The notes under the pieces were generated by a model. It was not told the DNA's origin, ran no database searches, and was given only the letters and a program-made list of their open reading frames with translations. Shown here in pieces: positions 1 through 64,000 of a stretch of 64,000 nt of DNA (its first letter is position 1; every line of letters begins with the position of its first letter). Origin of the DNA: Bacteroidetes bacterium GWE2_42_24 (GTDB lineage: Bacteria > Bacteroidota > Bacteroidia > Bacteroidales > TTA-H9); the NCBI GenBank assembly GCA_001768515.1, contig MEOA01000020.1, positions 5,873 to 69,872 of the forward strand, read 5' to 3'. The position numbers were made by a program, and so were the translations under genes.

Positions 1-7
1 TGCTTTG

Positions 8-540
8 CCGGAAATACAAATATCATGTACATGTTTTTAAAGGACGCCCCTTTCTAATTCTGTTTAAATCTATGTTTTCAGTTAGATCGTTTTGTAGTCG
101 CTGATGACCGGCAGGAGGGCGGTACTGGTCATTCATATGTCAAAAAATATCTATAAATGGCCACTCCTAAAATTGTACCAAAAATGGCACATAGTTATGT
201 TTTTTCATATATTAAGATACTTAAACCTTGCTACAGTCATAAGCAATACATAAGAAAAAGATATCTTTGATATAACTTTGGTGTATCTTTATTATGACTT
301 TAGTATAGAATCTAAACATAATAAACATAATGTCAATTGATTAAAAAATAGAATTTTGTGATAATAAGTTACTGGAATTTTTTTAAAAAGATGAAAATTT
401 TTTAAAATTGGTGTTTTTGCTATGATAAAAATCAATCTCAAAATTGGAAAACTATTTAATTGCTGGAGGGTGAAATAGTGGGAGCCTGCCGAAAAATTGC
501 TGGAGTTAAGTTGGCTATGGTTTGGTTGAACTAACCAATT
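8..540 (+). repeat. Non-coding paralogous segment 'element B', copy 1 (may extend left of the window)
   Basis: Collinear with 63473-64000 at a constant offset of about 63460. Shared strings include ccggaaata (8-16 vs 63473-63481), tacataagaaaa (247-258 vs 63707-63718) and tatctttg (262-269 vs 63722-63729), plus matching blocks around 325-410 and 437-520. There is no start-to-stop ORF of 60 aa or more on either strand. Confidence 0.7.
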
Positions 541-733
541 GAGTTCAACTGTTAAGGTTTCTTCACCAGTAAGTATGTAGAATTAATCTGACATAGAACA
601 TTCCTTGAGAAGAATCAAGTACGCTTGATTTATTTCCTACCGGGGTTAATGAAAAGATGCAGGTACCCGGCATTCTACCAACTTAAAATTATCCTTTAAG
701 GATGCAGTGATTACCCGGTTTTACCTCTGCCGG

Positions 734-1942
734 TTAATCGTGATAGATGTTCTTCTGTACCGGGGGCGGGGAGGGGTTAATGGTTACAGTCACAGCATCG
801 GTAAATACACAGCCGTTTCTAAGTGTTGCTGTAACCTGATACACTCCGTTGGCAGTTGTTGTTACGTTGGCGATAGTAGGGGACTGCTTGGTAGACGAAA
901 AGCCATTTGGACCACTCCAAAGGTAAGCACCTGATTGATATGAGGTGGCAGTTAACTGAAGGGTAGTTCCCAGACAAGGGCTGTTGGCTAAGGCTACCAG
1001 TGTAGGGGGATGGCTGTCGACGATGGAAAATCCTATGATTCCGGGTGCCGATGTATTCGCGCACAAGTCTTTTACTTCGCCGGTTAAAGCCAACTCATAA
1101 TATCCATCTACAAATATACTGTCGGTATCGAAAGTGAAATCGCGGTCATGATGCCCTCCTCCTATACATCCTGGTGCTGAAACCGAATTGAGGTGATAGA
1201 CTCCACCGGGGCCCGTTAGCTGGAAATCGGAAAGGTCTACCGATGAGCAAAGCAGAAATTCGCTGAACCTGACGGTCAGTATTGAATCGAAGCAGGTAGT
1301 GGGAAGGACTTCAATCATGGACGGTTTCTGATTATCAAGAATAACAGCAGTGCTTGCCGTGAAACTGAGCCTGTAGCCCGACTGTGAAGTGCTGAAGTTA
1401 CTTACATTGAGAACAAATGTTTCGCCGGCAAGGACTGGCACAACCGGTTCATTAAGGCCTCCCGGCCGTCCGTTGGCACCTGTTGGTCCCCTTTCTCCCG
1501 AATAGTTGCAGCTTACTTCAAGTTCATCGATTACTGAGATATCACTGCAAACATTGTGGGTCAGATTGAACAGGGCCCAATCGTAATCGTCGCCATTAGC
1601 CGGAATGCTTCCGGGGGTGTAGTTGTTTGGGGTGATGGTAAAACTCAGATTCCCCGAAGACTGAACGGTTATAACGTACCAGACATCGTTCTTTTCACCC
1701 GAACCCAGGCAGGAAAGGGTCGGGTCGATTTCCTGCGCATAATTTCCAACACCGCTGAAAGCTGTGCCCTGATCATAGATGCCCTGACAGACCGCAATTG
1801 CCCCAAGGCAATCCTGAACTGTAGGAATTTGCGCATAGGCCACTTGTAAGCTGTTAACGACAATAAATAATACAAGTAATCTGGTTCTCCAGACTAATGT
1901 TTTGGTCTTACTTCGCCACAGTTTTTGAATGCATGTACACAT
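734..1942 (-). CDS. Secreted Ig-like-repeat protein resembling T9SS type-B cargo, with no recognisable C-terminal sorting domain
   Basis: 402-aa ORF with an N-terminal signal-like hydrophobic segment (LLVLFIVVNSLQVAYAQ). It has a Cys-rich N-domain (DCLGAIAVC). The C-terminal Ig-like unit (YLWSGPNGFSSTKQSPTIANV...GVYQVTA...GC) is typical of Bacteroidota surface proteins. The ORF stops right after an inter-domain-like linker (TINPSPPP). Confidence 0.6.
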   Translation of the reverse strand: MCTCIQKLWRSKTKTLVWRTRLLVLFIVVNSLQVAYAQIPTVQDCLGAIAVCQGIYDQGTAFSGVGNYAQEIDPTLSCLGSGEKNDVWYVITVQSSGNLSFTITPNNYTPGSIPANGDDYDWALFNLTHNVCSDISVIDELEVSCNYSGERGPTGANGRPGGLNEPVVPVLAGETFVLNVSNFSTSQSGYRLSFTASTAVILDNQKPSMIEVLPTTCFDSILTVRFSEFLLCSSVDLSDFQLTGPGGVYHLNSVSAPGCIGGGHHDRDFTFDTDSIFVDGYYELALTGEVKDLCANTSAPGIIGFSIVDSHPPTLVALANSPCLGTTLQLTATSYQSGAYLWSGPNGFSSTKQSPTIANVTTTANGVYQVTATLRNGCVFTDAVTVTINPSPPPVQKNIYHD

Positions 1943-2326
1943 TTTACTGATTTATTTCAAATCATCTATCTGACAATTCTTCGTGATGAATGGTTGCTTG
2001 TATCCGCTAATATGTCTCATTCTATAAAAAATGTACTCATGGCCTTGTTGTGTTAAATAGATTGGAGTTGATGGATAATCTTTTACAACATTAGTATTAG
2101 TACGTTGGGCAGCCTTGTGTCCGAAATAGTTTTATTGACTAACTTCTGTCCATTGATCCTTTATTTCTATGCGGTTATGATGAACCTGGCGTGCCTTAAA
2201 TGAGGATGTTGTTCTTTGATAGGACCACTATTATAAAACACCTGATAGTTTGCAGGTTTCAGATTGACTGAGGTGTACTTGTAAAGACAGTATTTCAGAT
2301 TAGAGAAGGTAACTGGGAACATGATT

Positions 2327-3841
2327 TTAGAATATCGCATCTGCAAGGCTCGATTCAAGCATTTCAATCAGGTCAGGATAATGGTTCCATACCTGCATAC
2401 AGTTGTTGAAATAGTCAATTGCTTCCTGTTTGTCTGGTGTATCATACTCTTCTTCTGTATCGGTGGTCAGGTATAGTGCAATTTTTGGATTTGTCTTAAT
2501 CGCTTTTTCTATTGAAGCTTCGATTGACTTTTCATCAGCTCCGGTAAGTCTTTCGTAAATGATCCAATGGTAGGAAGCGGCATCCCTGTTGAGTTGTTTT
2601 AGTTTGTCGAATTCAGGCTGAAATCGTTTAAAGTCGTGTGTGTGCAAGTATAATAGCGGAAGCAATAGTTGGTGGTCGGGTTCGCATTTTTCATCGGTCC
2701 ATTTCAACAAGTATTCAGTGCATATAATAGCTTTATTATACAGCCCGAGTTCGTACAGAATAACCGATAGATCGCGCCAGACATCCAGCAGGTCGTAAAT
2801 CAGGGGCTCGTCATAAATACTATTATCGACTGTTCCATCAGGATCGAGGCTGATTTTCTGGCAGATGAGCTTTTCAACCCGACGCAGCATCCTTACCTTT
2901 TCGGCAGATTCGGCAAATAGCGACATGAGCAGAATATTGGCAATATTATCGGGTGAAATTCTGGAAATCTGGTCGGCTAATTCCTTCATCGACAGGTAAT
3001 GGCTCAGGTATGCTTTGCCAAGAAGAAGGTCGGCTTTGTCGTTAGTTGTCAATTTACTAAAACTAGCTGATTTAATGTCAATTGGTCCGTTTGTCCAGTT
3101 ATTGATAATTAATTGGGCCCGTTCATTATGCTTCGCATTATTAATGTTCTCAAGCAGGCGATCCCGAAGGCTGAAATACAAATCAACAAGATTCGTCAAC
3201 GCGAAGTCTTTTCCCAGCCGTTCAACCAGACTGTTTTCTTCATCCAAAAATCTATTTTGTTGGTCTATGGCTTCGATCAGAATTGATGTAAACAATTTGG
3301 AAATCTCATCGTGATGAACATCGGTAAACCATTTATCAACCTCAGCGCTTGCATCACTCAAATCTGCTTTTTCGGCTTTGGAAACCCGTGGTATCTCTTC
3401 TTCGAAATCAGGATACTGTATCGGGTTGTCATATTGACTTGTAAGTATCCGGGGGTATTTGCCTACCGGCATTTCATCACTTATTTCTATAAGCCTGATT
3501 TCAAACCACCAGCGGTCTTCATAATCATACAGCATGAACCATGTATCTCCGGTACTTCTGAACAAGCGATCGATCAGGTTTCTTTTTACATCCTTCAGTT
3601 TTGGAATGGCTAATTTTGTTGCTGACTTTTCAAATTTAGGCTTGGCCTGATCGTCTTTTTCGTTGTAAAATGAAAAAGAATTTTCATTGTCAAAATCAAA
3701 TGAGTTTAAAATGGCCAGGGTCATTTGATATATGCTTAAATGTGTCGGAACGAGCAAGGTGCGGTAAGGAAGTTGTTCAGGGGTGGCAATGTCAGAACCC
3801 AGACAGGTAGCTTTAAGGTGAAGAAGCTTGGAGGTATTCAT
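2327..3841 (-). CDS. pRiA4b ORF-3-like (PF07929-like) N-terminal domain protein with a long helical C-terminal region
   Basis: 504-aa ORF. The N-terminus (LHLKATCLG...YRTLLVPTHLSIYQMTLAILNSFDFDNENSFSFY ... GDTWFMLYDYEDRWWFEIRLIEI) matches my recollection of the family pattern (YDfGD-W-h-I block). The remainder is helix-rich and TPR-like. Confidence 0.5.
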   Translation of the reverse strand: MNTSKLLHLKATCLGSDIATPEQLPYRTLLVPTHLSIYQMTLAILNSFDFDNENSFSFYNEKDDQAKPKFEKSATKLAIPKLKDVKRNLIDRLFRSTGDTWFMLYDYEDRWWFEIRLIEISDEMPVGKYPRILTSQYDNPIQYPDFEEEIPRVSKAEKADLSDASAEVDKWFTDVHHDEISKLFTSILIEAIDQQNRFLDEENSLVERLGKDFALTNLVDLYFSLRDRLLENINNAKHNERAQLIINNWTNGPIDIKSASFSKLTTNDKADLLLGKAYLSHYLSMKELADQISRISPDNIANILLMSLFAESAEKVRMLRRVEKLICQKISLDPDGTVDNSIYDEPLIYDLLDVWRDLSVILYELGLYNKAIICTEYLLKWTDEKCEPDHQLLLPLLYLHTHDFKRFQPEFDKLKQLNRDAASYHWIIYERLTGADEKSIEASIEKAIKTNPKIALYLTTDTEEEYDTPDKQEAIDYFNNCMQVWNHYPDLIEMLESSLADAIF

Positions 3842-4442
3842 AGATTTGATTATCTACTCTGTTATGTTTTGGCAAATATAACAATTTAAGTTTTGATAAC
3901 CAAAAGCTCTTATTGCTTTTTCTTAAGGTTGGGGGAATAATTGTTTGTTGAATGCTGTGCTTAGAATTTCGATCTGATACGTTTGTGCCAGAAGTAAAAA
4001 TCCAGTGAAAATAGCTGGAGAATCCTCTGATTAATGGGTGAACTCCTTGTTCAGGTCAATACCAGCACAAATGTGTAACTGAATACTTCGCCACTAATTC
4101 TATGGCAAACACCTCAGATAGTTAGTTTCCCTTTATATCTATGATGTTTACGCGTTACGACAATTATGAGTATTTAATTGAAAAAACACGAAACAGATAT
4201 GTGCTTTTACAAATTCATAATAAGTCGATATATTTGTGTGTGTTAAAAAAAACCACGATTTTATGGGAATAATTCATGGAGAGGTATTATTAATGCAATT
4301 ACCGTTATAGACCGACTTGTCAATTTGATCTGGAAAATAAAAAGGGAAGAGTTTTGTTTATGACTATCAGATCGACATATTGATTATTAACAAAAACTGA
4401 TCTTCAATCCTTAAGAATAATCATGATGTCCCATCCTTATCT

Positions 4443-5243
4443 TTATAGACAGCAATCTTGTTTCAATGTCATGCGTTGTAAGTCTGCAAAGTTGCCCTTA
4501 AAGTAATTCAGGTCCACCGTGCCATGGATTCCGGAGAGCCTGAAGCGGTCGGTTCTTTGCCAAATTTTCCAGTTTACATCAGGCTGCTGATAATAATCAC
4601 AAAGCCATAATTGGTAATTTTTATGAAGGTTTCCTTTCAGGTACTTCATGTAAAAGTTTTCATCGGTATAAAGGATGGGTTCAACGCCGTAATGTTTCCC
4701 GACAATTTTCATCCAGTTGTTAACCTCTTTAATTATTTCCCGTTTTGCAGGCATTCGGCGGGCTCTTTCTACATCAAGCACGGGAGCGAGGTCTCCTTTG
4801 TGAAGTTTTGTGTTAGCGATGAAATGGCGAGCCTGGGCTTCTCCTGAAACACGATAGGAGAAAAAATGGTATGCTCCGCATAAAATCTTTTTTTCTCGTG
4901 CTTTCGCGTAATATTTCTTAAACCGGGTATCAGTATGGCTCCCTCCTTCGGTTGATTTCAGAAAGATAAAATAGGGTTTATCGGTTAGGTGGTTCCAGTT
5001 GATGATCCGCTGATGATGTGAAATATCTATTCCCCAGATTGTTTTTTTTGGAATACCGGCAACAGTCAGTGGGGCGGATAGCCGGCGTTTCGCAACAGGT
5101 GTTACCGTCTTCGACCTGAACAGACAGAACGGAATCGCTATCAGGGAAGCAAGAAGCAACAGCAGAAGCGTGAAAAACAATATTTTTCTTCTGTTATAAC
5201 CCAATTCGGACTTCATGTGTGATTGACATGCAAAAGTAGCCAA
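4443..5243 (-). CDS. Glycoside hydrolase family 25 lysozyme (muramidase), membrane-anchored
   Basis: 266-aa ORF with an N-terminal TM segment (ILFFTLLLLLLASLIAIPFCLF). GH25-like motifs are present: GIDISHHQ..INW, FIFLKSTEG, GAYHFF, APVLDVE. Confidence 0.8.
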   Translation of the reverse strand: MATFACQSHMKSELGYNRRKILFFTLLLLLLASLIAIPFCLFRSKTVTPVAKRRLSAPLTVAGIPKKTIWGIDISHHQRIINWNHLTDKPYFIFLKSTEGGSHTDTRFKKYYAKAREKKILCGAYHFFSYRVSGEAQARHFIANTKLHKGDLAPVLDVERARRMPAKREIIKEVNNWMKIVGKHYGVEPILYTDENFYMKYLKGNLHKNYQLWLCDYYQQPDVNWKIWQRTDRFRLSGIHGTVDLNYFKGNFADLQRMTLKQDCCL

Positions 5244-5302
5244 AAGAATCGTTCATCACTGAGCCTAATCAGCCTTTTGGGGAATTAGATCCGGAATTCA
5301 AT

Positions 5303-5821
5303 TTATTTTGAAATTCCGGCGAAGTCACTCCACCCTGATATGTAATAATTCCCGGTTGTTTCTTGTTTCCATACGGTGGTCGAGACTGTACGGTCATCAC
5401 CGCCCCAGTGTGTAATAGGTGCATAATATTCAACATAGTTTGGCTGTTCATGGAGCAATATCTCTGTCCCATCTCCAGGATCTACACCCAGTCGGTATTC
5501 TGCATAATGAAGATTTGGTATGCTCAGGGTGAAAAATGTGTGTTCACCCGGGTTAAGCTTTTTGCCACCAGTCAGCAAATTTTCGCTCCATGTGTTATCG
5601 CTGTTTGACAGCTCCGATCTGGTTGTTTGGACGGCTCCCATTTGTCTGATGGAGATATATGAGATGGAAGCTACAGATCGTGTGTCGTTTACGAATTTTA
5701 CATACAGTGTGCTATGTGGCTCAGGTATCGGTTCGGTATTTTTGTCTTTTTGGCATCCTGTTGTTACAACAAGAGCGGCAAGCAGAAACAGACTGAGATT
5801 TGTGAAAAGGTATGTTTTCAT
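5303..5821 (-). CDS. Hypothetical lipoprotein
   Basis: 172-aa ORF. The signal peptide has a lipobox-like end (LLAALVVTTGCQKD). I recognised no family. Confidence 0.55.
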   Translation of the reverse strand: MKTYLFTNLSLFLLAALVVTTGCQKDKNTEPIPEPHSTLYVKFVNDTRSVASISYISIRQMGAVQTTRSELSNSDNTWSENLLTGGKKLNPGEHTFFTLSIPNLHYAEYRLGVDPGDGTEILLHEQPNYVEYYAPITHWGGDDRTVSTTVWKQETTGNYYISGWSDFAGISK

Positions 5822-5999
5822 GGCATATCGATTTGTATGATGTTAATGGAATAAAGTTAATCAGATGCTGACTGGTGCTAACCTTTAATTGATTATCCGG
5901 GTGTCTGGTATGATTATTTGCCGGGTAATAATATTTAATGGCTATCCGGTCATTACCCGTTCGTTAGATGTGTTATCCATGATCTTTAGAAAAGAACAA

Positions 6000-6200
6000 T
6001 TCTTACACCCGTGTAATACCAAAGACAGGGTTCATCCGATACTACTTCGTTTTGGTTTCGTGATAGCACGAACGCGTTACGAAGCGACTTCGAAGCGACT
6101 TCGAAGCGATGATATGTTTGATCACTGTCTGTCAATGGTTTGGCAATTTCATGTATTGTTTTAGAATAATGTGGGTTTTTGGAAGCATTTGAGCTCATGC
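6000..6200 (-). repeat. Non-coding repeat 'element A', copy 1 (inverted relative to copy 2 at 63197-63412)
   Basis: The reverse complement aligns with 63197-63412. Shared blocks are cattattcta, atatcatcg, gcttcgaag repeats, tcacgaaacca.aacgaag and accctg....t.t.acac.gg. It contains 11-nt tandem units cgaagcgactt at 6080-6110. Confidence 0.75.
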
Positions 6201-6996
6201 TAACGTTTGTTTTCGAGCAATTATTCCCCAATTAGTTTAGAACTATGCCCAGAGAATTTGTGTTGATTTATGAATTGTAGTCTTCTTTATGTGATAACCA
6301 ATACCCTCAAATTTCCCTTATCTTTCCTCCCATAATAGGATTGAGTCACATGCCTGATATTTAAAATCATCCAGCAATTTTAAATCAACTTTATAATTAA
6401 AGCATTTCTTTCCTGATGGAAATATTTTTTTCAAATTCTATTTTGTGCATTCTGAAATTTCAGTCAACAAAATGTAGAATTATTCCAGGCCAAAGTCAGA
6501 TGCCCTATTTGCTATTTAATCGATGAAGGAAATAATATTTTGATTTCTGACTTTCGGTGGATGGAACAAGGTCTTTATCGGTAGATGATAATTAGTTTGA
6601 TTATTAGATTATTGGTGATTTGTGATTTTGTTGTTAAGCCCTAAATCCACTAATTGTTTTTGGATAATGCTCAATTCTGATTCTTAACCTATTCATTACC
6701 AACAGTCAGCTCCTTTTGTCTCGAGGTAGATCATCAGGAAGGCAGGTATGGCAAAAATATAAGGATTAGGGGATTTCTACGATTCAGAAGCTAAGTGAAA
6801 AGGGAGCGGTGTTACTCACTGGTAACATTCTTTATTCTGTGTGCAAAATTGAGCACCATACTCCCGATGACTATCATGAAATACCAATACCAAAGCTGAT
6901 ACCAATTCCGATAGCTATTGTGAAAAGCCAACGTTTGTGTAATGATTTGTTGAGCCGGTACGACAGGTATGGCTTTCTTTTGCGGCAGAGCTCAGC

Positions 6997-7719
6997 CTAT
7001 TGATTTTTATCAATCAGGGTGAAGATCATTGGCAGATCACTGGCAGTGATGATATTGAGGATGGGCAGTTCGGGGCGACCGGTTTTAGTGACAATGACGG
7101 CTTGCAGACTTCCTCCGTCACGAAGTTGTGCTTTGAAGAGTTCGTAGACATCGTGTAGTCGTGATCTGGAATTGACGATAGCGTATTTTTCTTTAATGGC
7201 CCAGGGGAGAACTTGTTCAATATTGGCAGTTTTCAGTTCGTCGAGTTGGGAAATGGATGATGAAAGCCATCGGGCAATCGACCGTGCAGTCAGTAGCCCA
7301 ATAATCCTGTTACCGTCAACAATTGGGCAGCGGGTGAAGTCGTTTTTACCGAAGGTGATGAGGGTTTCCTTTACCGAAGCCTGCTTTGTGATTCTAAAAA
7401 TATCTCGATGAGGCAGGTTGGCGATTGAAGGGGGATTGAGGATAAGGTCTCTGATCCGGCAGATTTCTTCAACAATGTCGGGGTGAGGCTCTGCAATCAC
7501 GAAGTTTTCCCTTCGGTTATGAACAATGGCATTGCGAAGTTCAGCATATTCCCGTAAGTCGGCACCAAAACGTTTTATCACACTGTCAGTTGACTGCATA
7601 CGACGGATCAGTTCAGCAAAACCGACATGAAAGCCGGGTCTGAAGCGTTCATTCAGTACCTGTTCAATCTGATTAAAGGCATCCAGAAATTTATCCGAAT
7701 TTATAGTGTTTGTATACAT
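6997..7719 (-). CDS. HEPN-like (R-x4-H) N-terminal domain fused to a CBS pair
   Basis: The ORF is open to 7923, but the first plausible ATG before the conserved part is at 7719 (MYTNTINSDKF...). The helical N-domain carries AELRNAIVHN, with R at 7534-7536 and H at 7519-7521. Two CBS-like units follow: IFRITKQASVKETL...CPIVDGNRIIGLLTARSI and AIVNSRSRLHDVYELF...AVIVTKTG...ILNIITASDL. Confidence 0.6.
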   Translation of the reverse strand: MYTNTINSDKFLDAFNQIEQVLNERFRPGFHVGFAELIRRMQSTDSVIKRFGADLREYAELRNAIVHNRRENFVIAEPHPDIVEEICRIRDLILNPPSIANLPHRDIFRITKQASVKETLITFGKNDFTRCPIVDGNRIIGLLTARSIARWLSSSISQLDELKTANIEQVLPWAIKEKYAIVNSRSRLHDVYELFKAQLRDGGSLQAVIVTKTGRPELPILNIITASDLPMIFTLIDKNQ

Positions 7720-8016
7720 GCGGAGGTTCAGGTTGGAAATACAGTTAGGATTAATAAAATCAGTGCGTTGTGCTATTTTGACTTCGGTGGCAGAAGGTAG
7801 AAAAAGATAAATAGACAGGTGTTCATGTTTATTTACCGGTAAGTGACAAAAATACTTGTTTTTTGCTGCATCTGCTATTAATTTCACCACATCATCAGTC
7901 GATGTTGAAAGATATCGGCACACAACAGATAGTAAGGTTGCATTATTGTCGGAGAAAACATTTATGTGGAGAGAACAGCCCGATGGGTTTTGTTCATCTG
8001 GCCGCCGACAATTCGA

Positions 8017-8055
8017 AAAAGTCCCCGGGGTTTACCTCCGGGGACTTTTAGTTTT
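8017..8055. terminator. Bidirectional rho-independent terminator-like hairpin
   Basis: The stem aaaagtccccgg / ccggggactttt (8017-8028 and 8038-8049) is followed by a T-run on the plus strand (8051-8056). On the minus strand it is followed by ttttt. Confidence 0.6.
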
Positions 8056-8071
8056 TTATAATAAAGTGGAT

Positions 8072-8107
8072 TTCAAGAAAAAACCAGACAAGCACGCTTG
8101 TCTGGTT
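8072..8107 (-). terminator. Rho-independent terminator (minus strand)
   Basis: An 11-bp stem aaccagacaag / cttgtctggtt (8082-8092 and 8097-8107) has a 4-nt loop. On the minus strand it is followed by ttttttctt. Confidence 0.65.
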
Positions 8108-8151
8108 TCAGGGTTAAAGTTCGGAATTAATATTTTTTATCGGTATCTGAT

Positions 8152-8286
8152 TTAGCTCTCATGACCGTCGATAAAACGGTAGGAACCGTCTTCCTGTTCC
8201 TCAGCCAGTGGTGCATTCCTCAGCTCATAAATTATGCTTCCGGCAAAAGCCCCTATCAAAAAAATGGCAATCACTAAATTAATCAT
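8152..8286 (-). CDS. Possible small membrane peptide (44 aa), below the ORF-track cutoff
   Basis: My own translation gives MINLVIAIFLIGAFAGSIIYELRNAPLAEEQEDGSYRFIDGHES. It has one hydrophobic helix followed by an acidic tail. A GGAGG lies 8 nt upstream of the ATG, and two terminators follow. Confidence 0.3.
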   Translation of the reverse strand: MINLVIAIFLIGAFAGSIIYELRNAPLAEEQEDGSYRFIDGHES

Positions 8287-8310
8287 ACTTGCCTCCACAA
8301 AAGGTAGTTT

Positions 8311-8490
8311 TTAACGATTTCCCGATCGCACTCCAAGGTTAATAATCTTCCTTAAGCCTTCAGTTTGTTTTCGGTCAAATTCCTGTTCAGAGTTCTTTTT
8401 TACATTGGATGTTTGATTTTCAGTTTTATCTGCTTCGCAACATCTCTTCTGAAAGACAAAAAGGAGTTCGTTAACCGAATGAATAGACAT
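8311..8490 (-). CDS. Possible small hydrophilic protein (59 aa), below the ORF-track cutoff
   Basis: My own translation gives MSIHSVNELLFVFQKRCCEADKTENQTSNVKKNSEQEFDRKQTEGLRKIINLGVRSGNR. Its stop lies 24 nt upstream of the 44-aa ORF. Confidence 0.25.
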   Translation of the reverse strand: MSIHSVNELLFVFQKRCCEADKTENQTSNVKKNSEQEFDRKQTEGLRKIINLGVRSGNR

Positions 8491-8720
8491 AATTAAATTG
8501 GTATTAAATCAGGTTGCTGTCATATCGCAATTTTTATTCCAAAGTAATAATTTCATTGACTATTAGGTGTTTATACCTTCTTCGTTTGGTTGAAAGGTGA
8601 GGTGTTGGTTGTACACTATTAATGATCGAAAAGTGATGGTTTTTGTAATATGTTCTATATGAGAGGTTGATGGCGATATTTTTGTTAATTCATTTCTGAT
8701 GTCATTATCCGATATTGGAT

Positions 8721-8757
8721 AATGAAAAGTGGCGGCCTCTATGAAAAGGCCGCCACT
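8721..8757 (-). terminator. metK terminator
   Basis: A 10-bp GC-rich stem agtggcggcc / ggccgccact (8728-8737 and 8748-8757) sits just downstream of the metK stop. On the minus strand it is followed by tttcatt. Confidence 0.6.
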
Positions 8758-8779
8758 AAGTAAATTATTTGTTAATCAA

Positions 8780-10081
8780 TCAGATATTGAAAGCTTGTTT
8801 GAGCTTATCAATATAATCTGTTTTTTCCCAGGCAAAGAAGTTTACTTTTTTGAAATAACGATCAACGCCATCGAGTGACTTGCAAATTGTTTCATGGTTT
8901 TTGTACTTTACTTCCACCTCTGCTTCGTATGGAGTTCGTCCAAAATGGCCATATGCAGCCGAAGGCACAAAGATGGGGTTCCTCAATCCAAAGCGGCTGA
9001 TGATGGCAAAGGGACGGAGATCGAATATTGACAGCATTTTGTCGGCAAGTACTTCGTCGCTTATAACTTCACCTTTTTCATTTGTGGCCTTGCAGGTTCC
9101 ATAGGTGTCGATGAATAATCCAACCGGGCGAGCAATTCCAATGGCATAAGCCACCTGTACGAGAACCTCTTCGCATAAGCCTGCCGCGACCATGTTTTTG
9201 GCGATGTGGCGCATGGCATAAGCTGCAGAACGGTCGACCTTCGAAGAATCTTTTCCTGAGAAGGCTCCTCCGCCATGAGCACCACGTCCACCATAGGTGT
9301 CGACGATAATTTTTCTTCCGGTAAGCCCGGTGTCACCGTGAGGACCTCCAATTACAAATTTTCCGGTAGGGTTTACATAGAGTTTAAAGTTGTCGCCGAA
9401 AAGAACCTGAATTCGTAGAGGTAACAGTGCTTTCACACGTGGAATCAGAATGTGTCTGACATCAGCCTCGATTTTCGCGAGCATTTTTTCATCCTGATCA
9501 AATTCATCGTGCTGGGTTGAGAGCACGATGGTGTCGATGCGGGTCGCCTTCCACCTGTTTTCGTATTCTACGGTAACCTGTGATTTGGAGTCTGGACGCA
9601 GGTAAGTCATCAGTTTTCCTTCTCGTCTGATGGCAGCAAGTTCCTGAACCAACATATGGGCCAGTTCTACAGGCAAAGGCATCAGGTTGTCGGTTTCATT
9701 GCAGGCATAGCCGAACATCATTCCCTGGTCACCTGCACCCATCTCTTCTTCCGTTGCCCTGTCAACACCCTGATTGATGTCGCCTGATTGTTCATGGATG
9801 GTGCTAATTACACCACAAGATTCACTTTCAAAGCGATATTCTCCTTTTGTATAACCAATTTTTTTGATAGCAGAGCGGGCTATATCCTGAATGTCAACAT
9901 AACCATTGGTTCTAACTTCGCCACTGCAAACGGTAAGTCCTGTAGTGACCAGCGTTTCGCAGGCTACTTTAGAATTAGGGTCGTAACGAAGAAATTCGTC
10001 GAGTAAGGAATCTGATATTTGATCGGCCACTTTATCGGGATGGCCTTCCGAAACTGATTCTGATGTGAAAAAGAATCCCAT
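8780..10081 (-). CDS. metK: S-adenosylmethionine synthetase
   Basis: 433-aa ORF with [24 protein letters not shown] and GGGAFSGKD motifs. Collinear with MetK throughout. Confidence 0.95.
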
Positions 10082-10197
10082 GTCGAATTTATTTTAAATG
10101 AATAAATTGTGTGGGAAGATATGAATGAAAATGAACCAGTTTCTGGTTTAGCATTCTTTTTACGTGGTTGCAATCAATCAAATCTGTCCACAGGGTG

Positions 10198-10205
10198 CAA
10201 AGGTA
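10198..10205 (-). promoter_or_regulatory. Bacteroidota -7 box (TAccTTTG) for metK
   Basis: The minus strand reads tacctttgcaccc about 115 nt upstream of the metK ATG. The same tacctttgca box precedes rplM and mtaB. Confidence 0.55.
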
Positions 10206-10271
10206 CAAAATCCTTTCGAGATAAAAGGATTAATTGCGGCCAAAAAAAAGAGAAGCATGGCAGGGAATGAA

Positions 10272-11180
10272 TCAAATAAGGGTCAAAGACTGGAATACCT
10301 GCTCGAGGGATGCGTTTTCGCGATTCATAGACAGAATAGAAACTTTATTGTCAACTGCAAGTTTAAAAAGATCCTCCCTTAGGTCGGTTTCCATATCAGC
10401 ATGGATTTCCCAAAGATTGTTTTCGCGAAGCTTAACCTTTCTGGCTCCCTTCAGGTTTTTAATCTTTTCGCCACTGACAGGTCCACTGAATTCAACCAGA
10501 ATTATGTTGCTGCCTGTCAGTTTTGAACTTAGAGAAGCGGTAGTATCGTCGGCAACAATTTTCCCCTGATTGATGATGATGGCTCTGCTACAGATGGCCT
10601 CGACTTCCTGCATGATGTGCGTACTCAGCATGACTGTCTTTTCCTTTCCCAGAGTTCGGATTAATTGCCTGATGTCGAGCAGTTGATTAGGATCTAACCC
10701 ACTTGTAGGCTCATCGAGGATAAGGACGTCTGGATTGTGGATCATTGCTTGCGCTATTCCGACCCTTTGCCTGAATCCCTTCGAGAGCTGTCCGATCTTC
10801 TTATGTTGCTCCCGTGCCAGTCCGGTCATTTCGATCATTTCTGATGTCCTTTTCTTAATATTTTGAAGTTTGTGCATACCTGCCACAAATTCAAGATATT
10901 CGCGTACATACATCTCCGTGTAGAGTGGCGTGTTTTCAGGCAAATAGCCCACTCGGCGCCTCACTTCAATCGATTGGTCATGAATGGAGAAACCATCTAC
11001 AGTAACATTGCCCCCTGTGGGAGGGATGAAACATGTGATGATTTTCATAAGTGTTGATTTTCCGGCACCATTGGGGCCGAGAATTCCTACAACTTCCCCG
11101 GGATTGATGTTGAAACTGACCGCATCAAGGGCTCTTTGAGAGCCGTAAAGTTTTGAAATATTGCTAACTGTAATGGCCAT
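10272..11180 (-). CDS. gldA: ABC transporter ATP-binding protein, GldA-like (gliding-motility-associated)
   Basis: 302-aa ORF with Walker A GPNGAGKST, signature LSKGFRQRV and Walker B LILDEPTSGLD. Its length and sequence strongly resemble my recollection of Flavobacterium GldA (YLPENTPLY..MYVREYL, STHIMQEVEAIC..IIIN.GKIVADD). Confidence 0.7.
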   Translation of the reverse strand: MAITVSNISKLYGSQRALDAVSFNINPGEVVGILGPNGAGKSTLMKIITCFIPPTGGNVTVDGFSIHDQSIEVRRRVGYLPENTPLYTEMYVREYLEFVAGMHKLQNIKKRTSEMIEMTGLAREQHKKIGQLSKGFRQRVGIAQAMIHNPDVLILDEPTSGLDPNQLLDIRQLIRTLGKEKTVMLSTHIMQEVEAICSRAIIINQGKIVADDTTASLSSKLTGSNIILVEFSGPVSGEKIKNLKGARKVKLRENNLWEIHADMETDLREDLFKLAVDNKVSILSMNRENASLEQVFQSLTLI

Positions 11181-11216
11181 CGTGATTACTGATTGTCGGG
11201 CAAAATTACGTTAAAA

Positions 11217-11783
11217 TTAGAAGTCACGGACAAATTCGACAATTCTGGAGTTTTGCGAGCTATCATACCAGGGAAGGAAGAGGGACTGTCCGTCATATTC
11301 TTTTGGAGGGCTGCCATACTTCAAATGGCTTCGCCAGATATGGCGGATATACCAAGAAGGTTCGGCTCCCCAGCGGACGTCTTTGACCTTTCGTTGGTAG
11401 AATTCTCTAAAAGGGAGGCTGAGGTAGAGTACCTTATTATATATAGGAGCCAATCTGGGGTCAGAAAAGGGGAACAACCCTTCTATGATAGTAATGCCCG
11501 GGCGGGTTAGATGGGGTTTAACCTGATGGAAAAGCGCATCAAAATTTGTCGATTTCGGACATTCCCAATCGGTATGCCCATTAATTTTAGGAATTTGTTC
11601 TTCGGGGTATACAAAATTGTCAAGGTGAAAGATTCTGACGGGAATATCAGGCAGGGTTTGCTGAATAAACATGGCCAGGGAAGTTTTCCCTGCGCGGCTT
11701 ACACCGGCGATGGCAATCAGTTGTGAAGTAGAGCGCACGATCATGAAGGCAAAGGTATGGAAATGTGTTAAGGTGCCATGCAT
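11217..11783 (-). CDS. NRK1/uridine-kinase family nucleoside kinase (nicotinamide riboside kinase-like)
   Basis: It has the P-loop IAIAGVSRAGKTSLA. The blocks TIIEGLFPF, LYLSLPFREFYQRK and WYIRHIWRSHLKYG parallel eukaryotic-type NRK1. An alternative start is at 11744. Confidence 0.65.
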   Translation of the reverse strand: MHGTLTHFHTFAFMIVRSTSQLIAIAGVSRAGKTSLAMFIQQTLPDIPVRIFHLDNFVYPEEQIPKINGHTDWECPKSTNFDALFHQVKPHLTRPGITIIEGLFPFSDPRLAPIYNKVLYLSLPFREFYQRKVKDVRWGAEPSWYIRHIWRSHLKYGSPPKEYDGQSLFLPWYDSSQNSRIVEFVRDF

Positions 11784-11869
11784 AGGGAAAATTATTAAGC
11801 CAGTTAGTGCAAGTTGTCTTAGTTTGACAAATTATTGGCAGGGAAATTGTTATAAATCAAAAATAATCT

Positions 11870-11877
11870 TACCTTTG
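11870..11877 (+). promoter_or_regulatory. Bacteroidota -7 box (TAccTTTG) for rplM-rpsI
   Basis: tacctttgcaccc lies 50 nt upstream of the rplM ATG. Confidence 0.6.
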
Positions 11878-11927
11878 CACCCCTTTTTAGGTCGATAATT
11901 GGATTTAAAAGTAATTAGGATTCAAAA

Positions 11928-12383
11928 ATGAACACTCTGAGTTACAAGACGATTAGCGCAAACAAACAAACCGCTACTAAAGAATGGGTTGTTGTGAATG
12001 CGGAGAACGAAGTCGTTGGCCGTCTGGCAACTAAAGTTGCCAAGCTGCTGAGGGGCAAGTATAAAACTAATTATACTCCTCACGTAGATTGTGGCGACAA
12101 CGTTATCATCCTCAACGCCGATAAAATTATTTTTACCGGTAACAAGATGGAAGCAAAGGAATATGTGCGTTACACCGGTTATCCGGGTGGTCAGCGATTC
12201 GCTACCCCTGCTATGCTGATGAAACGCTTTCCGGAGCGCATCCTTGAAAATGCCGTGAGAGGCATGCTACCCAAAAACAGGTTGGGTCGTGCGATTTATC
12301 GCAACCTGTATGTTTATACCGGCGCTGAGCACCCGCACGTTGCCCAGCTTCCGAAAGAAATTGTTTTAAATAACCTGAAGTAA
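11928..12383 (+). CDS. rplM: 50S ribosomal protein L13
   Basis: 151-aa ORF (WVVVNAENEVVGRLAT..AKLLRGK, GYPGG). It is immediately followed by rpsI. Confidence 0.95.
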   Translation: MNTLSYKTISANKQTATKEWVVVNAENEVVGRLATKVAKLLRGKYKTNYTPHVDCGDNVIILNADKIIFTGNKMEAKEYVRYTGYPGGQRFATPAMLMKRFPERILENAVRGMLPKNRLGRAIYRNLYVYTGAEHPHVAQLPKEIVLNNLK

Positions 12384-12384
12384 A

Positions 12385-12771
12385 ATGGAAGTAATCAACA
12401 CAATCGGCAGGAGAAAAACCGCTGTTGCCCGTATCTACATGAAGAGCGGAAGTGGCAAAGTTCTGGTCAATGACAGGGATTACACCGAATACTTCCCCGT
12501 TGGGACATTGCAGTATGTTGTAATGCAGCCTTTCACCACGTTAGGTGTAGAAGGGCAGTACGATGTTAAAGCAAACCTTGATGGTGGCGGTATTACCGGT
12601 CAGGCCGAAGCCCTCAGGCTCGCCATTTCCCGCGCGCTCACCCAGGTAATTGAAGGTAGCCGCAAACCATTGAAGGACAAAGGACTGCTTCGTCGCGATC
12701 CGCGTATGGTTGAACGTAAAAAACCCGGTCAGAAGAAAGCCCGTAAGAGATTCCAATTCTCTAAACGTTAG
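12385..12771 (+). CDS. rpsI: 30S ribosomal protein S9
   Basis: 128-aa ORF with GRRKTAVARI at the N-terminus and the basic tail RKKPGQKKARKRFQFSKR. Confidence 0.95.
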   Translation: MEVINTIGRRKTAVARIYMKSGSGKVLVNDRDYTEYFPVGTLQYVVMQPFTTLGVEGQYDVKANLDGGGITGQAEALRLAISRALTQVIEGSRKPLKDKGLLRRDPRMVERKKPGQKKARKRFQFSKR

Positions 12772-12874
12772 ACACCTTCATGTATCGTGTTTAGTATCTA
12801 AATTACCACGACTACGAATCGCGTACTACCTGGTAATTGATTTTAAGGAAAGTAAACATCTATTAAATTAAAAA

Positions 12875-13762
12875 ATGGCACAAGTCACATTTGAGGAAAT
12901 GCTGGATGCCGGCGTACATTTCGGGCATCTGAAAAGAAAATGGAATCCAAATATGGCCCCATACATTTTTATGGAGCGCAACGGTATTCATATTATCGAC
13001 CTTTATAAGACTCAGGCAAAAATCGAAGAGGCTGCCAATGCAATGAAACAAATTGCAAAATCAGGCAAGAAAATCCTTTTTGTAGCTACCAAGAAACAAG
13101 CTAAGGAAATTGTTTCAGAACTGGTTACCCGCGTTAACATGCCCTATGTGGTAGAACGCTGGCCTGGTGGTATGTTGACCAATTTCGCTACTATTCGCAA
13201 GGCTGTTAAAAAGATGGCCTCCATTGATAAACTGATGGAAAACGAGGCATATCTTACAATGTCGAAACGCGAACGCTTGCAGGTAACCCGTGAAAGAGCC
13301 AAATTGGAGAAAAACCTGGGTAGTATTGCCGATCTGAATCGTTTACCTTCGGCACTGTTTATCGTTGACGTACTTAAAGAACACATTGCTGTTGCTGAAG
13401 CCCGTAAGCTCAACATCCCCACTTTCGCCATTGTTGATACCAACTCCAACCCCCTGCTGGTTGACTTCCCAATCCCTGCCAACGACGATGCCTCGAAATC
13501 AATCGCACTTATTACCCGCGCTATGGTTGAAGCTATCGAAGAAGGTCTGAACGAACGCAAAATTGATAAGGATCGCAAAGACGACCGTGATGACGTTGAA
13601 ATTGACGAAATCACCGGACTACCGATCACCACCGATGACGATGATGATGATTCGGATGCTCCTGTTAAGTTTAAAACTGACGAGGAAGAAGAAGCCGGTA
13701 AAACAAAACGTCCGCGTAAAGTTGTTGTCAAACCTACAAAAGCCGGACCTCCACGTCGTTAA
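12875..13762 (+). CDS. rpsB: 30S ribosomal protein S2 with a long acidic-then-basic C-terminal tail
   Basis: 295-aa ORF with LDAGVHFGH and RWPGGMLTN motifs. About 70 extra C-terminal residues are present (DDDDDDSD...KTKRPRKVVVKPTKAGPPRR). Confidence 0.95.
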   Translation: MAQVTFEEMLDAGVHFGHLKRKWNPNMAPYIFMERNGIHIIDLYKTQAKIEEAANAMKQIAKSGKKILFVATKKQAKEIVSELVTRVNMPYVVERWPGGMLTNFATIRKAVKKMASIDKLMENEAYLTMSKRERLQVTRERAKLEKNLGSIADLNRLPSALFIVDVLKEHIAVAEARKLNIPTFAIVDTNSNPLLVDFPIPANDDASKSIALITRAMVEAIEEGLNERKIDKDRKDDRDDVEIDEITGLPITTDDDDDDSDAPVKFKTDEEEEAGKTKRPRKVVVKPTKAGPPRR

Positions 13763-13872
13763 GCAGGATTGTCACATCCCCTTCAGATAATATTTATTTA
13801 ATGTTCAATATGCTGAAGATACGTGACAACACACGTATCTTCACTTTTTTTTCTAAAAGATTCAAATATACT

Positions 13873-14706
13873 ATGGCAAATATTACAGCAGCCGATGTTA
13901 ATAAACTGAGGCAGATGACCGGCGCAGGCATGATGGATTGCAAACATGCCCTTCAGGAGTCGGAAGGTGATTTTGAAAAGGCAGTTGATTACCTGCGCAA
14001 AAAAGGTCAGAAAGTGGCCAACAAACGTGCTGACAAAGAAGCCAACGAAGGAATTGTTCTGGCATCAACCAACGATGCCCATACCTTTGGCATCGTAGCC
14101 CGCATTAACTGCGAGACCGACTTTGTTGCCAAGAATGCCGAATTCATTGACCTGGCCAAAACTTTTCAGTCAAAAGCTCTGGCAGCCGGTATTAAAGATA
14201 AAGAAGCTGCTCTTAAGCTCGATATCAATGGTCGTACTCTCGAGGAAAATCTTACTGAACTCATCGGGAAAACTGGTGAAAAGATGGAACTCTCAGGTTA
14301 TGAGGCTATCGAAGGTCCTGTTGTGGCTTCTTATAACCACATGGGTAATCGTCTTGCAACCATTGTTGCATTCAGCAAGGAAGTCAGCAATGGTGTTGAA
14401 TTGGCACATGAAATTGCAATGCAGGTAGCTGCTATGAATCCCGTGGCAGTTGATGCTAACTCTGTAGATGCCAGTACCATTAAACGTGAAATTGAAATCG
14501 GAATGGAACAGGCACGTGCTGAAGGAAAACCGGAAAATATGCTCGAGAAGATCGCTCAGGGTAAACTGAACAAATTCTTCAAGGACAACACGCTCCTTAA
14601 CCAGGAGTTTATCCGCGATTCTAAGAAAACAGTAGCCCAGTACCTCACTGGCTTTGACAGTGAACTTACCGTTACAGCTTTCAAACGGCTGCAACTTGGT
14701 GAATAG
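13873..14706 (+). CDS. tsf: Elongation factor Ts
   Basis: The canonical N-terminus MANITAADVNKLRQMTGAGMMDCKHAL begins at the ATG at 13873. The track ORF from 13801 is an upstream in-frame extension. Confidence 0.93.
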   Translation: MANITAADVNKLRQMTGAGMMDCKHALQESEGDFEKAVDYLRKKGQKVANKRADKEANEGIVLASTNDAHTFGIVARINCETDFVAKNAEFIDLAKTFQSKALAAGIKDKEAALKLDINGRTLEENLTELIGKTGEKMELSGYEAIEGPVVASYNHMGNRLATIVAFSKEVSNGVELAHEIAMQVAAMNPVAVDANSVDASTIKREIEIGMEQARAEGKPENMLEKIAQGKLNKFFKDNTLLNQEFIRDSKKTVAQYLTGFDSELTVTAFKRLQLGE

Positions 14707-14733
14707 TCACCATTTTTCTCAAGATTCAGTAAA

Positions 14734-14763
14734 AACGTCTTTCCGCAAGGAAAGGCGTTTTTT
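14734..14763 (+). terminator. tsf rho-independent terminator
   Basis: The stem aacgtctttcc / ggaaaggcgtt has a GCAA loop. It is followed by tttttt. Confidence 0.8.
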
Positions 14764-14887
14764 GTTATAACAAATCACAGTTTTAAGCGTTAACTTTTTT
14801 GTAAATCTTGTCGGAAAGAATATTTTATATTTGCCGGATGTAAAAATTATCACAATAACTTTGGTGAATCTAATCAATTAAAGGAAA

Positions 14888-16147
14888 ATGAATAAACGTA
14901 ATCTGATTATCGGTGGTGTACTACTGGTGTTTATAGTAGCGGTCTATTGGCTATCGGCTGACCAGTCGAAGGAAGAGTCAATCATTACGGCTATGGTAAA
15001 ACGTGGGCCGTTTAAAATTTCAGTTACAACCACCGGAGAGCTTGAAGCAGAAAACGCTGAAAAAATTAACGGGCCACAAGGGCTTCAGCAGGTGGGTATC
15101 TGGCGGTTGACAATTGAGGATATTATTCCTGATGGCACCCTGGTAGATTCGGGTCAATATGTTGCGCGCATGGACATGACCGAAATCAGCAACAAGATTA
15201 AGGATAAGGAAACTGAACTCGAAAAACTTGAAGTTCAGGTCACGAAATCAAGGATTGATACCTCCATTGAAATGAGGGCTGCCCGCGATGAGTTGTTGAA
15301 TCTTAAATACAATGTTGAAGAAACACGGATTGTACTTGAACAGTCGAAGTTTGAGCCACCAGCGACTATCAGGCAGGCTGAGATTTCGCTTGATAAATCT
15401 GAGAGAGCCCTTGAACAAGCCAAAAAGAACTACAACCTGAAACTTCAGAAGAACATGGCTTCCATGCAGGACGTTTCTGCGTCTTATGAACAAGCCCGAA
15501 GACAGCTCGAAAGTTTGGTTGAAGTTCGTAACCAGTTTACTGTGACAGCTCCTAAAAAAGGGATGCTGATTTATCGGCGTAACTGGGATGGTAAGAAAAT
15601 GGGAGTGGGAGCACAAATCAGTGGATGGGATAATGTTGTTGCCACATTGCCAGATCTGTCAAAGATGATTACAAAGACCTATGTGAATGAAATTGACATC
15701 TCAAAAGTGAAAGTCGGGCAGCTCGTTGAAATTGGCATCGATGCCTTCCCCGATAAGAAACTTACCGGCAAAGTTCGTGAGGTGGCGAATATTGGGGAAC
15801 AATTATCGGGAGCGAATGCCAAGGTGTTTGAAGTTACAATCAACGTAAATGAATTTGATTCTATCCTGAGGCCTGCCATGACCACCAAGAATACTATCAT
15901 TACAAATACCTTTACAAGTGAACTCTTCATTCCGATTGAATCTGTTCATACCACCGACAGTATATCGTGGGTGGTGTCGGGCAAAAAGCGTAAGCAGGTA
16001 AAACTCGGTGATAGCAATGACAACGAGATTGTGGTCAAAGAGGGTTTGACCGAGGGAGAGGAAATTATGCTTACCTCGCCGGACAATGCAGAAGAATTGC
16101 CTTTGTTCGGACTGAACGGCGAGAAAATTATCCTTAAAAAGGAATAA
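14888..16147 (+). CDS. Efflux periplasmic adaptor (HlyD/MacA-type membrane fusion protein)
   Basis: 419-aa ORF with an N-terminal TM segment, a long coiled-coil and a C-terminal beta-barrel region (VGQLVEIGIDAFPDKKLTGKV). It is the first gene of a three-gene efflux operon. Confidence 0.85.
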   Translation: MNKRNLIIGGVLLVFIVAVYWLSADQSKEESIITAMVKRGPFKISVTTTGELEAENAEKINGPQGLQQVGIWRLTIEDIIPDGTLVDSGQYVARMDMTEISNKIKDKETELEKLEVQVTKSRIDTSIEMRAARDELLNLKYNVEETRIVLEQSKFEPPATIRQAEISLDKSERALEQAKKNYNLKLQKNMASMQDVSASYEQARRQLESLVEVRNQFTVTAPKKGMLIYRRNWDGKKMGVGAQISGWDNVVATLPDLSKMITKTYVNEIDISKVKVGQLVEIGIDAFPDKKLTGKVREVANIGEQLSGANAKVFEVTINVNEFDSILRPAMTTKNTIITNTFTSELFIPIESVHTTDSISWVVSGKKRKQVKLGDSNDNEIVVKEGLTEGEEIMLTSPDNAEELPLFGLNGEKIILKKE

Positions 16148-16149
16148 CT

Positions 16150-17499
16150 GTGGAAAGGTATTCTCAAATTTTTAATATGGCTTTAGAGGCTGTTTTTGCC
16201 AACAAAGTCAGGTCGATGCTTACGGCATTGGGTATCATTTTTGGTGTTGCCGCCGTGATATCTATGATGGCCATTGGAAAAGGTGCCCAGAAAGAAATTC
16301 TCGATCAGATGAAATTAGTGGGAGTGAATAACATCATCATCTCACCTATTTCTACGAAGGAAAAGAAATCAGAATCCAATACTGAATCGGCCGGCAAGCA
16401 ATTGAAAGAGAAATTCTCTCCGGGATTGTCGCTTAAAGATGCCGAAGCGCTGCTTAATGTGATTCCCACTGTTGCAAAAGTCAGCCCTGAGGTAAGTTAT
16501 GACGTTCAGGTAGTGAAGGATGGCAAGAGTATGAGTACTCGCCTTACAGGCGTAAGTAATCACTTTTTTAAGATCTTTAGTCTCACACTTGAAAAAGGTG
16601 CCTATTTCTCAAACCTTGAACAGGTGGATGGGAAACCAGTCTGTATTATTGGATCAGGGATTAAGGCACGGCTGTTTCCACAGATTGACCCTGTCGGGCG
16701 GAAAGTGAAATGTGGCAACATCTGGCTGACTGTGATTGGGGTGATTCAAAATGTGGCTGTCTCGGAGAAGAGTAGCGAAAGCCTGGGAATTAACGACTAT
16801 AATTCTGTTGTATTCACACCCTTGCGTACAGTCTTTGTCAGGTTCAAAGACAGATCGGTAGTAAATAAATCTAATCTTGGCGAAGGGGAAGCTTTTTACG
16901 GTGGTGATTATGTCGTTTTTAATTCGGAAGGCAATAAAGAAGCCGGTTTCAATCAGCTTGACAAAATCACAGTACAGGTGAAGGAAAGCACCCAATTGAA
17001 TGCTACTGCCGAGGTTATTCGTCGTATGTTAACCCGCAAGCATTCGGGTGTTGAAGACTTCGATGTGAAAGTACCTGAGCTATTGTTAAAACAGGAGCAA
17101 CGGACCAAAGACATCTTTAATATCGTACTGGGAGCCATTGCCAGCATAAGCCTTTTGGTTGGCGGAATTGGTATCATGAACATTATGCTGGCCTCAGTTA
17201 TGGAACGTATACGGGAAATAGGCGTAAGAATGGCCATCGGGGCCCGCAAGCGTGACATCGTACTTCAGTTTCTTACCGAGGCTACCCTGATCAGTGTTAC
17301 CGGTGGACTAATCGGAATACTTCTGGGAATCATACTGTCAAAAATGATTATGAGATTTGCCGATATCCTGACTATTATTTCGATGTTTTCGGTACTTGTT
17401 TCGTTTGGTGTTTCAGTTGCAGTGGGTGTCGTGTTTGGCTTTATGCCTGCCAAAAAGGCCTCACAACAGGATCCTGTTACTTCACTTCGTTATGAATAA
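16150..17499 (+). CDS. MacB-type ABC transporter permease (MacB periplasmic domain plus FtsX), with no fused ATPase
   Basis: 449-aa ORF with a GTG start 2 nt after the upstream stop codon. The N-terminal ANKVRSMLTALGIIFGVAAVI motif is present. The C-terminal FtsX-like TM bundle contains REIGVRMAIGARKRDI. Confidence 0.85.
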   Translation: MERYSQIFNMALEAVFANKVRSMLTALGIIFGVAAVISMMAIGKGAQKEILDQMKLVGVNNIIISPISTKEKKSESNTESAGKQLKEKFSPGLSLKDAEALLNVIPTVAKVSPEVSYDVQVVKDGKSMSTRLTGVSNHFFKIFSLTLEKGAYFSNLEQVDGKPVCIIGSGIKARLFPQIDPVGRKVKCGNIWLTVIGVIQNVAVSEKSSESLGINDYNSVVFTPLRTVFVRFKDRSVVNKSNLGEGEAFYGGDYVVFNSEGNKEAGFNQLDKITVQVKESTQLNATAEVIRRMLTRKHSGVEDFDVKVPELLLKQEQRTKDIFNIVLGAIASISLLVGGIGIMNIMLASVMERIREIGVRMAIGARKRDIVLQFLTEATLISVTGGLIGILLGIILSKMIMRFADILTIISMFSVLVSFGVSVAVGVVFGFMPAKKASQQDPVTSLRYE

Positions 17500-17510
17500 A
17501 AAAAGTTATT

Positions 17511-19001
17511 ATGCATTCTAATAAGCTATTTACAATAATACTTTTATCGATACTCTGCTGCCCGTTTCAATTACTAATAGCGCAGTCGGAGCTACCCGTC
17601 AGGCTTACCCTTGAAGATGCCATACGCGTTGCCCAGGAACAATCGCCCGATGCACTTATCGCTATACATCGCTTTAAAAGCAGCTATTGGGAATATCGGA
17701 ATTTTCAGGCCCAATTTATGCCTATGCTCAGTTTTGATGGTACCTTGCCTTCTTGGTCACGTTCAATTAATAAGTATACCAGAGAGGATGGGACTGAGGT
17801 CTACGTTAACCAGGAATATGCCCGTTATTTTGGTGCCATGTCGCTTACTAAAACTGTTGGCGTAACTGGTGGTGAAGTATTCATTCGCAGCCGACTGGAG
17901 CGGGTAGATAATTTTTCCGACAGCTCACGTACTTCGTGGCTTTCGAATCCAATTACTATTGGCTTTTCGCAGCCACTTTTTACTTATAACCAGTATCGGT
18001 GGCAGAAGAAAATAGACCCTGTTAAATATGAAGAGGCGAAGCGTAAATACCTGGAAGATAATGAGCAAATAGCAATCACCGCTTCCGGCTATTTCTTTAA
18101 TCTTCTGCTAAGTCAGATCAGCTTGCGAATTGCTCAAGTGAATGAAGGCAACTACGATACGCTTTATCGTATTGCAAAAGGACGGTATAACATGGGGACC
18201 ATCGGCGAAAATGAGTTATTGCAGCTTGAACTTAATTTGCTACGATCGAGAAATGATGTACAAAATAGCCGACTTGAGGTTGAAAATAATCAGTTTAAGC
18301 TTAAATCTTACTTGCGGTTAAAAGGGGAGGCAGCACTTACACTGGTGCCACCCAATAATACCTGGCATGGTGATGTGGAATCCCGTAAAGCTATAGATGA
18401 AGCACTTAAAAACAGGTCATCAGCAATCGCCTTCGACAGAAGATTGCTTGAGGCTCGTCGCGATGTGTACAAAGCTCGTTCTGAAAATAGGTTTTCTGCC
18501 AACCTTGATGTAGAATATGGCCTTTCTCAGACAACTGCATCATTTGAGAATGTTTACAAGAACCCCCAGGATCAACAACAGGTCACTGTGGGTGTACACG
18601 TTCCTATTCTCGACTGGGGGCTTGCCCGTGGACGGATTAAGCTGGCAGAGTCAAATGAAGAGCTTGTTAAAACAAGCATTGAGCAGGAGCGCATCGACTT
18701 TGAGCAGGAGGTTTTCCTGTCGGTGATGCAGTTCAATATGCAGTCGGTTCAGCTTCACATTGCAGCCAAAAGTGATACCATTGCCAGAAGAAGCTTTGAA
18801 GTGGCTAAAGCAAGATATATGATTGGGAAAATCAGTATCACCGACCTGAATATTGCCCAGTCAGAAAAAGACCAGGCACAAAAGGGTTTCATTAGTTCAT
18901 TGCAAAATTATTGGTATAATTATTACAGCATCAGAAAGCTCACTTTGTTTGACTTTAAGGCTAACGGAAAGCTACTATTTGACATTTCAAAGTTACTTTA
19001 G
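17511..19001 (+). CDS. TolC-family outer-membrane efflux protein
   Basis: 496-aa ORF with a signal peptide. It shows the two-fold repeat of the OEP pattern (LTLEDAIRVAQEQSPD...; ILDWGLARGRIKLAE). Confidence 0.85.
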   Translation: MHSNKLFTIILLSILCCPFQLLIAQSELPVRLTLEDAIRVAQEQSPDALIAIHRFKSSYWEYRNFQAQFMPMLSFDGTLPSWSRSINKYTREDGTEVYVNQEYARYFGAMSLTKTVGVTGGEVFIRSRLERVDNFSDSSRTSWLSNPITIGFSQPLFTYNQYRWQKKIDPVKYEEAKRKYLEDNEQIAITASGYFFNLLLSQISLRIAQVNEGNYDTLYRIAKGRYNMGTIGENELLQLELNLLRSRNDVQNSRLEVENNQFKLKSYLRLKGEAALTLVPPNNTWHGDVESRKAIDEALKNRSSAIAFDRRLLEARRDVYKARSENRFSANLDVEYGLSQTTASFENVYKNPQDQQQVTVGVHVPILDWGLARGRIKLAESNEELVKTSIEQERIDFEQEVFLSVMQFNMQSVQLHIAAKSDTIARRSFEVAKARYMIGKISITDLNIAQSEKDQAQKGFISSLQNYWYNYYSIRKLTLFDFKANGKLLFDISKLL

Positions 19002-19070
19002 CGAACCAAATACTTTCAATGTTGTTTATAGTATCCAAAGTATCAATACCCGAAAACTAAATAATAAACT

Positions 19071-19706
19071 ATGAGCGTTTTAGTTGGCCGAAAAGCCCCT
19101 TTATTTGAAGCAGATGCCGTTGTAAACGGTGGTGAATTCGTTGAGAAATTCTCACTTGAGCAGTATATTGGAAAGAAGCATGTCGTTTTCTTCTTTTATC
19201 CGCTTGATTTTACGTTTGTATGCCCTACTGAAATCCTGGCCTTTCAGGAGAAGTTAGCAGAGTTTGAAGCCAGAAATGTAGCAGTAATTGGTTGTAGTAT
19301 CGATTCCAAGTTCTCGCATTGGGCATGGCTTAATACCGAACTGAAAGATGGTGGTATTAAGGGTGTCAGGTTCCCGCTGGTTTCTGATCTGAGTAAGACC
19401 ATTTCAACCAATTTTGATGTTCTTGCTGGTTCTTATGAATACGATGACGAAGATGATGAAGTTTATTTCGATGGTGAAGCTGTTGCTTACCGTGGATTAT
19501 TCCTGATCGATAAACAAGGTATAGTACGGCATCAGCTGGTTAACGATCTGCCCTTGGGTCGTAATGTAGATGAAGCCCTTCGTATGGTTGATGCACTTCA
19601 GTATTTCGAAGAAAATGGCGAAGTTTGCCCGGCTAACTGGCATAAGGGTGAAAAGGCCATGAAACCTACCCATGATGGTGTCTCAGATTATCTGGGCTCG
19701 AAATAG
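19071..19706 (+). CDS. Typical 2-Cys peroxiredoxin (AhpC/Prx1 family)
   Basis: Peroxidatic motif FTFVCPTEI and resolving Cys in EVCPANW. An acidic insertion (YEYDDEDDEVYFDG) is present. Confidence 0.9.
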   Translation: MSVLVGRKAPLFEADAVVNGGEFVEKFSLEQYIGKKHVVFFFYPLDFTFVCPTEILAFQEKLAEFEARNVAVIGCSIDSKFSHWAWLNTELKDGGIKGVRFPLVSDLSKTISTNFDVLAGSYEYDDEDDEVYFDGEAVAYRGLFLIDKQGIVRHQLVNDLPLGRNVDEALRMVDALQYFEENGEVCPANWHKGEKAMKPTHDGVSDYLGSK

Positions 19707-19734
19707 CAATCTGATAATCTGACCTTATCAAGGT

Positions 19735-19808
19735 GTCGGTCAAAGTCTTTCTGTACCTGCCGGAATACCCCGGAGATGTGCCGAATGGTTTTTGACCGAC
19801 ATTTTTTC
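19735..19808 (+). terminator. Possible terminator structure after the peroxiredoxin gene
   Basis: A 10-bp long-range stem gtcggtcaaa / tttgaccgac (19735-19744 and 19791-19800) is followed by attttttc. The large internal loop lowers confidence. Confidence 0.4.
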
Positions 19809-19823
19809 TTATAATATATTCTA

Positions 19824-20654
19824 ATGAAACAAATAGCACTGGTTTTTGATTTCGATGATACACTGGCTCACGATAGTACTTCGGCCTTCCTTGAGAGCAT
19901 AGGCGTTGATGTAGTCAGATTCTGGAAAGAAGAAGTTCAGTTGCTTGACCAGTCTGATTGGGATCCAATCCCCGCTTATCAGTATGCACTGATACAACTC
20001 TCGAAGAAAAGGCAGGAAGGCCCCATTACTCAGGAGATGCTGTGTAAGTTTGGAAAGAAGCTGAAATTCCATCCCGGCGTTACCAGGGTGTTCGAAAATC
20101 TTAGGAGTTATGCTGCATCTAGGTATTCAGATATAGGACTTGAATTCTATATCATTTCCAGCGGAGTAGGAGAGATTGTCCGAAACACCAGGATTGCAAA
20201 AGAGTTTACCGAAATCTGGGCAAGCGAATTTCATTATGATGAAACCGGCGCAATCGACTTCCCACGTAAAGTTATTTCCTTCACGGATAAAACGCGTTAT
20301 CTATTCCAAATTTCCAAAGGCATCATTGGGGAAAGATCACGTAACAATCCCTTTGCTGTGAACCGCAGGGTTCCTTATAAAGATTTCAGGATTAAAATGG
20401 AACACATGATCTTCGTAGGTGATGGCTATACAGATGTTCCATGTTTCTCGCTTGTCAAACGATATAATGGCATCACTTTCGCTGTGTACGACAAGTATCG
20501 GCAGGATCGTTGGGGCAAGGCCTGGAATTTCATTACTGACGGACGTGTATCAGGGTTGTTATCTGCCGATTATACAGCCGACAGTGACCTTACCCGTTCG
20601 CTGATGATGGCCGTCGATGCTATCGCCACGAAACTATTAATAGAAGAGGAATAG
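19824..20654 (+). CDS. HAD-superfamily hydrolase (subfamily IB-like)
   Basis: Motif I is FDFDDTL and motif IV is FVGDGYTDVPCF. 276 aa; substrate unknown. Confidence 0.65.
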   Translation: MKQIALVFDFDDTLAHDSTSAFLESIGVDVVRFWKEEVQLLDQSDWDPIPAYQYALIQLSKKRQEGPITQEMLCKFGKKLKFHPGVTRVFENLRSYAASRYSDIGLEFYIISSGVGEIVRNTRIAKEFTEIWASEFHYDETGAIDFPRKVISFTDKTRYLFQISKGIIGERSRNNPFAVNRRVPYKDFRIKMEHMIFVGDGYTDVPCFSLVKRYNGITFAVYDKYRQDRWGKAWNFITDGRVSGLLSADYTADSDLTRSLMMAVDAIATKLLIEEE

Positions 20655-20712
20655 AAGGGGGTACCGTATCTGGAACGCTTTTCCATTTGAGAATTGCGAA
20701 GAGCACCCAATA

Positions 20713-21261
20713 CTATTTCTTTCCCGTCTCTATCGTAATTTCCATATGTCCCGACGTATTGATGTAATCTTCCTTCGCACGCCCTGTTAGCCCCTGCATT
20801 TGGGCTTCATGGTTTAGGGCAGCATAACGACGAGCTTCCCGCTTGATTTTTTCCAACATCTCGGGGGTCAGATCATAACTTCGCTTGTCATCACTTGATG
20901 GTTTATTTTTGATGACAATACTACCCGACTTGGTAGTGATGGAATCAGGTTGTCCCTGACTGGCATAATAGGCAGAAAGTTTTTCGATGTGCATCTTAAA
21001 TTCAGCCATTTCAACAGTGTCCATAACACTCGTAACTGTTTTTCCTTTTAAATATGCATGAAGGTTGAAGGTTCCGGCTTTTTCTTCTATCCAAGCATAT
21101 TGGAAGATTGAATCTGCAAATTGCGGGAACAGCAGGTAAGCCCTCTTTTCGGTCAAGTCGATGGTGTCCCCAACTACTGGATGAAGAATAACGGGTTGGG
21201 CCTGTAAACAGAATGAAAAGAGTAGGGAGGCCAATAAAAGTTTCAAATTCTTTGATTTCAT
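20713..21261 (-). CDS. Hypothetical secreted protein
   Basis: 182-aa ORF with a signal peptide (LLLASLLFSFCLQAQ). I recognised no family. Confidence 0.5.
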   Translation of the reverse strand: MKSKNLKLLLASLLFSFCLQAQPVILHPVVGDTIDLTEKRAYLLFPQFADSIFQYAWIEEKAGTFNLHAYLKGKTVTSVMDTVEMAEFKMHIEKLSAYYASQGQPDSITTKSGSIVIKNKPSSDDKRSYDLTPEMLEKIKREARRYAALNHEAQMQGLTGRAKEDYINTSGHMEITIETGKK

Positions 21262-21438
21262 GTGGGTGATTTTTTATACGGGTATTTTCTCTATCCCTGA
21301 ATTGACGTCTTCATGTTTGTACTATTGGGTAAGAGTGTATGACTGGTGACGGGATTTAGGGCAGAACCTAAGCCCAAAGGTAACGCATTTCTTGGAAGTT
21401 GTAGCAGGGAGGAAACTAGTTGTCAGTAAAGCTGTATG

Positions 21439-23016
21439 TTATTTCAGTACAATTATTGTTGAAAAAGTATGTTCTCCGCTGATTCTTATAAGGTATAAAC
21501 CTCTCCCCGATAGCCTACTGAAATCGACTGGTATGTTACCCTGAATACATATTTTTTGTTGGTTGAACAATCTCTTTCCACTCATATCGAACAGTTCAAC
21601 CTGAAATAGTCCATCATTTGCTTTGGGAAGTCGAATGACCACAGTTCCGTTGGAAGGATTAGGTGCTACACTGACTGATACGGTTGAAATTTGGGATACT
21701 CCTTCTCCCGATTGCCATTCAAAGGCTCCAATATCAATTCTGCCCTTTACAAGCCTTAGTTGGTTTGCAAAGTCGACAGGAGGAATTTGTAGTGCAGCGG
21801 TGTCTGGATTCCCGGCATCACGTAAGGGTGATGAATCGGATAATGCCCAGGGTAGTGGGCCTTTAATGTCGAAGTAATTGGCAGTGTCAAGATTATCCGC
21901 GAAGACTCCATGGTACCCTCCCAGAGCACCACTTCCTGCAAAATTATTGAGCCCGCCTTCAATGTTTGAATAGAAGAAGTTAGGGTGAGAGTATATATCC
22001 CAGATGTAAACCTGAGGACCATCGCCTCCAAAGGTGTAATTGTTTGTAATAATCGAGTTGATAACTGTAGGCGCTGCCGAATCGTTGCAATAAAAACCTC
22101 CGCCGTAGGCGGCGTAATTATCGACGATAGTATTGTTTGCGAAGACGGGATCACAAGCATTGTTGCAGGCCACGCCACCACCGAAGTAAGCAGGTCCGTT
22201 CTGATGAATCACGTTGTTACTGATGATCCTGGCAGGACGGCAGTGAACCAGAGATATTCCTCCGCCAATCAGTGCGCTGTTACCTTTAAACTCGTTAAAG
22301 CGTATTAACGGGTCGCTATAGTAGAAACAAAGGCCACCTCCAAGCCATCCACCCTTATTATTGTAAAAAGTGCAATGTTCAACAATCGGCGACGCCTCTC
22401 TGGCGTAAAGAGCACCACCAAATCCTGTCAGAGAGTCATAGACCCGGCAATTTTCAAAAGAGCAATGTTGAAATATAATATTTGCACCGGCTGTCATGGC
22501 AGCAGCGCCGCCGCCACTCCATGAATGTGTGGAGATGAAATTACAGAAAGAGAACCTGAGTTTGCTAAATCCAACGGCGGTAATGGCGCCTCCCCATGAG
22601 GTTTCGCCTGCATCGCGCTTGTCCTTCGTATATTCGAAAACTGTGTTTGTAAATATAGATGAGTCGGTATTTGCTACCATGTGACTGAAGACAATCCCCT
22701 GCCAGGCGCCTGTTAGCTGACTTGAATCAGCAAATCCTGTGGAGTCAGGTACAGTGAAGATTACCGGTTGTTCTGATGTCCCATTTGAATTCACCGATCC
22801 CCATACATTGAAAATGGCTGGCTCGATAAACACGACCCTTGTCCCAGGGTTAATAACCAGCGACTCTCCTTCATTTATCCAAATGTCGCCTGTTACATGG
22901 ATTAAATTGTCCCATGTTCCACTAACAGCGCCTGAAACAATAACCTGACTTTTGAGCGTACCCGCATGGATAAGAAGGGTAAGGAACGTTAACAGCAAAC
23001 AGTATATTTTCTTCAT
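21439..23016 (-). CDS. Right-handed beta-helix (pectin-lyase-fold) protein with a T9SS C-terminal sorting domain
   Basis: It has a signal peptide and repeated G/N-rich turns (GGGA..., NNxI). The C-terminus SVAPNPSNGTVVIRLP...VELFDMSGKRL...GLYLIRISGE...IIVLK is typical of a type-A CTD. Confidence 0.75.
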   Translation of the reverse strand: MKKIYCLLLTFLTLLIHAGTLKSQVIVSGAVSGTWDNLIHVTGDIWINEGESLVINPGTRVVFIEPAIFNVWGSVNSNGTSEQPVIFTVPDSTGFADSSQLTGAWQGIVFSHMVANTDSSIFTNTVFEYTKDKRDAGETSWGGAITAVGFSKLRFSFCNFISTHSWSGGGAAAMTAGANIIFQHCSFENCRVYDSLTGFGGALYAREASPIVEHCTFYNNKGGWLGGGLCFYYSDPLIRFNEFKGNSALIGGGISLVHCRPARIISNNVIHQNGPAYFGGGVACNNACDPVFANNTIVDNYAAYGGGFYCNDSAAPTVINSIITNNYTFGGDGPQVYIWDIYSHPNFFYSNIEGGLNNFAGSGALGGYHGVFADNLDTANYFDIKGPLPWALSDSSPLRDAGNPDTAALQIPPVDFANQLRLVKGRIDIGAFEWQSGEGVSQISTVSVSVAPNPSNGTVVIRLPKANDGLFQVELFDMSGKRLFNQQKICIQGNIPVDFSRLSGRGLYLIRISGEHTFSTIIVLK

Positions 23017-23038
23017 TTGGTGATTGTATTAGTTTAGG

Positions 23039-23710
23039 TTATTGGTAGTTCCTTTCTCCAAAAATGGCTGTGCCAACACGAATGATCGTGCTTCCTTCTT
23101 CAATGGCGATCTGATAATCGCCCGACATACCCATGCTGATTTCTTTGAATTCAGTCTGGTTCGCATAATATGTCTCCTTAATCCAAGAGAATATTTCTTT
23201 CAGATTTTTAAATTCCCGACGAACAAGATTTTGATCAGAGGAGAATGTTGCCATTCCCATGACACCTGTTATTGAAATGTTATGGAAGGTTTTAATCTCT
23301 GGCGATTCAATGAAGGTGATAGCTTCCTGCATATCGAGCCCGAACTTCGTTTCTTCTGAAGCAATATGGAATTGCAGCAGACATTTGATAATTCGGTTGT
23401 TTTTTTTTGCCTCTTTATCTATCTCATATAATAATTTGATGCTGTCAACACTATGAATGGTGTTAACAAAGGGGGCAATCAGTTTTACTTTGTTTGTCTG
23501 AAGGTGACCAATGAAGTGCCATTCAATATCAGCAGGTAATGCTGAAGCTTTAGTAGCAGCTTCCTGTGCTTTATTTTCTCCGAATATACGATGCCCTGAC
23601 TGGTAAGCCTGATGGGTTACTTCAATCGACTGGGTTTTTGAAACGGCAATCAATTTAATACCTTCTGGTAATCCAGCCTTGATGGTTTCAATATTTTTTC
23701 CAATGCTCAT
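23039..23710 (-). CDS. YggS-family pyridoxal-phosphate homeostasis protein
   Basis: 223 aa with LIAVSKTQ (PLP lysine), WHFIGHLQTNK and SMGMSGDY. Confidence 0.85.
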   Translation of the reverse strand: MSIGKNIETIKAGLPEGIKLIAVSKTQSIEVTHQAYQSGHRIFGENKAQEAATKASALPADIEWHFIGHLQTNKVKLIAPFVNTIHSVDSIKLLYEIDKEAKKNNRIIKCLLQFHIASEETKFGLDMQEAITFIESPEIKTFHNISITGVMGMATFSSDQNLVRREFKNLKEIFSWIKETYYANQTEFKEISMGMSGDYQIAIEEGSTIIRVGTAIFGERNYQ

Positions 23711-23736
23711 TTTTTCGAAACTTTTGGTAAGATTAA

Positions 23737-24279
23737 TTATACACAGTAGGTGCTTTCTGATAAAAACGCCTTGATGCTGTCCATTGCTAGTTTCAATCTC
23801 TTTTCCCCCTGTCCACTAATCACCTTGAAATTGACATTTCTGGATTCAAGGCTTTGTTTGTACAGGTCAAACAACAACTGGCGCATGTGTGGGTGTTCCC
23901 TCTGGGGGTCTTCCTGCCATTCAAGGTCTATGTCCATTAACAGGTAGAGAGGGTAGATGTGTTCGTTTACCTTCCGGGCGATCCATGGATGACAACGATT
24001 GTATTTAACCTCACTCCAGATTTTACAGACGGTGAGATCAGTATCGCAGAAGAGCATTCGGTTGGCTAATGTCGCCAGATGATCTTCATTGGCAAGTTGA
24101 TTTTGGGCAATTGTAAGAATATCGGCCTCGACATAGGGGCGGTTTAGCTGGTTGATAAATGTTCTGGCATATTCTTCTACGAAGAGCGTTTTATATTGTA
24201 TGGCCAATTGTGATGCTATCCATGACTTTCCTGTGCTTTCAGGGCCGGTGATAGCTATTCTGATGGCTTTCTGATTCAT
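23737..24279 (-). CDS. NadR-type ribosylnicotinamide kinase-like P-loop ATPase
   Basis: P-loop IAITGPESTGKSW. The start ATG at 24279 overlaps the pnuC stop (ATGA), indicating translational coupling. The track ORF extends to 24312. Confidence 0.7.
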   Translation of the reverse strand: MNQKAIRIAITGPESTGKSWIASQLAIQYKTLFVEEYARTFINQLNRPYVEADILTIAQNQLANEDHLATLANRMLFCDTDLTVCKIWSEVKYNRCHPWIARKVNEHIYPLYLLMDIDLEWQEDPQREHPHMRQLLFDLYKQSLESRNVNFKVISGQGEKRLKLAMDSIKAFLSESTYCV

Positions 24280-24884
24280 GCTTTCAGTGTGGTTTTGTAT
24301 GATTTGGTCCATTCGATGTAACCAGAGGTGGCCAGAAACAGAAATGCAAGATATTGAAGACCTGTGAATGCAAGTCCCATGAAAATGCTTAAAGGAATCA
24401 TGAGTATGTCTCCCACAATCCAGAGTATCCAGGTCTCACGCTTTTTGATGGCCTGAAGCCACATGGCTACAATGAAAAGAGCTGTGGTAAAACTGTCCAT
24501 CCATGGGATAGGACTATCGGTGTAGCGTTTCAGGATAAAATAGAGAACCAGACTGATTATTGCGATGACTATCACGAAAAGTGTTTTGTAGAAGGGCGAA
24601 AGTATGGTGACCCTCAATGGTGATCCCTCTGAGTTCCGGCTCCAATTGTACCAGCCATAAAGACTTGTGATAAAGAACACGGCATTGATGGCCATATTGG
24701 CATACATGCCTGTTTTAAAGAATAAATAGACATATATCAGAACATTTACCAATCCAAATGGGTAAACAAGGATGTTCTCTTTCCGGCAATACCATACACT
24801 TATAATTCCCGTGATCACGGCAATGTATTCCATGACCGGAGTATTGATGATCTCGGCTAGTAAGGTTCCCCAAATATCTGTCAT
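24276..24884 (-). CDS. pnuC: Nicotinamide riboside transporter PnuC
   Basis: 202-aa polytopic membrane protein of PnuC size and pattern. It is coupled to the NadR-like kinase gene. Confidence 0.8.
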   Translation of the reverse strand: MTDIWGTLLAEIINTPVMEYIAVITGIISVWYCRKENILVYPFGLVNVLIYVYLFFKTGMYANMAINAVFFITSLYGWYNWSRNSEGSPLRVTILSPFYKTLFVIVIAIISLVLYFILKRYTDSPIPWMDSFTTALFIVAMWLQAIKKRETWILWIVGDILMIPLSIFMGLAFTGLQYLAFLFLATSGYIEWTKSYKTTLKA

Positions 24885-24915
24885 TACAGTAGATTTACAG
24901 TGGTGAAATTTTAGT

Positions 24916-24923
24916 CAAAGGTA
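24916..24923 (-). promoter_or_regulatory. Bacteroidota -7 box (TAccTTTG) for pnuC
   Basis: The minus strand reads catacctttgac about 32 nt upstream of the pnuC ATG. Confidence 0.5.
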
Positions 24924-24955
24924 TGGCTTTACAGCAACCTCGCCAAAAAAGAGAT

Positions 24956-26869
24956 CTACTGTCGGGTATAAAAATAGATTTTCTGATTTAACTCATCAGG
25001 AATGAAAGGTTTGTTAAGGATGTCGGTCATTCCTGCCCGCATTACACCTTCTTTTACTTCGTTAAAAGCCGAGGCAGTCAGGGCTACAATTGGAATATTC
25101 CGATAGTAATCATCATCCATTTTCCTGATGCGAATACTTGTTTCGTAACCATCAAGATCGGGCATTTGCAGATCCATCAGAACGATGTTATATTTCTTTT
25201 TTACAATCATGCTGAGTGCCTGAAAGCCATTCGATGCAACATCTGTAGTGCATTTCCAGCGGTCCAGAAATTTGTTGGCAATCATCTGGTTTATTTTATT
25301 GTCCTCAACCAGCAAAACGTTGATACCGGCCAATGAAAAAAGTTTATTTCCGTCGGCCTTTACAATAGTATGTTCATGCTGCAGGTCGGTAGTGTCAAAG
25401 GGTAGTTCAAATGAAAAAACGCTACCTGTACCAACCTTACTTCTGACACGAAGATATCCACCCTGAAGTTCGACCAGTTTTCGTGTTATTGCAAGCCCCA
25501 GACCTGTCCCGCCATATTTACGGGTTGTGTTTGCATCAGCCTGACTGAAGAATTCAAAAATTGTCTCCAGCTTTTGTTCTTCAATGCCAATCCCTGTATC
25601 GGTAACAGAGAACTGTATAAAAGTTGGTGTGTCCTCTTTAGCCAGAGATACTTTTACTCTAATTTCTCCCTTCTCTGTAAACTTCAAGGCATTACCGATC
25701 AGGTTTGTTAGTATCTGGTTTAGCCTCATCGAGTCTCCCGCAACAACCTCCGGTAGTTCGCGACCGAAGTCAAGAGAAAGATCAATTCCTTTGTCGGCCG
25801 CTTTAAAGGTAAATATTTTAATCAACCCGTTGATTTGTTCCTTTAGATTGAATTCTATCTTCTCGAATTGGATTCCCGTGGCTTCTATCTTACTAAAATC
25901 GAGGATATCGTTAACGATAGACATGAGTTGATTGCCCGAAAACTCGAGGGTATTCAGGTAATCAAGCTGGTCGGCCCGAGGGTCTTCCTGCGCAAGCAGG
26001 TGAACAGTTCCCAGAATTCCATTCAGTGGCGTTCTGATCTCATGACTCATCACCGATAAAAATTGTTGTTTGGCCTTTGTGGCTGCTTCCGCATCCTCTT
26101 TTGCCCGCATTAGTTCTTCCTCCCGTTTTTTTCTTTCTGTAATATCTCGAATAATCAGCAGTATTCCTGGTTTTTCTAATAATTCAATGATCGAACAGGA
26201 GTTCTCGCAGATAAACGTTGTCGCGTCTTTACGTCTGGCTTCCAGTTCAATTGGCTTAGCACCAGAGAAGGTGGTGTTTCCTGTTTGTTGAAAGGAGTCA
26301 GGCAAACTGAAATCTGGAAATAGTATATGGATGGGGCGATTGATCAGAGCATCATTCGGATAACCAAAGATACTATCAGTGGCTTCATTGCTGAAGGTTA
26401 TCAACAATTCCTGATCCAGAATGATAATGGAATCATTAGCCGCTGATGTCAGTGTTTTAAATTTCAATTCACTAATGGCAGCCCGCTTTCGTTGGATGGT
26501 TTCTTCGCCAAGCCGTTCAATCGTTTTGAAGAGATTCTGTCGGTTAACCGGTTTGATTAGAAAGCTATCAACCCCCAGTTCAATGGCATCAATAAAGAAG
26601 TTTGCTTCATTGTGAGCCGATAGGATCATTGTCCGGATATTCGGAAGAAATTGCCTGATTGTGCGTATTAATTCCAGACCGCTGATCCCTTGCATTTTGA
26701 TGTCGGTCATTAACAATTCTGGCCTGAAAAGACGAGCAATCTCAATGGCTTCATCACCATTGGAGGCTGTCTCGAGTTGCTGTATGCGGCGCATAAGCAG
26801 TTCTGTCATTGGGATTCTGATGAAATCTTCATCCTCAACATATAGTACTTTTATAGGGATTTTTTCCAT
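24956..26869 (-). CDS. Hybrid sensor kinase: REC-PAS-HisKA-HATPase-REC
   Basis: 637 aa. It has an N-terminal receiver (VLYVEDED...LLMTDIKM), an H-box (SHEIRTPLNGI), N/G boxes (NLIGNALKFT, GTGLGLAI) and a C-terminal receiver (VLLVEDNKIN...VLMDLQMPDLDG). Confidence 0.85.
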   Translation of the reverse strand: MEKIPIKVLYVEDEDFIRIPMTELLMRRIQQLETASNGDEAIEIARLFRPELLMTDIKMQGISGLELIRTIRQFLPNIRTMILSAHNEANFFIDAIELGVDSFLIKPVNRQNLFKTIERLGEETIQRKRAAISELKFKTLTSAANDSIIILDQELLITFSNEATDSIFGYPNDALINRPIHILFPDFSLPDSFQQTGNTTFSGAKPIELEARRKDATTFICENSCSIIELLEKPGILLIIRDITERKKREEELMRAKEDAEAATKAKQQFLSVMSHEIRTPLNGILGTVHLLAQEDPRADQLDYLNTLEFSGNQLMSIVNDILDFSKIEATGIQFEKIEFNLKEQINGLIKIFTFKAADKGIDLSLDFGRELPEVVAGDSMRLNQILTNLIGNALKFTEKGEIRVKVSLAKEDTPTFIQFSVTDTGIGIEEQKLETIFEFFSQADANTTRKYGGTGLGLAITRKLVELQGGYLRVRSKVGTGSVFSFELPFDTTDLQHEHTIVKADGNKLFSLAGINVLLVEDNKINQMIANKFLDRWKCTTDVASNGFQALSMIVKKKYNIVLMDLQMPDLDGYETSIRIRKMDDDYYRNIPIVALTASAFNEVKEGVMRAGMTDILNKPFIPDELNQKIYFYTRQ

Positions 26870-26883
26870 GGTCTTGGCTGTAT

Positions 26884-27676
26884 TTAAAAGGTCAACGGTT
26901 GAAGAATGAGTGCAATTATAGGGTTTTGAGCGATTAGTTTGATGTTGAGGCTGAAATCTGACATTGTGGAGATTACCGACTTGTTTAGAATGCAGTTGCG
27001 TTCAACCTCATAAAACTGTTCAACTCCATTCATTTTCATGAATGAATCGATACAGTGGATATCCTTTGTTGAATTGTATCGAAAGGTTTTGTTGCCGTTT
27101 TTTATGGAAAATTCAAGAAACGTTTCATATGGACTATAAAAGTCCTTTTTTGATGAGAAGCCAAAAAAACCAAGGAAATCGCTGTTGATTTTCCTGACGG
27201 TCTTAATGGAAGCCAAAAGAAATATCTTCTTTTCAGTCCCATACAGTAGCTCTACAAACTCATGTCGTCTGGCTCTATTCTTTTTGAACATATCTATTCT
27301 GCCCATTTCTGTATGGGCAAGTATCAAAGATTTTTTTTGAATTGGTTTAATCGGGTATTGGTTGAAGCCTGCCCTGATAGCTTTATGCAGAAAATTTTTG
27401 AATTCGTAGGCTGCAGTTACCAGTATCGGAATAAAAGAAGTAATTTTTATTCCGGCTGTCATCTTAAGTCTTGCCATCACAGGCATATTGATAACGGCAA
27501 TAATCATATCTAAATAACGTGACCAGCACATGTTGAGTACTTCGAGTCGCTCAGAGACAGTCACTATTTTTTTCACGACACATAGGCATCATGGTAAATG
27601 GCGCCCAGTTAATCTCTTCGTCTTCTATAAAAAGAACTTCAATGTCAACTAAGTCATTCGATGTATTGTTCATCAT
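26884..27676 (-). pseudogene. Atypical receiver plus PAS-like protein split by a frameshift at an A7 tract
   Basis: The ATG at 27676 overlaps the upstream stop (ATGA). It opens a 41-codon frame ([24 protein letters not shown]...CREKNSDCL*) ending at 27551. The rest of the receiver continues in another frame from 27576 (KKIVTVSERLEVL...DMIIAVINMPVM...IPILVTAAYE...YPIKP). The frames meet at the homopolymer 27567-27573; a run of 6 or 9 A would fuse them. Confidence 0.6.
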
Positions 27677-30003
27677 TTGGTGTTTTTATTAAATGGGAGG
27701 TAGATTGTAAAAGTGGTCCCTGAACCGGTTAGGCTGTTGACTTCAATATACCCATTATAATTTTCTACAATTCCGTGCACGGTTGCCAATCCAAGCCCTG
27801 TGCCTTCGCCAACCGGTTTGGTTGTAAAAAAGGGCTCAAAGATACGGTCGAGGTATTTGGGCTCAATTCCGCAACCATTGTCTCTTACTGATATTCTGAG
27901 CCATTTATCAACTCCTTCCTGAATCTGATTCATTCTGGGAACATCACACAAAGGGGGAATATCAATGATAATGGTAATCTTTCCCTGACCTTGCATGGCA
28001 TAATTGGCATTGTTGAACAGATTGATCAGAATCTGCTGTAAGTGTGTGGGGTCCATAACTAATAACCCAACTTCCTCGATCTGTCGATCTATCTCTATCG
28101 ATGTCGGTAAAGTAGCACTTAGCATTTCAATGAATTCCAGAGCCGTTTTTTTGATTCGGATCTCCTGAACTACTTCTTCTTTCTGTCTGCTAAATAACAA
28201 GATTTTCTCAATGAGTGATATAGCTCTTTGTTGTTCATTTCTGATCTGAATCAGATAATCCCTTACAGGGTTAGTTTCGTCCAGATCATTAATGGCCAAC
28301 TCGGTGAATACCGACATTCCCATCAACAGGTTGTTGAAGCCATGAGCTATCCCTCCCGCCAATGTGCCGATAGCCTGCAATTTCTGAGTTTGCCTCATCT
28401 TCCTTTCGAGCATCAGGTCGTTGGTTATATCACGTTTCACGGCTACGAAATTTACGACCTTTCCAAATGAATCTGCAATCGGGCTTATTACGCAATGCTC
28501 GTGGTACAGCGAGCCGTCCTTCCTCTTGTTAATTATCACCCCTGACCACGTTTGCCCTGCGTTAATAGTTTGCCACAATAACTGGTAAAATTGCTGGGGT
28601 TGTTCCCCGCTTTTCAGGATATTAGTCTTTTTGCCAATAACCTCCAGATCATCGTATTGGGTGATTCGACAGAAAGAATTATTGACATATTCTATGATTC
28701 CATCGGTGTCAGTAATTACTATACCTTCGGCGATCTGACCAACTGCTATGGCCAGCTTGCTTCGCTCATGTTCGATGGCGTGCCTGTGCCTCAAATCGCG
28801 TATGATGACAATGTGGGAAGAACTGTCCGCCTGATTGACCCGGCTTACATTAAGCTCAACCGGAACTGTTGTTTCGTCAGCAGAAATCAACACTGTCTCG
28901 TATATCTCAGGCATTTCCTTTCCTTTCAGCCTGTCCTGATGAATTTTATTCACACTCGCTGACTCCTTTCGGCTGACAATGCTCAGTATCTCCTTGCCTG
29001 CCAGCGTATCAGAATCCACTCCAATCAGCTTACCCAGAGCGGGATTAGCATAAAGGATGTCATTCTCATGTATAATCATCAGCCCGTCGTTAAGCCTTTC
29101 GATCAGGTTTTTATACCTAAACTCGCTTTCCAATAATTCACCAGTTCTTTTCTTTACTAATTCTTCAAGATGATTTTGGTAATTTTCAAGCTGCTCCTGA
29201 TTCTTTTTTCGTTCCGTAATATCATTGATGATTACGGTTAAACCGGTGATGGTATGGCTATCCTGATTATGAACAGGCCAGATGCTTATATCATATTTCG
29301 TCTCTGTCTGTTGATCCCAGGGGGAATCTTCGAGTCCGATAACGGGTTGACCTTCAAGAGCCTTCTTTAGGTGGTTGGTGATGACCAGATGATCGTTATC
29401 ATTAAGCCACAAATCCAGGATTGAATCGTTTATGTTGACAGCATTCCTGTTTTTACAAAGAAGCCATGTATTGAGTGTCTGGTTGAAGTTCGTGATAGAG
29501 AAATGAAGGTCAGTCGAAATGATAGCAACATTGACAGAGCTATTGAGCATCGATTCAAGCTGTGCCTGCTTCTCGCTGATCAGTATGTTTTTCTCTTTCA
29601 ATTCTTTTTCGAGCCTGATTGAATCGGCTGTTTTTTTGATCAAATCTATCAGGCGATTCCATTGAAGTGGCTTCAGAACGAAACCATCGACACCAATTTC
29701 TATGGCTTTGATGAGTAGATCGGTTTCATTGTATGCGCTAATAATGATAATATGCTGCCCGGGATTGATGATACGAATCTGGTTCGCCATTTCCAGACCA
29801 TCCATCTTTGGCATCTTGATGTCGCTGATAACTACATCAAATTGGTTCGATTTGTACTGATTAAGTCCTTCAACCCCATTGGAAGCGATGACGACATGTT
29901 CAATTCGTCTTTTAAGTATCTCGAAGGTATTCTCTCTGATGTTGATGTTATCTTCAACCAGAAGGACGTTGAGCGGTATTTTCTTTAATTCTTGTCTTTC
30001 CAT
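27673..30003 (-). CDS. REC-PAS-PAS-histidine kinase
   Basis: 776 aa. It has a receiver ([10 protein letters not shown]...[13 protein letters not shown]), PAS-like repeats, an H-region ([11 protein letters not shown]) and an HATPase domain ([13 protein letters not shown]). Confidence 0.85.
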
Positions 30004-30010
30004 ATCAATG

Positions 30011-32119
30011 TTATACCTCTATACAGAATTCGGCACCGTCTTTTGTGTTGCGTACAGTAAGCGAGCCATTCATGTTTTTTTCTATAATCATTTTTGACAT
30101 ATACAAACCCAATCCTGCACCTACTTCTTTCGTGGTAAAGTATGGCTCAAATATCTTGTGAACGATATCAGGTGCGATACCACCTGCATTATCGCCGATG
30201 AGCACAACTGATTTATCCAATGATTTGTTTACCGTTATCTTAATAGTCGGTTCCCTGATGTTTCTGTCGATAATTATGTCACGCGTGTTGTTCAGTATGT
30301 TGAGCATCACCTGAGCATACTCATTAGGATATCCACAGATTTCTGTATCCTGATGCCAATTGAATTCTACTTTAATGTTGTTGTGAATAAAATTGGCTTC
30401 CATGAATCCGACAGCACTCTGTACGGCCTTGTATATACTGAAGTTCTGCTTTTCCTTGTCGGGTTTAAAGAAGTTTCTGAAATCATCAATAGTGTGCGAC
30501 ATGTAATTTAAAAGGTTCATCACATGACTCACCTTTTCACGCAAATACACCGCGTTGATTTCATTGTAAAGATAGGCATCTTCGATGTTCTGAACAATAA
30601 CACTAAGGCTATTAAGCGGCTGCCGCCACTGATGGGCAATATTGCCTATCATCTCTCCCATGGCTGCCTGTCGCGATTGTTTGATAATCAAGTGATCCTT
30701 GTCGCGCAATAGCTTGATGCCTTCGTTTATTTTTTCCTCCTGTCCGGCATACAGTATTTTCAATTTATCTGTCATTACATTGAAGTTATCCGACAGTTCA
30801 TCGATTTCTTCAATGCCTGCTCTTTCTATGTGTTTTAAATCCAGGTTCTTTGACATTTCTGTGGTGGCTTCTACAAGAAGATGAACCGGGGAAGTAATCT
30901 TGGAGGAGATCTTTTCGGCTCTTCTTTTCAAAAAGAGAAAAAAAGGAATGTAAAATAGTATTAGAAAAGCGATTGCCAGATATCCAAGGATATTGCTCTG
31001 CCTGGTTAACAATTTCACAGGCGCAAGTACAATGCTTTCGTCAACGAGGGTATAAAAACGCCAGCCGGTTTCTTCAATCTCATGTTGCGCAATGATGTAT
31101 GTCTTTTCTTTTATTTTTATTTCGCCTATCGTCTGGTTTTTTTGAACAAGTTCGCGCATTTTTCCCGGAATCGATTCATTCTTTAATAGATTGTACTCAT
31201 CAGGTTTATAGGTGTTTTTTTGTACCAACTGGGAATAGTCGTGCCGGGTGAGTTCTGCCAAACCCAGTATCTTTTCTACCGATGCCGGCATCGCTATTAC
31301 CACGCCCTGATTGTCGGCAAGAAATGATTTGCCATTCCAGGGGATTTTCATTCCTAAAATATTCTTTTTGAAATTTTCGATGGTGATATCAATGCCTACC
31401 ACCCCTTCAAGAAAATTTCCTTTGTAAACCGGTACAAAGCATGATGCCATCCATCCCATGCCCGCCGGATCGAGGTAGGCATCTGTCCAGACTACATCTC
31501 TTGAAGGATTGTGAATGCTGTCGGCTTCATAGTAAAAGTTGAAGGAAGTAATTTCCATATTGGGCATGTATTGCTCGTATGTCTTCTCAATATAAGGGTA
31601 GTAACGGTTCATGTTGTCATAGGTGTTCAGGTAGACCGCTACAATATTGGAATCTATATCTGCTACAATTTTAAAAAGGGGGTCAAGCGCTTCAGAATTA
31701 GATGCTTTAGAATATTCAAAGGGGCTAAATGGAGTGATCCCCGCGTAATAGATTGATCCCCCTCCATTGTTGTTCGCCTTATACATGGTACCGTTTTTGG
31801 CAACTTTAAGTACTGGCTGTACATCAGGTAGCCTGAACTTCTCAGGATTTCTGAAGAAACGTTGGTTTTCAGATTGAAGGATTCTTGCATATTGGCTCAC
31901 AGCCATCAGTTCAGCATTAATGTTTCTGGTTTCACGAAAGGCCATCTCCGAAACATTTTCTTTAACTTCCTCTAGTAGTGTGACCCTGGTTCGATGGGTC
32001 TTGTATGCATTGATGCTGAAATAAAGCACTAAAAGCATAATCTCAATGATGATGATTGGAATCAGGGCTGACCTGACAAATTCTCTTTTAATAAGCCTTT
32101 TAAAGGATTGCGTCTTCAT
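30011..32119 (-). CDS. Membrane sensor histidine kinase with an extracytoplasmic Cache-like domain
   Basis: 702 aa. Two TM segments flank a roughly 330-aa periplasmic domain, followed by a HAMP-like linker. The H-box is IAHQWRQPLN and the HATPase domain includes GAGLGLYMSK. Confidence 0.8.
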   Translation of the reverse strand: MKTQSFKRLIKREFVRSALIPIIIIEIMLLVLYFSINAYKTHRTRVTLLEEVKENVSEMAFRETRNINAELMAVSQYARILQSENQRFFRNPEKFRLPDVQPVLKVAKNGTMYKANNNGGGSIYYAGITPFSPFEYSKASNSEALDPLFKIVADIDSNIVAVYLNTYDNMNRYYPYIEKTYEQYMPNMEITSFNFYYEADSIHNPSRDVVWTDAYLDPAGMGWMASCFVPVYKGNFLEGVVGIDITIENFKKNILGMKIPWNGKSFLADNQGVVIAMPASVEKILGLAELTRHDYSQLVQKNTYKPDEYNLLKNESIPGKMRELVQKNQTIGEIKIKEKTYIIAQHEIEETGWRFYTLVDESIVLAPVKLLTRQSNILGYLAIAFLILFYIPFFLFLKRRAEKISSKITSPVHLLVEATTEMSKNLDLKHIERAGIEEIDELSDNFNVMTDKLKILYAGQEEKINEGIKLLRDKDHLIIKQSRQAAMGEMIGNIAHQWRQPLNSLSVIVQNIEDAYLYNEINAVYLREKVSHVMNLLNYMSHTIDDFRNFFKPDKEKQNFSIYKAVQSAVGFMEANFIHNNIKVEFNWHQDTEICGYPNEYAQVMLNILNNTRDIIIDRNIREPTIKITVNKSLDKSVVLIGDNAGGIAPDIVHKIFEPYFTTKEVGAGLGLYMSKMIIEKNMNGSLTVRNTKDGAEFCIEV

Positions 32120-32316
32120 CTGTTCACACTGAGTTTTTGGCTATAGCCTAATTTTCAGAATCCAGAGAGAAGTCTCCTGAACGGGTGCAAATATCCTTTG
32201 CATTGAACCTTGCTCTATTCATTTAATGGCCATGGCCGTCGAAAGTATTTTTTGACTGATGGTTTGTTTCCATCAGTTTTACTACTTTCGCCAGCATAAA
32301 ATTAACTATTTCTGTC

Positions 32317-34413
32317 ATGATTAAAAATAATCTTTTTATTCTTTCGGCTCTTTTGGTTCTGTCTTCTTGTGCTAATCAACCGAAGGATAAGTCAGTGTCT
32401 GATAACCAACAGATTATTGGATCTAAAACCCTTGATGTTACTGATGGTAGGCTGACCCCTGAAATTTTATGGGCTTTGGGCCGGGTAAGTGAACCTCGCT
32501 TGAGCCCTGATAAAAACACTGTTCTGTATGGTGTCACATGGTATGATGTCGTACAAAATAAGGGTAATCGTGAGCTCTATACCATTGGAATTGATGGGGC
32601 TGGATTCAAGCAACTGACAGCCACCGCTAAGGGAGAATATGATGCACAATGGCGCCCTGATGGAAAACGGATTGGTTTCATGACAGCGGAATCTGGTTCT
32701 ATGCAAATATGGGAGATGAACCCTGATGGGTCTGATCGTAAACAGGTTAGTCGTGTCGATGGGGGTATTACCGGTTTTCGTTATTCTCCTGATCAGACAA
32801 AACTGTTTTTTACGGCGGAAGTTGCTGCTCAGGAACCATTACGCAATTTGTTCGGGGGGCTCGATAAAACCTCAGGCCGCCTCATGGATGAAATGATGTA
32901 CCGTCACTGGGATACCTGGGTCGATTCTTACTCGCATATCTTCATTGGTGATTACCAGAATGAAGAGCTTTCAAACGTAAAGGATATCATGGAGGGGGAG
33001 CAATGGGATGCACCAGTCAAACCAAACGGGGGCACTGAACAGATTGCCTGGTCGCCCGATAATAAAACCCTGGTGTACGCATGCCGTAAACTTACCGGCA
33101 AAGCATATACGCTGAGCACTAATTCCGATTTATTTGCCTATGACCTCGCCTCAGGCCGGACAAGTAATCTCACCGAAGGAATGCCGGGCTACGACCTTAA
33201 TCCGGTGTTCTCACCTGATGGACGATACCTTGCCTGGGAAAGCATGGAACGCGATGGCTATGAAGCCGATCAGATTCGTCTGTTCCTGCTTGATATTGCT
33301 CAGGGTACAAAAACATACCTTACCGAGGGATGGGACAATGATGTTCACAACCTTACCTGGGACAACGAAAGCAATGGTTTGTGGTTCACAGCCCCGGTGG
33401 AAGCATGCGAACAAGTCTGTTTTATCTCTGTCAATGACAAAAAGGTTAGGGTTCTTACCAATGGGGTTAATGATTACGTTACCATTGCTCTTTCTGGGAA
33501 TGGACTCATCGCAGGGCGTATGAGCATGTCGGAGCCTGTTGAACTTTACCGTGTTAATACTGAAAACGGAGAAGCTGCGGCCATAACTGCCACGAACAAA
33601 GAACTGTTGTCAAAGCTGAATTTTGGCAAACCGGTGAAGCGTTGGGTTAAAACTTCGGATAATAAACAAATGTTTACCTGGGTTATCCTTCCTCCTGATT
33701 TCGACTCAACAAAAAAGTATCCGACTTTGCTATACTGTCAGGGTGGCCCCCAGAGTACTGTTAGTCAGTTTTGGTCATATCGGTGGAATTTCCAGATGAT
33801 GGTGGCCAATGGTTATGTGGTGGTAGCACCCAACAGACACGGGGTACCTGGTTTTGGGAAAGCATGGAATGAGCAAATCAGTGGTGATTATGGCGGACAA
33901 AACATGAAGGATTATTTAGCAGCCATCGACGATGTGTCGAAAGAAAGCTGGTCTGATGAAAGCAGGTTGGGTGCCGTGGGAGCCAGCTATGGCGGCTTCT
34001 CGGTGTATTGGCTGGCAGGAAATCACCAAAAACGGTTTAAGGCGTTTATAGCCCATGATGGTATGTTTAATCTGGAACAACAATACCTTGAGACCGAGGA
34101 AATGTGGTTCGTGAATTGGGATCTTGGCGGTCCTTATTGGGATAAATCAAATCAAACAGCCCAGAAGAGCTATGCCAATTCGCCCCACCGGTTTGTTGAT
34201 AAATGGGATACCCCTATTCTGGTGATCCATAGTGAACTGGACTACCGAATTGTAGCTTCTCAGGGGATGGCTGCGTTCAATGCTGCCCAGCTCAGGGGGA
34301 TTCCGTCTGAGTACCTTTACTTCCCCGATGAAAATCATTGGGTGTTGCAACCCCAGAATGGAATTCTGTGGCAACGCGTATTCTATAACTGGCTTGATCG
34401 CTGGCTGAAGTAA
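32317..34413 (+). CDS. S9-family serine peptidase (beta-propeller plus alpha/beta hydrolase), lipoprotein
   Basis: Lipobox LSSCANQ, TolB/WD40-like N-terminal half, nucleophile motif GASYGGF, and C-terminal D/H region (HSELDYRI...DENHW). Confidence 0.85.
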   Translation: MIKNNLFILSALLVLSSCANQPKDKSVSDNQQIIGSKTLDVTDGRLTPEILWALGRVSEPRLSPDKNTVLYGVTWYDVVQNKGNRELYTIGIDGAGFKQLTATAKGEYDAQWRPDGKRIGFMTAESGSMQIWEMNPDGSDRKQVSRVDGGITGFRYSPDQTKLFFTAEVAAQEPLRNLFGGLDKTSGRLMDEMMYRHWDTWVDSYSHIFIGDYQNEELSNVKDIMEGEQWDAPVKPNGGTEQIAWSPDNKTLVYACRKLTGKAYTLSTNSDLFAYDLASGRTSNLTEGMPGYDLNPVFSPDGRYLAWESMERDGYEADQIRLFLLDIAQGTKTYLTEGWDNDVHNLTWDNESNGLWFTAPVEACEQVCFISVNDKKVRVLTNGVNDYVTIALSGNGLIAGRMSMSEPVELYRVNTENGEAAAITATNKELLSKLNFGKPVKRWVKTSDNKQMFTWVILPPDFDSTKKYPTLLYCQGGPQSTVSQFWSYRWNFQMMVANGYVVVAPNRHGVPGFGKAWNEQISGDYGGQNMKDYLAAIDDVSKESWSDESRLGAVGASYGGFSVYWLAGNHQKRFKAFIAHDGMFNLEQQYLETEEMWFVNWDLGGPYWDKSNQTAQKSYANSPHRFVDKWDTPILVIHSELDYRIVASQGMAAFNAAQLRGIPSEYLYFPDENHWVLQPQNGILWQRVFYNWLDRWLK

Positions 34414-34440
34414 ATCCTAAAATTGCACTGAAAATAATTG

Positions 34441-34476
34441 ATATGACCTTGCATTTGGCAAGGTCATATCTTTTTG
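34441..34476 (+). terminator. Rho-independent terminator after the S9 peptidase gene
   Basis: A 12-bp perfect stem atatgaccttgc / gcaaggtcatat is followed by ctttttg. Confidence 0.8.
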
Positions 34477-34587
34477 TGACTTTTGCCTTTTCGATTTACG
34501 CTTCGGTTGAACTAACCATCTGTTAGTATAACAGGATGCTACTAATTTTAATGTATTGCCAATTACTATTTGGATAAAGATTCTATA

Positions 34588-35343
34588 ATGAAAAAATTTG
34601 CCTTAATCACCGGTGCCAGTAGTGGAATCGGTAAAGCCTGTGCACAACGGCTTGCATTTCGTGGACATAATCTTATTCTCGTCGCGCGCCGCCTCAGTCG
34701 TATGGAAGAGATGGCAGTTCAGTTTCGGCGTGATTTTAACGTCGAGGTGATTGTGAAGAAAGCTGATTTTATGGTATTAAATGAGATCGAAGGCCTTTTT
34801 GCTGAGTTGTCTGACTTACAGATTGATATTCTGATTAACAATGCAGGCTTTGCCCTTGGAAAATCTTCAATCGACGAATATGACTGGAATGATTTCGAAC
34901 AAATGATCGGAGTAAATATCAGGGCCTTTACCAGGATAGCTCAATTGGCTATTCCCAAACTCAGGCAAACCGCCGGGCATATTGTAAACATCAGCTCAAT
35001 CGCTGGAATTGAAGCCTATGAAGGTGGATCGGTCTATTGCGGAACAAAAGCCTATGTCAAGATGCTGAGTAAGTCAATGCGGATCGATCTGGCCGGCAGT
35101 GGCGTGAGGGTTACTGACATCGCTCCCGGTGCTGTTGAGACAGAATTTAGCACGGTTCGCTTTAAGGGCGATCAGATGAAGGCTGATGCAGTCTATGAAG
35201 GATTTATCCCTCTTTCATCGACCGACATCGCCGATGTAGTGGAATTTACCCTGAACCGTCCCCGACACGTTAATATCGAGTATCTGTTGATTACCCCTAC
35301 TGCTCAGGCTTCAGCTGCCCGGATTTTCAGAGAACCTAAATAA
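34588..35343 (+). CDS. Short-chain dehydrogenase/reductase (YdfG-like, NADP-dependent)
   Basis: TGASSGIG cofactor loop, NNAG, and catalytic S...YCGTK. The ATG at 34588 (MKKFALITG) is preferred over the TTG at 34570. Confidence 0.85.
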   Translation: MKKFALITGASSGIGKACAQRLAFRGHNLILVARRLSRMEEMAVQFRRDFNVEVIVKKADFMVLNEIEGLFAELSDLQIDILINNAGFALGKSSIDEYDWNDFEQMIGVNIRAFTRIAQLAIPKLRQTAGHIVNISSIAGIEAYEGGSVYCGTKAYVKMLSKSMRIDLAGSGVRVTDIAPGAVETEFSTVRFKGDQMKADAVYEGFIPLSSTDIADVVEFTLNRPRHVNIEYLLITPTAQASAARIFREPK

Positions 35344-35707
35344 GCGTGTTAATCGGTAACTGGAATAATGGATTGAAGATCAGTCCTATTATGTTCTTCC
35401 ATGGGTCGTACACTGAGCAAACGATAATCGGACCTCCTACACTATGTGGAGCCTCATGGACGATTGCACCAGCCTGTATCAGTTGCTGAAATGTTTCTTC
35501 GATATTGTCAACACCCCAATATGTAATTGAATTGTTTCCGTATATGGTCGATTCCTCTGGCATCAGCCCCAATTCATATCCCCCGATGTTGAAACCGATA
35601 TAAAAAGGTTCGTAAAAATAAGGTTTAACGCCAAATGCCTTTTCATACCATTCATGGGCATTTCCCATATCGGCTACGGTATAACAAACAGTTCTCAGAC
35701 CTTGCAT
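35336..35707 (-). CDS. VOC/glyoxalase-family protein
   Basis: About 123 aa from the ATG at 35707 (MQGLRTVCYTVADM...). The pattern fits a glyoxalase/bleomycin-resistance fold. The track ORF starts upstream at a TTG (35749). Confidence 0.65.
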   Translation of the reverse strand: MQGLRTVCYTVADMGNAHEWYEKAFGVKPYFYEPFYIGFNIGGYELGLMPEESTIYGNNSITYWGVDNIEETFQQLIQAGAIVHEAPHSVGGPIIVCSVYDPWKNIIGLIFNPLFQLPINTLI

Positions 35708-35856
35708 AAATTTAGTATATAGTTTTAACAAAGATATACATTTGGGCAACTATTCCGACTTGCGGGTTTTAGATTCCGGAGATGGTTAACTTTCAATCAC
35801 CCGGCTATTGAAAACTTTTTAATTGAAATTTTGTTCTTTCTAAAAATGAATATTTT

Positions 35857-37551
35857 ATGAAAAAATTCTTCTTTTTGGTTTTAATGATATTTGTCGGTGA
35901 ATGGTTGCCTGCACAGACTAACCCGGAACGGTTTGTTGCCTTCCTGAAAGATAAAAATAACAATCCTTACTCCATTTCTAATCCTTCAGCTTTCCTCTCG
36001 GAACGTGCTCTTGCGCGCAGAGCCAGGTATTCAATTGCCATTGATGCTTATGATTTGCCGGTGACCCCCGATTATATCACTCAGGTGAGAGGGACCGGTG
36101 CTGAAGTCATTAATACTTCCCGCTGGTTAAACACCATTACTTTTGCAACCTCCGATCCGATTGTTTTGGATGTCGTGAGGGCGCTCTCTTTTGTCGATAG
36201 CGTCAGCGCTGTATTTCCCAAAAAATCAGCTTCAATACAGCCCGGTTCAGGTGTTCAGGCTACTCCTGGAATTCCTCCCTACTCAATTCAACGAATAGAT
36301 GGTGCAGTCCCGGTCGCTCCCTTAAAATCGGGAAATGTGCTTGATTACGGATTGGCTGCCAACCAGACCACAATGGTCAACCTTCAGGAATTACACAATG
36401 CCGGATATACCGGCGACGGGATGTTGATAGCTGTTCTGGATGCTGGCTTTGCCAATGCGAATCAAATTAGCGTTTTCGATACACTCTGGTTGACAAATCG
36501 TATCATGGGCTGGCGTGATATAAGCGAACCCGGAAATGATATATTTGCCTCTACCATGCATTCACATGGAACCAGTGTGCTATCGTTAATGGGCGGCAAC
36601 ATGCCCGGTCAGCTTGTGGGAACGGCTCCTCATGCCACCTACTTTTTGATCCGTACCGAAGAAGGCCCTACCGAATCGCTGGTTGAAGAGTATAACTGGG
36701 CTGCAGGAGCTGAACTAGCCGACAGTATCGGTGCTGATGTCATTAATTCATCGCTGGGATATACTACCTTCGATAACCCGTTGTTTAATCATTCATACAG
36801 CGATCTGGATGGCAAAACAACACCTGTTTCCATCGCCGCAGGGCGGGCTGCTTCGAGAGGAATGCTGGTGGTTAACAGTGCCGGAAACGAAGGGGGCGGA
36901 AGTTGGCAATATGTCGGAGCGCCTGCTGACGGCCCTCAGGTTTTTACTATCGGAGCTGTTGACTTCTCGGGACAGTATGCTAACTTTAGTTCTACGGGTC
37001 CGACTTTTGATGGTAGAATCAAACCTGATATTACGGCTCAGGGTAGTGGCGCTGCTGTAGCATTTGCCACAGGCGATATTGGCTTTGGCTCTGGTACTTC
37101 TTTCTCATCACCGCTTATTGCCGGGGCAATGGCCTGCTTGTGGCAGACTTCTCCCTCGCATTCGCCCGGCGAAGTTAAGGATGCTGTTCGCTTCACTGCA
37201 TCAAAGGCCGATAATCCCGATAATTATTATGGTTACGGTATCCCTGATTTTCTGCAGGCACAGTTATCAATAGGTCTGGGTGAAACAACTGTTGAAAACC
37301 CATCATTACGTCTGGCTCCTAATCCTTTTGTTAGTTTTCCTTCAGTGCTGATTTCTGGCGCTCCTGACCAGCCTTTCTACATTTCTGTTTTCGATATGAA
37401 TGGATCGTGTGTTTTTCGCTCAGGTAAGGTTGTGCTGTTCGGAAACGGCGTCTTTTCCGTTCGGGAATTCAACCAGCTCCCTTCCGGCATCTACATGGTA
37501 CTCGTTGAAGGCAGTGGCACACGACAGTTTGTAAAAGCTGTTAAATTATAG
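35857..37551 (+). CDS. S8 subtilisin-family serine peptidase with a T9SS C-terminal domain
   Basis: Catalytic triad contexts are AVLDAGF, HGTSVLS and GTSFSSP. The C-terminus LRLAPNPF...ISVFDMNGSCVF...GIYMVLVEG...VKAVKL is CTD-like. Confidence 0.85.
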   Translation: MKKFFFLVLMIFVGEWLPAQTNPERFVAFLKDKNNNPYSISNPSAFLSERALARRARYSIAIDAYDLPVTPDYITQVRGTGAEVINTSRWLNTITFATSDPIVLDVVRALSFVDSVSAVFPKKSASIQPGSGVQATPGIPPYSIQRIDGAVPVAPLKSGNVLDYGLAANQTTMVNLQELHNAGYTGDGMLIAVLDAGFANANQISVFDTLWLTNRIMGWRDISEPGNDIFASTMHSHGTSVLSLMGGNMPGQLVGTAPHATYFLIRTEEGPTESLVEEYNWAAGAELADSIGADVINSSLGYTTFDNPLFNHSYSDLDGKTTPVSIAAGRAASRGMLVVNSAGNEGGGSWQYVGAPADGPQVFTIGAVDFSGQYANFSSTGPTFDGRIKPDITAQGSGAAVAFATGDIGFGSGTSFSSPLIAGAMACLWQTSPSHSPGEVKDAVRFTASKADNPDNYYGYGIPDFLQAQLSIGLGETTVENPSLRLAPNPFVSFPSVLISGAPDQPFYISVFDMNGSCVFRSGKVVLFGNGVFSVREFNQLPSGIYMVLVEGSGTRQFVKAVKL

Positions 37552-37935
37552 TTTTACTCGTCTCGGATTATTGATTTGCTGTTATGTTCTGGCAATACTA
37601 TGTCTCCTGTTTTTGTTTTTAACCTTGTTTCAGGCTACTGATACAGATGTTGACTGGTGCCGTGACAATTACTATTATCTAATAATCCGGGGAACTAATT
37701 TGTATTACTAAGATTCCGTAGCTCATCTAACCCGACTGCCCGACTTTTTAGCAAAGTTATCACTGGAGAACTCTTTTTTGCAGGAGATATTATTGTTGAC
37801 TAACAGCCAATAATGAGAGGATGTGTATTTTGGTATTGATAATTTATAAAAAGGATATGTTAGGTATGCTTGTATTCATTTTGCTAATGACAGTGAAATG
37901 CTTTGTTCGGATATAGTCTGGAGGAATCATGCCGA

Positions 37936-38349
37936 TCAGATCAGTTCAATCCGGTGGATGAGTTTAGCTGCTTTACCCAGCATGGCAGAAACGCCACAAT
38001 ACTTTTCCTGCGACAAAGCTACTGCCTTTTCCAGCTTATCCATCGGAAGGTTTTGGCCTTTGAACTGATAAACAATTGTGATCAGTGAATATACTTTGGG
38101 ATGTTCTTCTGTTTGTTCGGCTTCTATCTTCAGGTGGAAGGCATCGGGTGTTACCCGCATTTTATCAAGTATTGCAATCACATCCATGCCGGTACAACCA
38201 GCCAGTCCGGCCAACAGCAGGGCTTTGGGTCTGGGTCCCGAGTCATCGCCACCCGATTCTTTATCAGCATCCATCACAACAGGATGTCCCGTCACCAATG
38301 CTTCAAAAGCCATTTTGCCCATCCATTGGGTTTCAATATCAATTTTCAT
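37936..38349 (-). CDS. OsmC-family peroxiredoxin-like protein
   Basis: 137 aa with GPRPKALLLAGLAGCTGMDV and EKYCGVSAML (two conserved Cys). Confidence 0.85.
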   Translation of the reverse strand: MKIDIETQWMGKMAFEALVTGHPVVMDADKESGGDDSGPRPKALLLAGLAGCTGMDVIAILDKMRVTPDAFHLKIEAEQTEEHPKVYSLITIVYQFKGQNLPMDKLEKAVALSQEKYCGVSAMLGKAAKLIHRIELI

Positions 38350-38573
38350 TTTTTTCGAAATTTTAATGTTAACAGTGTCTTTTCAGGTCACTTGCAGTAT
38401 TATCAGTATTAAATCCAAAACCGGGAAAACGCGTTACTGTAGTCCTTGTTGCAAGAAAAACAGTGAAAGAGTACCTTTGTTCAGTAGTTGAGTTCAATAG
38501 TATGTGTTACAGTGTTGACTGTTAATGTTGTGTTTATATATTCCCTCTCAATACCGCGTATTTTTAAAAAACC

Positions 38574-39773
38574 ATGAAGATTTTTTTACGTATAAGGAAA
38601 TTGTTTAGTTCATCCGATGCCCTTACCCGGGGTAGCGGCATACTTTTCTTTTGTTTTGTTGTTGGAAGTATGTTGCTGGCCGGATGCGATACAGTGCGCA
38701 TCTTGTGGTGGAATAAGGCGGGAATCGACGATTATCGGAAATTTCCGGCAGGGAAGGTATATCCTTTGCCGGCTGAACATAACAGATTTGAATTCGTGAT
38801 GCCTGCTGATCGGCGACTACCGGATATAATTATTAATCAGCAAGGGTTCGACGTTCCACTGCATGAGCTTCTGGTGACAACAAAAACTGTAGCATGGCTC
38901 GCCATGAAGGATGATACCCTGCTGACAGAGTTTTATGAGGATGGCTTTGATCAGTCTTCCCTGCTCTCATCCTTCTCTGTTGCGAAATCTTTTGTGGGAT
39001 CACTTGTTGGAATAGCTGCCGGAAAAGGACAGATACGATCGGTTGATCAGCCGGTAACCGACTTTCTCCCTTATCTGAAAGACACCGCTTTTAAAAAGGT
39101 TACCTTACGCCATTTGTTGAATATGCGATCGGGAATTGATTTCGAGGAGGGGTATAGCTCGTTCTTCAGCCCAATGCCAAAACTATACTATGGCCGAAAT
39201 GTCCGTGAACAAGTGGGAAATCTGCAAATCGCGCTGCCACCTGATGTGAAATATCGGTATCAAAGCATGAATACTCAACTGCTTTCCATGGCTCTGGAAG
39301 CTGCCGTAGGAATGCCGATTAATCGTTACCTCCAGCAGATGATCTGGCAACCTTTGGGCATGGAGTCTGAAGCCCAATGGAGTAGCGCAAGCCGTTCTGA
39401 TACCACCATTAAGTCGTTTTGTTGTCTGAACGCTATAGGACGCGACTACCTTCGTTTTGGCAGGCTGTGGATGAATGGAGGGCTATGGGGCCAAAGCCGG
39501 ATTATTCCTGAATGGTACGTGAATGAAACCTACCAGGATACCCTGGATTCAAAGGACAGCCGAGGGTATGCTTATTCACACCACTGGCGCATCCTGCCCG
39601 ATGGTTCTCTATTCGCCAAAGGGGTTCTTGGTCAGTATATCTGGATTAATCCACATAAAAAAATTGTGATCGTACGGTTTGGAGAAACCGATGCTAACCT
39701 TGACTGGGTGAAGATATTTCGCCAGATGGAGGGTTACTACTTCTCAGCTTCTTCGTCGAAAAATCTTTTGTAA
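38574..39773 (+). CDS. Serine hydrolase (beta-lactamase/transpeptidase-like fold)
   Basis: 399 aa with an SxxK motif (SVAKSF) and the overall class-C-like pattern. Confidence 0.75.
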   Translation: MKIFLRIRKLFSSSDALTRGSGILFFCFVVGSMLLAGCDTVRILWWNKAGIDDYRKFPAGKVYPLPAEHNRFEFVMPADRRLPDIIINQQGFDVPLHELLVTTKTVAWLAMKDDTLLTEFYEDGFDQSSLLSSFSVAKSFVGSLVGIAAGKGQIRSVDQPVTDFLPYLKDTAFKKVTLRHLLNMRSGIDFEEGYSSFFSPMPKLYYGRNVREQVGNLQIALPPDVKYRYQSMNTQLLSMALEAAVGMPINRYLQQMIWQPLGMESEAQWSSASRSDTTIKSFCCLNAIGRDYLRFGRLWMNGGLWGQSRIIPEWYVNETYQDTLDSKDSRGYAYSHHWRILPDGSLFAKGVLGQYIWINPHKKIVIVRFGETDANLDWVKIFRQMEGYYFSASSSKNLL

Positions 39774-40228
39774 TCCGGGTAGTAAAGCCTGCGTCTGGCA
39801 ACCTCCTCAGAAAAGACGGCGTACGTGACCCTGGCTGTAGTACAGATCACCCCGTGCACATTGGTAATGGAAGCATCCACTATGACCTGGTTAAGCCGTT
39901 GTCCCTCAATTCTGGCGGTAATGGTGATGGGTGTATCCGTCATTTTTAATGGTTTCAAATATCGGGTGTCGAGCCGGGAAGTAACTCCCGCGGTTTTTAA
40001 TTTGACCATGATGACCCAGCTGGCTATTTCGTCAAGAAGCGTCGCTTGTATCCCTCCGTGAAGCGTGTTGGGAAAACCTTGAAATTCATCTCTTGGCGAC
40101 CAATGACATACAACAGCGTCACCTTCTTCTATGAAGTTCATTTGCAATCCAAGTGAATTTTTTGGAGAACATCCAAAACAACTATATCCGTCGAGCGTTG
40201 AATAAGGGTTCAATATTTTTTTCATCAC
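39737..40228 (-). CDS. PaaI-family hotdog thioesterase with an N-terminal CxxC knuckle
   Basis: 163 aa with CFGCSPKN and GFPNTLHGGIQATLLDE. Confidence 0.7.
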   Translation of the reverse strand: MMKKILNPYSTLDGYSCFGCSPKNSLGLQMNFIEEGDAVVCHWSPRDEFQGFPNTLHGGIQATLLDEIASWVIMVKLKTAGVTSRLDTRYLKPLKMTDTPITITARIEGQRLNQVIVDASITNVHGVICTTARVTYAVFSEEVARRRLYYPDYKRFFDEEAEK

Positions 40229-40323
40229 AGATGTTTACTACTTTTGGCAAAATTACAAATCCTTTCTTACATCTGCATAACTGAAGGTATTTCAACATCT
40301 TTATAATTCAAATCAGGATCTTT

Positions 40324-41055
40324 ATGAAACATCTTTTTCGCCCTCTGGTCGTCGCTTTTTTGGTCATCATTTCGCTTACAAGATGTGATAAGGTTGATGA
40401 TATAATATCCGGACTGACTGAACAGGATGTGGTTCAGGGACTCAAGTCGGCCCTCACTGTTGGAGCCGACACAGCCGTCGTTCAACTAAACAAGGTTAAT
40501 GGCTATTTCGGAAATCAAATCCTAAAGATTTTGCTTCCTGAGGAGGCTTCCGTCATTGTTGAGAACATCGCCCTGATTCCAGACGGAAGTGATTTGATAG
40601 ACGAATTGGTGCTGAGGATGAACAGGGCGGCAGAGGATGCTGCTGGCGGGGCTACACCTGTTTTTGTAAATGCCATTACCTCGATGTCGTTTTCTGATGC
40701 CTTTGGGATTTTAAACGGAGCTGATTCAGCCGCAACACATTATCTTAGAGAAAAGACCTATGGGGGGCTTTACGGTGTTTTCAAGCCTATTATTGGAGAA
40801 TCATTGTCAAAACCATTAATAGCCGGAATATCGGCAAATGATGCATGGGAGAACCTGACCACCCCTTATAATGAACTGGCAAATTCGTTGGCCGGACAAA
40901 TACTCAACCTGACGCCTGTGACAATTACCCTCGATGATCACGTGACACGTAAAGGTCTTAATGGCTTATTTATTAAAATTGCCGAAGAGGAGAAAGCTAT
41001 CCGGACAGATCCTCTGGCTCGCGTAAATGAGATACTGAAAAAGGTATTTGGCTGA
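40324..41055 (+). CDS. DUF4197-like lipoprotein
   Basis: 243 aa with a signal/lipobox (ISLTRCD). The motifs GLKSALTVGADTAV and ILKILLPEEA match my recollection of the DUF4197 pattern. Confidence 0.6.
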   Translation: MKHLFRPLVVAFLVIISLTRCDKVDDIISGLTEQDVVQGLKSALTVGADTAVVQLNKVNGYFGNQILKILLPEEASVIVENIALIPDGSDLIDELVLRMNRAAEDAAGGATPVFVNAITSMSFSDAFGILNGADSAATHYLREKTYGGLYGVFKPIIGESLSKPLIAGISANDAWENLTTPYNELANSLAGQILNLTPVTITLDDHVTRKGLNGLFIKIAEEEKAIRTDPLARVNEILKKVFG

Positions 41056-41604
41056 TCCTGATTATCTAAATTTAGGGGAAATTAGATTTCGGAAATTCGG
41101 ATTTTGAAAGTCAGCGCAAAAGAAAACAGCGCCCGTCACTGGTATGCTGTATTATCTGTGTTCTGATATCGTGTGTCAACATTCCATTTTAAATATTAAC
41201 CTTTACACCTTAGTATCCCTGATTTTCATTGGAGCTTACAGTTTTAAATTTTCCTTACAATTGATGTTGGCTGAATAAAGAAAAATCCCGATGCTCCGGC
41301 GACCTGTACGCTCCGGATTTTCTTTGCACTGTGTCCTCAGTCCGGTCAGCTAATCGCCCGTGGAATAGTATCTACGGGCGAAAATACTTCAGAAGCGAAA
41401 ATTGCACTGCTTAATTTGATCGTCCAGAAATTCAAACAGTGGCTTATATTGGCCGGTAAGTAACATTTTAACGAATCGAAATTTTTTTCATCCATCCCTG
41501 AATTTTACACAGGTTTGGTATGATATTGGCCTAACATAATGAAATATGAAAAGAACTTATGCCGCATTTCAGCCGAAAATCAAGCGAAGATCAACCTTAA
41601 CCGT

Positions 41605-41659
41605 ACGCTTCATCTGCGCTTCATCTACGCTTCATCTACGGTCCATCTACGGTCCATCT
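41605..41659 (+). repeat. Five tandem 11-nt units (acgcttcatct x3, acggtccatct x2)
   Basis: The units are directly visible and contiguous, with no spacers. They share the GCTTC core and 11-nt period with the arrays inside element A (6080-6110 and 63291-63334). Confidence 0.85.
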
Positions 41660-41890
41660 TAAAAAATGACACATTAATCAGCCTTACAAAAGCTGGAATG
41701 CACTACATCCGGATTTGTACTGTTCTCCGATTTAGATTGGGATTTAAGAGTCGGGCCTCAAGTAAACTTGCTATTATGATTCATTGCCAAAAAACCACTG
41801 ATAGCCATAGCCTCCGGAAAACTATCGGGAGCCAAAGCCAGAATAAGTGAAAGCAGATGTTGTTTTGTGTTCTGAAAGTCAGTTTTTTGC

Positions 41891-41950
41891 AAAATAAAAC
41901 TGCTGACTCGTTGTAGTGTATTATTAACCTACAACGGTTCAGCAGCTTTT
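41891..41950. terminator. Bidirectional terminator downstream of the HU gene
   Basis: A 17-bp stem ctgctgactcgttgtag / ctacaacggttcagcag (41900-41916 and 41929-41945) is flanked by an A-run on the left and ctttttg on the right. Confidence 0.75.
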
Positions 41951-41981
41951 TGTTAAAATGGGAAAATACCCAGACCTAATC

Positions 41982-42251
41982 TTAAAGGCCTTTACGAAGA
42001 TCAGCTCCTGGTTTGAATTTTACTACTTTACGGGCAGGAACTGAGATTTCCTTACCGGTCTGAGGATTCCTCCCCTTGCGGGCTGAACGTGTTACAACGT
42101 TGAATGAGCCAAAACCTACCAGAGAAATGGGTTCACCGGCTGCCAAAGCTTTTTTCATGGCTCCAACCATAACATTGATGACATCCTTTGCGTCATTCTG
42201 GGTCAATTCAGTGGCTAAAGCCACATCTTTCATGAGATCTGATTTGTTCAT
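41982..42251 (-). CDS. HU-family DNA-binding protein
   Basis: 89 aa: MNKSDLMKDVA...GFGSF...RKGRNPQTGKEI..PARKVVKFKPG. Confidence 0.9.
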   Translation of the reverse strand: MNKSDLMKDVALATELTQNDAKDVINVMVGAMKKALAAGEPISLVGFGSFNVVTRSARKGRNPQTGKEISVPARKVVKFKPGADLRKGL

Positions 42252-42519
42252 AACTGCAATCTAATTTGGTTTGGGTTAGTATTAAGTTAATTATCGGTTG
42301 ATATATACACTTGGATTGATATCCAAAAGTAATACCGACTTCAAATATCAACATTTTTATGATTCAGATACGACTCATGAATAAAAAAAATGAAACTTTT
42401 AACATTCAGGATGGCTTTTGTTCGAAATAAATAAATGGGCTGATGATCAAGTATGTATCGTATAACACTGAGAAACAAAGACGTATAGAATAGCAGAAAG
42501 TAATATCATCCAATTTCAA

Positions 42520-42527
42520 TACCTTTG
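42520..42527 (+). promoter_or_regulatory. Bacteroidota -7 box (TAccTTTG) abutting the mtaB start
   Basis: The tacctttg box ends 4 nt before the ATG at 42532. This implies a leaderless or near-leaderless transcript. Confidence 0.5.
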
Positions 42528-42531
42528 CATC

Positions 42532-43851
42532 ATGAAAGAAAAAACCGTTGCTTTTCATACGCTCGGCTGTAAGCTTAACTTCGCGGAAACAGGTACCATT
42601 GCCCGCGACTTCATAGAACGGGGCTACAAAATTGTCGACTTCTCAGCGTTAGCCGATGTGTATGTTGTTCATACATGTACGGTTACCTCTGTTGCGGAGA
42701 AGAAGTGCCGGACTGCTATCTCCCAGGCTGTCCGCAGGAATCCGGACGCTCAGGTAGCAGTCATCGGGTGTTACGCCCAGCTACGGGCCACCGATATTCA
42801 GAGAATTGAAGGAGTTAAAGTTGTTTTGGATAATCAGGAGAAATACCGTTTGGCTGAGATTATCGACAGCAATACGGAAATCATTACTACCTACCTGCCA
42901 TGCCATCACCCTGAAGCAGAGACCTCCGGAATTTCATCACCTGACAGTTTTCATCTTTCGTGGTCGGGTGATGATCGTACCAGGACATTTCTTAAGATTC
43001 AGGACGGATGCAATCACTTCTGTTCTTATTGTGCCATTCCTTTTGCCAGAGGAAGAAGCCGCAGTGCTGCAGCTTCAGAGATAGTGGAAACCATCGGAGC
43101 GATTTTCTCCGGAGGGATGAAAGAAATTGTGTTAACCGGTGTAAATATTGGGGATTTTGGGAAGCCTATGGGCGAATCACTCTATGATTTATTGTATCTT
43201 ATCGAAAAGCAAGGTTTTATCGGGCGGATCAGGATATCTTCCATCGAACCAGAGTTACTGACCGACGACATCATCGACCTTGTTGCAACTTCCCGCGTCT
43301 TCCTGCCACATTTCCATCTTCCTCTTCAGTCGGGAAGCGATGACGTCTTGAAAGCAATGCGCCGAAAATATGATACAACACTGTTTGCCGGCAGGGTAGA
43401 GGCCATAAGACGCCGTATGCCTGCTGCCTGCATTGCTGCCGATGTAATCGTTGGATTCCCGGGTGAAACAGATGAGCACTTTGCTTCTGCGTATCGCTTC
43501 ATTGAGTCGTTATCGATATCATACCTGCATGTATTCAGCTACAGCGAACGTCCGGGAACCTCGGCTATAAATATTGAAGGAAAAGTATCGCCCGCCATCA
43601 AACAGCATCGCAGTAAGGAACTGCATTTATTATCGGAAAACAGGCTTGAGTCTTTTTACAACGACAATATAGGGCGGCAGGAAGAGGTTCTGTTTGAGTC
43701 GGCTAACCAGAAAGGGTATATGGAGGGGTTTACCCGTAACTACCTTCGGGTAAAGACCATATTTAATGAAGCATTTATTAATCATGTGGTTAAAGTAGAC
43801 CTCAATGCCCGCCATCAGGATGGGGCTTTTCTGTTTAATACACAATTATGA
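42532..43851 (+). CDS. mtaB: MiaB/RimO-family radical-SAM methylthiotransferase, most like MtaB
   Basis: N-terminal MTTase domain (HTLGCKLN) and radical-SAM cluster CNHFCSYCAIP. At 439 aa its length fits MtaB. Confidence 0.75.
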   Translation: MKEKTVAFHTLGCKLNFAETGTIARDFIERGYKIVDFSALADVYVVHTCTVTSVAEKKCRTAISQAVRRNPDAQVAVIGCYAQLRATDIQRIEGVKVVLDNQEKYRLAEIIDSNTEIITTYLPCHHPEAETSGISSPDSFHLSWSGDDRTRTFLKIQDGCNHFCSYCAIPFARGRSRSAAASEIVETIGAIFSGGMKEIVLTGVNIGDFGKPMGESLYDLLYLIEKQGFIGRIRISSIEPELLTDDIIDLVATSRVFLPHFHLPLQSGSDDVLKAMRRKYDTTLFAGRVEAIRRRMPAACIAADVIVGFPGETDEHFASAYRFIESLSISYLHVFSYSERPGTSAINIEGKVSPAIKQHRSKELHLLSENRLESFYNDNIGRQEEVLFESANQKGYMEGFTRNYLRVKTIFNEAFINHVVKVDLNARHQDGAFLFNTQL

Positions 43852-43861
43852 ACTTTTTACC

Positions 43862-44671
43862 ATGAACCTTCAGGAAATTACATTTCAGGCGGAAACAGCG
43901 GCAAGAGCTGCCGGTGATTTTATTCTTTTGCATATAAATAAATTAAAAACCAATCAGATAGAAGTTAAAGGAGAGCACAACTATGTTACTTTTGTCGATA
44001 AAGGTGCCGAGGAAATCATCGTCAAAATGCTACAAATGGTTGTCCCTGAAGCTACATTTCTAACAGAAGAGGAAACTGTAAAGTCAGAAGTTGGAGAATG
44101 GCAATGGATCATTGACCCATTGGATGGAACCACCAATTTCATTCACGGTATACCGCTCTTCTCGGTAAGTATAGCCCTTGCTCATCATGGCATACCCGTT
44201 GCTGGCGTGGTTTATGAGATCAATAGCCGGGAGTGTTTTAGCGCCTGGAAGGGTGGCCACGCCCTGCTGAATGGGAACCCGATTCATGTGTCAGAATGCG
44301 ATGACATGAATGAGTCGTTGCTGGCAACCGGTTTTCCCTATTATGACTACGATCTGCTGAGCGAATACCTCGGTTTGTTCGGATCATTCATGAAGCATAC
44401 AAGGGGCTTACGGAGGTTCGGATCGGCTGCTGTCGATCTTGCCTGGGTAGCCTGTGGCCGTGTTGACGGGTTTTATGAATATGGACTCAATCCATGGGAT
44501 GTAGCCGCGGGAGCATTGATTGTTGAGCAGGCCGGCGGCCAGGTGACAGATTTTAAAGGGGGCAATGATTTTCTGGCTGGCAAACGGATCGTCGCTTCCA
44601 ATAGTTCTCTTCACGCAGCCTATTTAAAAACCATCGCGCAATATTTTCCGCTTGATAATGAAAAGTGCTAA
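43862..44671 (+). CDS. Inositol monophosphatase family protein (SuhB-like)
   Basis: Motifs EEE, WIIDPLDGTTNF and WDVAAG. The ATG at 43862 (MNLQEITFQ) is preferred over the upstream extension. Confidence 0.85.
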   Translation: MNLQEITFQAETAARAAGDFILLHINKLKTNQIEVKGEHNYVTFVDKGAEEIIVKMLQMVVPEATFLTEEETVKSEVGEWQWIIDPLDGTTNFIHGIPLFSVSIALAHHGIPVAGVVYEINSRECFSAWKGGHALLNGNPIHVSECDDMNESLLATGFPYYDYDLLSEYLGLFGSFMKHTRGLRRFGSAAVDLAWVACGRVDGFYEYGLNPWDVAAGALIVEQAGGQVTDFKGGNDFLAGKRIVASNSSLHAAYLKTIAQYFPLDNEKC

Positions 44672-44693
44672 TTTAGCCAACAAAAGAACTATC

Positions 44694-46079
44694 ATGAAAA
44701 CAGCTCGTGCCTTCCTGTCTCTGATCCTTACAATAGTTTTAATGGCTCAGACGATAAGTTTGACTGCCGGCGATACCATCGTTCAACAAAAAGAAAAGCC
44801 GGGAAATAAGCTGGTTTTTAAGATGGAAATCAGGGAAGAGATTGCACCTCCAATATGGCGTAAGGTACAGAAAGGGATAAAGAATGCCAAAGAGCAAAAT
44901 GCCGACATCATCCTGATTCATATGAATACTTATGGAGGAGAGGTGGGGATTGCTGATTCCATCAGGACCGCCATTCTTCAATGCCCTATTCCTGTTTGGG
45001 TGTTTATTGACAACAATGCTGCCTCTGCGGGTGCGCTGATCAGTATTGCATGCGATTCTATCTACATGAGAAAGGGTGCCAACATTGGTGCTGCAACTGT
45101 AGTTAACCAGACGGGGCAGGCCATGCCCGATAAATATCAGTCATATATGCGTGCCACTATGCGTTCAACCGCTGAAGCGCAAGGACGTGATCCTCAGATA
45201 GCACAGGCTATGGTCGACCCCCGGATTGTGATTCCGGGCCTGATTGACTCTACCATGGTATTGACTTTCACCGCTTTGGAAGCAGTAAAACACGGCTATT
45301 GTGAAGGGCTGGCTGAAAACATCCCCGAAGTAATGGCTGATGCCGGCATAGTAAGTTACACCCTGGTAGAACAGAAATTAACTGCTGTCGATCATTTTAT
45401 CAGTTTTCTTATTAGCCCGATCATTAGCGGCCTCTTGATTATGCTTATTATTGGAGGAATCTACTTCGAATTGCAGTCGCCTGGTTTGGGTTTCCCATCT
45501 GTTATCGCCATTGCAGGGGCGCTGTTGTATTTTGCCCCCTTGTATTTGGAAGGGATGGCTGCCAATTGGGAGATTATTATCTTTATCATCGGGGTGATTC
45601 TGGTGGCCGTCGAGATTTTTGCTATTCCGGGATTCGGGGTGGCGGGGATCACCGGAATAATATTAATTGTAGGCGGGTTGGCGCTCAGTATGGTTGACAA
45701 CATAGGGTTTGGATTCGATGATGCTTCACTGAGAAAGCTCATGGAGGCTGTTTTAATTGTCATTACGGCGACGTTCCTGTCTATTGTCGCTTCATTCTGG
45801 CTCACGAAGAAACTGTTCGGCAGCAGAACCTTTTTCGGACAACTGGCTCTTGATACAACAATGGATAAGGCTGAAGGGTTTTCATCGGTCGATAGCCATC
45901 AACAGACTATGTTGGGGGCCACGGGGATTGCAGCCAGCATACTCCGGCCAGCCGGCAAAATAGACCTTGATGGCGAGATATGTGATGCTGTAGCCGAAAC
46001 AGGTTATATTGACAAGGGGACACCTGTGGTGGTGATAGGAATGAGCAATACACAACTTGTAGTTAAAATCAAAGATTAA
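44694..46079 (+). CDS. NfeD-family membrane-bound ClpP-class serine protease
   Basis: Signal/TM segment, protease-like N-domain (IILIHMNTYGG...AASAGALISIACD), a multi-TM core and a C-terminal OB-like NfeD domain. The start is taken at MKTARAF. Confidence 0.8.
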   Translation: MKTARAFLSLILTIVLMAQTISLTAGDTIVQQKEKPGNKLVFKMEIREEIAPPIWRKVQKGIKNAKEQNADIILIHMNTYGGEVGIADSIRTAILQCPIPVWVFIDNNAASAGALISIACDSIYMRKGANIGAATVVNQTGQAMPDKYQSYMRATMRSTAEAQGRDPQIAQAMVDPRIVIPGLIDSTMVLTFTALEAVKHGYCEGLAENIPEVMADAGIVSYTLVEQKLTAVDHFISFLISPIISGLLIMLIIGGIYFELQSPGLGFPSVIAIAGALLYFAPLYLEGMAANWEIIIFIIGVILVAVEIFAIPGFGVAGITGIILIVGGLALSMVDNIGFGFDDASLRKLMEAVLIVITATFLSIVASFWLTKKLFGSRTFFGQLALDTTMDKAEGFSSVDSHQQTMLGATGIAASILRPAGKIDLDGEICDAVAETGYIDKGTPVVVIGMSNTQLVVKIKD

Positions 46080-46084
46080 CCGAC

Positions 46085-46597
46085 ATGTTCGACCGGATTG
46101 AGATAATCAGAGGGGATATCACCCAGATAAAGGTAGATGCCATTGTAAATGCCGCCAATACATCTCTCCTTGGCGGAGGTGGTGTTGATGGCGCCATCCA
46201 CAGGGTGGCGGGTAAAGAATTATACGAAGAATGTAAGGGGCTGAAAGGATGCCCGACCGGAAGCGCCAGGCTAACAAAAGGGTACCTGTTACCGGCTCCT
46301 TTTGTGATTCATGCCGTAGGTCCGGTGTGGCGTGGAGGTACTTCCAACGAGAAGGCTCTGCTTGCCAGTGCATATCAGTCGGTTTTAAACATTGCAGTTG
46401 AACACAAGTTGGCTTCTCTCTCTTTTCCCAATATCAGTACAGGGGTTTATGGCTTTCCCAAACAGGAGGCCGCAGGGATAGCAGTGATTACCGTTATCAA
46501 TCATCTTGATAATCATCAATGGCCACAGAAGGTGGTCTTTGTCTGTTATGATGAGGCTAACTACCTTATATATCAGGAGATGCTTTCGGGATTATAA
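46085..46597 (+). CDS. Macro-domain protein (O-acetyl-ADP-ribose deacetylase, YmdB-like)
   Basis: 170 aa with GDITQIKVDAIVNAAN, LLGGGGVDGAIH and ISTGVYGFP. Confidence 0.85.
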   Translation: MFDRIEIIRGDITQIKVDAIVNAANTSLLGGGGVDGAIHRVAGKELYEECKGLKGCPTGSARLTKGYLLPAPFVIHAVGPVWRGGTSNEKALLASAYQSVLNIAVEHKLASLSFPNISTGVYGFPKQEAAGIAVITVINHLDNHQWPQKVVFVCYDEANYLIYQEMLSGL

Positions 46598-47902
46598 TCC
46601 GAACTCCTTGGCTTTTTTGGATGATTTGGCAGGATTCCAGGCGTCGTTATAAGATGAGTACCAGAATATCTCCTTCACATAGGCCATGGAACGGATAATA
46701 CGCATGTAATATCCATTGTAAACCATCATCAGCGGGATATAGTACAGTAACCGCATCTCCTGTCTGCGCCGTTCAGACAGGGACAGAACGACAAAAAACT
46801 GGATATAGGAGGAGACAGAGTATATAATTAGCTTTAATGGAATAATAAACAGTAGAAATTCAAGATTATTTACAATCAGATCGACGAAATAGTAGAACCA
46901 GAGAACGTCGAGAATCAGGTTGTAGAATATATTATCAAAGAGTGCAAAGAAGTTAGAGAAGGTAAAAGCCTGCGACGGCATGAAAATATCATTGTGCTTT
47001 CTGAAACGGAAACGAATAAGCGATTTGCTCCACCTTAATCTTTGGTTCGAGAGTTTATTTAAGGTCACAGGAACCTGAGTTAGCCCGACTGCCCTGTGTT
47101 CGAAGGCTACCTTAAAACCCAGCTTTCTGATTTTAACAGTAATATCGCCATCCAGACCCGGGCCAATATCCCAACCGCCGAGCCGATCGAGAAGATCACG
47201 GCGGAATGCCCCGAAAGCGCCCGAAACAATCTTGTAGATTCCAAGGTAAGCAGTAACCATCCGGCCTACGCTTATCGTTTGCAGGTATTCGATGGCCTGC
47301 AGGCTTGAGAGGATGGAATCCTTTGAGTTTCTTACTTTGATGTTTCCGCCGACAGCTCCTACCCGTGAATCAAGGTAAAAGGGAATGATAATACTCTCGA
47401 TGGCATCTCTGTCGAACGATGTGTCGGCGTCAACGTGAACAATATATTTTCCGGTGGCATAACGTAGCGCAAGGTTTGCCGCACTTGCTTTTCCTCCGCG
47501 TTCTTCATTACGCAAATAGATATCGATCAGACCGTTCTGCTTCAGGTTGCGACAGATTGTGTAGGTGTCGTCAGTAGATCCGTCATCGACAATGATAAAT
47601 TCAATGTTTGAATAGGTCTGTTCCCTGAAGCCTGTTACAAGCGCAAAGATGTGCTCTCCCTCATTCTTTCCCGGGACAATAATACTGATCAGCGGATTTT
47701 CAGCAAAGAAGGCATTGCGTGCAGCTTCATATTTTAGTTTGCGCTTTTTGGAAGGCCAAACGATTACGGCCAAAACAATCAGATCCATGAGTATAAACCT
47801 GGGAGCCTCCAGGTAAAAGAAGTACCAGAAAAGATTTATTATACGCTCAAAACCTTCGTGCTGAATGTAGTAAAAGAAGTCTTCCCAGAAGCCAAATAGC
47901 AT
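46592..47902 (-). CDS. Processive family-2 glycosyltransferase (PgaC/NodC/cellulose-synthase-like polysaccharide synthase)
   Basis: 436 aa with N- and C-terminal TM segments. Motifs are IIVDDGSTDDT, HVDADT, GLDGDIT (equivalent of the TED position) and QRLRWSKS (QxxRW). It is the last gene of the four-gene operon. Confidence 0.85.
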   Translation of the reverse strand: MLFGFWEDFFYYIQHEGFERIINLFWYFFYLEAPRFILMDLIVLAVIVWPSKKRKLKYEAARNAFFAENPLISIIVPGKNEGEHIFALVTGFREQTYSNIEFIIVDDGSTDDTYTICRNLKQNGLIDIYLRNEERGGKASAANLALRYATGKYIVHVDADTSFDRDAIESIIIPFYLDSRVGAVGGNIKVRNSKDSILSSLQAIEYLQTISVGRMVTAYLGIYKIVSGAFGAFRRDLLDRLGGWDIGPGLDGDITVKIRKLGFKVAFEHRAVGLTQVPVTLNKLSNQRLRWSKSLIRFRFRKHNDIFMPSQAFTFSNFFALFDNIFYNLILDVLWFYYFVDLIVNNLEFLLFIIPLKLIIYSVSSYIQFFVVLSLSERRRQEMRLLYYIPLMMVYNGYYMRIIRSMAYVKEIFWYSSYNDAWNPAKSSKKAKEFGL

Positions 47903-47905
47903 AAG

Positions 47906-49297
47906 TTACCTCCCGCTTCCGATCAATTGAGTAAGTACATCATTCTGAGGTAAAGAACCATCAATGGTCACCGTCTGAACCGAAATCTCGATATCAATTC
48001 CAGGCAGACTGCTTTCGAGTAGCTTGATAACTGAGCCTTTAATCTGGTTAATGAGTCCGTCTAATCTTTCACGATTTGTTTCGGGAGATATAAATAAAAA
48101 GGTATTACTATTGACCAGCGACAGGATGTCGGTTGAAAGGGTAGCATTTTTTACAAAGTCGGCAATTTCAAGCATCATCCGGTTGTAATTGCTTCCCATG
48201 TTTTCACGGGTACGGGGAGAGAGCCTGATCACCAGGCTGCCGGCCGCACTCTCCTTAGAAGTCTTTGCCCGCTCAATTTCATATTTCAGGAAAATATTAA
48301 ACGTCGTAGCCGTGATAAAGCCAGGAATGCTAACGTCTTCGGCCACATCACGTGATGGACCATTCTGGGCAGTCTCTTCACCAATTGGCGTCAGCTCATA
48401 ACTATAAATCGGCACATCAATGAGGGAATCAATCGAGTTGTTCTTTTTACAGACAAAACAGAAAGCCTCCATAACCGGTTCCTGGAATACATGGCTGCAA
48501 TTTTTGCAATTGTAGATTAAGGATGGCTTGTCATAATCGACACCGATGTGTCGTAACATACGGTTGCATTTAGGACATACCAGATAATCGCCTGAAAGAA
48601 AATCATGTTCAGGTCCGACATAAGCGCAAACAAAGTGATGTATCAGGTTCTCGGTTACCAGGTCAGCCGATTCACATTTGGGACATGTTTCACGAAAGTT
48701 CAGGAATGAACTGTAGCATGAACTGCATACATGCAGCTTGTCGACGAACCTGCTCCTGAAATATTCCTTTTCGGTAGCGGTTTCAAATAGCTGGAACATC
48801 TCCTTCAGATTGGTCTGGTCATAATGATCTGAGATAACCGGGAAGTTATAACCTATATGGGACTTATGATCGACAACAGGGGTCAGGCGCGTTTCACGGG
48901 TAAACATGAAGCGCATGGCTTTTGTAAGGATCCGGATATCGGGTGAACTGCTGTCAACCGATACCAGTTGATCCTGACGCAATCGTATTCTGTCGATTCT
49001 GCTGATAATGGCCTCGATCTGAACAGAAGAAACAACACCATCGCTCATCGCCTCCATCACTTTATCAATTTCATGATTAATTGACAGAATAAAGATGGGC
49101 ATCAGGTAGATAGTACCTATCATCGAATTACGACATTGTCTGACGAATCTGGAACAACCATCACGATCGGTGTAGTCAAGAATCAGCGCATCATAAATGG
49201 CGAGTTTCCTGATGTCAACTGAGTTAAAATCGTTGATCAGTATAATCTCCAGATTTCTGTCGTTACTAATTTTCCTTCCAAAAATGGGATCAGACAT
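47906..49297 (-). CDS. Receiver-like domain, five-CxxC zinc-ribbon module (TackOD1-like) and degenerate GGDEF-like domain protein
   Basis: 463 aa. The N-terminus has a REC-like strand pattern (LEIILINDFN...YDALILDYTDRDG...MPIFILS). The centre has CSSC, CPKC, CPKC, CKNC and CFVC. The C-terminus is collinear with GGDEF domains, but NSNTF replaces GGDEF. Confidence 0.55.
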   Translation of the reverse strand: MSDPIFGRKISNDRNLEIILINDFNSVDIRKLAIYDALILDYTDRDGCSRFVRQCRNSMIGTIYLMPIFILSINHEIDKVMEAMSDGVVSSVQIEAIISRIDRIRLRQDQLVSVDSSSPDIRILTKAMRFMFTRETRLTPVVDHKSHIGYNFPVISDHYDQTNLKEMFQLFETATEKEYFRSRFVDKLHVCSSCYSSFLNFRETCPKCESADLVTENLIHHFVCAYVGPEHDFLSGDYLVCPKCNRMLRHIGVDYDKPSLIYNCKNCSHVFQEPVMEAFCFVCKKNNSIDSLIDVPIYSYELTPIGEETAQNGPSRDVAEDVSIPGFITATTFNIFLKYEIERAKTSKESAAGSLVIRLSPRTRENMGSNYNRMMLEIADFVKNATLSTDILSLVNSNTFLFISPETNRERLDGLINQIKGSVIKLLESSLPGIDIEISVQTVTIDGSLPQNDVLTQLIGSGR

Positions 49298-49349
49298 AGC
49301 TTTTTAAGAATTTGAATGATGCATATCGCGAACGAGCTTCAACACCTGA

Positions 49350-50420
49350 TTAAAAGAACCGCAGTTTAGAGACCTGAACTGTGAACTGATAATAGGATCT
49401 CCATATTCGCTTCTCGTCATCATTCACCGGATTAACAACGGCCACAACATTTCGTTGATCCTTACCGCGGATTTTACGAAAAGGTTCCGGGACTGACTCA
49501 GTATTTACATAAAATTCCTTTATACGCCCCTTGCTTCTCGTTCCGTCCAAAAACCTGAGATTAACAACATCTCCGGGTTCAAAATATTCCAGATCGTTTT
49601 GCTCGATGAATACCCGGATAAAGATCTCATCGAGATTTGAGATATACATAATGATATCCTGGCGGAATGATATTTCATTCTCAGGCTTAGGTATCTTGGT
49701 GATAATACCTGAGACCGGACTCACATAATATGACTTAATCGGAGCGTTACCATCACCAAATCCAACCGTAGATAACTGATATTTTTTGTAATCATCCTCG
49801 AACGAGTCCAATTGTCGAAGGTACTGCTGCAGATAGCCCAGTTCACTAACCTTACGCTGCCTTTCAACACGCAGGTTCTCGACCACCATCCGTTTCTCGC
49901 TTAATATTGCAGGACTTACCAGATCGAGATGCACCTCCATTTTCAATCGTTCGATCGCTGCATTGGTCTGTGCTATATTATTGTCAATATCGCGAATATC
50001 TATATATTTCAGGCTAATGGTCTTCTTTGTATTCATTCGTTCTTTGGTCACCCATTCATTCGGTTTATCAATAACGACATTATTGAAGACAAATGCACCA
50101 CCATTCCCATTGTCGTGATCTCTGAAATCAGATTTGTACGCGAAGAGTGTATCTCCCTGTTCCACCATATCACCTTCAGCAACAAAATATCTGGTTATTT
50201 CTACATCATTGGGCTGTGTTACTTCAAATCTTTCGGTGATGACCTCTCCAAGAGAATAAACATAAAGGTTTTTCTGAAGGATATAAACAGCAAGACTCAC
50301 GATCATGAAAATGAAAATCGACATATAGATAATACGATCCCAATTTCGTGACTTTTTAGGTTTTTCTTCCTTGATTCCGGTGATGATGCTTGCTTTATTC
50401 TGAAATTTGAATTGTTTCAT
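49350..50420 (-). CDS. HlyD-type membrane fusion protein
   Basis: 356 aa with a single N-terminal TM segment (IIYMSIFIFMIVSLAVYIL). It has a lipoyl-like hairpin (GDMVEQGDTLFAY ... SGIITKI), a coiled-coil and a beta-barrel region. Confidence 0.75.
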   Translation of the reverse strand: MKQFKFQNKASIITGIKEEKPKKSRNWDRIIYMSIFIFMIVSLAVYILQKNLYVYSLGEVITERFEVTQPNDVEITRYFVAEGDMVEQGDTLFAYKSDFRDHDNGNGGAFVFNNVVIDKPNEWVTKERMNTKKTISLKYIDIRDIDNNIAQTNAAIERLKMEVHLDLVSPAILSEKRMVVENLRVERQRKVSELGYLQQYLRQLDSFEDDYKKYQLSTVGFGDGNAPIKSYYVSPVSGIITKIPKPENEISFRQDIIMYISNLDEIFIRVFIEQNDLEYFEPGDVVNLRFLDGTRSKGRIKEFYVNTESVPEPFRKIRGKDQRNVVAVVNPVNDDEKRIWRSYYQFTVQVSKLRFF

Positions 50421-50458
50421 TTTTTGGAGACTTAGGTGGTAAGGGGTTGGGCAGTCAT

Positions 50459-52600
50459 TTATTTTGATACTGAACGGTTATCCAGTTCAATGAGTCTGCC
50501 TAAATCATGGATGGCCAATTGATCGGCCCCCAATTTATCAAGCAACTTGCGAACAAAGGCCTCGAAGAGCAATCGATCTTTAAAATCGGCAGCGCTCAGG
50601 GCAACTATTGTCTTAGAAGCGTTAATAGCGAATTCTTCGGACACTTTCTGGGTAATATACTCGACATCCGGATGCTCGTATGCCATAAGGTATACCTTAT
50701 CGCACAGGTTGTAGATACTGTCTAGAAGTACCCTGTTGTAGTAAACAGGGATCGATACTGACAGTTGAAAACCATTGGCATCACAGATATTTCTTGCTTT
50801 CCTGAGCATGTTGATATACTCGGCCTCATACATGCCAGAATTGGTTTTGAAGTCATCTATGGTATGTATTTCAACATCCAGATGAATTGATTTCATTCCA
50901 AAACGGCGGGCAAGCTCAACCTTCTGTGTGAGGTATGAAACTGCCGATGCCGAATCAACCCTTTGGTGTCCTGTCAGTAAATGGGTGTTGATGTTGATGG
51001 CTTTGGCCTGAAAAACGAAATCCTCAACTTTTTGATCGAATTCAGGTGTCCTGTCATTACCTACCGAGAGAAGCACCTCCTTGATTTCTGAATTTCTCAG
51101 GTAAGCAAGCATTGTATTGAGCGGCATTTCTTTAAAGTCAGACGACCAGATATACAATGAACGTTTGCCCTGATATTTTCTCGATAAATCTTCGGGAGAC
51201 ATTACGCTGACAAAACTATTTGGGTTCTTCTCCTCAAGCGAGGAATAAATTTTCAGGAATTTTAGATACAAATCCTTCTTTATATCAACCATTTCAATCT
51301 CGATACTGATTTTTTCATCAAGAACAGATATGGCTCTCAACGGACTAAACGACTCAAGACCAAGGTCACGCTTCACGATCTCCTTCCGTAAACGCTCTTC
51401 TACAAGAAGCAACTTAAAATAAAACGAGATGTATTGCATCTTTTTAAATTGGTATTCATAGTAGTTGTTGAGCAATTCGCTACCCGCACCAAAACGCTCG
51501 TTTTCCTGATAGTTCTCCATGATCTTCTGTCTTGCTGCCCTCGATTCCCCCTGATGTGATTTGAGCTTCAAGGGAACACTCAGGTTAACGCCTGCTGAAG
51601 TATAAGTCCGGTCATTTGTATTGTCCAGAGCCATGTAATTGAAGCGTACATAAGGCTTCAGACTCCAGTCGGAAAAACGGTTGTACTCCAGGTCAATTTT
51701 GTCAAGCTTCAGATTGGTCATCTGGTTAGCGGTGACAGATTTGTTGAAGATGTCTACCATCTTGTTGGCATCCAGATCAAGAATGGGCAAATAATTATAC
51801 AGGAAACTGTCGTCGAGAATCATATCAGGAAATGAGTTCTTCAGTCGCCGGTTGTAATAAACATCATTGTTGTTCATCATAACCTCTACTTCCGATAATT
51901 TGCTCTGCAGATCAAGAATATCCTCCCATTGGATATAGCGCAGAAAATAAAGTTGATGTGCGATCTGAAGCTGCTCCTTCAACACGTTGTAGCGCTGGTT
52001 CAACTTTTCGATTTTCTGCCGTTTGAACAGATAAGTCAGGTAGTTGTATATATACAGGTAATTGCTCTCCTTGTTGTCGAGCGAACTTTCCAATTGCTGA
52101 ATTTCAAGATCTTTATCCAGGATTTTTGCGCGCTTCAGATTACTAAGCAACCCTCCACTCAACAAATCCCACTCAATGCCAACATAGAACCTACGGTTGT
52201 AGGTCAGATCTTCATTATCGAGTACGCCAGGTTCAAAATTTTCAATGTAAGAACCTGTGAGTTTTAGTCCGGGATCACCTATTAATTTTGATTTTTCTTT
52301 CTCATAATAGGTAATGAAGGCTTCGTTTTGGTTGTTAACGCTGTAATTGGTGCTGAACAGCATCCTGACGAGTACGGTATCATCAATCTGTTTAGGGGGA
52401 ATGGATTTATTAAGTTGGTTGTTAAGAAAAACATCAACCCTTGCTGATATTGATTCAAGACTCAATGAATCATGATCGCCAATGCTTGGTTTTAATGTTG
52501 TTACCTTTTGGCTGTATCCCGGTTCAAGCGAACATGTCATCAATACGATGATGGTTCCAAAGCAGGCAAACATGGATAATTTTGATTTCACAAACAACAT
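50459..52600 (-). CDS. TolC-like outer-membrane channel fused to a C-terminal GH18-like TIM-barrel domain
   Basis: 713 aa with a signal peptide. The two OEP-like halves contain YVGIEWDLLSGGLLSNLKRAK and SAGVNLSVPLKL. The C-terminal roughly 270 aa alternate beta/alpha segments. FGMKSIHLDVE resembles the GH18 DxDxE block and VYLMAYE resembles the GH18 MxYD block. Confidence 0.6.
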   Translation of the reverse strand: MLFVKSKLSMFACFGTIIVLMTCSLEPGYSQKVTTLKPSIGDHDSLSLESISARVDVFLNNQLNKSIPPKQIDDTVLVRMLFSTNYSVNNQNEAFITYYEKEKSKLIGDPGLKLTGSYIENFEPGVLDNEDLTYNRRFYVGIEWDLLSGGLLSNLKRAKILDKDLEIQQLESSLDNKESNYLYIYNYLTYLFKRQKIEKLNQRYNVLKEQLQIAHQLYFLRYIQWEDILDLQSKLSEVEVMMNNNDVYYNRRLKNSFPDMILDDSFLYNYLPILDLDANKMVDIFNKSVTANQMTNLKLDKIDLEYNRFSDWSLKPYVRFNYMALDNTNDRTYTSAGVNLSVPLKLKSHQGESRAARQKIMENYQENERFGAGSELLNNYYEYQFKKMQYISFYFKLLLVEERLRKEIVKRDLGLESFSPLRAISVLDEKISIEIEMVDIKKDLYLKFLKIYSSLEEKNPNSFVSVMSPEDLSRKYQGKRSLYIWSSDFKEMPLNTMLAYLRNSEIKEVLLSVGNDRTPEFDQKVEDFVFQAKAININTHLLTGHQRVDSASAVSYLTQKVELARRFGMKSIHLDVEIHTIDDFKTNSGMYEAEYINMLRKARNICDANGFQLSVSIPVYYNRVLLDSIYNLCDKVYLMAYEHPDVEYITQKVSEEFAINASKTIVALSAADFKDRLLFEAFVRKLLDKLGADQLAIHDLGRLIELDNRSVSK

Positions 52601-52728
52601 CTTTAATAAATTTCATTTTCGAAGATCAAACATTATTCCAAAGAGTTATGTTCACTGATAACAAAATAAGCAATGAAGAATCGTCGAAAATTATTCATAG
52701 ATAAAAACATAATACACAAATACTTAGG

Positions 52729-52736
52729 CAAAGGTA
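52729..52736 (-). promoter_or_regulatory. Bacteroidota -7 box (TAccTTTG) for the polysaccharide operon
   Basis: The minus strand reads atttacctttgcc about 125 nt upstream of the ATG at 52600. Confidence 0.5.
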
Positions 52737-52880
52737 AATAAATCTGGTATTCAATAATCGAAATAAAAAAAACATCAACAAAAAGTCTGGTGTAAAAGCA
52801 GACCTCTGTAATTTTCCAAAAAATACACATCTTGTTCAATTTAAAACTCGCGGGAGTTTATTTATCCATGGGAACTATGT

Positions 52881-52888
52881 TATCTTTG
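52881..52888 (+). promoter_or_regulatory. Bacteroidota -7 box (TAtcTTTG) for the divergent REC-HK gene
   Basis: tatctttgcgg lies 18 nt upstream of the ATG at 52907. Confidence 0.5.
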
Positions 52889-52906
52889 CGGACTAAAAAT
52901 AGCAAG

Positions 52907-54502
52907 ATGGAACCCAGACTCCGCTTACTGATAATTGAAGACGACCCAACCAGTGCAAAATTGATGCAGATAACCCTTAACCGGCTGGGATATGAAGTTG
53001 TCGGGATTGCTCCTAATGGTCAGGCAGCCATCGAACTTACGAAAGAAACAAGTCCCGATCTATTGCTGATGGACATCAATCTTCCCGGCCAGTTCGACGG
53101 TATCGAGACCGCCAGAATCATTAACCAGAAATATGATATCCCCGTCATTTATGTTACAGCAAATACTGAGGATGAAACCATCAAACTGGCTATAGCTACC
53201 AATCCTATCGGTTATCTGGTGAAGCCATACAGCAGAGAGCACCTGAAGACCATGGTTGAAATGGGATTTTACAAGCACAAACTTGAAAATGAGTTAAAGA
53301 AAAATCAGGAAATGCTCTCAGTTACTCTTGAAAACATTGCTGATGGTGTACTAATGGTTCAAAGTAACGGAAATATCCTGTTTCACAATGATGCGACGAT
53401 TAAAATCCTGAATCTGGAAGAGGAAAATTTATCGGGAACTTCAATCTTTAGTTTGTTTCCCAACATCAGTATTGATGCTTTTGATAATACAAAAGGCAAA
53501 TCTTTTCAATCAGCCGGTGTAATAACCTACACCGATGTTCAATGGTCATCTGATAACGGCCTTTCGCTGATACTTGAACAGCAGATAACCAAGATACAAA
53601 ATGCCATCGATGACGCTTCAACTTATGTAATAACTTTCAGGGATATTACGGCACGCAGGATGGAATCAATCCGTTTGGTTAAAATCAAGGAGGAATTGGA
53701 AGAACGGGTTGAGGTGCGTACCCTCGAGATCAGAATGAAGAACCTGGAACTTGAACGTGAGAATAAAATAAGAGTTGAAGCCGAAAAGGAGCTTAAAGAA
53801 GCCTTGGTTAAACAGAAAGACCTGACTAATTTTCAGGCAAATATTGTTACTACTGTATCGCACGAATTCAGAACGCCGCTCACTACTATACAAAGCTCGG
53901 CAGAACTTATTGAACGAAATGTTAATAAGGGATCAGAACCGGATGGTATTCTGAAACATGTAGGGCAAATCAGAAATTCGGTAACCACCCTGACGGCCCT
54001 GCTCAATGATGTTTTACTGGTCGAAAAAATGAATGCCTCTAAACTTGAAGTTACTTTAGAATCTTTATCACCCGAAAGCTTCTTTCAATGCCTTGCCGAC
54101 GAATATAAAATTGGTACAGGTAGAAATCACGTACTCGAATACCAGCATAACGTTTTTCCTTCAGAAATTAATATTGACAGGAAACTCCTTGGACATATTG
54201 TCAACAATTTGATGAGTAATGCTTTTAAATACAGCCCTGTCGGCAGTACGGTCATGTTGGTTGTATTTATTGGTGATAATCTATTGAAAATTATTGTTAA
54301 AGACCAGGGTATTGGTATCTCTGAATCCAATGTTCAATATGTGTTCGATACATTTTACCGCGAGCCATCCGCCGTCAATATCGAAGGTACAGGTGTTGGT
54401 CTGGCCATTTTAAAAGAATCAGTTGATTTGATGGGTGGAACCATTCAGGTGGATAGCAAAAAGGGGCATGGTACAACCTTTACGGTTTCCATACCCCTTT
54501 GA
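52907..54502 (+). CDS. REC-PAS-coiled-coil-HisKA-HATPase sensor kinase
   Basis: The start is taken at MEPRLRLLIIEDDPTS. It has a receiver (LLLMDINLPGQFDG), an H-box (SHEFRTPLTTI), an N-box (NLMSNAFKYS) and a G-box (GTGVGLAIL). Confidence 0.85.
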   Translation: MEPRLRLLIIEDDPTSAKLMQITLNRLGYEVVGIAPNGQAAIELTKETSPDLLLMDINLPGQFDGIETARIINQKYDIPVIYVTANTEDETIKLAIATNPIGYLVKPYSREHLKTMVEMGFYKHKLENELKKNQEMLSVTLENIADGVLMVQSNGNILFHNDATIKILNLEEENLSGTSIFSLFPNISIDAFDNTKGKSFQSAGVITYTDVQWSSDNGLSLILEQQITKIQNAIDDASTYVITFRDITARRMESIRLVKIKEELEERVEVRTLEIRMKNLELERENKIRVEAEKELKEALVKQKDLTNFQANIVTTVSHEFRTPLTTIQSSAELIERNVNKGSEPDGILKHVGQIRNSVTTLTALLNDVLLVEKMNASKLEVTLESLSPESFFQCLADEYKIGTGRNHVLEYQHNVFPSEINIDRKLLGHIVNNLMSNAFKYSPVGSTVMLVVFIGDNLLKIIVKDQGIGISESNVQYVFDTFYREPSAVNIEGTGVGLAILKESVDLMGGTIQVDSKKGHGTTFTVSIPL

Positions 54503-54528
54503 ACAGGATTCTATTATCTTTCAATCGA

Positions 54529-55764
54529 TCACCGGTTGGCTACAGGTGCCATCTGTTTAAAGTTTACCACGCTGCTGAGTTTATACTGTTGTTGCTGATC
54601 ATCAGTAATTCTGCCCAGGATATATATAGCATAATTTCCTTTAGGATTTTTTCCTGATCTTATTTTTACATTCAATGTAAAATCAAAGGGTTCGGGAAGC
54701 TCGTTGAGTGTAATGGTCAGGTTTCTGTCGTCAGATGTAAAATCTATCTTTGGACCGATTTCCTGATCGGGAGCATAGAAGTTTTCGGGGAGTAAAACTT
54801 TTATTTCACCTTTTCCAACGATGGAGGCTTTATAAATCTGAATATTCAGCGTTATTTCTTCACCCTCTTCAATCTCATCGGGAACTACCCAGGCAATCAC
54901 ATCAACCGTTGAGGGATTGGACTGGCCAACTTTACCCTGAATAATTTCGGGTAATTCGTTGTTAAGGTTATTTGTTTTTAAGGAATTCCATGCAGATCCG
55001 GTAGCGGTTGGCTGAGCCTGCGGCTTATCTGACTTCTTCAGATCAAACATATAACCAACACCCACAGAGGTATAGGAGTACATATCCTGTTTAACGGCTG
55101 AACTTCCTTTTACAGTTCCGTCGATTTTATCGGTACTCGTACCATGTAATGAGGTTTCTATGCCCAGATACACATTATCTGAAACATTATAGTTTAATCC
55201 CAGTCCTACCGACATCGAACCATCGAGCTCGCTTTTGCTTGAAGGTGCTACTCCTGCAGGAATGGTAACCGGCACATCACCTGGTTTGGAGACCGAATTA
55301 TTTATTGCAACTGAATTCACTTTCCAGTTGATAAAGCCTAAACCAACCGTCGCATACGTCCGATAGCTGTTTAAATAGCTATCGTCCTGCCACAAACGGC
55401 TAAAGCTGAATGTTGTCTGAAGACTTGCGTTTAAAAGGTTTGATTCAAATTTATACCCAAGAGCCTCGCTTCTGCCCGCAACCTTTCCGTTCATCAGATG
55501 TGCACGAATGCCAAAGTATTTGCCCAACTGCTTTTCCAGTGCCAGGCCATAACCCAGTCGCCAGTCACGCATATATGGAACACCATCTTCACTCACATCA
55601 CCATGAAATAACACGGCACCAAAGTGAACCTCTGCACGCCAGTTTTTAAAGAATCCTCCAGTTTTAGCGACAGAATCTGTGGCCTGTGCTTTCAGGGGTT
55701 CCGCCGTTCCTAAAATTAATATTAAGGAAAGAAACAAACTGCATTTGAAAAATATCCTGTTCAT
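54529..55764 (-). CDS. Outer-membrane beta-barrel (OmpA-N/porin-like) protein with an extra C-terminal domain
   Basis: 411 aa with a signal peptide. It has alternating amphipathic strands with aromatic ends (WRAEVHFGAVLFHGD, YGLALE, VGVGYMF). The C-terminal roughly 130 aa form an Ig-like beta-rich region. Confidence 0.55.
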   Translation of the reverse strand: MNRIFFKCSLFLSLILILGTAEPLKAQATDSVAKTGGFFKNWRAEVHFGAVLFHGDVSEDGVPYMRDWRLGYGLALEKQLGKYFGIRAHLMNGKVAGRSEALGYKFESNLLNASLQTTFSFSRLWQDDSYLNSYRTYATVGLGFINWKVNSVAINNSVSKPGDVPVTIPAGVAPSSKSELDGSMSVGLGLNYNVSDNVYLGIETSLHGTSTDKIDGTVKGSSAVKQDMYSYTSVGVGYMFDLKKSDKPQAQPTATGSAWNSLKTNNLNNELPEIIQGKVGQSNPSTVDVIAWVVPDEIEEGEEITLNIQIYKASIVGKGEIKVLLPENFYAPDQEIGPKIDFTSDDRNLTITLNELPEPFDFTLNVKIRSGKNPKGNYAIYILGRITDDQQQQYKLSSVVNFKQMAPVANR

Positions 55765-55991
55765 AGCTTATATTTTTCCTGCTTTAACGTCGCAGATTAC
55801 AAATGGTTTCACTAAAAAATGAAATTATTTTGGCAATGCAGTGAATGTCAATTAAATAGACATAATTACAGCCCAAACTTTATATCTCAAAAAGCATTCC
55901 AATAAAATTATTAAGCTGTTAATCAATTAGATAGCTATATGAAAATTTTGTATAAAAAGTCCATAATCGGGAATATTTCCGCATTTGGAAC

Positions 55992-56017
55992 AAAAAAAAT
56001 CGCCCTTATGGGGCGAT
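55992..56017 (-). terminator. Terminator downstream of tRNA-His
   Basis: The stem atcgccc / gggcgat is followed on the minus strand by eight T. Confidence 0.7.
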
Positions 56018-56039
56018 TATAGAAAGAGAAGTAATTTTG

Positions 56040-56114
56040 GGTGGCTGATGGGATTCGAACCCACGACCCTCGGAACCACAATCCGATGCTCTAACCGACT
56101 GAACTACAGCCACC
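56040..56114 (-). tRNA. tRNA-His (anticodon GTG) with encoded G-1
   Basis: The reverse complement folds as a cloverleaf: G-1, acceptor GTGGCTG/CAGCCAC, anticodon arm TCGGA-TTGTGGT-TCCGA, and T-arm GTGGG-TTCGAAT-CCCAT. Confidence 0.9.
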
Positions 56115-56231
56115 GTTTTGAGACTGCAAAATTACACCATTTTTGGAATTCTGCAAACACTTTTTTTGAAATATATTCAAATCAATGCTGCCCTTTTTTA
56201 CCTTTGGCATCGAAATGTAATAAGAAAAACG

Positions 56232-57005
56232 ATGGCAGATATAATCGACTACAAGATCTTTGGTGACGACATGCAGGTCGTTGAAATTGAACTCGATCCA
56301 CAGGAAGGTGTACGAGCTGAAGTTGGCGCTATGATGTACATGGAGGCTGACATTCAAATGCAAACGAATACCGGTGGCGGACTGTTCAAAGGATTTAAAA
56401 GAATGCTTACGGGTGAAGGCTTCTTTATCAGTACTTTCATGAATAGTGGCTACGGAAAGTCAAAAGTAGCCTTTGGTGCTCCTTTCCCGGGGAAAATTCT
56501 GCCACTCCACCTCGGAGAATTGGGAGGTGAATTTCTCTGTCAGAAGGATTCATTCCTTTGTGCCGCCAATGGAATTGACATAGATATTGCCTTCACAAGA
56601 AAGATTGGTGCAGGATTGTTCGGCGGAGAGGGCTTTATTTTACAGCGTCTGTCGGGCAACGGACTCGCTTTTGTTCATGCCGGCGGCACAATCTTGAAGA
56701 AGATACTTAAACCCGGCGAAACATTACGCGTTGATACCGGCTGCCTGGTGGCCTTTGAACCAACAGTTGAATACGATATTCAATTTGTGGGTGGATTTAA
56801 AAATGCCCTTTTCGGTGGTGAAGGTCTTTTCCTGGCTCAACTGAGAGGCCCGGGACTCGTCTTCCTTCAAAGCCTTCCTTTCTCACGGCTCGCCGATCGT
56901 ATTATCGCGGCCTCAAGAAATGGGCACCGTGAACAGAGCGACGGAATTGCCGGAATCGGAGGCGGTATCCTGGGGAGTCTTCTTGGAGGGGATAAGAGGT
57001 TTTGA
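56232..57005 (+). CDS. AIM24/TIGR00266-family protein
   Basis: The start is taken at MADIIDYKIFGDDMQVVEIELDPQEGVRAEVGAMMYM. The glycine-rich C-terminal tail is typical of the family. Confidence 0.75.
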   Translation: MADIIDYKIFGDDMQVVEIELDPQEGVRAEVGAMMYMEADIQMQTNTGGGLFKGFKRMLTGEGFFISTFMNSGYGKSKVAFGAPFPGKILPLHLGELGGEFLCQKDSFLCAANGIDIDIAFTRKIGAGLFGGEGFILQRLSGNGLAFVHAGGTILKKILKPGETLRVDTGCLVAFEPTVEYDIQFVGGFKNALFGGEGLFLAQLRGPGLVFLQSLPFSRLADRIIAASRNGHREQSDGIAGIGGGILGSLLGGDKRF

Positions 57006-57166
57006 TGCTTTGGCGATAGCTATTGCTATGGCTGCTGATGCGAGATGTTGGTAGGACGATAATTATAAGGAGAACCACAGAATTAGGATTTTCTTCTCTG
57101 TGGATTTTTACATTAGCGATAGCTTTGGCTTTGGCTGCGGATAGCTATCGTCCCGAAGGCAATGGC

Positions 57167-57577
57167 TTATTCCAATTCGCCCTCTATCCTTAGAATGACT
57201 TTTTGAAGTTTTAATCTAACCTCATCTGCAATACATTTCAGGTCGGCGTTTTTTACCGTTGCCATCGTCATCATGGTATCAACTACGGCGATCTCGATGA
57301 CGCCATCCTCAGATTCCCGAATTACTGTATTGCAGGGCATCAACAACCCAATGAATGGTTCATGCTGCAGGGCTTTAAAGGCCGATTGTACCTGACATGC
57401 GCCCAGTATCTTATATGGCCTGATGGTTGCTCCCAGCTTTTCCTGCATCTTGCTCTTGAAATCAATTTCACTGACGATTCCAAACGATTCTGCCTGTAAG
57501 GCCTCTCTCAGGCGGGCTTCGCCTTCTTCAAATGTCCCGTTTATACGAGTCGAAAAATAGTAATTACCTGTATTCAT
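57167..57577 (-). CDS. DUF302 domain protein
   Basis: 136 aa with the blocks GFGIVSEIDF, YKILGAC and LLMPCNTVI. Confidence 0.75.
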   Translation of the reverse strand: MNTGNYYFSTRINGTFEEGEARLREALQAESFGIVSEIDFKSKMQEKLGATIRPYKILGACQVQSAFKALQHEPFIGLLMPCNTVIRESEDGVIEIAVVDTMMTMATVKNADLKCIADEVRLKLQKVILRIEGELE

Positions 57578-57783
57578 TCAATTTCTGATTTTCCTGACAG
57601 GTGCCAAAGCACCTATAGGGTTATACGATGAATCTTCCTTTCACGCGTAAATAACCAACAGAAGTTTATTTTATTTGTTCATTGCACGCCCGTCAGTTAT
57701 ATGCCTGCTCTTCACGTTTTGTCAGAAAAAAACCGGATGTTGAGCATGATGTCAACGTCCGGCTGATTAGAGGGGCCTGTCAT

Positions 57784-60129
57784 TTAATTTACCACCACCT
57801 CATCTATGAACAGCCACGCGGGCTCTCCCGGGTAGAGATGATTGGCGGGCAAAGGCCCTCCGTTCTTGATCTTTAGTTTGATGAAGCGACAGTTCTGCTT
57901 CTTGACCTGAATCACCAGATTGTTTCGAAGCACGGTATCAGCCGGGGTAACCATGCTTACTGAAAGTTCATTTGATTGCGCGTATTTTCCACTGAAGTCT
58001 GCTACCTCAAGTACGATTGATTTGGGTAACATAATCCAGGCTTTAAGGTTCTGGAGAAAAGCTACTTCAATGTTCCTTACCATCTGCTCCTTGCCCAGAT
58101 CGATCGTTATTTCAATGTCGTCGCCTTCAAAACCAAGCCAGCAGCCATCGTTATGGTTTACACTCCCAAGTGTGGCATCTGTCAGACTTTGTATTCCACG
58201 TGCCTGATATTTGAAGCTGGGGGCTGGCGAAACCTCACACTTTAACCCGGTTGCTGAATGAAGGGCAAAAGCGCGTTCTGATACCTTGCCCAATTGCTTA
58301 CCTTCTTTAAATATGGCGGCTTTGATGGTGCATGAAGCCGGAATTTCAAATGGAGCAGAATAGACTACACTTGTAGCCGTGGGATCGTTGCCATCGGTTG
58401 TGTACCTTATTTCGGGTTTGTAAAGCTCGGTCTCCATGCCCACCATCAGCTTCCCGGTGCTCTCGTTGCGCGAAAGGCTGATGTCAACACGGGTTGATTG
58501 TTTTCCGTAGTTTACTTTCAACTGATCAAGTATGGCAAATTGGTGATCCATCCGGCGGATGAAATCATTATAATCGCGGTTCTCTTTTTCCGTCCAGTTT
58601 ACTTCTGCCAGGGCAATCATCCTGGGGATAGCCATGTATTCGGCATGTTCGGGGGTAGCAATAAATTCTGTCCAGACATTTCCCTGCGCTCCAAGAATGT
58701 GCCTGGATTCCATTTCGTTGAGAACAGGTGGCACAGGTTCAAAACTGTACACCTTTTTCAATGTCACGAAACCACCTATTGCAAGCGGCTCACCTTCCGG
58801 TTCTGCCTGATAGTAATCGAAATAGCAATAGGAGGTGGGTGTCATGATCACATCATGTCCCATTTTGGCAGCTTCAATGCCTCCTTCCATACCACGCCAA
58901 CTCATCACCGTGGCCTCAGGGGCAAGTCCTCCTTCAAGGATTTCATCCCAGCCAATCATCTTTTTGCCTTTGGCTGTCACCATTTTCTCAACTCGTTTAA
59001 TAAACCAGCTTTGAAGTCCGGCTTCATCTTTCAAATGTTCGGCAGAGATCCGTCGTTGACACTTTTTGCAAGCTGACCATCGGGTTTTGTCGGCTTCATC
59101 GCCTCCGATATGAATATATGGTCCGGGGAAAAGATCAGCCACCTCGGTCAGAACGTCATCGATGAAAGTAAAGACATCGTCATTGCCTGCGCACAGGATG
59201 TCAACATTGGGCCAATAGGTGCCCGGCTGAACGGGCAGGGTGTCGCCTTTGCACGACAGGTTAGGGTAGGCGGCGAAGACTTCACATGAATGTCCCGGCA
59301 TTTCGATTTCAGGAATGATGGTGACGTAACGTGAGGCAGCATACCGAACCACTTCGCGGATTTCTTCCTGAGTGTAGAAGCCGCCAACAGTGGCTTTCTC
59401 TCCCGGTTGCGGAGGTGTTACCTCATTCCAGAGCTGGTTATTTCTATCTACATGCCATGCCGACTTTTCCGTCAGGCCGGGGTATTTTTTGATCTCGATA
59501 CGCCAGCCATTGTCGTCGGTCAGATGCCAATGGAAGGTGTTCATCTTATAAAATGATAAGAGGTCGATGTATCTTTTGATGAAACTCACCGGGAAGAAAT
59601 GGCGCGAGACATCGAGGTGCATGCCCCTGTAGCTGAATCTGGGTTTATCTGAGATGTAGGCCGACTTCACCTCAATGGATTCGGCTTTACCCGAAAATAT
59701 TTCTAAAGGAAGTAACTGTTTGAGACTTTGTATTCCGTAAAAAATACCGGCACCCGTGTTAGCATGAATAAGTATGCCGTTCGGCTCAACCTTTAGCTTA
59801 TAGCCTTCTTTGCCATATCCGGAGTCAGCCTGAAAAGTGCTCAGCAGAATGTAATTATCAAGCGATTCGCCGGTCGAAAATGCCATTGTTTCAACCTTAA
59901 ACCCCGATGCTTTCGAGATGAACGCCGACAATGAATCCGCCAGTTGTTGCAACTCCGGCGTCTCAGGTTGAATGATAATCCGGGTGTTTGCTGAAATTTT
60001 AAAGCTGCCTCCATCGTTTTGGTAAAAGGTGGAAGGTGCCGGTACGATGTTCCGCTTGTCTTCACGGTGACCCGAGCAGGCGTATGTCAGAGCCAGGATT
60101 GCAAACAGCCGGTAAATGTTTTTTTTCAT
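57784..60129 (-). CDS. GH20 beta-N-acetylhexosaminidase with a C-terminal F5/8-type-C-like carbohydrate-binding domain
   Basis: 781 aa with a lipoprotein-like signal (LTYACSG). Motifs include RGMHLDVSRHF, FHWHLTDDNGWR and the catalytic HIGGDE. Confidence 0.9.
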   Translation of the reverse strand: MKKNIYRLFAILALTYACSGHREDKRNIVPAPSTFYQNDGGSFKISANTRIIIQPETPELQQLADSLSAFISKASGFKVETMAFSTGESLDNYILLSTFQADSGYGKEGYKLKVEPNGILIHANTGAGIFYGIQSLKQLLPLEIFSGKAESIEVKSAYISDKPRFSYRGMHLDVSRHFFPVSFIKRYIDLLSFYKMNTFHWHLTDDNGWRIEIKKYPGLTEKSAWHVDRNNQLWNEVTPPQPGEKATVGGFYTQEEIREVVRYAASRYVTIIPEIEMPGHSCEVFAAYPNLSCKGDTLPVQPGTYWPNVDILCAGNDDVFTFIDDVLTEVADLFPGPYIHIGGDEADKTRWSACKKCQRRISAEHLKDEAGLQSWFIKRVEKMVTAKGKKMIGWDEILEGGLAPEATVMSWRGMEGGIEAAKMGHDVIMTPTSYCYFDYYQAEPEGEPLAIGGFVTLKKVYSFEPVPPVLNEMESRHILGAQGNVWTEFIATPEHAEYMAIPRMIALAEVNWTEKENRDYNDFIRRMDHQFAILDQLKVNYGKQSTRVDISLSRNESTGKLMVGMETELYKPEIRYTTDGNDPTATSVVYSAPFEIPASCTIKAAIFKEGKQLGKVSERAFALHSATGLKCEVSPAPSFKYQARGIQSLTDATLGSVNHNDGCWLGFEGDDIEITIDLGKEQMVRNIEVAFLQNLKAWIMLPKSIVLEVADFSGKYAQSNELSVSMVTPADTVLRNNLVIQVKKQNCRFIKLKIKNGGPLPANHLYPGEPAWLFIDEVVVN

Positions 60130-60155
60130 GGTAATCAGGTTTGTAGTTTAAGGCT

Positions 60156-61268
60156 TCAGGTACTCAAGGTAAGAACAATTCGTTGCATTTCGGGGAGTTT
60201 CACTGTTATTGCGGCCGCCTGGGCGTATTGGGCTTTTGCCCTCAGGAGGTTGTGGTCAGGATAGTTTATCTTGTAGTATGCATCACCTGCCAGATAATCG
60301 GTCAGGAAGCGAAGTCCGATGGTAAAGGTAAGGATTTGCGTTGATGCCGGAATGAGGGAAATTTCTTTTTCGGTTAAAATCGTCCTGGCTTTTTCAAGAT
60401 ACCCTTTCAGGTATGATTCGAATAAACCGATGTCTATACCGCACCGCGACAGATCTGTCTCATCTTCTTCGGCCAGACTGGCTGAGGTGCGAATGGCATC
60501 GCCGAAATCGTGGAGTATGCACCCCGGCATCACGGTGTCGAGGTCAATCATACAACAGGCTTTCCCGCTCGCGTCGAACAGGATGTTGTTTACCTTGGGA
60601 TCGTTATGGACAACTCTTACAGGTAATTGGTTGCTGTCGGTAAGCCGATCAATGGCCTGGACCTTTTCTGCAAACTCCTGCGTGTAGCTGATCAGATCCA
60701 ATGACTTCCTAAGGCGTGTTTCATCGGCCTTTTCAAGTATTGTGTGAAAAGCCGCCAGGCGCTTTCCCACGTGGTGAAAGTGGGGCAGGGTGGGAGTGAG
60801 CCTGTTGGCGTCGAAGTCGTTGAACATGGCATGAAACGCGCCCAACGCTTTCCCAGCTTCAAATGCCTGAGTCTGATTGATGAGTCTGTTGTGCGTAAAC
60901 GAATTTTCCACCAGCTCCATGGCCCGCCAATATCCCTGTTCCGGGTCGCCGGTAAGCAGTTTTCCGCTGGTGGTGGTGATAAACTTTAATATCCTGTAAC
61001 CATATACCTCTTTTTTATCCTCAAGGTGAGCGGTCACCAGCCGGATGTTCCGCATCAGGGCTTCCACATCCGGGAAGATATGATGGTTGATCCGCTGCAG
61101 AACGACAGGTCGTTTCAGTGCACCGGAAGTGATCAGGAAGGTGTCGTTGATGTGTCCTGACCCGAATGGACTGACTTCAAAATCAGCGTGATCCGGCAAA
61201 AAGGCAATCGCTGACTCTCTGGCACTTCGCGTTTTTTCGGGTACTATTTCCGGCAGGCAGTGGTTCAT
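60156..61268 (-). CDS. APH-fold sugar kinase resembling N-acetylhexosamine 1-kinase (NahK-like)
   Basis: Catalytic loop VVHNDPKVNNILFD and metal-binding IDLDTVMPG. The start at MNHCLPE (61268) overlaps the upstream stop (ATGA). The track ORF extends to 61364. Confidence 0.7.
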   Translation of the reverse strand: MNHCLPEIVPEKTRSARESAIAFLPDHADFEVSPFGSGHINDTFLITSGALKRPVVLQRINHHIFPDVEALMRNIRLVTAHLEDKKEVYGYRILKFITTTSGKLLTGDPEQGYWRAMELVENSFTHNRLINQTQAFEAGKALGAFHAMFNDFDANRLTPTLPHFHHVGKRLAAFHTILEKADETRLRKSLDLISYTQEFAEKVQAIDRLTDSNQLPVRVVHNDPKVNNILFDASGKACCMIDLDTVMPGCILHDFGDAIRTSASLAEEDETDLSRCGIDIGLFESYLKGYLEKARTILTEKEISLIPASTQILTFTIGLRFLTDYLAGDAYYKINYPDHNLLRAKAQYAQAAAITVKLPEMQRIVLTLST

Positions 61269-62176
61269 TTCCAGAGGTTTTCCGGATAAATTCCTTTGCT
61301 GGTCAGCCGACGGATGCTGTCGACGGCTGTCGGACGATCTTCGATATAAGTAACCCCAAACCATTGCTCATCGGTGGGGATAACCCTGAAACGAGCTTCT
61401 CCGCTTGCTATCAGTGCATCGGCGATGGTAGGGATGTAAAACTCCGATTTTTCCTCTTGCCCGCGTTTTTGAAGGAAGTCAACCAACAGGGCATCTATGT
61501 CGTTGAATATTTCGGGACCGAAAGCCCATGTATTCATCGAAACCAGGGTTTCAGCATCGAGGGTTACCCATGTGCCATCGGCGGCATCGGTTCCTATCGC
61601 CCCTGTTTCGTTACGCCTGATGTGGTGCGTCTCGGTGACGGTCTTCAGGTATCCCTCTTCATTCACTTCACATACGCCACGCGATACGCCGCCAAACTCC
61701 GACAGGGTGTTTTTAACCTTGTAGCCCGCGAGAGCATAGGTGCGCTCAGAACTACCTATGGCTGCTTTAAAGAAATTGGCCATCAGGCTGAAGGCACCTG
61801 CCCCGTAAAAGTCGTCGGCATTAATCACCACGAAGGGCTCGCTGATCACGTCGCGCGCCATGAGCATAGCATGGGCTGTTCCCCACGGCTTGGTACGCGA
61901 GGCCGGAGCCTTGAATCCTCCGGGAAGGTTTGATAGCTCCTGAAAAACATATTCAACCTTGATACGGTTTCCAAACCTTCCATCGAAGAAGGCACGGAAT
62001 TCCTTTTCGATCTCGTGCCTGATGATGAAGACAACCTTCCCGAATCCGGCTCTGATGGCATCATAGACCGAATAATCGAGGATGGTCTCCCCCGAGGGGC
62101 CTAAAGGGTCAAGTTGTTTTAGCCCGCCATAGCGACTGCCCATTCCCGCGGCTAGTATCAGAAGTGTAGGTTTCAT
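61265..62176 (-). CDS. Sugar-1-phosphate nucleotidyltransferase
   Basis: It has the N-terminal loop LILAAGMGSRYGGLKQ, the block PWGTAHA and INADDFYG. The start is taken at MKPTLLILAAG. Confidence 0.7.
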   Translation of the reverse strand: MKPTLLILAAGMGSRYGGLKQLDPLGPSGETILDYSVYDAIRAGFGKVVFIIRHEIEKEFRAFFDGRFGNRIKVEYVFQELSNLPGGFKAPASRTKPWGTAHAMLMARDVISEPFVVINADDFYGAGAFSLMANFFKAAIGSSERTYALAGYKVKNTLSEFGGVSRGVCEVNEEGYLKTVTETHHIRRNETGAIGTDAADGTWVTLDAETLVSMNTWAFGPEIFNDIDALLVDFLQKRGQEEKSEFYIPTIADALIASGEARFRVIPTDEQWFGVTYIEDRPTAVDSIRRLTSKGIYPENLWK

Positions 62177-62445
62177 GTATATTATTTCGTTAGTTCTGAA
62201 GTATTTGACCGCCATTTCTGAGAATACGGCTTACAACGTAAAAGTGTTGTAATTCAAAGAAGACGATCTTTTAATGAAGAGCAAATTTAAATGAAACCAT
62301 TGGAAAGGCAATATCAAGTGACGGGTAAGTCATGATTTCAAAAAATCTCATGCTGAAATTAAGATCGTTAGCCCTCTAATGATGCGTGAAGGCCTGTTTT
62401 TTTTGAAAATCGTTTTGAAATATTTGCAGAAATGAAAAGTCGCTG

Positions 62446-62453
62446 TATCTTTG
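62446..62453 (+). promoter_or_regulatory. Bacteroidota -7 box (TAtcTTTG) upstream of tRNA-Val
   Basis: gtatctttgcaccg lies about 53 nt upstream of the tRNA. A TTTG motif sits about 30 nt further upstream. Confidence 0.5.
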
Positions 62454-62506
62454 CACCGCGATTGACGCCTGCCGTGAAGGCTCACTTGCACAGTTCATCA
62501 GAGATT

Positions 62507-62581
62507 GGGAGCATAGCTCAGTTGGTTTAGAGCATCTGCCTTACAAGCAGAGGGTCACAGGTTCGACTCCTGTTGTTCCCA
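62507..62581 (+). tRNA. tRNA-Val (anticodon TAC)
   Basis: Cloverleaf: acceptor GGGAGCA/TGTTCCC, anticodon arm TCTGC-CTTACAA-GCAGA, T-arm ACAGG-TTCGACT-CCTGT. Confidence 0.9.
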
Positions 62582-63196
62582 CGAAAAATCAGGGTTTTTG
62601 TGTTTTGTATATCAAATGATTACAAAATATAAAAGCCCTTTTTATTTGTATGCTTATCCACCTGTTTTAACTCCCTTGATCAGCTTCAGCCACCTGCATT
62701 TTACGATGCCGGTTACAATACTGATGTCTTAGCCTGTGCCGGCCCGCATAAGTAACCACAAGAATCTGAATACCCGCCCACCGGCCATCCTGCACAACCC
62801 TGCTCTAAACAAAACTGCGCCTGCCCCGGATTGCCTTGTCATATCGCGATGCCCTTCTTTGAAGGTACCTCGCCATGACAAACCCGCATAAACTGTTCCG
62901 GCAGCCCGACTCTGACTCATGAGCGTAAGGATAGCCACCGGCATCTGGCCAATGAGAACAGGCAACCCAGATGCTCAATCCTGCTGAATTCTTAAGTCGG
63001 GTGGTTCTCCGTCGACGCTCATCCCCCTATCCCTCCAATGTATTTTTAAGGTTTACCGGTCACGGGATGCCACGTTGTGAAAAACAGAGGCTGATTTTGC
63101 CAGGCAATCAGTCAGGGAGTTCTGCCCGATGACCTGGTACTGTCAATGCTGTGGGAAGCTCCTTTGGGCGATCGTCTTTGCTGCGGAAAATCTGCC

Positions 63197-63412
63197 GGTA
63201 TGAACCCAAAAATACTTAGAAACCAACATTATTCTACAACAAAAAATAGAATTGCTAAAGTGTTGACAAACAGTGGCCAAATATATCATCGGTTCGTTCA
63301 AGCTTCGAAGTGGCTTCGAAGCGGGTTCGTTGCTTTTTCGTTTTTTCACGAAACCACAACGAAGCAGCACCGAATAGACCCTGACTTTTGTGTAACACAG
63401 GTATAAATACAT
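63197..63412 (+). repeat. Non-coding repeat 'element A', copy 2
   Basis: It aligns with the reverse complement of 6000-6200. It contains four to five 11-nt periodic units (ggttcgttcaa, gcttcgaagtg, gcttcgaagcg, ggttcgttgct) at 63291-63334. Confidence 0.75.
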
Positions 63413-63472
63413 CCTTTTTGATACTTATTGGAAAATCCTATTCAGAAAGGGAAATGATTGGATACGCCGTTA

Positions 63473-64000
63473 CCGGAAATAGCCTGACACAGAGGCAGAG
63501 ACAAGACATGCCTTGTCTCTGCCTCTAATTCTAAATTCACTGATGAATTGTTGGAGAAATCCCTGGTGGTCGGCGAGGGGATATCGCGACATTACCGTTG
63601 AGAAAATTGCTGTAAAATTGTCGCTACTAAAATCGTGCCAAATATTTTCTATAGTTATATTTTCTACATATAAAATATACTCCATAATTACTACAATCAT
63701 AGGCGATACATAAGAAAATCCTATCTTTGTCCTAACTCTGATCCATCTTTGTCCCCTCTCAGACGTATTTTTAATTCGTAAATAACATATAATCAATTAA
63801 ATAAAAAATTGTGCTTTGCGATATAAGTCACGAAAAAATTTTGAAAAAAAGTTGAAATATTTTTTCTGGAAGGATTAAACAGGCATAAAAATACGTTCAA
63901 AATTTGGAATTGCATTCAGGGGGTGGACGATAAAAAAGGTTGGCATCGTTTCCTCATACAATTTAATAAATGGTTTAGATGAAGGTTGGGTGATATGTAA
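63473..64000 (+). repeat. Non-coding paralogous segment 'element B', copy 2 (truncated by the window end)
   Basis: See 8-540. It contains the conserved candidate -7 box tatctttg at 63722-63729. Confidence 0.7.
63491..63526. other. Perfect 15-bp inverted repeat (hairpin or palindromic element)
   Basis: agaggcagagacaag, then the loop acatgc, then cttgtctctgcctct. It is inserted in copy 2 of element B; the equivalent place in copy 1 (about 17-55) has unrelated sequence. Confidence 0.85.

Follow-up and report, generated by a model that had tools for sequence, protein, structure and literature searches.

Synthase-dependent exopolysaccharides such as cellulose, alginate, Pel and PNAG are central to biofilm biology, and to our knowledge nearly all descriptions of the systems responsible come from Proteobacteria and Firmicutes. 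In this study, we analysed a 64,000-nucleotide stretch of contig MEOA01000020.1 (hereafter the window), in which an open reading frame with an ATG start encodes a 713-amino-acid protein that NCBI lists under Bacteroidetes bacterium GWE2_42_24/Bacteroidales, with the name 'hypothetical protein'. It had been proposed from the sequence that this protein is a TolC-type channel covalently fused to a chitinase-like domain, which raises the question of what the two parts are and what purpose such a fusion could serve.

Domain organisation of the fusion protein

The N-terminal part of the protein is a TolC-family outer-membrane factor. It matches the Pfam OEP profile (PF02321) in two stretches with an E-value of 3.4e-7 and 30.7 bits (cut-off 22), and the AlphaFold model contains the duplicated TolC repeat, with four β-strands (residues 112-122, 134-144, 313-325 and 331-341) and four long helices (151-219, 225-254, 349-412 and 420-454) per protomer. 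The best 38 Foldseek matches in the PDB were without exception TolC-family channels (38/38; ST50, TolC, CmeC, CusC, OprM, MtrE and VceC), with target-normalised TM-scores of 0.5-0.63. The original prediction had read a duplicated OEP pattern in this region, and the peptides YVGIEWDLLSGGLLSNLKRAK and SAGVNLSVPLKL correspond to residues 139-159 and 335-346 of the translation; this reading is borne out by the profile, the predicted topology and the fold search, and a check on whether the N-terminal part might not be an OEP at all returned the above-cut-off Pfam score and the TolC-type folds.

A putative signal sequence (Table 1) is suggested by a hydrophobic helix at residues 3-24 of the model, which is followed by a low-confidence stretch and has equivalents in the hydrophobic N-termini of homologues. 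A lipoprotein reading of the sequence LMTC was considered and rejected, as its cysteine varies among homologues, which makes a lipoprotein unlikely. The linker that leads from the channel to the barrel is modelled with a short strand (464-466) and a helix (469-472), and the pLDDT dips at residues 474-477.

Table 1. Features of the fusion protein and of the neighbouring genes, in positions of the window
Feature	Position	Strand	Basis
Whole ORF: TolC-family outer-membrane factor and GH18-like (β/α)8 domain	50459..52600	(-)	Profile, AlphaFold model, Foldseek
Putative N-terminal signal sequence, aa 1-31, MLFVKSKLSMFACFGTIIVLMTCSLEPGYSQ	52508..52600	(-)	Predicted hydrophobic helix
TolC/OEP channel part, aa ~45-454, two structural repeats	51239..52468	(-)	Pfam OEP, AlphaFold model, Foldseek
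Linker/second equatorial segment, aa 455-478, last TolC helix to barrel	51167..51238	(-)	AlphaFold model
C-terminal (β/α)8 barrel, aa 479-713, divergent GH18-like; predicted periplasmic, at channel equatorial belt	50462..51166	(-)	
β4 motif H573-L-D575-V-E577, candidate catalytic Asp/Glu pair, resembling GH18 DxDxE	50870..50884	(-)	Alignments, conservation
β6 motif M639-A-Y641, resembling GH18 MxY(D)	50678..50686	(-)	Alignments with hevamine Y183 and SleL PMTYE
HlyD-like periplasmic adaptor (membrane fusion protein, MFP), 356 aa, N-terminal TM helix	49350..50420	(-)	Pfam/NCBIfam
Candidate cytoplasmic regulator, 463 aa, TackOD1 zinc-ribbon and degenerate GGDEF	47906..49297	(-)	Conserved third gene
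Membrane-embedded family-2 glycosyltransferase (GT2), processive synthase type, 436 aa	46592..47902	(-)	Pfam/NCBIfam
Divergent hybrid sensor kinase REC-PAS-HisKA-HATPase, likely cassette regulator	52832..54502	(+)	Pfam

Relationship of the C-terminal barrel to GH18

The strand-helix alternation noted earlier in the C-terminal part proved to be that of a TIM barrel, with eight alternations that are modelled at a pLDDT of 80-93 in the full-length protein and of 94.3 (pTM 0.89) when the domain is modelled alone. Searches with the window protein gave no match for its C-terminal 260 residues in Pfam, GH18 included, at E≤10, nothing for the C-terminal part in NCBIfam at E≤1 with the full-length protein, and chance-level matches only when the barrel sequence was compared with PDB sequences. 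In the fold search, GH18 structures appeared at ranks 2, 3 and 8, with SleL/YaaH second; GH18, GH20 and PgaB were among the top matches, and the matches were enriched for barrels acting on N-acetylhexosamines (GH18, GH20, GH84, GH85 and PgaB), at TM-scores of just 0.5-0.68, where non-glycosidase TIM barrels score alike.

The alignment to GH18 families suggested with the original prediction was carried out at the level of the barrel family. The Pfam GH18 profile (PF00704) is matched weakly by 15 of 44 family members (best E-value 4.7e-7); those inspected individually reach at most 27 bits, below the cut-off of 29.6, and cover profile positions ~59-186, that is β3 to β6. The family profile, compared with the PDB, matches two GH18 structures, that of SleL/YaaH (E=0.037) and that of a chitinase (E=0.19), and one homologue has been named 'glycoside hydrolase family 18 protein' by NCBI. 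An hhalign comparison with the single sequence of hevamine, of low probability (4.8 %, E=0.008), places GIHLDVE opposite GIDFDIE and VYLMAYE opposite VWVQFYN, with H573, D575 and E577 opposite hevamine D123, D125 and E127 and Y641 opposite Y183; D125, E127 and Y183 are positions that have been substituted in hevamine variants in the PDB. The GH18 register of a β4 DxE and a β6 Tyr was reproduced in three independent alignments.

Residue conservation was scored over 44 divergent barrel domains that are 25-35 % identical. H573 and D575 are invariant, E577, M639 and Y641 are at least 90 % conserved, and together with Y483, W485, S486, P618, D634, D672, F673 and H698, which are likewise invariant or at least 90 % conserved, all of them lie at or just past the C-terminal ends of the predicted strands, on the active-site face. 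These results qualify what had been said of the two motifs, which occupy residues 567-577 (FGMKSIHLDVE) and 636-642 (VYLMAYE) of the translation and of which HLDVE and MAY were recovered when their computed coordinates were translated. The likeness of the first to a GH18 block with the distal D-x-E retained is seen in the hevamine and SleL alignments, but partly degenerate is hardly the right description: conservation extends to both residues of the D-x-E pair and to the Tyr, and a His in place of the first Asp, invariant here, is shared with SleL, whose motifs IHFDFE and PMTYE represent the same HxDxE/MxYE variant in the profile alignment. For the second, M639 and Y641 align with the GH18 MxYD block, and the following Glu is not conserved, this position being E in the window protein and G, K or H in others. 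We conclude with moderate confidence that the barrel is distantly related to GH18, and because the window barrel itself has no Pfam match we refer to it as GH18-like and not as a demonstrated member of that family.

Family distribution and conserved gene cassette

The barrel domains form a family of 379 clusters at 50 % identity, for which Pfam holds no model. The family was gathered by an exhaustive search of representatives, after word-indexed searches had given few homologues (one protein with the barrel alone, and eight, mostly fragments, with the family profile). Among approximately 160 proteins retrieved, 134 of the 137 barrel-bearing proteins of at least 600 amino acids also contain the TolC part, and the same fusion is found in 30 species-level genomes; it is therefore no product of chance or of an assembly artefact. 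One protein taken at first sight for a split 'stand-alone' form (P0029) was rejected, being a fusion broken by a frameshift-like overlap. In two loci (L036 and L037) an unfused secreted barrel is encoded directly upstream of an MFP-like gene, which suggests that the domain is tied to the export system and not to TolC as such; the contigs around other stand-alone secreted barrels are mostly too short to interpret.

The fusion gene is followed by genes for the HlyD-like adaptor, a TackOD1/degenerate-GGDEF protein and a PgaC-like GT2 synthase. This order is kept in 30 of 30 loci with enough flanking sequence (all four genes are visible in 26), at identities across loci of 24-68 %, and also in very divergent high-GC homologues; the cassette occurs mainly in Bacteroidota, in many lineages, and in addition on high-GC metagenome contigs. 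The adaptor, whose gene comes directly behind that of the fusion in every case, matches Pfam HlyD_3 with 22.7 bits (cut-off 22.2) as well as HlyD_D23, Biotin_lipoyl_2 and RND_mfp, and its family profile matches ZneB (6.9e-4) and EmrA (0.002). The third protein contains a TackOD1 domain (Pfam, E=2.8e-56), and its family profile matches the GGDEF domains of diguanylate cyclases (E=6.4e-10), with NSNTF standing where GGDEF would be; its N terminus is possibly REC-like (weak profile match, E~0.4).

The glycosyltransferase, which is 53-83 % identical across loci, matches PF00535 (E=4.4e-28) and PF13632 and has a QRLRW motif in its translation. Its best NCBIfam match is PgaC_IcaA (TIGR03937; E=4e-50, over nearly the whole length at residues 33-397), followed by NodC, and its relatives in the PDB are chondroitin and hyaluronan synthases. 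As its score of 170.9 bits lies far under the PgaC_IcaA equivalog cut-off of 422.3, the GT2 does not settle the identity of the polymer. PgaC/IcaA, NodC and the chondroitin and hyaluronan synthases all use UDP-HexNAc, and the exported polymer here is probably a HexNAc polymer. The synthase-dependent export setting envisaged in the original prediction is thus borne out by the operon, with its GT2 and HlyD-like adaptor; no CE4, TPR-porin or PgaD gene was found among the cassette genes. A hybrid histidine kinase is adjacent and divergent in eight loci (L001-L008) and encoded nearby in five more (L010-L012, L029 and L031), and likely regulates the cassette.

Proposed role in polysaccharide export

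On balance, we lean towards the view that the four genes encode a tripartite, synthase-dependent exporter of exopolysaccharide of the Xcs/Bgs type, in which the fusion protein serves as the dedicated outer-membrane factor and carries the periplasmic GH18-like glycosidase of the system. Starting from the domain identities, predicted folds and conservation of residues and cassette that we observed, we infer the periplasmic placement, the activity, the substrate and the sealed conduit of the following arrangement. The PgaC/HAS-like GT2 would polymerise and translocate a sugar chain across the inner membrane, most likely one containing β-linked N-acetylhexosamine; the membrane-anchored HlyD-like adaptor would span the periplasm, and the trimeric TolC-like part would form the exit duct across the outer membrane. 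The polypeptide of each TolC protomer terminates on the periplasmic face, level with the equatorial belt, so that the barrel is expected to be displayed in the periplasm, in three copies around the duct. There it may act as a divergent GH18-like glycosidase with its Asp-x-Glu pair on β4 and its Tyr after β6, which is the residue set for substrate-assisted cleavage of 2-acetamido sugars. Within the periplasm, such an enzyme could trim, release or clear the polymer that the system itself makes, a role akin to that of BcsZ, AlgL, PelA, PgaB-C, PssZ and XcsC in other synthase-dependent systems. Control of output would probably lie with the TackOD1/degenerate-GGDEF protein, together with the hybrid histidine kinase encoded alongside.

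One point of geometry speaks against this proposal. A barrel outside the TolC duct would miss polymer inside a sealed MFP-TolC conduit, and processing by it would call for polymer that leaks out, for an assembly that is in an open state, or for a step before entry. More speculatively, the cassette might represent an unrecognised architecture class in which a dedicated TolC trimer bears three GH18-like enzymes around its equator as an obligatory step in trimming, release or wall gating, with the TackOD1/degenerate-GGDEF protein as a switch. On this reading, which we consider less likely than not, the orphan TackOD1 domain would gain its first functional context, and a chitin- or PNAG-like matrix polymer would be indicated for Bacteroidota.

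Alternative roles of the barrel

The same outside position of the barrel, predicted from the model and the known topology of TolC, would suit an action on peptidoglycan. The barrel could be a SleL/YaaH-like N-acetylglucosaminidase or a module binding glycan strands, which would make a local opening in the sacculus, or fasten the channel to it, and so allow the conduit to assemble. The best GH18 match in sequence, and the second-best in fold, is the spore cortex-lytic SleL/YaaH with its identical motif variant, and peptidoglycan-binding SPOR domains are present in some homologues (P0145, directly before the barrel, and P0031), so that peptidoglycan has to be considered as an alternative substrate; dedicated peptidoglycan hydrolases are, moreover, common in trans-envelope machines. 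The SPOR domains are, however, confined to few variants, the barrel strictly co-occurs with a GT2 cassette that otherwise lacks the usual glycosidase, and the characterised TolC-based pumps are not known to need a dedicated peptidoglycan hydrolase. According to a review, the peptidoglycan layer in AcrAB-TolC lies at the adaptor-TolC junction and not at the equatorial belt. Taken together, we consider an action on peptidoglycan rather unlikely.

A second alternative is a lectin-like function without catalysis, comparable to that of chitinase-like lectins, in which the barrel would bind the nascent polymer near the channel and guide or retain it there. The kinship to GH18 is a distant one, a His takes the place of the first Asp of DxDxE and the position of the MxYD Asp varies, GH18 includes many inactive lectins and inhibitors, some of them among the relatives of hevamine (concanavalin B, XIP-I and a chitinase-like lectin), and at least one homologue (P0068) has lost both the Glu and the MAY block (HLDVD, LYAND). 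Yet GH18 lectins typically lose precisely the catalytic Glu, whereas here D575 never varies, with E577 and Y641 retained at the level given above across domains of such low identity, and the same His variant occurs in SleL, which has been deposited as a spore cortex-lytic enzyme. We think such a lectin-like role quite unlikely.

Membership in a different class of TIM-barrel enzymes (GH97-like, a xylose-isomerase-like metal enzyme, or of the GH135/GH114/GH191 type), with a resemblance to GH18 that is convergent, is very unlikely. In its favour, 10yv, titled 'Putative GH97 from Cellulomonas fimi', is alone among PDB sequences in being significantly similar (E=2.7e-7, with LDVEPwTL in common), the family consensus matches AP_endonuc_2 (5.8e-5) and GH97 (0.069), two members match Spherulin4/GH135, GH191 structures occur in the fold search and the conserved H573, D575, E577, D634, D672 and H698 could equally form a metal site, but every one of these profile matches is under its Pfam cut-off and isolated, coming from one artificial consensus or from one or two members as against 15 of 44 natural sequences for GH18, which led us to down-weight GH97, the xylose-isomerase-like barrel and Spherulin4/GH135, and the three alignments agree on the GH18 motif register, while no xylose-isomerase-like structure is found among the top 50 fold matches.

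Implications

With the exporter role as the preferred reading, the locus offers a compact, conserved four-gene alternative with a TolC duct, found mainly in Bacteroidota, and contributes a case encoded in an operon to the tripartite export model, as yet unvalidated, that has been put forward for cellulose in cyanobacteria and for β-glucan in rhizobia. The covalent fusion provides a handle on where and why such systems need a polymer-cleaving enzyme. The barrel family is now defined, and the orphan TackOD1 domain is linked to polysaccharide synthesis; in the literature searched we found no description of TackOD1 function. Nor did that literature describe a fusion of a TolC channel to a hydrolase, in keeping with the earlier view that the arrangement is undescribed.

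Comparison with known systems

Compared with GH18 enzymes of known structure (SleL/YaaH, 4s3k; hevamine, 1hvq/2hvm), the barrel has the (β/α)8 fold in common, and its β4 D-x-E and β6 M-x-Y align with theirs, in the case of SleL as H-x-D-x-E. It differs in sequence, with some 10-20 % of residues identical when aligned by Foldseek or hhalign, in its compact size of ~235 residues without the α+β insertion, and in being fused to a membrane channel and not to LysM or CBM modules. PDB entry 10yv is the only solved structure with significant similarity and contains the same LDVEPxTLxxW block; however, it is a stand-alone protein of 275 residues from a Gram-positive actinobacterium, and only β2-β5 are aligned. 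Its GH97 label finds no support in the barrel family beyond the Pfam value already given, and no publication on this C. fimi structure was found in the literature searched.

The alginate system (Alg8/Alg44/AlgL/AlgE) likewise combines a GT2 with a partner whose periplasmic domain is MFP-like and with an enzyme that cleaves the polymer in the periplasm. Its exit, however, is the AlgE β-barrel with the TPR protein AlgK and not TolC, and the cleaving enzyme is a lyase that is not fused to the porin. In the Pga system for poly-β-1,6-GlcNAc, PgaC is the synthase, PgaB carries a C-terminal GH153 barrel and PgaA is the porin. The GT2 described here is closest to PgaC/IcaA, in both systems a (β/α)8 barrel, predicted to be periplasmic in ours, is associated with export across the outer membrane, and the fold search with our barrel gave PgaB as one of the top matches. 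In contrast to PgaABCD, the cassette lacks the PgaA β-barrel/TPR porin, PgaD and the CE4 deacetylase domain, and its barrel is GH18-like by sequence, with GH153 not detectable.

A synthase, an MFP and TolC have also been brought together in the rhizobial mixed-linkage β-glucan system BgsA/BgsB, in which TolC is required for polymer production and a tripartite complex has been proposed (PMC13438883). That system differs from ours in its housekeeping TolC, its hydrolase-free channel, its glucan product and its activation by c-di-GMP (PMC13438883). A further parallel is the cyanobacterial Xcs cellulose system, which, according to the summaries of Maeda et al. (2018) in PMC8892547 and PMC12430437, comprises the GT2 XcsA, the HlyD-like adaptor XcsB, the TolC-like Tlr1605 and the endoglucanase XcsC, and for which export by these three types of component is put forward as a proposal. 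As portrayed there, a GT2, an HlyD-like protein and a TolC-type duct replace the BcsB/BcsC-type route with a glycoside hydrolase alongside, as in the cassette described here. The Xcs hydrolase is a separate protein of the endoglucanase type, and in the T. vulcanus model the TolC gene is unlinked and not dedicated, whereas here the GH18-like barrel sits covalently on a channel that is encoded in the operon; in addition, our cassette has a PgaC-like synthase without PilZ and a TackOD1/degenerate-GGDEF regulator. As export by a GT2, an HlyD-like protein and TolC has already been described, what is new is the covalent fusion of channel and hydrolase, together with this cassette.

Results

The ORF that heads the cassette (see table) has an ATG start and encodes 713 aa, and its translation contains all four peptides quoted in the original prediction, at aa 139-159, 335-346, 567-577 and 636-642 (residue numbering of alignment A1 of the homologues). 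Public databases list the protein as 'hypothetical protein' for Bacteroidetes bacterium GWE2_42_24 or Bacteroidales MAGs. A JGI homologue of 708 aa (P0002), 99% identical to it, is without five residues (VRKLL) in the β7-β8 helix of the barrel (aa 676-690).

Features of the cassette and its surroundings, with the basis of each assignment
Feature	Position	Strand	Basis
Gene 1: TolC-GH18-like fusion	50459-52600	-	Pfam OEP, models, GH18 comparisons
HLDVE-encoding stretch of gene 1	50870-50884	-	Checked by translation
MAY-encoding stretch of gene 1	50678-50686	-	Checked by translation
Gene 2: HlyD-like adaptor, N-terminal TM helix	49350-50420	-	HlyD_3, HlyD_D23, RND_mfp; profile matches to ZneB, EmrA
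Gene 3: regulator candidate, 463 aa	47906-49297	-	TackOD1 E=2.8e-56; GGDEF-fold C-terminus E=6.4e-10 (profile vs PDB)
Gene 4: membrane GT2, QRLRW	46592-47902	-	PgaC/IcaA closest, E=4e-50, 170.9 bits (below the 422 cut-off); PDB relatives are chondroitin and hyaluronan synthases
Hybrid REC-PAS-HisKA-HATPase sensor kinase	52832-54502	+	Pfam; divergent from cassette
411-aa ORF	54529-55764	-	Signal peptide
781-aa ORF	57784-60129	-	'HIGGDE' motif; GH20 β-N-acetylhexosaminidase-like by eye

The N-terminal part had been described as TolC-like, and this description was borne out by sequence and structural comparisons alike. Pfam OEP (PF02321) matches the protein in two stretches (E=3.4e-7, 30.7 bits; cut-off 22 bits), and the full-length AlphaFold2 model, built with 14 homologues as input (mean pLDDT 78.7), contains a duplicated TolC repeat of the classical type. 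In the first repeat, hairpin strands 112-122/134-144 lead into a helix of 69 residues (151-219) and a return helix (225-254); after a short equatorial segment, the second repeat has strands 313-325/331-341 and helices 349-412 and 420-454, the last being a short 'returning' helix. The 38 best PDB matches to this model in Foldseek are TolC-family outer-membrane factors, among them ST50, TolC, CmeC, CusC, OprM, OprN, MtrE, VceC and SilC, with E-values down to 5e-12. The N-terminus is hydrophobic and signal-peptide-like; a lipoprotein reading was dropped since the Cys is not conserved among homologues.

No match was obtained for aa ~455-713 in Pfam at E≤10 or for the full protein in NCBIfam at E≤1, and a direct PDB sequence search with the C-terminal part gave chance-level matches only. 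When 1.84 billion cluster representatives were scanned exhaustively with HMMER, 379 clusters fell into the barrel family at E≤1e-3, 296 of them at E≤1e-10. With 44 diverse members as input (25-61% identity to the query), the domain-only model has a pLDDT of 94.3, a pTM of 0.89 and eight β-strand/α-helix alternations. Across these 44 domains W485, H573, D575 and P618 are invariant, and Y483, S486, E577, D634, M639, Y641, D672, F673 and H698 are at least 90% conserved; in the predicted structures all of them map at or just past the C-terminal strand ends, on the face where TIM barrels usually have their active site.

Several independent lines, each weak by itself, agree on a likeness to GH18. 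Scanned singly, 15 of the 44 domains match Pfam Glyco_hydro_18 (best E=4.7e-7), while any other Pfam family is matched by at most four; the matches inspected cover profile positions ~59-186 (β3 to β6) and score no higher than 27 bits, with the cut-off at 29.6. Against PDB sequences, the family profile finds the GH18 enzyme SleL/YaaH (4s3k, E=0.037) and chitinase 3g6l (E=0.19), and 'iHLDvE' and 'ylMAYe' lie opposite 'IHFDFE' and 'VPMTYE' of SleL. Comparison by hhalign with a single hevamine sequence (100% identical to PDB 1hvq) gave E=0.008 at a low probability of 4.8%, and pairs GIHLDVE with GIDFDIE and VYLMAYE with VWVQFYN. By this pairing D575, E577 and Y641 correspond to hevamine D125, E127 and Y183, the positions substituted in PDB hevamine variants. 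In Foldseek the domain model finds SleL at rank 2, chitinases at ranks 3 and 8 and PgaB at rank 5, besides GH20 hexosaminidases (best query-normalised TM 0.68), GH84 and GH85; TM-scores are only 0.5-0.68, and similar values are reached by TIM barrels of no known relation (tryptophan synthase α, MTHFR and a designed one). One homologue carries the NCBI name 'glycoside hydrolase family 18 protein'. However, the window sequence itself stays below the GH18 threshold throughout, and in view of this, the low hhalign probability and the modest TM-scores, the barrel is here labelled 'divergent GH18-like' and not filed as a GH18 member. The GH18-like domain of the original prediction thus stands in this qualified form. 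Its 'partly degenerate' catalytic block is better called an H-x-D-x-E variant, which SleL also has; in VYLMAYE, which had been likened to the GH18 MxYD block, the Tyr is aligned and conserved, and the Glu of MAYE is not conserved.

Among PDB sequences the family has a single significant relative (E=2.7e-7), 10yv_A, deposited as 'Putative GH97 from Cellulomonas fimi'; its residues 30-155 align with profile positions 43-167 and share the block LDVEPxTLxxW (LDVEPwTL). No publication on 10yv was found in the literature searched, and the structure is apparently unpublished. Pfam GH97 matches the family consensus at E=0.069 only, and as a label for the family GH97 seems doubtful.

Fusion to a TolC channel is the usual architecture of the family, the N-terminus of the window protein being matched in 134 of the 137 retrieved barrel proteins of at least 600 aa. 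Long variants carry a tandem second barrel (P0023, P0166), SPOR peptidoglycan-binding domains (P0031, P0145), Sel1 repeats (P0141) or BNR repeats (P0074). In P0016, an N-terminal insertion of ~110 residues (A1 columns ~85-200) is SPOR-like by eye and has no Pfam match. A few short barrel proteins have signal or lipoprotein-like N-termini of their own (e.g. P0042, P0079, P0100, P0113). Of these, P0113 (282 aa, signal peptide) is a true stand-alone barrel whose gene runs into the start of an MFP-like gene immediately downstream on two short contigs (L036:679-2162, L037:222-1573), and the pair is an unfused form of the same partnership. P0029 was rejected as a stand-alone barrel, being a fusion broken in two where the reading frame changes with an overlap. 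At L031:6424-8861 (a Bacteroidota MAG) the fusion is called as two ORFs (534 aa and 286 aa, 28-nt overlap), either through a frameshift or sequencing error or as a genuine split; the remainder of that cassette is intact.

In the window the cassette forms a tight operon whose genes are separated by 38, 52 and 3 nt. A search across 185,579 species-representative genomes yielded 30 loci, each with a Bacteroidota label; they include Bacteroidales, Sphingobacteriia, Crocinitomicaceae, Salibacteraceae, Flavobacteriales and one Chitinophaga-labelled MAG. Wherever the flanks are long enough, the four genes recur with order and strand unchanged; all four are visible in 26 loci, and in the remainder the cassette is cut by contig ends. 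Across loci the fusion proteins are 24-68% identical and the GT2 proteins 53-83%, and the arrangement is kept in very divergent homologues of 64-71% GC. The GGDEF signature of the gene-3 protein is degenerate (NSNTF in the window, NESxF in the high-GC homologues, L032:9901-11307 and L033:11741-13135). Five residues upstream, the high-GC homologues have an RxxD-like I-site (RRSD, RDSD), where the window reads LSTD, and the N-terminal ~120 aa are weakly REC-like (E~0.4). Homologues of the sensor kinase adjoin the cassette in L001-L008 and lie no more than a few kb away in L010-L012, L029 and L031, a pattern suggestive of a dedicated phosphorelay. The 411-aa ORF, immediately past the kinase gene, resembles a β-barrel outer-membrane protein in its N-terminal half and is repeat-like in its C-terminal half; the 781-aa ORF lies ~5 kb from the cassette.

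Discussion

Both termini of a TolC protomer are periplasmic, and the C-terminus is part of the equatorial domain. Taken with the modelled 'returning' last helix, this topology would place the barrel in the periplasm, outside the duct and roughly level with the equatorial domain, each trimer carrying three copies. To our knowledge, essentially all characterised synthase-dependent systems have a periplasmic polymer-cleaving enzyme (BcsZ, AlgL, PelA, PgaB-C or PssZ). No other hydrolase is found among the four cassette genes, the barrel retains the Asp-x-Glu/Tyr set with which GH18 enzymes carry out substrate-assisted cleavage of 2-acetamido sugars, and the synthase is by sequence closest to UDP-HexNAc-polymerising enzymes. 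On these grounds we lean towards the view that in the barrel the system has a glycosidase of its own, acting on a HexNAc-containing polymer and tethered to a dedicated exit channel. The main weakness of this proposal is geometric: if the duct is sealed, a barrel on its outside could reach the polymer only through leakage, prior to docking or while the assembly is open.

A role of the barrel on peptidoglycan would fit with the cortex-lytic SleL as its nearest relative in GH18 and with the SPOR domains of some homologues. However, such an enzyme is not normally needed by TolC pumps, and in AcrAB-TolC the peptidoglycan layer lies, according to a review, at the adaptor-TolC junction; we regard this alternative as unlikely. 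Less likely still is a non-catalytic, lectin-like guide, which is disfavoured by the conservation of D575, E577 and Y641. A different enzyme class with a convergent GH18 resemblance, to which the 10yv label and isolated AP_endonuc_2, GH97 and Spherulin4 matches would point, seems improbable and the poorest of the three.

The components and the tripartite export logic are already known. In the literature searched we found no description of a TolC channel covalently joined to a glycosidase-like barrel, although such absence is not proof, nor of the barrel family, which is without a Pfam model, nor of a four-gene cassette with a TackOD1/degenerate-GGDEF protein. The function of TackOD1 has been called obscure in the literature; the cassette, if correctly read, would place it in a context of polysaccharide synthesis. 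The arrangement is widespread and well conserved, and is relevant to an open question, namely what synthase-dependent systems need a hydrolase for.

Export through a GT2 synthase, an HlyD-like adaptor and TolC has been proposed for cyanobacterial cellulose (PMC8892547, PMC12430437) and for a rhizobial mixed-linkage glucan (PMC13438883). In the cyanobacterial system the endoglucanase XcsC is a separate protein, whereas in the window cassette the barrel is joined to the channel.
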